The notes beneath the pieces are model-generated. The model did no database searches. It saw only the letters and a list, made by a program, of their open reading frames with translations, and was not told the DNA's origin. Below, piece after piece: positions 1 through 24,826 of a stretch of DNA of 24,826 bases (the first letter of the stretch is position 1; each line of letters starts with the position of its first letter). Location of the stretch: positions 1-24,826 of the forward strand of contig CAXTKV010000058.1 of assembly GCA_964244895.1 (NCBI GenBank), read 5' to 3'. The translations under genes and the position numbers were made by a program. The stretch is from an uncultured Deinococcales bacterium (lineage in GTDB: Bacteria; Deinococcota; Deinococci; Deinococcales; JAAFIG01).

Positions 1-1481
1 CGCAGTTCGGCGCGGGCGGCGGCGTAACTCATGGCGGGCTTGTACGGGCGCGCGAACAAAAGCGTATCGAACACGTCGCAGACGGAAAAAATCCTCGCCT
101 CGAGCGGAATCGCCTCGCCGATGAGACCGTCCGGGTAGCCGCTGCCATCCCAGCGTTCGTGATGGTGCAGGATCACGTTTCGGGACGCGACGGGTAAGAA
201 ATTCAGGTTGAGCGCCAGGTCGTGCCCGAAGACCACGTGAGATTGCGCGAGCTTCATCTCGTCGTTGCTGAGCGGGCCGGACTTGAGCAGGATCGCGTCT
301 GGAACGCTGAGCTTGCCGACATCGTGCAGGTACGCGCCCCAACGCACGGCGCGGGCTTCGGTCTCGTTCAGGCCGACCAGGTGGGCGAGTTGCTCGCTCA
401 GCGCGGACACGCGGTCGGTGTGACCCGCCGCCTCGCGGTCGCGCACCTCGAGCGCCACACCGATGGCGCGCAGCGCGCCTTCGTAAGCGTCCTCGAGCAC
501 CTGGACGCGTTCCACGCGGGAAACCACTGCGCCCAGGATTCGGGCTGCGCCTTCCAGCAAACTGCGCTCGGACGGCGTCCAGCCGTCCCGGCGTTCCAGG
601 CGCGTCAGCACCAGCGTCATGGGTTGCTCGTCTTGTTCGAGCAGGATCGTGTAGGACGCGTGAACGCCCAGTTCGCGCTGCACCTGAGCGAGCGGGTGAT
701 CGCCGGTGGCGAGCAATTCCACACCGCGATCGATCGGAAAATTCAGGCTACGGATCGACTCGAGCGTCACGCCTCGCGCCATCGTTTCTTGCAGCGCGGG
801 CGTCGGCTTGCCCGCCAGGGCGTAGACCTTGAACACGTCGGATTCGAGTCGCGTGATGACAGCCACCTCCGCCCCAGCCAGTTCGCGCACGCGTTCCAGC
901 ACGGTCGGAATGGCTTTGGCGTCCGAGCGTTCCAGCATCCGGCTCAAGTCCAGCAGGGTCTGGCTTTCGCGCGCCTGAACCCACAGGCGTTCCGCGACCT
1001 TGATGCGCTCGAGCGCGATGGCGGCGGTATCGGCGATCACGGCGATCATGCGCGATTCAAACGAATCGTAGGTTTCCGGGTGGTTTCTCGCCGAGATCAG
1101 CACGCCGATCGGTTCGCCTAAAGAGCTGATGATCGGCGCGGTCAGTTGGGCGTGCGATGGCCCGTCGCCGGGCGCAGGATCGAAACTGCGTTCGTCGCTG
1201 GTCGCATCCACGCTGTAAATCACGTCGCGCGATTCGAGCGCCGCCCACGAAAGACCCTGGCCGCGCGGCACGGGAAAGGCCGCGATCGCCTCGAACAGCC
1301 CGTGTGCAGCCATGATTCGCAGGGCGTCACCGTTCAGCAACAGCACCGAAGCGTGCTGCGAGCGCATCAGACGCGCCGTCTCGAGCACCAGGCGTTCCGC
1401 GATGTCCTCGCTCGAGGAGGCTTCCCGCAGGGCGCGCGTGACGGATTCGATGACTTCAAACTCGCGGATTCGTTTCTGCAT
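1..1481 (-). CDS. GAF-domain HD-GYP cyclic-dinucleotide phosphodiesterase (3' end runs off the window)
   Basis: Not in the ORF track; translated by hand. ATG at 1481 gives MQKRIREFEVIESVTRALREASSSEDIAERLVLETARLM (GAF-like). The same frame near 1-440 gives EAAGHTDRV, WGAYLHDVGKLSVPDAILLKSGPL and LHHHERWDGSGYPDGLIGEAIPLEARIFSVCDVFD..RPYK, i.e. HD and GYP motifs. Confidence 0.9.
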   Translation of the reverse strand, partial: MQKRIREFEVIESVTRALREASSSEDIAERLVLETARLMRSQHASVLLLNGDALRIMAAHGLFEAIAAFPVPRGQGLSWAALESRDVIYSVDATSDERSFDPAPGDGPSHAQLTAPIISSLGEPIGVLISARNHPETYDSFESRMIAVIADTAAIALERIKVAERLWVQARESQTLLDLSRMLERSDAKAIPTVLERVRELAGAEVAVITRLESDVFKVYALAGKPTPALQETMARGVTLESIRSLNFPIDRGVELLATGDHPLAQVQRELGVHASYTILLEQDEQPMTLVLTRLERRDGWTPSERSLLEGAARILGAVVSRVERVQVLEDAYEGALRAIGVALEVRDREAAGHTDRVSALSEQLAHLVGLNETEARAVRWGAYLHDVGKLSVPDAILLKSGPLSNDEMKLAQSHVVFGHDLALNLNFLPVASRNVILHHHERWDGSGYPDGLIGEAIPLEARIFSVCDVFDTLLFARPYKPAMSYAAARAEL

Positions 1482-1705
1482 CAAGTGTCCAGTTCAGGCG
1501 GGGAATGATGAATTGATCGAGGCTCGGTACAGTTCGTCCGGGTCGAGCTTCTCCCGGTTCGCAGCGCAACTCTCTCTGAATTTGCAGCGTCAACTCGAGC
1601 CCCGTTGTGAAAACTTTATGACGGGGTTCCAGGCTCGGCTGGTCGCGTTTCACACCGACCATACGCTCGCTGCGCGGGCTTCCGGCTCGGGCTGATTGAC
1701 TCGAA

Positions 1706-1761
1706 AAGACCGTCCTGCACGGTGTTTCTAGTATTTCAAAAACGGCCTGCAGGACGGTCTT
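1706..1761. repeat. REP-like palindromic repeat, paired inverted copies
   Basis: AAGACCGTCCTGCA (1706-1719) and its reverse complement TGCAGGACGGTCTT (1748-1761). Confidence 0.8.
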
Positions 1762-1833
1762 GAGCGTCCAGCGTCCCACCCCGTGACGCGCCGCCTGTTC
1801 CCAACCGCCCGCCTGCGCTACACTGGCGTGCTT

Positions 1834-3249
1834 ATGCTGGCGCTTCCGACCGACACCCTGGACGTTCATCCCGCGCTGATTTCTCGCGTGGAACCCGGCT
1901 CACCCGCCGACAAGGCGGGCGTGCGCGCCGGGGACGCGCTCCTGCGCGCCAACGGATTACCCGTCACAGACATCCTGGCCTACCGCCGCGAACTCGAGCA
2001 GGGTGCGGCCAGCCTGGAAGTGCAAGCTCAGGATTCCGGCGAGTTGATCCAGTTCGAGGTTAAATGGGACGATCCGGGCCTGGAATTCAGCGAAGTGCTG
2101 TTTGACGGCATCAAACTCTGCGCCAACAAATGCGAGTTCTGTTACGTCCACCAGATGCCCAGAGGCTTCCGCAAAAGCCTCTACGTGATGGACGACGATT
2201 ACCGACTGTCCTTCCTGTACGGTTCCTTCGTGACGCTGACCAACCTGACGGACGCAGATTTCGACCGGATTCTGTCTGAAAACCTTTCACCGCTCTACGT
2301 CAGTGTTCACGCCACCAACCAGGACTTGCGGGCCGACATGATGAAATGGTGGCGCCTGAAAGTCAAAGACGAGGAAGCCACCCGGATTCAGGACGCGCTG
2401 GCGCGGCTCGAGCCGATAGACCTGTACACCCAGATCGTGCTTTTACCGGGGCGCAACGACGGCGACGCCTTCGAAGAATCGCTCGAGTACCTGTCATCCC
2501 TGCCCAACGTCATCGGGGTCGCCTGCGTGCCCGTCGGGTTGACGGCGCACCGCAAGAACCTGCCCGACCTGCGCCCGTACACGCCCGCCGAAGCCCGCGA
2601 CGTGCTGAACCGCGCACACAAATGGCAGAAGAAAATGCTCGCGGAACGCGGTACGCGCTTCGTGTTCCCGTCCGACGAGTTTTACATCCTGGCCGGTTAC
2701 GCCCTGCCCGAAGAAGACGCCTACGAGGGCTACCCGATGCTGGAAAACGGAGTCGGCATGGTGCGCGATTTCCTGTCCGAACCCCTGCCGGAACTGCCCA
2801 AACGCATCCCCACCACCCGCGTAATCTTGGGCACGGGCACGCTCTTCGCGCCCGTTCTGGAACGCGCCATCGAACCCTTACGCAGTATCGAAGGGCTCGA
2901 GATTACCGTCCGAGCCGTCGAGAACCGCACCTTCGGGACGCCCACGACCGTCGCGGGCCTGCTGACCGGACGCTGCTTCCTGCAGGCGGTTCAGCCCGCC
3001 GAAGCCGACCTGCTGTTCGTCTCGCCCAGCACGCTGCGCTACGGGACGGAAACCATGCTGGACGAGATCACGCTCTCAGAACTTCGCGCCACCTTGAAGA
3101 TGGACGTGCGGGCGGGTGGCAAGACCCTGGCTGAACTCGCGCACGCGATCCTCGAAAGCATCAACCTTTCCGGTGGTCCGGTACGAGATGCCGCCTCCAG
3201 CCCTCAATTCGGCATGAGCGCCCACGCGCTCAAAGAGCAGCAGGGTTAG
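1834..3249 (+). CDS. PDZ + radical-SAM-like DUF512 family Fe-S protein
   Basis: N-terminal PDZ-like segment VEPGSPADKAGVRAGD; CANKCEFC (CxxxCxxC); DDDYRLSFLYGSFVTLTN; ENGVG. Start placed at ATG 1834, after TACACT at 1819-1824; the ORF could begin at 1783. Confidence 0.88.
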   Translation: MLALPTDTLDVHPALISRVEPGSPADKAGVRAGDALLRANGLPVTDILAYRRELEQGAASLEVQAQDSGELIQFEVKWDDPGLEFSEVLFDGIKLCANKCEFCYVHQMPRGFRKSLYVMDDDYRLSFLYGSFVTLTNLTDADFDRILSENLSPLYVSVHATNQDLRADMMKWWRLKVKDEEATRIQDALARLEPIDLYTQIVLLPGRNDGDAFEESLEYLSSLPNVIGVACVPVGLTAHRKNLPDLRPYTPAEARDVLNRAHKWQKKMLAERGTRFVFPSDEFYILAGYALPEEDAYEGYPMLENGVGMVRDFLSEPLPELPKRIPTTRVILGTGTLFAPVLERAIEPLRSIEGLEITVRAVENRTFGTPTTVAGLLTGRCFLQAVQPAEADLLFVSPSTLRYGTETMLDEITLSELRATLKMDVRAGGKTLAELAHAILESINLSGGPVRDAASSPQFGMSAHALKEQQG

Positions 3250-3512
3250 AATATGCCGTCCGTGACAGTATTTTTATGCCTCGAGAAGATTTTTAGGATG
3301 GTTTTCTCGAGATCAATCCTCGAGCGTAGACGCCCTGCAGAAGTGGAGCTGAGTGACACACTCGCGATTTGACGAACCCTGGTTGTTCCACTGGCCAGAA
3401 TGCCAGTGATGGTGGCTTGGAAACCCTTATAGAGCCGCGCATCCTTGAAAAGATCACGGTAGTCGGACGTGAAGGATTCCAACGAAGCGAAAGGTTCAGA
3501 GAATGTCGTCAC
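3246..3512 (-). pseudogene. Truncated N-terminal fragment of a putative IS transposase
   Basis: The first ~52 aa (FTSDYRDLFKDARLYKGFQATITGILASGTTRVRQIA) resemble N-termini of DDE (IS4/IS701-like) transposases. The frame then runs into a degenerate REP-like sequence with no catalytic domain. CATACT lies 6 nt before the GTG. Family assignment is from recall only. Confidence 0.5.
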
Positions 3513-3556
3513 AGACTGAGTATGCAGACTTTCGTCCGCGTCTCAAACGAATACGC

Positions 3557-3585
3557 TTGACGAATAGCGCATACGGTGCTACTAT
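3557..3585 (+). promoter_or_regulatory. sigma70-type promoter TTGACG-N17-TACTAT
   Basis: TTGACG 3557-3562 and TACTAT 3580-3585 with a 17-nt spacer; imperfect palindrome TAGCGC-ATACG-GTGCTA overlaps the spacer and -10. Confidence 0.6.
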
Positions 3586-3595
3586 ATATGAATCA

Positions 3596-3624
3596 ACCCG
3601 GCGGAGACGCCGAGTTTTTTATTT
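3596..3624 (+). terminator. Rho-independent terminator-like hairpin
   Basis: CGGCG-GAGA-CGCCG stem with a GNRA loop, followed by AGTTTTTTATTT. Confidence 0.55.
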
Positions 3625-3867
3625 GGTTTCGAACCAATTTCGCGCGCAACACTTCCAACCTTGAATCGCAGCGCCTGGGTTCCAGACAGATTCTGCGTGC
3701 GCGAGTTCATTCTTTACCCAGTCGCGACGCTATCATTGTGTAAGCTCAGTAAAGCTCAGTCTTGGAACCACGGGCAGCCAAAACGGAACTCGAGCTTCAC
3801 GCCATTCAAAGTTGTGCTGAAAAATCAGCGACCGGAGGTTCGGCGCGCTATGCTAAATGAGACACCT

Positions 3868-4563
3868 ATGGAGTATCCAAGCCTGATCTGGCATCTGAAA
3901 CGCACTTCACTCTTTGAGGATCTCGACCTCAAAGAGCTCGAGCAGGTCGCCAAAACAACGCCGTACAGGCATTACGAAGCGGGCGAGATCATCTACCAGA
4001 TGGAAGATCCCGCCGATGCGATCTATTTCGTCAAGACGGGTCTGGTCAAGATCAGCAAGCTCTTTCCAAACGGCAAGGAAGCGATCCTGGCTGTGTTGGG
4101 AAACTACGAGGTTTTCGGCGAGTTGCTGTTGATGCCCGAGGAAAAACGTCCGACGCAAGCCGAAGCCATCGAGAAAACCACGCTGATCGTGTTGCCGCGC
4201 GTGGAACTCGAGAACTTGCTCAGGGCGCGTCAGCCTCTGGCGTTGAAGTTCATTCAGTTGATGGCTTCACGCCTGTTCGAGGCGCAATCCTGGACGGCGG
4301 AAGTCAGCGCCTTCAGCGCACCGGGCAGGCTGGCCAGCTTGTTGTTCCGCTTCGCTCTGGAATTCGGTGAACCCGTCCCGGAGGGCACGCGCATCAACCT
4401 GAAAATCACCCAAGAAGACCTGTCCCGCATGATCGGTGCGACCCGAGAGACCGTCTCGCACTGCTTGGCGCGCCTTAAGGACGAGGGCGCCATCGTGCGA
4501 GGGCGCGCACCGTTCATCGTTTCCAGAAAAAAGCTCGAGCAGTTCCTGGCCGAATCAGATTAG
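3868..4563 (+). CDS. Crp/Fnr family transcriptional regulator
   Basis: cNMP-binding domain (YFVKTGLVKISK..GKEAIL..FGELLL..RPTQAEA) and HTH (ITQEDLSRMIGATRETVSHCLARLKDEGAI). Start placed at MEYPSLIWHLKRT. Confidence 0.93.
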   Translation: MEYPSLIWHLKRTSLFEDLDLKELEQVAKTTPYRHYEAGEIIYQMEDPADAIYFVKTGLVKISKLFPNGKEAILAVLGNYEVFGELLLMPEEKRPTQAEAIEKTTLIVLPRVELENLLRARQPLALKFIQLMASRLFEAQSWTAEVSAFSAPGRLASLLFRFALEFGEPVPEGTRINLKITQEDLSRMIGATRETVSHCLARLKDEGAIVRGRAPFIVSRKKLEQFLAESD

Positions 4564-4566
4564 GCC

Positions 4567-4839
4567 GTGCAGACGGTCGTGTACCTCGAGTGGACGCTCG
4601 AGCAAGCTGATGACCTGATCGCGGCTGCTGTGTTTCGTGTGGCGCGTTCTCTCGAGTCTCGGGCCGGTTTCGTGTCGGCGCGCGCGCTGCGCAATACGGA
4701 GGATCGCCGGGTTCATTTGCTGGAAACGACCTGGGATGGTGAACCTCCAGCGCTCGAGTTGGATGCGCTCGGACTAGAGGTGCAAAAAGCCCGATCCTGG
4801 GCGTTCGCGGTGCTCGAGAAACCCGCGACCTCTGCTTGA
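4567..4839 (+). CDS. Small ABM-like (dimeric alpha/beta barrel) protein
   Basis: Starts 3 nt after the crp stop; pattern LESRAGFVSARALRNTEDRRVHLLETTW is typical of antibiotic-biosynthesis-monooxygenase-like folds. Confidence 0.65.
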   Translation: MQTVVYLEWTLEQADDLIAAAVFRVARSLESRAGFVSARALRNTEDRRVHLLETTWDGEPPALELDALGLEVQKARSWAFAVLEKPATSA

Positions 4840-4863
4840 GACTCGAATTTGAACATTCCGGGC

Positions 4864-4907
4864 ACACCGTCCGGCACGCAGGCCTTAAACAGCGTGCCGG
4901 ACGGTGT
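4864..4907. repeat. REP-like palindromic repeat, 16-bp arms
   Basis: ACACCGTCCGGCACGC ... GCGTGCCGGACGGTGT. Confidence 0.85.
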
Positions 4908-5002
4908 TTCTGAGTAGATAACCCGCTCCCTTGCCGTTCTCACCGCTCGGGGTTATCCTCGCGTCGCGCAATTTCTGAAGGACACCAGGAAAGGACAATC
5001 GC

Positions 5003-5320
5003 ATGCAACCCACCGAGAACCCCAACCCGCAACTGAAAGTGCTGCGCCAGAGCACGATCATGGCGATGGCCGAAGACATGAACGGCAACCAGGCAGTCGC
5101 CGTCGCGCTTTTGCCTCGTTTCGGCCTGGAAATCACGATTGACCAGGGCAACCAGCAATTTCAGGTCAACGTCGCGGAACTCAACACCGGGCACGACATT
5201 CGCTTATCTCGCGATGTCGCCCACGGCATCAGCGAAGCCATGCGGCAGTTGGTCGAGAAAATCGACGAGCATTTGAAAACGCAGGGACTCGAGACTTCCA
5301 GGCCCGAAGCCAACGCCTGA
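5003..5320 (+). CDS. Hypothetical protein, 105 aa
   Basis: AGGAAAGGA RBS, ATG start, host-like codon use, followed by a hairpin and T-run. Confidence 0.7.
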   Translation: MQPTENPNPQLKVLRQSTIMAMAEDMNGNQAVAVALLPRFGLEITIDQGNQQFQVNVAELNTGHDIRLSRDVAHGISEAMRQLVEKIDEHLKTQGLETSRPEANA

Positions 5321-5354
5321 ACGTTTCAGTCTCGAGACGTGACGCGCTTGCTCG

Positions 5355-5388
5355 AGAACACCGTACTTGACGGTGTTCTTTTCTTTTT
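5355..5388 (+). terminator. REP-type hairpin acting as probable terminator
   Basis: AGAACACCGT-ACTTG-ACGGTGTTCT followed by TTTCTTTTT, between convergent genes. Confidence 0.65.
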
Positions 5389-5462
5389 CACGCCGAAAGT
5401 ACCGTCTAGCACGTGAATCATGACTCGCTGCTGGACTGGACGGTACCCTCCCCTATTCAAAG

Positions 5463-5496
5463 CGAATCGCTCGAGATTGAAGTCTCGAGCGATTCG
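5463..5496. terminator. 14-bp hairpin downstream of pyk
   Basis: CGAATCGCTCGAGA-N6-TCTCGAGCGATTCG, 14 nt after the pyk stop. Confidence 0.55.
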
Positions 5497-5510
5497 TAGG
5501 TGAACTTTAT

Positions 5511-6929
5511 TCAGTTGACGCGTTCGACGCGGATCAGGTTGGTCGTGCCGTGCATGCCGAACGGCACGCCAGCCACCATCACGATGCGCTCGCCAGTTCC
5601 GGCGATGCCGGTATCTTTCATGGTGCGGTTGGCGATGCGAATCATGTCGTCGCTGTCGGCTGGGTCTTCGGCCAGGTGCGCTTCGACGCCCCAGCAGAGC
5701 GCGAGCTGGTTGCGGACGCGCTCTGACGGCGTCAGCGCGGCGATCACGCTGAATGGACGGTTTCTTGAAACCCTGGAAACGGTCGATCCGGTCGCAGTGA
5801 AACAGACGATGGCGGCGATCTCGAGCGTGTCGGCGACCTCGCAGGCGGCCAGCGCCACGGCGTCCTGGGTGGTGCGTTCGGGCAGGTGCTGACCGCCGAT
5901 CAAACGCGTGTATTCGGGGCTGGCTTCGACATTCAACGCGATTTTATTCATCATGGCCACCGATTCCGTCGGGTACATGCCGCTGGCGCTTTCGGCTGAA
6001 AGCATCACGGCGTCCGTGCCGTCCATGATCGCGTTGGCCACGTCGGTCGCTTCGGCGCGGGTCGGGCGCGGGTGCTCTCGCATCGATTCGAGCATCTGGG
6101 TGGCGGTGATGACGGGCTTTCCGGCCTGGTTGCAGGCGTGAATCAATCGCTTCTGGATCATCGGCACCTGTTCGGTCGGCATTTCGACGCCCAGGTCGCC
6201 GCGGGCCACCATGATGCCGTCGGCCTCCTGCAGGATGTCGTCGAAGCGTTCGACGGCGGAAGGCTTTTCAATTTTGGCCATCAGTTTGGCCCTCGAGCCG
6301 TAGCGCGTCATGTAATGCCGGGCGAGCAGCAGGTCGTCGCGGGTGCGCACGAAGCTGATCGCGACCCAGTCCACGCCGAGTTCCGTGCCGACCTGCATGT
6401 CCTCGAGATCCTTCTCGGTGATCGCGGGCACGGACAGGTCGGCGTTGGGGATGTTGATGCCCTTGTTGTTCGAGAGCGGCCCGCCGATCACGACGGTCGT
6501 ATGGATTTCCGGGCCGACGACCTTGTCGACCCGGAGTTCCAGGTTGCCGTCGTCCAGCAAAAGCTCGAGGCCGGGTCGAACGTCCTCGGGCAGGCCCTTG
6601 TAGGTGGTCGAGACGCGGTTGATGTCGCCGTCGACTTCCTCTGAGGTGATGATGAATTTCGCGCCGGGCACGAGTTGAATTGGGCCGTCCTTGAATTTGC
6701 CGGTGCGGATCTTCGGGCCTTGAAGGTCTTGCAGCAAGCCGACCGCCACGCCTTTGCGCGCTGCGATCTCGCGCACGGTGTTGACGCGCAGTTCGTGATC
6801 GGCGCGTTCGCCGTGCGAGAAATTGAGGCGGAAGACGTTCGCTCCCGCGTCGATCAGCTTCTCGATCATTTCCGGCGTGTTCGAGGCTGGGCCGAGCGTG
6901 GCGACGATTTTGGTACGGCGGCGTTGCAT
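5511..6929 (-). CDS. pyk: Pyruvate kinase
   Basis: RRTKIVATLGPAS, FRLNFSHG, DLQGPKIR, AKIEK, MVARGDLGVE, TATQMLESM, PTRAEATDVANA; GGAGG RBS. Confidence 0.98.
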   Translation of the reverse strand: MQRRRTKIVATLGPASNTPEMIEKLIDAGANVFRLNFSHGERADHELRVNTVREIAARKGVAVGLLQDLQGPKIRTGKFKDGPIQLVPGAKFIITSEEVDGDINRVSTTYKGLPEDVRPGLELLLDDGNLELRVDKVVGPEIHTTVVIGGPLSNNKGINIPNADLSVPAITEKDLEDMQVGTELGVDWVAISFVRTRDDLLLARHYMTRYGSRAKLMAKIEKPSAVERFDDILQEADGIMVARGDLGVEMPTEQVPMIQKRLIHACNQAGKPVITATQMLESMREHPRPTRAEATDVANAIMDGTDAVMLSAESASGMYPTESVAMMNKIALNVEASPEYTRLIGGQHLPERTTQDAVALAACEVADTLEIAAIVCFTATGSTVSRVSRNRPFSVIAALTPSERVRNQLALCWGVEAHLAEDPADSDDMIRIANRTMKDTGIAGTGERIVMVAGVPFGMHGTTNLIRVERVN

Positions 6930-7036
6930 TCAGTGACCTCCAAGGATTGTGTTCGTTCTCGATAACACCGTCTGTGACGAGGTTTCTCGAGTGTCGTGCT
7001 GGACGGTGCTGCTCGAGTTTAACGCGTGCGTGGGCC

Positions 7037-7130
7037 AAAGTGGAAAGGTGAAAGGGAAAAGTAAAAGGCGACAAAGGTTCTAGATCTGTGCGGCTCCGAA
7101 TTTACCTTTCACCTTTGACCTTTTCACCTC
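7037..7130. repeat. Imperfect inverted repeat built from AAAGGT(N) heptamers
   Basis: Left arm GAAAGGTGAAAGGGAAAAGTAAAAGG; right arm TTACCTTTCACCTTTGACCTTTTCACC. Confidence 0.6.
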
Positions 7131-7155
7131 ATTGCCCCTCGAGATCCAGGCGCTC

Positions 7156-8439
<1,284 letters not shown>

Positions 8440-8522
8440 TCACAAATCGACCCACTATACCGTTCAGGCCGCGCGCCCGACCGAACGCGCGTTTCCGCCG
8501 ATGCTCGAGCGCAATTCCCCCG

Positions 8523-8583
8523 AGAACACCGTCCTGGACGCATTTCTTTTGAGGCTAGAAACTCGCGTGCCAGACGGTGTTCT
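8523..8583. repeat. REP-like palindromic repeat, paired inverted copies
   Basis: AGAACACCGTCCTGGACGC ... GCGTGCCAGACGGTGTTCT. Confidence 0.85.
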
Positions 8584-8753
8584 ACATTTGAAACCCTCGT
8601 CTGATCGTCAGGCCGGGACTTCCGATGCGGGCGAAAGTGGCGACTCCGGCTAAAATGGAAGCGCCGAGAAGACCGTCCTGAAAACGATAAATTGCGTTTT
8701 CACTCGAGAATTTATGTCCCTGACCGTCTCTGTATGTTTCAAAGACGCGTTTT

Positions 8754-9722
8754 TTAGGCTCGACAGGCGGGGTTTTTCAAAAACGTTCTCAGGCCTTCGA
8801 CGATTCCGCGCGCCACCGCAGCCCGAAACGATTCCTGCGCCAGCGCCGCGCCGTCGGTTCGGTTGGTGTGAAATCCGACCTCGAGGATCAAGCTCGGCAT
8901 GAGCGCGTAGCCGTTCTCACCGTAGCGGTCGCTCGAGATGGTTTCCGCGTCCGGCCATCTCAGGTCGGGAAGGGCTCGGCGGATCGCGGTCGGAATGTCG
9001 TCCGAGAACGCTCGAGCCATGCACGCAGACCACTCGGCAGTCTCTTTTGGGGCGATCAGGTACGGGCGCGAGCCGGAAATCACCTGGGTTCCTCGCGCCC
9101 AAGGCGAACCGGCGTTGCTGTGCAAACTGATCATCACGTCTGCGCCCCTCAAATTTGCGAAGTACGCTCTGGCTCGCAAGTCCCTGCCAGCGCGACAATC
9201 GCCGTGGAGATCTTCGCCCCTCGAGTTCCAGACGCCCCGATCCACCTTTTTGCGCTCGAGGTGATGAACGGCGGCCTCGCGCCAGGCCGGGTTGCCGCTC
9301 GCGCCGGGCACGTTCTCATCGAGTTCTCGGGTGGCTTCGACCACCGCGCCCGCCGAAACCAGGGCATCCCGAACGCCGCGCGCCATCCGCAGGTTTGAAT
9401 CGTCCTCGAGCGCAAAAACGCTGTAGCCATTCGCCCGAGGTCGCTGAAAACCCCACTCGCCCTCGTCGGTCAGGGTCAGGCCGTGACCCGGATTGAGCAT
9501 CACGCGCAAGCCGTCCAGCGAAACGGGTAAGGCCCGAGGGGCGGCGAACGTCGGGGTTGGATCGCCCTCGCAGACGACTGGAAGGCTTCTCGAGACTGGA
9601 CGCTGCCAGATCAGCCAGCCGAGCAGCAGCGCCCCCAGAATCAACCAGCCGGGTTTGATGCGCCTCGAGCCGGTGTTCACGCTCGCATTCTGGCGCATTT
9701 GGGTGAGGTCGGGCTCACCCAC
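8754..9722 (-). CDS. N-acetylmuramoyl-L-alanine amidase (Amidase_3) with N-terminal membrane anchor
   Basis: VMLNPGHG, E..SN, ISLHSNA and LILEVGFHTN zinc-amidase motifs; hydrophobic WLILGALLLGWLIW segment. The start may instead be ATG 9698. Confidence 0.85.
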   Translation of the reverse strand: MGEPDLTQMRQNASVNTGSRRIKPGWLILGALLLGWLIWQRPVSRSLPVVCEGDPTPTFAAPRALPVSLDGLRVMLNPGHGLTLTDEGEWGFQRPRANGYSVFALEDDSNLRMARGVRDALVSAGAVVEATRELDENVPGASGNPAWREAAVHHLERKKVDRGVWNSRGEDLHGDCRAGRDLRARAYFANLRGADVMISLHSNAGSPWARGTQVISGSRPYLIAPKETAEWSACMARAFSDDIPTAIRRALPDLRWPDAETISSDRYGENGYALMPSLILEVGFHTNRTDGAALAQESFRAAVARGIVEGLRTFLKNPACRA

Positions 9723-9759
9723 AGACCGGGCTTTTCCTGATCGGCCCTCAAAGGCCCTG

Positions 9760-9816
9760 AAAACCGCCTCGAGCGTCTCCCCTGTCCAAGGTTAGGGGGT
9801 TCTAGGCTCGAGGCGG
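9760..9816 (-). terminator. Probable dnaN terminator hairpin
   Basis: CCGCCTCGAGC (9764-9774) pairs with GCTCGAGGCGG (9806-9816), followed by TTTT on the minus strand. Confidence 0.45.
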
Positions 9817-9844
9817 CTGATGGCGGTTCCTGTGACCCGTGGAG

Positions 9845-10930
9845 CTACACGCGAAGCGGATTGACAATCGCCAGGTAACCCGGATCGCTCGAGGCGCGAA
9901 AAACGGCGGGCGCATTCGATCCCAGACCGATCGTGACCTCACCATCGACCGGGCCGAGGGCTTCGGTCAGTTGCTTGGCGCGGAACCCCACCGTGATACC
10001 GGGTTCCTTACCGTCTTGCTTGACCTCCAGGCTGTCCTGGGCGCGACCGTAATCGGATTCCGCCACCAGTTGTAACTTGCCGCCAGAGACGATGAAATCC
10101 ACGCGGTTGTTGGAAAGTTTGTCGGCCACGACCGCCACGCGGTTGACGGAATCCTTCAAAGCGCTCGAATCGAGCGTGATCCCGACGTTCGAGCTGGTCG
10201 GAATGACGCGCTCGTAATCGGGCAATTCGCCGTCCATCAGCTTGGCGTTCATGCGAACCCGATCCGAAGAAATCGTGATTTGCCCATTCCCGAGGGTAAT
10301 TTTTGCCTCGCCTTCACGCACCACACGGACGAGCTCGTCCGCATTGCGCGCCGGAATCACGATCTTGCGCGGTTCAGTCGTGGATGCGGCGGGAAAATCT
10401 CTGTACGCCAACCGGAAGCCATCGGTCGCCACAACCCGCGAGCGCTGCGGTGAAAGCTCGAGCTGCACCCCACGGAAGATCGCTCGGAATTCCTCGGCGG
10501 CAGCGGCGTACCGCACGGCGCTGATGGACTTGGAAAGTTCCTTCGCATCGATCGTTAAGTCCGCGTGGGATGGGAAACTCAGTTCAGGGTACGCCCCCAG
10601 ATCCCCCGTTTGAAGTTTGAAGGTTGCACCACCTGAAGTGACGGTCAGCTCCGAACCCTCGAGATGAAGTTCGCAGAGTTCGCCCGGCAATGCGCGCGTG
10701 ATCTGCGCGAACAGATGCGCAGGGACGACGAAGGTGGCTCCATCCACGATCTCGGCGGGTACAAAGATTTCGAGGTCGATTTCGAGGTTCGTGCCGCTCA
10801 GCGACAAGCCCGTATCGGTACTCGCGACTTTGAGTTGGGTCAGAGCCGCATTCGAGCTTCGGCTCGGCACGATCCGTTCGAGGTTTGACAGGGCATCGCT
10901 CAGTTGTTTTTTTGGAAGTTGAACTCTCAA
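9845..10930 (-). CDS. dnaN: DNA polymerase III beta sliding clamp
   Basis: SGTNLEIDL, VVATDGFRLA, MDGELPDYERVIP; 361 aa; TTG start with GGAGG RBS; directly downstream of dnaA. Confidence 0.97.
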   Translation of the reverse strand: MRVQLPKKQLSDALSNLERIVPSRSSNAALTQLKVASTDTGLSLSGTNLEIDLEIFVPAEIVDGATFVVPAHLFAQITRALPGELCELHLEGSELTVTSGGATFKLQTGDLGAYPELSFPSHADLTIDAKELSKSISAVRYAAAAEEFRAIFRGVQLELSPQRSRVVATDGFRLAYRDFPAASTTEPRKIVIPARNADELVRVVREGEAKITLGNGQITISSDRVRMNAKLMDGELPDYERVIPTSSNVGITLDSSALKDSVNRVAVVADKLSNNRVDFIVSGGKLQLVAESDYGRAQDSLEVKQDGKEPGITVGFRAKQLTEALGPVDGEVTIGLGSNAPAVFRASSDPGYLAIVNPLRV

Positions 10931-10954
10931 AGGAACCTCCGGTTGGGGGTGTGC

Positions 10955-11220
10955 CGTAGATCTTACTCTAAAAGAAAGAAAGATTAGTAGTAGCAGTAAT
11001 AGGCCCTGTTAGTAGTGTGGATAAGTGCTTTAAAGACCGTCCAGCACTGCACTTGGCCTGTTGATAGGATTGTGGACAACTGGGTGTTTCCCTGTGGATA
11101 GCCTGTGGATAAAGTCTAAGTTATCCACAGGTTCTAAATTCGTTCAGTTGTCCACACCTTCTCCACAAGTTATCCACAGGCTATCCACAGGGTTTTCCAC
11201 AGACTTATCCACAGCTTTTG
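10955..11220. other. Chromosomal replication origin oriC
   Basis: dnaA-dnaN intergenic region. Perfect DnaA boxes at 11016, 11104, 11121, 11170 and 11205; variants at 11059, 11071, 11093, 11148, 11159, 11181 and 11193. AT-rich tract 10960-10985 and DnaA-trios TAG TAG TAG CAG TAA TAG at 10985-11002. Confidence 0.95.
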
Positions 11221-11293
11221 AGGCAGCGAGCGGTCAAAAATTCTGGCAATAGCCGCTGTGCGTCGAGGCTCGAGAACGTCAACCAGACAAGGT

Positions 11294-12631
11294 TCAGGCC
11301 AGACGAGTTTTGATTTCGCGTATGGCACTGGCGATTTCTTGATCCCGATCGACCAACTCAGCAACTTTCTGAATCGAATACAGAATCGTCGAATGATCGC
11401 GTCCAAAGAACTGACCGATCTCTGGCAGGCTGTGGTTGGTTAACTCTCGAATCAGATACATCGCCACTTGGCGCGGAATCACGACCTCGCGGGCTCGACC
11501 GCTCGATTTGAGCGAATCCATCGTGAGGCCGTAGTAGCTGGCTGAAGCGTCCAGCACGTCCTGCATCGAAGCGTTCTGCACTTCCGTATCCGCAAAGACG
11601 TTGGAGAGCGCTTTGGCGGCGATGGCGCGCGTGACTTTGTCCCCTTCAAGCCCATTCAAGCTAGCGAAAGCAATCACCCGCATCAACGCCCCCTCGAGTT
11701 CGCGGATGTTGGATGTGACTTGCTTGGCAATAAATTCTAGGACTTCGTCGGGAATGAGAACGCGGCGGTACTCGGCATTCATCCTGAGGATGGCGATCCG
11801 AGTCTCGAGTTCGGGGCTCTGAATGTCGGTGATTAAACCCCACTCGAAACGTGATCGGAGCCGCGCCTCGAGCGTCAAGATGTCTCGCGGAGGGCGATCA
11901 GATGACAGAATGATCTGTTTTCCCGCTTCATAGAGTGCGTTGAAGGTATGGAAGAACTCCTCCTGCGTGCGCTCCTTGCCCGCGATGAACTGAATATCAT
12001 CCACCAGCAGCAAATCCACGCTGCGATAGCGATCCTTAAATGACGCCATCTTGTCATCGCGGATCGAATTGATCAGATCATTCGTGAAGGTTTCAGTGGA
12101 GATGTAGTCGATGCGCTTTTCCGGGAAGCGATCTGCAACGCTGTGCCCGACGGCGTGCATCAGGTGCGTCTTTCCCAGACCGACGCCGCCGTAGATGAAT
12201 AGGGGGTTGTAGGCCTTGCCGGGTGATTCCGCAACCGCCAAGGCGGCGGCGTGCGCGAAAGAGTTGTTTTGACCGATCACGAATTTTTCAAAAGTGTACT
12301 TAGGGTTCAGGCGACCGCGACCATCTTCGGGGAGCGATTTCGAGGCGCGGGGCTTATCCTCGAGATCCAGCACAGGTTCTTGAGTGCTCGGCAGCACCTT
12401 GAAGCCGATGCGCGGCGTGGCCGCACCGAGGGCACGCAGTGATTCCTCGAGCAAGGCGAGATAGTGCGTCTTTAACCAGTCAGCGGCAAAGGAATTGCTC
12501 ACACCCAGAACGAAAACGCCGTCCTGCACACCGATTGGCTTGACCTTAGAAAACCACGTGTGGAATTCGACATCCGGGATGCGCTTGCGGATGTATTCCT
12601 TGATGTCTGCCCAGATTTCCTGCTCTGACAC
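11294..12631 (-). CDS. dnaA: Chromosomal replication initiator DnaA
   Basis: [30 protein letters not shown] (Walker A), [28 protein letters not shown], domain [20 protein letters not shown]. Confidence 0.99.
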
Positions 12632-12813
12632 GGCCTGACCCTCCCAGGGTCGAGAAGTCTACCCTTAACTCGAGTCATCATCTTATTCTTTCTCGCCCGG
12701 ACGTCCAGCGAGTAAAGAAAACATCGTGCTGGACGACATATTTTCTACTTGTGTTTTTCAGTACCTGCGAATGGGTCAGAAGGGAGATGTCTGCGATACG
12801 GATTGTAACCGAA

Positions 12814-13242
12814 TCAGGTTTTCTTTCGACTGGATCGAAGTCGCGTTTTTTGCTTTGCCGTGTAAAACCAACCCGTTGGTGCATGCTCAAAAACGGGCGG
12901 CAACTGACCCGTGGAATGCCACTTCGCCCACCACTCGAGAAACAGTCGGCGCTTTCGGCATTCAGGCATGTGGTTGTAAAACAACCCGAGAGCGTCTTTT
13001 AAGTCCTCGCCGCGCACTATGACGAATGTATAGGTTCGCCCTCCATGCGTATAAGGGCCAAAGAGATTTCCACCAATGATTTGCCAGACGTACTTCACTG
13101 GCTCGGGATCCGTGTGCTGCATCCTGAGCTGTAAAGATGGCTGGTATTTATCGCCAGTAAACGATCCTTCACCGACGATCAGCCCGACAATGTAGCCGAT
13201 CTCGAACTGGCTCAAGGGTTGGGGGTCTGTATCTGAACTCAC
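12814..13242 (-). CDS. Single-motif LAGLIDADG homing-endonuclease-like protein, 142 aa
   Basis: FEIGYIVGLIVGEGSF matches the LAGLIDADG helix with the acidic metal ligand kept; MQHTDPEPV..IIGGNLFGPY and a K..W tail fit the fold. TAAACT -10 lies 6 nt before the GTG (leaderless geometry). Confidence 0.75.
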   Translation of the reverse strand: MSSDTDPQPLSQFEIGYIVGLIVGEGSFTGDKYQPSLQLRMQHTDPEPVKYVWQIIGGNLFGPYTHGGRTYTFVIVRGEDLKDALGLFYNHMPECRKRRLFLEWWAKWHSTGQLPPVFEHAPTGWFYTAKQKTRLRSSRKKT

Positions 13243-13249
13243 TCGAATA

Positions 13250-13279
13250 GTTTACCTGGATAACGGTCAAACGTGAAAC
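13250..13279. repeat. 30-bp direct repeat, copy 1
   Basis: GTTTACCTGGATAACGGTCAAACGTGAAAC; 29/30 identical to 13578-13607. Confidence 0.95.
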
Positions 13280-13466
13280 GTCGAGATACTCAGATTCAGT
13301 CGTTTTCGTAACCGGATCTCTTAAAACCTCTCCCCTACTTTATGCGACACATCATCTAAAACCAGAAAGCCTTTCGTATCTTTTTGCCAATCATATTGAG
13401 CTGAAACGAGCCTGACCACAGGTGGCGAACGGATGTCGAAACAAACGTGGATTTCACAGCTTGCAA

Positions 13467-13487
13467 AATTTGATCGGCGATCAAATT
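13467..13487. promoter_or_regulatory. Perfect 21-bp palindrome (probable dimeric-protein binding site)
   Basis: AATTTGATCG-G-CGATCAAATT. Confidence 0.6.
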
Positions 13488-13576
13488 GACACCAAAGGTC
13501 GGTCATGATCTCAAAACAAGATGGTCACTGGTTTCAGGGCAATCCTGAGGCAATACGAACCAATTCAAGACTTAAA

Positions 13577-13608
13577 TGTTTCCCTGGATAACGGTCAAAC
13601 GTGAAACA
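13577..13608. repeat. 30-32 bp direct repeat, copy 2, with parS-like ends
   Basis: TGTTTCCC-TGGATAACGGTCAAAC-GTGAAACA, 48 nt upstream of rsmG. Confidence 0.95.
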
Positions 13609-13656
13609 CCCTGGTGAAGTTTGCGTTTCACGAGCTCAAACTGACAGACTACCCAC

Positions 13657-14247
13657 ATGCCCGATTCTTCCTCGCCGCCACACCCGGAGACCACACTGAG
13701 ACGACTGGGGCAATATGAATTGCTCGTCCAAAAATATTCAGGGACGCTCGATCTCAGTTCACCAGAGGCGATCAAAAACTTTGCCAACAACATTGCCCGT
13801 ACCGAGCCCTACGATGACTTTTTGAGTCCTGGAATACGAATTTTGGACATTGGTTCGGGCGTCGGTCAGCCGGCGATTCCAATCGCGATACGACGACCGG
13901 ATCTCGAAGTTGTACTTTGCGAGATCAGAAAGCGCCGCGCCGCGTTTCTCGAGCTTGCCGTGAGTTCTCTCGAGTTAGAAAATGCGCGCGTGTACAATGG
14001 CGACGTGCAACAACTCATCGCGGCCCCATTCGACGCTGTCGTGGCTCAAGCGATCGGCAAATTGAGCAGGATCTATTCCCTTTGTCATCACCTTTTGAAG
14101 CCAGCCTGGAAGATCTTGACGCGAAAAGGAGCCGCACTCGAGGCTGAGATTGAGGAACTGAGCCACTTGGCACAAATCTCTGTCGTAGAGCGTCACCAAC
14201 TCGAAGATGGGACAGCCATAGTCGCAATTACCGGAGGCGAGACGTGA
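13657..14247 (+). CDS. rsmG: 16S rRNA m7G527 methyltransferase RsmG (GidB)
   Basis: [37 protein letters not shown]-binding motif; stop overlaps the parA start (GTGA). Confidence 0.88.
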
Positions 14248-14993
14248 AAATACTAAGTGTTGTCAACCAAAAAGGTGGTGTAGGCAAAACGACGACCAGC
14301 GTGAATTTAACCGCATACCTGGCCACGACAAGGCGAAAAGTTCTCCTGATTGATCTCGACCCTCAGGGTAATGCGACGAGTGGATTTGGTATTGAGAATC
14401 CAGAAAAAGGCGTCTACGACGTATTAATGGGCAATTCAAGCCTAGAGGATGCGGTCATTGAAACGTCGCAAAAAGGAGTTTACATCCTCTGTGCAACGCC
14501 CGATCTGGCTGGAGCGAGCGTTGAATTGACCAACGAACCGAAGTGTTTAAGGAGATTGCTCGAGCAAGAGAACCCATATGATTTGATTGTCGTCGATGCT
14601 CCACCCTCACTGGGGCCACTGACGGTCAACGCACTTGTCGCAGCGGATGGATTGATCATTCCCTTACAAGCCGAGTACTACGCCCTCGAAGGCATCGCAG
14701 GTTTACTGAATACGATTGAACGCGTCAGAGAATCGCTCAATCCGAATTTGAAAACCCTCGGGATCGTTGTAACGATGTTCGACCAGCGAACCACCTTGGC
14801 GCAACAAGTCGAGCAAAATGTTCGAACGCATTTTGGAGAAACCGTGTTCTGGTCGGTGATTCCGCGCAACGTGCGCCTTTCGGAAGCTCCAAGTTACGGG
14901 AAGCCGATCAATCAATTTGCCCCGACCAGTTCGGGGGCGGCGGCCTACCGCCGTCTGGCAGAGGAGGTGTTGCAGCGTGTCAAAAAAGCCTAG
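14244..14993 (+). CDS. parA: Chromosome partition ATPase ParA/Soj
   Basis: [11 protein letters not shown] deviant Walker [41 protein letters not shown]. Confidence 0.97.
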
Positions 14994-15816
14994 TGGACTG
15001 GGACGCGGCCTGGACGCGTTGATCCCGCGCGCTCAAACTGTATCTGCCCAGAAGGTTGCGATTTTGGAGATTAAACCGAACGCAAAACAGCCGAGGCGCA
15101 ACTTTGACGAGGCTGCTCTAAACGAATTGGCAGCTTCAATCCGAGAGAAGGGTTTACTTCAGCCAATATTGGTGCGACCGCTCAAAAAAGGCTACGAAAT
15201 TGTGGCTGGTGAACGTCGCTGGCGGGCAGCCCAACTGGCCGGGCTCACCGAGGTTCCCGTCGTTGTACGCGACTTATCAGACCAAGAATCGCTCGAATTG
15301 GCGATCATCGAAAACTTGCAACGCGAGGATCTCGGGCCGCTCGAGGAAGCCCGAGCGTTCCAGCAACTGATCGACTTTGGATTGACGCAGGATGAAGCGG
15401 CGAAAACGGTTGGAAAGGGGAGAACAACCGTCACCAACGCGTTGCGCTTGCTGACCCTGTCAGACAGTGGGCTACGGGCGCTCGAGAGCGGCTCAATCAC
15501 CGCTGGACACGCGAGAGCTATTTTGGCCATGCCAAAGGATGCTCAGGATTGGGCGCTCGAACAGATCGTGTCCAAAGACTTGAGCGTCCGTCAAGCTGAG
15601 CAGCTCAGGTTCGCAGCGCAGGACGAGCAAGCAACTGAAAATGGTGCGACGATGGCGACCAAACCGCGAATACATCGGCAATTGGAGCTCGAACTGGCGC
15701 GTTATTCGGGCACGAAAGTCCGGATCATCGGGCAGGAAAAGGGGCGTTTAGAGTTGTACTACCACAGCCTCGAGGATTTGAACCGAATACTCGCACTCAT
15801 GGGCTATGACGCATGA
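14977..15816 (+). CDS. parB: Chromosome partition protein ParB/Spo0J
   Basis: GTG start ([15 protein letters not shown]) with [44 protein letters not shown]. Confidence 0.97.
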
Positions 15817-15873
15817 AGAAATTCGCGTACCAGACGATGTTCTCTGCCAGAAAGCCCGACGGCGGTGGGCATG

Positions 15874-15902
15874 TTGCTATTACGCTCAAAACAGAATAAA
15901 CT
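15874..15902 (+). promoter_or_regulatory. Promoter TTGCTA-N17-TAAACT whose spacer is an RDRM (DdrO operator)
   Basis: Spacer 15880-15896 is TTACGCTCAAAACAGAA, matching the 17-bp Deinococcus radiation/desiccation response motif pattern TTAYGY-N5-RCRKAA. Confidence 0.75.
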
Positions 15903-15951
15903 TTGTCGAAGCTGATCTCAACCCTCTGCATCGGCAACCCAGGAGGAATTC

Positions 15952-16824
15952 ATGCCTTTCGATCCCCGCCAACACCTGATCAAGCTCAAAGGGCGCGATT
16001 ACCTGCCGGTGGCCGCACGATTGATCTGGCTGAACGAGGAATCTCACCGGTATCGCATTGAAACCCAGTTCCTCAAGCTCGAGGACACGTATGCGGTCGT
16101 ACAAGCGACCGTTTCCTTGTTGGATGATGCGGGCGTGCCGACGCGTTCGGCGACGGCCCTCAAACGCGAGGATCTGGCGCACTTTCCCGACTTCCTGGAA
16201 AAATCCGAAACTGGAGCCATCGGGCGGGCGCTCGGCATGCTCGGCTTCGGGACGCAGTTTGCACCGGAATTCGACGAGCTCGAGGGCAAAATCGAAGCGC
16301 GCGTCGTGGACTCGCCGCGCACCGTGGCAGAATCCGTCAGAGCCGTCCCAGACGCCCCTCGCTCGCCATCGAAGCCGAGCGCTCGAGACCTGGAGCCACC
16401 GCCCGAGACGCCAACCAGATCAAGCTTGAGCGCTGCCGGGTTGAAGCCTGCCAGCACGCTCGGGCCGCCGACCAACAGGCACAAACCCGTCCCGGACGAG
16501 ATTGAGCGCCCGCAGCCGACGGCGCAAGTGGTTTCCAGAGATTTGGATATCGACGATGGCCTCGAAGAGTACGACCACAGCGCTGTCGCCGATGAGGATC
16601 TCTTCAGCGAGACCAAGGTGCGCCGCCTGCTGGCCATCGGTGGGAAACTGTTTGCCCTCAAAGGCGATGCGCTCGAGGCTCGATTGCTCAAGGCGGCCTC
16701 GAAGATTCTGGGCAGGGGTGTCGAAGATCTGAATGCCTTGCACTGGAAAGATGGCAACAAGGTGATGCAGGCGCTCGAAGATCAGGCGATCAAAAACAAG
16801 GTCTGGGATGCACCGAAGAACTGA
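15952..16824 (+). CDS. Putative Rad52/Sak-like single-strand annealing protein (phage-type, not canonical DdrA)
   Basis: AGGAGG RBS. N-domain LKGRDYLPVAARLIWL...FLEKSETGAIGRALGMLGFGTQF resembles Rad52-superfamily phage annealases; followed by a Pro/Ser-rich linker, an acidic patch and a small helical C-domain. Confidence 0.7.
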   Translation: MPFDPRQHLIKLKGRDYLPVAARLIWLNEESHRYRIETQFLKLEDTYAVVQATVSLLDDAGVPTRSATALKREDLAHFPDFLEKSETGAIGRALGMLGFGTQFAPEFDELEGKIEARVVDSPRTVAESVRAVPDAPRSPSKPSARDLEPPPETPTRSSLSAAGLKPASTLGPPTNRHKPVPDEIERPQPTAQVVSRDLDIDDGLEEYDHSAVADEDLFSETKVRRLLAIGGKLFALKGDALEARLLKAASKILGRGVEDLNALHWKDGNKVMQALEDQAIKNKVWDAPKN

Positions 16825-16834
16825 CCCGATTAAA

Positions 16835-16897
16835 GGAACACTGTCCAGGACGCAAAAATCCTGAAACTCGAGAACACCGTCTTGGACGGTGTTCTTT
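16835..16897. repeat. REP-like repeats / bidirectional terminator
   Basis: GGAACACTGTCCAGGACG, then AGAACACCGTC-TTG-GACGGTGTTCT-TT, between convergent genes. Confidence 0.8.
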
Positions 16898-16914
16898 AAA
16901 AGAATCTCGATGGT

Positions 16915-17655
16915 TCACTTCGGGGCTTCGGGTACCGTGTCGGCGGGCGCGGAGCCCTCGAGCCGCGTCAGGAAATCGGTGTAGCCAGGAAACGAATCCA
17001 GAACCCAGGTCTGAAAGCGCCGATCTAGATTGAAACCGATCGCGATGGCGAACACGACCAACACCGCGCCGAAACCGCGCTGAACCCTGGCCAGGTTGTT
17101 GATCAGCCACGGCACGCGGTTCAAAAGGCCGCGACCGCCCATCATCACGGCGAACATCGGGATGGCCGTACCGATGGAAAACGCCAGCGTCACCACGAGC
17201 GCCTGCGCGTTGACCGCGTTGTTGAGCGCCAGCGTCATGACGCTGGCCATGATTGGCCCGACGCACGGCGACCACAGCACGCCGAGCGTCGTGCCGACCA
17301 GGGCACCGCCCCAGAATCCATCGCCCTGAACGGTAGAAACGCGGTTGACGGATTGGCTCGAGAGGCGTTCAAAAACCGTCTGGAAGGCTGGCACCAGGAG
17401 CGTCAGACCGAAAGCGAGCAGCAGTCCGACCGAGACCCAGCGCAGCGCGTCCGACGGGATCCCCAAGAGCCCGACCAGGCTCGAGACGAATAGCGTGAAC
17501 GCCGTGAACGACGCGGTGAAACCCGCAATGATGCCGTAAGGTCGGGTGCGCCCACCGAGCGTACCAGAGAGCAGAAATGGCAACACGGGCAGCACGCACG
17601 GCGATGCGACCGTGACGATGCCCGACAAGAACGCGAAAAAGATCGTGGTCAGCAC
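16915..17655 (-). CDS. CcdA/DsbD-family transmembrane thiol-disulfide electron transporter
   Basis: ASPCVLPVLP and WSPCVGPIM motifs, about 6 hydrophobic segments; GTG start at 17655 with GGAG RBS. Confidence 0.92.
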   Translation of the reverse strand: MLTTIFFAFLSGIVTVASPCVLPVLPFLLSGTLGGRTRPYGIIAGFTASFTAFTLFVSSLVGLLGIPSDALRWVSVGLLLAFGLTLLVPAFQTVFERLSSQSVNRVSTVQGDGFWGGALVGTTLGVLWSPCVGPIMASVMTLALNNAVNAQALVVTLAFSIGTAIPMFAVMMGGRGLLNRVPWLINNLARVQRGFGAVLVVFAIAIGFNLDRRFQTWVLDSFPGYTDFLTRLEGSAPADTVPEAPK

Positions 17656-17737
17656 GGTGCGGCTCCGATGGAGGGTTGAGTTCGGCTCGAGCTGAACGAC
17701 GACCTGAAGGCCGAAGGAGCATTCAGGCAGCGCGGAA

Positions 17738-18103
17738 TTACTTGGTGTTGGCCACAATTTCGGCGGTCGCGCCACCCAACCATTTCTTCAATGGTTCGCC
17801 CTTGGCATCGACGTAAACGAAAGTGTGCTGGTGGGTGATGCCGTACCTGGTTTTGAGGGCCGTTTCGGTGTCGTAGTCGGTTTTGAAGATCACGACATCG
17901 GCAGGAATCTTGTCGAGGTTCGCGTTGAAATCCTTGTCAGCGCCACGGCAGGTCGGGCACCAGGATGCCGCGAAGAACAGTACGCGCTTCATGGTGCTGG
18001 CCTCGTCGAAGGCTTTTGCGGTGTATTCAACGTAGTGTTTGCTGGCCGCGACGGCGATTGAAAGCACCAGCGTACCGACGAGCGCGATCATCCATTTCTT
18101 CAT
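17738..18103 (-). CDS. Exported thioredoxin-family protein
   Basis: Signal peptide MKKWMIALVGTLVLSIAVA; FFAASWCPTC; YGITHQHTFV; AGGAGG RBS. Confidence 0.9.
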   Translation of the reverse strand: MKKWMIALVGTLVLSIAVAASKHYVEYTAKAFDEASTMKRVLFFAASWCPTCRGADKDFNANLDKIPADVVIFKTDYDTETALKTRYGITHQHTFVYVDAKGEPLKKWLGGATAEIVANTK

Positions 18104-18270
18104 TCTGCCCTCCTGGGGGTTGGTTCACCGGACATACGTTTTCGGGAACCGTTTGGTTCAATCGCGAGCAATCGCGAATAGGGGAGAGGGCTCGAGGTGT
18201 TGCCCACGCCCTCTCTTTTCGCCTGGTTCACGGCTTCGACTCGAGGACGATGGATCGAATCTACCTGTCC

Positions 18271-18330
18271 GAGAACACCGTCCTGCACACCATTTTTTCA
18301 ACCCAGAGAACGCTGTATGGGACGGTATTT
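18271..18330. repeat. REP-like repeat pair
   Basis: GAGAACACCGTCCTGCAC ... GTATGGGACGGTATTT. Confidence 0.7.
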
Positions 18331-18832
18331 ATCTCACACCGATCTTTTTCAGGTTGTCCTCGAACGGGCTGACGCTCATCGAGCCGAACTGAATCGCCTT
18401 GATCTGACCGTTGGCGTCCACGAAGTAGGTCGTCGGGATGCCGTACACGCCGTACAGCCTCGAGATTGACTTGACCTGATCCGCGTCACCCTTGAAATCG
18501 CCCGGTGCGTCCGTCAAGACCGTAAAGGTGAATTTGTTGTCCTTCATGTACCGCAACGACGCTTCCGGCGCTTCGTTCGAGCCGATCGCCAAAAACACGA
18601 ACTTGTCCTTGCGCCTCAGGAACGAACGGTGAATCTGCGGGAATTCCGCCTTGCACGGCCCGCACCACGAGGCCCAGAAGTTGACCACGACCGGTTTACC
18701 GCGCAGGCTCGAGAGTTGCAGCACCTCGCCGGTGTTGTTGTTGTACAGCTTGAAGTCCGGCGCTTCCCGGTCGATCGATTGCGCCGAGACGAACCCGGCC
18801 AGGAGCGTGACGAGCATCAGAGCGCGTTTCAT
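18329..18832 (-). CDS. TlpA/ResA-like thiol-disulfide oxidoreductase
   Basis: Signal peptide; APDF, LRGKPVVVNFWASWCGPCKAEFP, YGVYGIPTTYFVD; TAGACT 7 nt before the ATG. Confidence 0.93.
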   Translation of the reverse strand: MKRALMLVTLLAGFVSAQSIDREAPDFKLYNNNTGEVLQLSSLRGKPVVVNFWASWCGPCKAEFPQIHRSFLRRKDKFVFLAIGSNEAPEASLRYMKDNKFTFTVLTDAPGDFKGDADQVKSISRLYGVYGIPTTYFVDANGQIKAIQFGSMSVSPFEDNLKKIGVR

Positions 18833-19050
18833 GGGTTCGAGTCTAATCGAGGATGGCGCACAATCGGATGAAAAACCCTCGGGACATGCACGAAGGCGAC
18901 TTATTGCGTGTGGAACGGTGTTCGAACGGGCTTTGCCGCGTCAGACGGTCTTCTCATCGGGTACGTTCCCCGATGCGCGCCTCGAATGGACTCGAGAACC
19001 GGGTCGGTTCGAGCCCGGTCTTCACGAATCTGACGCGAGCGCCGAGGTCT

Positions 19051-20547
19051 TTACAAACCGTACAGCTCGGTGAATTTGCGCGTCAGGTAGGCCACGTAGG
19101 GTTTCGCGGTGAGCGGTGAACCCGTGGCGCGTTCGATCAGGGCGGGCGGCAAATCGAGTTTGCCGCGCTGGTGGACGTTCTGGCGCAACCACCCCAGCAG
19201 CGGCGCGTAATCGCCGTTCGCCCACTGCGACTCGAGATCTCCCAGGCTCTGACGGGCCGTTTCCAGAAGTTGCACGCTCAGGATGTTGCCCAGGCTGTAG
19301 GTCGGGAAGTAACCGATCAGCCCTTCGGACCAGTGAACGTCCTGCATCACGCCCTGCGCGTCGTCGGGCGGGGTGATGCCCAGGTATTCCTGCATTTTGG
19401 CGTTCCAGATTTCGGGTAATTCAGCCGCTCTGAGTTTCCCTTCGATCATGCCCAGTTCGATCTCGAAGCGCAGCATGATGTGCAGGTTGTACGTGATCTC
19501 GTCGGCCTCGACGCGAATCAGGCTCGGTTTGACGCGGTTGACGAGTTTGTAAAACGTTTCCGCGTCCGCGCCCTCGAGTTGCTGCGGGAAGATCGCTTGA
19601 AGTTTTGGGAACCAGTGCGTCCAGAAAGCCCTGGAGCGACCCACCAGGTTTTCCCACATGCGGGACTGGCTTTCGTGAACCGTGCTCCACGCGCCCCGCG
19701 CCAGCGGCGTGCGCGCCAGTTCCGCGCCCGTGCCCTGCTCGTAGAGCGCGTGTCCGGTTTCGTGGAAGGTGCCGAACATCGCCATCGGCAGGTAATGGCG
19801 ATCGTAGCGGGTGGTCATGCGCACGTCGTCGCGGGAAAAATTCGTGGCGAACGGGTGAGGCGCGATGTCCAGGCGTCCCCGGCTGAAGTCGTAGCCGAAA
19901 GCCTCGGCGACCTGAACGGAGAACTCGCGCTGTTTGGCCTCGTCGTAATCGCGCTCCAGAATGCTGTAATCCACCCGGTCGGGTTTCTGGGCAATCGCAT
20001 GAACCAACGGCACGGTGTCGGCCCGCAATTGCGCGAACACGGCCTGGACGTGGCTGGTTTTCAAATCCGGATCGAAGTCGTACAGCAGCGCGTCGTAGGG
20101 GTGATCATCGTAGCCCTGGTATTCGGCGATCCTGAGGGCGTACTCGAACATTTTTTCGACGTGCGGCTTGAACGTTGCGAAGTCGTTGTTGGCTCTGGCC
20201 TCTTCCCAGACCTTGCCTGAAATCGCGCGGGCTTTGGTGTATTCCGCGACGAATTCAGTCGGCAGTTTGCGCCTGCGCTCCACGTCGCGCCGCACGTAGC
20301 GCACCAGCGCGCCATCCACGGAATCGTCAGAGGCCAACTTCGGCTCGAGATCGTCCAGCAGCTCTCCCATGCGGGCCGAGGTGTTCTTCTGGTGAATGAT
20401 CCTCGAGAGCGTGCTGAGTTGATTCGCGCGCGTCTGTGAGCCTCCCGGCGGCATCTGCGTTTGCTGATCCCAGCCCAGCACGGAGACGGTAGAGGAGAGG
20501 TCCTGGAGTTCCGCGATCAACGCCTTGAATTCTTCTAGGGTGCCCAT
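19051..20547 (-). CDS. Carboxypeptidase M32 (carboxypeptidase Taq family)
   Basis: LGWDQQTQMP, HPF, HETGHALYEQ, HESQS, IRVEADE, QDVHW, GYFPTY; TAAAGT 5 nt before ATG 20547. Confidence 0.96.
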   Translation of the reverse strand: MGTLEEFKALIAELQDLSSTVSVLGWDQQTQMPPGGSQTRANQLSTLSRIIHQKNTSARMGELLDDLEPKLASDDSVDGALVRYVRRDVERRRKLPTEFVAEYTKARAISGKVWEEARANNDFATFKPHVEKMFEYALRIAEYQGYDDHPYDALLYDFDPDLKTSHVQAVFAQLRADTVPLVHAIAQKPDRVDYSILERDYDEAKQREFSVQVAEAFGYDFSRGRLDIAPHPFATNFSRDDVRMTTRYDRHYLPMAMFGTFHETGHALYEQGTGAELARTPLARGAWSTVHESQSRMWENLVGRSRAFWTHWFPKLQAIFPQQLEGADAETFYKLVNRVKPSLIRVEADEITYNLHIMLRFEIELGMIEGKLRAAELPEIWNAKMQEYLGITPPDDAQGVMQDVHWSEGLIGYFPTYSLGNILSVQLLETARQSLGDLESQWANGDYAPLLGWLRQNVHQRGKLDLPPALIERATGSPLTAKPYVAYLTRKFTELYGL

Positions 20548-20614
20548 GCTCAACTTTAACGCGCCGATTGGTGGGTGAAAGCGTTCAGGTCACGCTTCTG
20601 GACGCTTTCACCTT

Positions 20615-20667
20615 GCAGAACACCGTCCAGCGCGCACCTCGAGAAACACCGTGCTGAACGGTGCTGC
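20615..20667. repeat. REP-like repeat pair
   Basis: GCAGAACACCGTCCAGCGCG ... CGTGCTGAACGGTGCTGC. Confidence 0.75.
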
Positions 20668-20668
20668 A

Positions 20669-20962
20669 CTACTTGGCGCGCGTCTCGAGGATCACCAGCA
20701 GGCCGCCGCCCAGGTTCTCGATCAGGCTGACCTCGCCCAGCAAGACGTTACCCTTGCGGGCGCGTTCGGTGCCTTCGGGTCCGGTGAAGGCGGCGTCCCC
20801 TTCCAGAATCTGGTAGCTGGCCTCGCCGGGTTGGGGCGTGAAGCTCTGACCGCCCTCGAAGTACAGGCCGTGCAGGCTGAAGCGTCCGCCCTCGAGCAGG
20901 GGTTCCCGAACGGTGGCTTTGAGCGAGAATCTTCGAGCATCCATCAAGGATCGTTTCTGCAC
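20669..20962 (-). CDS. Small cupin-like hypothetical protein
   Basis: GGAGG RBS 5 nt before GTG 20962; beta-rich pattern LYFEGGQS..YQILEGDAAF..IENLGGGLLVILE; metal-binding His residues appear absent. Confidence 0.6.
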   Translation of the reverse strand: MQKRSLMDARRFSLKATVREPLLEGGRFSLHGLYFEGGQSFTPQPGEASYQILEGDAAFTGPEGTERARKGNVLLGEVSLIENLGGGLLVILETRAK

Positions 20963-21064
20963 GGGAACCTCCGGATTTTGCCCTGGTTGGCTTTTGGTCC
21001 GACCGATTTTTTTGGCTGGGACGCATCCTCCAGAGAACGTGCAAGAGATCACGAACTTTGGGGT

Positions 21065-21226
21065 TTATCCACAGGGCTGTGGACAAGCCTGGGGATTGAC
21101 AGAAATCTTACACGATGATACTACCCTGGCGAACCTCGTCCCAGACGCAAAAATTGCAGTTTTGCGTCTGGGACGGTTTATGGCGCGCCTCAGTTATCCA
21201 CAAGCGCCAGCGCGTCTGTGGATAAC
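21065..21226. promoter_or_regulatory. Secondary DnaA-box cluster (two inverted pairs) around a 16-bp hairpin
   Basis: TTATCCACA 21065, TGTGGACAA 21078, TTATCCACA 21194, TGTGGATAA 21217; hairpin arms at 21137-21152 and 21160-21175. Confidence 0.75.
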
Positions 21227-21837
21227 TCTGGAACGACCTGAGCAGCCCGAATGAAGGCCCGAACCTGAGCCGAATCCTTCATTCCTGGGCTTCCGTTCAG
21301 CTCGACCCCGCTCGAGACATCCACGCCCCACGGCTCGAGAATCCGAACCGCTGCGCCAACGTTCTGCGGCGTCAGTCCACCCGCCAGCACCCAACGCCGC
21401 CCCGCCAAAACCGAACGATCCACCCCGGCCCAATCGAAAGCGCGCCCGGACCCCGGATCGGGACCATCGACCAAGACCGTTCCGGTTGGCAGCTCGAGCG
21501 GTGCGTCGCTGGTGACCTCGACGGCCCGAATCACGGGCCGAACTCGAGCCACCCTCGCCGCGAACTCGTCCGATTCGCGACCGTTGAGCTGTACGGCATT
21601 TAAACCCACTTGCTCGATCGTCTCGAGTATGGAATCCAGGCTCGCGTCCCGGAACACCCCCACGCGCGCCACGAACGGCCCCAGAGCCATCGAAACTTCT
21701 CGCGCCCGATCCAGGTCGACAAAACGCTTCGTGTTCGGTACGAAAATAAATCCGATCGCGTCCGCACCCGCCGCTTCCGCCTCGAGCCCATCGGCTGGCC
21801 GGGTGATACCGCAAATTTTGACGAAGACCCGACCCAT
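21190..21837 (-). CDS. trpF: Phosphoribosylanthranilate isomerase
   Basis: VFVKICGIT, GADAIGFIF, VGVF, GSGRAFDW, LAGGLTPQNV, GVDVSSGVE, KD; TATCGT 6 nt before ATG 21837. Confidence 0.95.
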   Translation of the reverse strand: MGRVFVKICGITRPADGLEAEAAGADAIGFIFVPNTKRFVDLDRAREVSMALGPFVARVGVFRDASLDSILETIEQVGLNAVQLNGRESDEFAARVARVRPVIRAVEVTSDAPLELPTGTVLVDGPDPGSGRAFDWAGVDRSVLAGRRWVLAGGLTPQNVGAAVRILEPWGVDVSSGVELNGSPGMKDSAQVRAFIRAAQVVPELSTDALALVDN

Positions 21838-22040
21838 GACGACACGATACTCGAGATGCCCACCCGACTGGAGGGTCGCTTTCCAAACAGCAATCACACG
21901 GAATTGGCGCGAGACCTCAAATCTCGAGATCTCCAGCGTGACTGGTTTTGAACTTCATTCCCCCCACAAGCTGAACCCTCGACCCGAATCCTCAGCCGTT
22001 TTGCACTGAACTCATCCTCAAGGGGTCTTATACTCATTGC

Positions 22041-22574
22041 ATGTCCCTCGAGTTGACCTGGTTTGACGTGATTCTGGTGATCCTGTTTGCGGGCGTGATC
22101 GTGCTCGGTGCGCGGCGCGGCGTGGCGGGCCTGGTGGCGGGGGTGGTCGCCATTTTCGCCTGGCCGATCATCAATTTGCTGGGCAGAATAGACGCGCTGG
22201 TCGGGTTCTTTCTGGCCTTGGTCGGAGGCTGGTTCGTGGTCGGTGTGCTGGCGCGCAACGCCTACGCGACCGGGTTCATCAACGCCTCATCGGACGCGGC
22301 GCGCACGATCCTGGGTGGGTTGGGCGGAACGCTGATGGGGTTGGCGTTGGTCGTCGCGCTGGCGCTGTCCTTCCCGATCACCTCGACCCCATCGGCTGGC
22401 GCTGGCGCGTTCTCTTATCCGTCGGACGCGTTGCCGAGCTGGTTGCGCACGGGCGTCGACCGCTCCGCGATCCAGCGCGTCCTGTCCGACCCACCGTCGC
22501 GCGGTGGACTGGGCTTGTGGCGCGGTTCGGCTTTTTTGAAACTGTTCGCCGTGCCGGATCGAAGCGGCAAGTAA
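22041..22574 (+). CDS. CvpA-like membrane protein
   Basis: LTWFDVILVILFAGVIVLGARRG and ILGGLGGTLMG patterns, about 4 TM segments; TATACT 6 nt before the ATG. Confidence 0.7.
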   Translation: MSLELTWFDVILVILFAGVIVLGARRGVAGLVAGVVAIFAWPIINLLGRIDALVGFFLALVGGWFVVGVLARNAYATGFINASSDAARTILGGLGGTLMGLALVVALALSFPITSTPSAGAGAFSYPSDALPSWLRTGVDRSAIQRVLSDPPSRGGLGLWRGSAFLKLFAVPDRSGK

Positions 22575-22587
22575 CCCAGACGATCTT

Positions 22588-22613
22588 GAGAACACCGTCC
22601 TGCACAGTGTTCT
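22588..22613. repeat. REP-like palindrome
   Basis: GAGAACACCGTCCTGCACAGTGTTCT. Confidence 0.8.
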
Positions 22614-22670
22614 TTCGTTTCACCCGATTCACTGGGTGATCGTCTTGAGCGCGGCGGTAGACTCGAGCTC

Positions 22671-23300
22671 ATGGCGCTCGAAATTCACGCCGAAGACCAA
22701 TACGCGATTGCACCCGCCGAGATGACTTTGGCGGCGCTCAACGCCAGCCTGCCGCCCAATTTGCTTTACCGCGCGCCGAACCTGGAAATGCCCGTCGGAG
22801 ACTGGGTGTTGGCGGGCGGCCTGGGCCTGCTCGAGACCTCACCGGTCAGGCGCGATGTACTGGGGTTGACGTACCGGGCCTCACGGGCCGCCATCGAGGT
22901 CGGCGGACGGGTGGTCAAGAACGTCTCCGGCTACGATCTGGTGCGCTTGATCGTCGGCTCGGACCCGGCCCTGCAGGGTGATGTGGCGCTCGAGACGATC
23001 ACCTTGCGTCTGCGCCCGCGTTCGGTGATCGCGGAGCGCGAGGTCGAACGCCCCGAGGATCAGCTTCCATTCACCTTCGCTGAACTCGCGGCGTTGGGCG
23101 CCGCTTACGGCCTGGCGCACCGTCAGGACGCCGAGCGCTGGCGCGTGCGCGGCGTCTGGTACGGTGCGGCGCGCGGTTGGGGTACGTCGATCACGACCCC
23201 AGTTTTGGCGGGTGCGAACCTGCGCGATGCCCTCGGAGCGTTTCCCCGGATGGCGCCCGAACGATCCGAGTTCGAGCGGCGCATCCTGGGGGCGCTTTAA
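22671..23300 (+). CDS. Short FAD-linked oxidase, GlcE-like (Deinococcus-Thermus type)
   Basis: EIHAEDQY, VLGLTY, GGRVVKNVSGYDLVRLIVGS, TLRLRP; TAGACT 7 nt before the ATG. Confidence 0.8.
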   Translation: MALEIHAEDQYAIAPAEMTLAALNASLPPNLLYRAPNLEMPVGDWVLAGGLGLLETSPVRRDVLGLTYRASRAAIEVGGRVVKNVSGYDLVRLIVGSDPALQGDVALETITLRLRPRSVIAEREVERPEDQLPFTFAELAALGAAYGLAHRQDAERWRVRGVWYGAARGWGTSITTPVLAGANLRDALGAFPRMAPERSEFERRILGAL

Positions 23301-23307
23301 CCCTGCA

Positions 23308-24826
23308 CTACTCGAGAATACCGTCTGGGACGATGTTCTTCGTATCCGTGACGCGCGCCTCGAGCGGTGCCTCCGTCGAGGGCATCGCCCCGTTCAGCAC
23401 AGCGCGCTCGCGCAGGCTCAGGCGGCGCAAGCTGCCCGAGCGCAGCATCTGCTCGGCTTCGTTGGCGTTTACGGCCCGCGCGTAAAGGTGCCCCTGGACG
23501 ATGTGACACCCGGCTCGCTCGAGCATTTCCGCGTGGCGTTGGGTTTCCACACCCTCCGCGATCACGCCCAAGCCCAGCCCATCCGCCAGCGCGATGATGG
23601 CTTGCACCAGCGGCAGTGTGCTGCGCGCACCCTGGTACGCGCCCCGATCGTTGGCGATGCCCGCCGTGAAGCTGCGGTCAATTTTCAAGGTGTCAATCGG
23701 GAAGCGGTGCAAATACCGCAAGCTCGAGTAGCCCGTGCCGAAATCGTCGATCGCCAGCTCCACGCCGATCTGCCGAAGTTGCTCCATGCGCCGCGCCGAT
23801 TCCTCGATGCGCTGCACCAACAGGCTCTCTAAAAGTTCCAGCTCGAGGTACTTCGCTTCCAGGCCCGTCTCGCGCAGCGCCTCCGTGACGGTCTGAATCA
23901 TCTCGGGGCGCTCAAATTGCAGGGTGGAAACGTTGACCGCCACCCGCACCGGCGGCAAGCCCGCGCGCTGCCAGGCGGCGTTCTGACGGCAGGCCTCGCG
24001 CAGCACCCAGTTGCCCAGCGGCACCACCAACCCGGATTCTTCGGCGATCGGTACGAACCGAAGCGGCGAGAGCGATCCCAGGACTGGATGGTTCCAGCGC
24101 GCCAGCGCCTCAAAACCGACCACCGCGTCCGAACGCAAATCCACCTGCGGCTGGTAGAACAGTTCCAGCTCGCCGCGCTGACCCAACCCGCGATCGGACA
24201 CGCGCTCCAGCGTGCGGCGCAACTCGTTCTCGATCTCGAGCTTCTCGCGCGCGGCGGCGCTCATGCCTTTGGAAAAGCGCCTGATCGCGCCCGCGCCCTG
24301 CGATTTCGCGCGGTACATCGCGGCGTCCGCGTGCTTTTGCAGGGTGGCGGCGTCCGCGCCGTCCTGCGGGTAAAAACTGATGCCGACGCTGGCCGAAACG
24401 AACAGCTCGAGCTCGTCCACTTTGAAGGCTGGAAGCAGGCAATCGACCAGCTTCTGCGCGAGTTGCGTGGATTCTTCGGTGTTCTTGACGCCCGCCCGCA
24501 CGACCACGAACTCGTCGCCACCCATGCGCGCCAGCGCGTCCGACGGCCCAATGCAGCCCTGGAAGCGCTTGGCGACCAACTGCAACAAGCGGTCCCCGAC
24601 CGGATGCCCCAGGGAATCGTTGATCTGCTTGAAACGGTTCAGGTCGATGAACAAGACCGCCACCATGAAGCCGCGCTGTTCGGCGTGCCTCAAGGCTGCC
24701 TCGAGCTGGCGACCCAAGAGCGTGCGGTTCGGCAAGCCGGTCAGCGCATCGAAGCTCGCCTGGTGCGCGAGCTGTTCGTTGAGCTTGCGCCGCCCAATGG
24801 CGACCGAGACCAGTGGTTCGCTCATC
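23308..24826 (-). CDS. GGDEF-EAL diguanylate cyclase/phosphodiesterase (5' end outside the window)
   Basis: DALTGLPNR, FIDLNRFKQINDSLGH, ARMGGDEF, FEALARW, DDFGTGYSSL, LKIDRSF, AEGVET. Confidence 0.96.
   Translation of the reverse strand, partial: MSEPLVSVAIGRRKLNEQLAHQASFDALTGLPNRTLLGRQLEAALRHAEQRGFMVAVLFIDLNRFKQINDSLGHPVGDRLLQLVAKRFQGCIGPSDALARMGGDEFVVVRAGVKNTEESTQLAQKLVDCLLPAFKVDELELFVSASVGISFYPQDGADAATLQKHADAAMYRAKSQGAGAIRRFSKGMSAAAREKLEIENELRRTLERVSDRGLGQRGELELFYQPQVDLRSDAVVGFEALARWNHPVLGSLSPLRFVPIAEESGLVVPLGNWVLREACRQNAAWQRAGLPPVRVAVNVSTLQFERPEMIQTVTEALRETGLEAKYLELELLESLLVQRIEESARRMEQLRQIGVELAIDDFGTGYSSLRYLHRFPIDTLKIDRSFTAGIANDRGAYQGARSTLPLVQAIIALADGLGLGVIAEGVETQRHAEMLERAGCHIVQGHLYARAVNANEAEQMLRSGSLRRLSLRERAVLNGAMPSTEAPLEARVTDTKNIVPDGILE

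Follow-up and report, generated by a model that had tools for sequence, protein, structure and literature searches.

A phage-related, Rad52-like protein behind a predicted DdrO operator in an uncultured Deinococcales family

The window analysed here, a 24,826-nucleotide stretch of DNA from an uncultured Deinococcales bacterium, corresponds to contig C58 of genome G000 (5.12 Mb, 91% complete). It contains a gene for a 290-residue protein (the candidate gene) that lies between dnaA, rsmG and parAB on its upstream side and CcdA/DsbD and thioredoxin genes on its downstream side, as assigned with Pfam. The first-pass annotation of this DNA had described TTGCTA and TAAACT hexamers separated by exactly one 17-mer and followed by a strong ribosome binding site and a 290-residue gene, and every one of these elements is present where it was said to be (Table 1). 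Its remark that no phage genes flank the candidate also held: a Pfam scan of the flanking neighbours in the window found none, and those neighbours are housekeeping genes. The −35/−10 pair matches consensus at 8 of 12 positions and is absent from the promoter-scan list. The hairpin between the candidate gene and the convergent ccdA-like gene is a likely terminator.

Table 1. Features of the candidate locus (window coordinates)
Feature	Coordinates	Strand	Evidence or remark
parB	14917..15816	+	Pfam ParB_N/HTH_ParB; upstream neighbour in dnaA-rsmG-parA-parB region
Putative −35 hexamer TTGCTA	15874..15879	+	Sequence; 4/6 to consensus; absent from promoter-scan list
RDRM TTACGCTCAAAACAGAA, predicted DdrO operator, filling the 17-bp promoter spacer	15880..15896	.	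Matrix score, orthologue conservation, consensus match
Putative −10 hexamer TAAACT	15897..15902	+	Sequence; TATAAT/TATACT at same place in 10/15 orthologues
Shine-Dalgarno AGGAGG	15941..15946	+	Sequence; 5 nt before ATG
Candidate gene, ATG to TGA, 290 aa	15952..16824	+	Sequence
N-domain, residues 1-105, predicted Rad52/Sak fold, PF27148 (Slr1353_N)	15952..16266	+	Beta-hairpin, helix, three strands, helix
Pro-rich disordered linker, ~residues 106-203	16267..16560	+	pLDDT 45-64; 15 Pro in residues 124-205; alignment
C-domain, ~residues 204-290	16561..16824	+	Predicted three-helix bundle like lambda Red-beta C-terminal domain
12-pair hairpin between candidate gene and convergent ccdA-like gene	16870..16896	.	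−18.2 kcal/mol, z −3.6; absent from terminator-scan list

Two other features of the region were recorded. The sole promoter-like site listed by the scan (15893-15921, minus strand, 9/12) spans the RDRM backwards toward parB, and is possibly an antisense promoter or a chance match. Between dnaA and rsmG, a 142-residue ORF on the minus strand (12814-13242), similar to an ORF in a related locus (L046), has no Pfam or NCBIfam match; its first motif presumably resembles LAGLIDADG.

The 17-mer had been read as an RDRM. Our first search used TTMYG-N7-CRKAA, which we take to be the RDRM consensus pattern, and returned 2 matches in the window (0.33 expected) and 65 in the genome (45 expected, with 33-55 for other spacings). 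A bare match to so mildly enriched a pattern is weak evidence alone, and we therefore built a matrix from the genome's own sites, taking from the pattern list 12 sites that precede recognisable repair genes of G000 and leaving the candidate out. On this matrix the candidate 17-mer scores 25.5 bits and ranks fifth among the 133 sites above 11 bits in 5.1 Mb, in agreement with the original reading. Read on the reverse strand, it agrees with the published 15-mer consensus at 13 of 15 positions, and a comparison by eye with the validated ddrD site of D. radiodurans shows 3 differences in 20 positions.

We then compared 15 orthologue loci from Deinococcales MAGs; these genomes are kin, and the counts are therefore not independent. 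By the matrix, 14 of the 15 carry an RDRM of 22.2-27.2 bits situated 11-116 bases before the start codon, and the remaining locus has a 13.6-bit site at 229 bases; the other 107,453 bases of the 15 loci contain no site of at least 20 bits. The location 'right after parB' emphasized in the first-pass annotation is correct here and in 8 of the 15 loci overall, and is incidental, since the seven loci that do not follow parB keep the operator. The RDRM moves with the gene to two other neighbourhoods, with a −10 box adjoining. A TATAAT or TATACT hexamer stands directly after the RDRM in ten orthologues, and in the other five a TATGAT or TATAAT ends one base before it. In six of the seven loci without parB the RDRM is followed by TATAAT and then, 5-6 bases on, by the ATG, an arrangement that suggests a leaderless mRNA. 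On the sequence evidence, the 17-mer is very probably a DdrO operator that places the candidate gene under DdrO control.

Both ddrO and irrE are present in the genome, which disposes of the objection that it might lack the repressor. They lie together with ddrA and a small gene on another contig (G000:C77:649-4040; L001, L004). The encoded DdrO matches a solved DdrO with an E value of 2.6e-66 and retains the helix-turn-helix region and the IELRGKRP loop, including the L106/R107 loop that is cut by IrrE; IrrE (E 1.7e-63) carries HEITH as its HEXXH motif. Cleavage of DdrO by IrrE after DNA damage is known from Deinococcus (PMC6868357), and ddrO is found in 17 of 18 same-family relatives. In the ddrA-ddrO-irrE cluster itself, two RDRMs are located between the divergent units and ddrA has no site directly upstream; ddrA may be co-transcribed, and the small gene is possibly ddrQ.

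Across the source genome, matrix sites precede ruvB, cinA-ligT-recA, uvrC, a recQ-family gene and pcrA/uvrD, and the matrix also recovered sites on which it had not been trained at polA (rank 23), ssb (29), dnaE (38) and recG (72). RDRMs are found before core regulon genes (the recA operon, ssb, gyrA/B, uvrB, ruvB and ddrO), of which gyrA, gyrB and uvrB were recognised by eye only. The IrrE/DdrO regulon is thus predicted to be intact in this uncultured family outside Deinococcus. Strong RDRMs (20-29 bits) also occur before genes without an assigned function (C126:6795, C208:1820, C2:29007, C37:22645, C289:3055, C270:4443 and C168:7777), including two paralogous proteins of 146-153 residues, a DUF6745 operon, an ankyrin protein and a CXXC zinc-ribbon protein that is possibly ddrS; the genes behind these seven sites are candidate regulon members. 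A further RDRM (G000:C139:1275) lies between an SRAP gene and a divergent Y-family polymerase-like gene.

Sequence searches with the candidate protein against PDB, Pfam, NCBIfam and PADLOC yielded no informative match, and no sequence link to PDB proteins was found that bore on a relationship to Rad52, Sak3 or Erf. A precomputed Pfam 38 call assigns the protein to PF27148 (Slr1353_N, described as dsRBD-like); the local Pfam copy gave no PF27148 match. Its PHROG matches (27776, 11717 and 23738) are all of unknown function. At an E value of 0.001 or below, the PF27148-type family numbers 7,553 representatives. Most of the protein's language-model neighbours in the Atlas (0.92-0.95) are viral; SSAP_Sak clusters are among the neighbours, as is one cluster with both Pfam labels.

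An AlphaFold model computed from 146 sequences (mean pLDDT 81.8) comprises two confident domains joined by a disordered linker, with a three-helix bundle at the C-terminus, as the first-pass annotation had anticipated in proposing a Rad52/Sak-like N-domain, a disordered linker and a helical C-domain. The N-terminal secondary structure elements (E10-12, E15-17, H20-30, E34-43, E47-57, E63-74 and H81-99) form a hairpin, a three-stranded sheet and a bridging helix; the Rad52/Sak SSAP fold is described as a beta-hairpin plus a three-stranded sheet with a bridging helix (PMC11783212). In a structure comparison against 48,161 chains the best seven matches were all SSAP domains, and the best six Foldseek matches were Mgm101, RAD52 and Sak. 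These SSAP matches span 98-100 residues and include the hairpin; dsRBD and S5 chains rank lower and cover 53-81 residues. We regard it as very probable, on the strength of the model, that the N-domain has a Rad52/Sak fold. The C-domain superposes on the lambda Red-beta C-terminal domain at 2.0 Å over 66 of 67 residues, its best match being the exonuclease-bound form. The 80a Sak protein aligns over residues 3-284, with an rmsd of 16 owing to the linker, which varies in length among orthologues in the alignment.

Profile methods gave weaker signals. Comparison with Sak3 was colinear and weak (E ~0.02), with a score of 19 against a shuffled mean of 12-13 and a shuffled maximum of 26 in one run and 16 in another, and deeper profiles made the link to Sak3 or DdrA no stronger. 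None of the 146 family members matched PF06378 at E 0.05 among the 25 families listed, and the best cross-HMM E value was 0.12. For the C-domain, the leads from an Atlas search all fell below 0.9 and a search of annotated phages gave no match; a search among proteins of 30-80 residues returned only short N-domain matches.

The protein had been judged to be neither DdrA nor DdrB, and we agree. A true ddrA (80 bits) is located elsewhere in the genome, and the candidate gene is therefore not ddrA; BLASTP of the candidate protein against the genome's own DdrA gives an E value of 0.44, there is no Pfam match to PF04098 (Rad52_Rad22) and profile similarity to DdrA is not significant. Similarity of the candidate protein to DdrB (PF12747) is likewise absent, and a search for ddrB itself did not find it in the 91% complete source genome or in any of the six genomes of genus g4. 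The candidate gene is found in 16 of 18 same-family relatives, all draft genomes, and in none of 282 other genomes of the order, a set that probably includes the unpublished G255 as one negative row, and nothing else here depends on that row. It is single-copy and present across all five genera, with its conserved residues intact. Residues K15, Y17, R23, K71, K84 and R92 are among the conserved ones. By protein query, ddrA is present in 15 of the 18 relatives and in 13 of the 16 that carry the candidate gene; ddrB was found in 9 of 19 family genomes, and 8 of these also have the candidate gene (8 of the 16 gene-bearing relatives). These counts argue for addition rather than replacement.

Replacement of either protein had been considered. 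An apparent absence of ddrA (0 of 18 in a Pfam PF04098 search) was a failure of sensitivity, as the protein-query count shows, and replacement of DdrB is ruled out as a general rule by its presence in half of the gene-bearing relatives. In one relative (L322, G009:C42) a second gene copy lies in a mobile-looking region with ssb-like, helicase and UvrD-like ORFs recognised by eye, and this copy has an RDRM-like site of 15 bits of its own, 4 bases ahead of its start. A protein labelled Pleurocapsa sp. SU_196_0 (P0089, NJK44316.1) falls inside the Deinococcales clade in the tree, possibly through mislabelling or contamination of its MAG.

We examined viral relatives of the protein, which are encoded by 321 of 385 candidate stretches from viral contigs. 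We kept 80 viral loci and scanned neighbours in seven, where they include replication initiators, resolvases, a DnaB helicase and a Mu-Gam-like gene. Gp48 of Thermus phage P23-45, encoded two genes before DnaB, is 42% identical over 120 residues; one P23-45 record carries the label 'ssDNA binding protein', given by its annotators. One phage (L099) carries a full-length homologue together with a CI-like repressor, an initiator and a loader ATPase, and is the only one of the 80 viral loci with the C-domain, which it has in two genes. The second of these (L099:5046-5594) has no annealing domain and the same Red-beta-like C-domain (E 3.7e-10). CTCGAG occurs 73 times per 10 kb in L099 and at most 8.3 times in the other 79 viral loci, and the best match of its repressor among 121 genomes is a member of the Deinococcales family; no RDRM was found within its 8.7 kb. 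We read L099 as a temperate phage of this uncultured family. Two contigs of another relative (G010) encode the C-domain next to genes that, judged by eye, resemble replication initiators.

Chromosomal copies join L099 in a quick tree (SH-aLRT 96). In a more careful tree the genera stay together and the chromosomal copies fall in two groups among unplaced copies, 27 of the 45 rows having no assigned context. The family is mainly viral, and the gene is fixed in one host lineage in a non-phage context; capture from a phage would be the simplest reading. The phage ancestry proposed in the first-pass annotation is supported by the viral relatives, their replication-module context and the full-length homologue in a phage of the family. 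Its broader description, of a domesticated phage recombinase wired into the damage response, stands as to operator, regulators, fold and phage kin; binding by DdrO, induction, annealing and the direction of transfer are what we infer.

The abundance of CTCGAG extends beyond the phage. Our observations cover G000, the family loci L035-L048 and L099: it is the commonest hexamer in G000, where it is present 21,883 times in 5.12 Mb (hexamers of equal composition have a median of 1,537), and occurs 50-69 times per 10 kb in the loci of six relatives and near 1-2 in unrelated loci. HIP1 is a highly iterated palindrome in cyanobacteria, and CTCGAG looks like a palindrome of that kind; a literature search gave no description of the excess.

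Among chromosomal homologues in other phyla, those of Armatimonadota and Chloroflexia frequently have a LexA-type box (RAAC-N4-RTTY). In the 130 bases before the gene, one is present in 6 of 26 Armatimonadota-type loci, where 0.43 would be expected, and in 3 of 4 Chloroflexia loci, where the expectation is 0.05; this enrichment is inflated because the pattern was chosen after viewing these sequences. None of the 6 Bacillota, 8 Acidobacteriota or 3 Thermomicrobiales loci has such a box at that distance. Two Armatimonadota genomes also have the box in front of lexA, ruvB, a Y-family polymerase gene and a Rad50-like gene, although the pattern gave only 12 and 13 matches genome-wide against 11 and 7 for its control. 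In one of the two, the homologue and a divergent uvrA have two boxes in common. We found no description of an Armatimonadetes LexA binding motif in the literature. Five further loci have a GTATAC palindrome upstream of the homologue, and Pyrinomonadaceae homologues are among the distant matches. A one-mismatch GTATAC-N4-GTATAC also occurs before a small sigma-70 region-4 protein in three Armatimonadota-type genomes (L264, L271 and L272), and a GTATAC-type palindrome with one mismatch precedes recG in a fourth case (L267). The LexA-type boxes suggest repeated recruitment. It is a tentative proposal, rather open to doubt, that PF27148 is an unrecognised and widespread phage SSAP family that bacteria captured several times independently and placed each time under the host's own damage repressor: DdrO in this Deinococcales family, LexA-type boxes in Armatimonadota and in Chloroflexia, and in Pyrinomonadaceae a palindrome distinct from both.

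For the locus in the window, the reading that we favour, and consider reasonably probable, is that the candidate gene is chromosomal and vertically inherited, that it encodes an SSAP of the Rad52 superfamily (PF27148, with a Sak-like architecture) whose main activity is annealing, and that it came from a temperate phage of the family and was wired into the IrrE/DdrO system. DdrO dimers would bind the RDRM (the site, the repressor and the position between −35 and −10 are observed) and block transcription; DNA damage would activate IrrE, which would cut DdrO at L106/R107 by the mechanism described in Deinococcus (PMC6868357). The induced protein would bind ssDNA and oligomerise through its predicted N-domain fold, presumably as a ring like those of RAD52, Sak and Mgm101. 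The C-domain, given its match to the Red-beta fold, may dock on the SSB tail or on a resecting nuclease. The protein would then pair complementary SSB-coated ends of broken chromosomes without RecA, acting alongside DdrA and, where present, DdrB.

A DdrO-induced Rad52-fold protein might instead shield ssDNA ends as DdrA does, or hand them to RecA or a nuclease through its C-domain, without annealing. DdrA, which shares this fold and regulon, protects 3' ends, and no annealing by it was detected (PMC515370); phage homologues adjoin the Mu-Gam-like end-protection gene, and the C-domain best matches an exonuclease-bound form; however, DdrA is kept alongside the candidate in most gene-bearing relatives, which argues for a different job, and the full Sak-like two-domain layout is retained, as the alignment with 80a Sak illustrates. 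We consider end protection rather unlikely. It is highly unlikely that the protein is an SSAP or ssDNA binder without a working DdrO operator, expressed mainly by read-through from rsmG-parAB and serving replication or segregation near the origin. The gene is co-oriented with parB and lies 135 bp downstream of it with no significant hairpin between them (z 0.07), the two are linked in just over half of the loci, and many RDRM-like sites in D. radiodurans are unbound; yet this site is among the genome's best, and it accompanies the gene in two other neighbourhoods, with a −10 box beside it.

More improbable still is a damage-induced role in phage conflict or prophage biology, with the protein as a dominant-negative decoy for phage SSAPs or as a prophage recombination helper. 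Within the same family, close homologues are indeed carried by a phage and by loci that look mobile, and solved Sak complexes (8qe9) show SSAPs as targets in phage conflict, but the defence library gave no match and the gene is single-copy, intact at its conserved residues and kept across all five genera. The faintest prospect is that of a dsRBD-like RNA-binding protein with a function unrelated to SSAPs: SSAPs outrank the dsRBD and S5 chains with longer coverage that takes in the hairpin, the second domain independently matches an SSAP C-domain, and the phage context of the homologues is DNA replication.

Several known systems lie close to the candidate. Like DdrA (DR0423), for which a phage origin has also been suggested (PMC515370), it is a chromosomal protein with a Rad52-superfamily domain and an RDRM upstream; unlike DdrA, which belongs to PF04098, it belongs to PF27148, has no significant sequence or profile similarity to DdrA and coexists with a ddrA that sits beside ddrO and irrE. 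It differs from the phage proteins Sak and Sak3 (80a Sak, lactococcal p2 Sak3; PF06378) in having no PF06378 match (profile E ~0.02) and in being encoded on the chromosome under a predicted host repressor. Its C-domain superposes on that of lambda Red-beta, which has been solved with lambda exonuclease and with the SSB tail, whereas the Red-beta/RecT N-domain is not among the best 50 structure matches listed and no partner exonuclease gene adjoins the candidate gene. DdrB has annealing activity. It is listed as ssDNA-binding (PMC8533742) and is, like the candidate, an RDRM-controlled ssDNA protein; it shares no similarity with the candidate, was not found in the source genome and occurs together with the candidate in 8 of 16 relatives.

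Synechocystis Slr1353 and P23-45 gp48 share the N-domain family PF27148. Our literature search found no functional study of Slr1353, PF27148 or P23-45 gp48, and slr1353 was mentioned only in passing. In the literature consulted (PMC5552922, PMC8533742, PMC6868357, PMC515370, PMC8093625, PMC2896510, PMC3516471 and bioRxiv 10.64898/2026.10.20.760421), the RDR tables examined name no such family, and we found no description of the family as SSAP, although the candidate lists in the supplements of PMC11783212 may include it. What appears to be new, judged from sequence, is a DdrA-like logic built with a different SSAP family.

These results add a candidate repair protein to the best-studied radiation and desiccation regulon, and offer a testable function for a large anonymous phage family that includes P23-45 gp48. 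The biochemical role of DdrA is unsettled, with no annealing detected in PMC515370, and a second Rad52-fold protein with a domain of the SSB-docking type, predicted to answer to the same repressor, allows a direct comparison. SSAPs of this kind are candidates, too, for recombineering in Deinococcota. If the proposal of repeated capture is true, bacteria would time and again have added RecA-independent annealing, by a captured phage recombinase, to their damage responses, and in this lineage one switch would govern up to three ssDNA proteins (DdrA, DdrB and the candidate).
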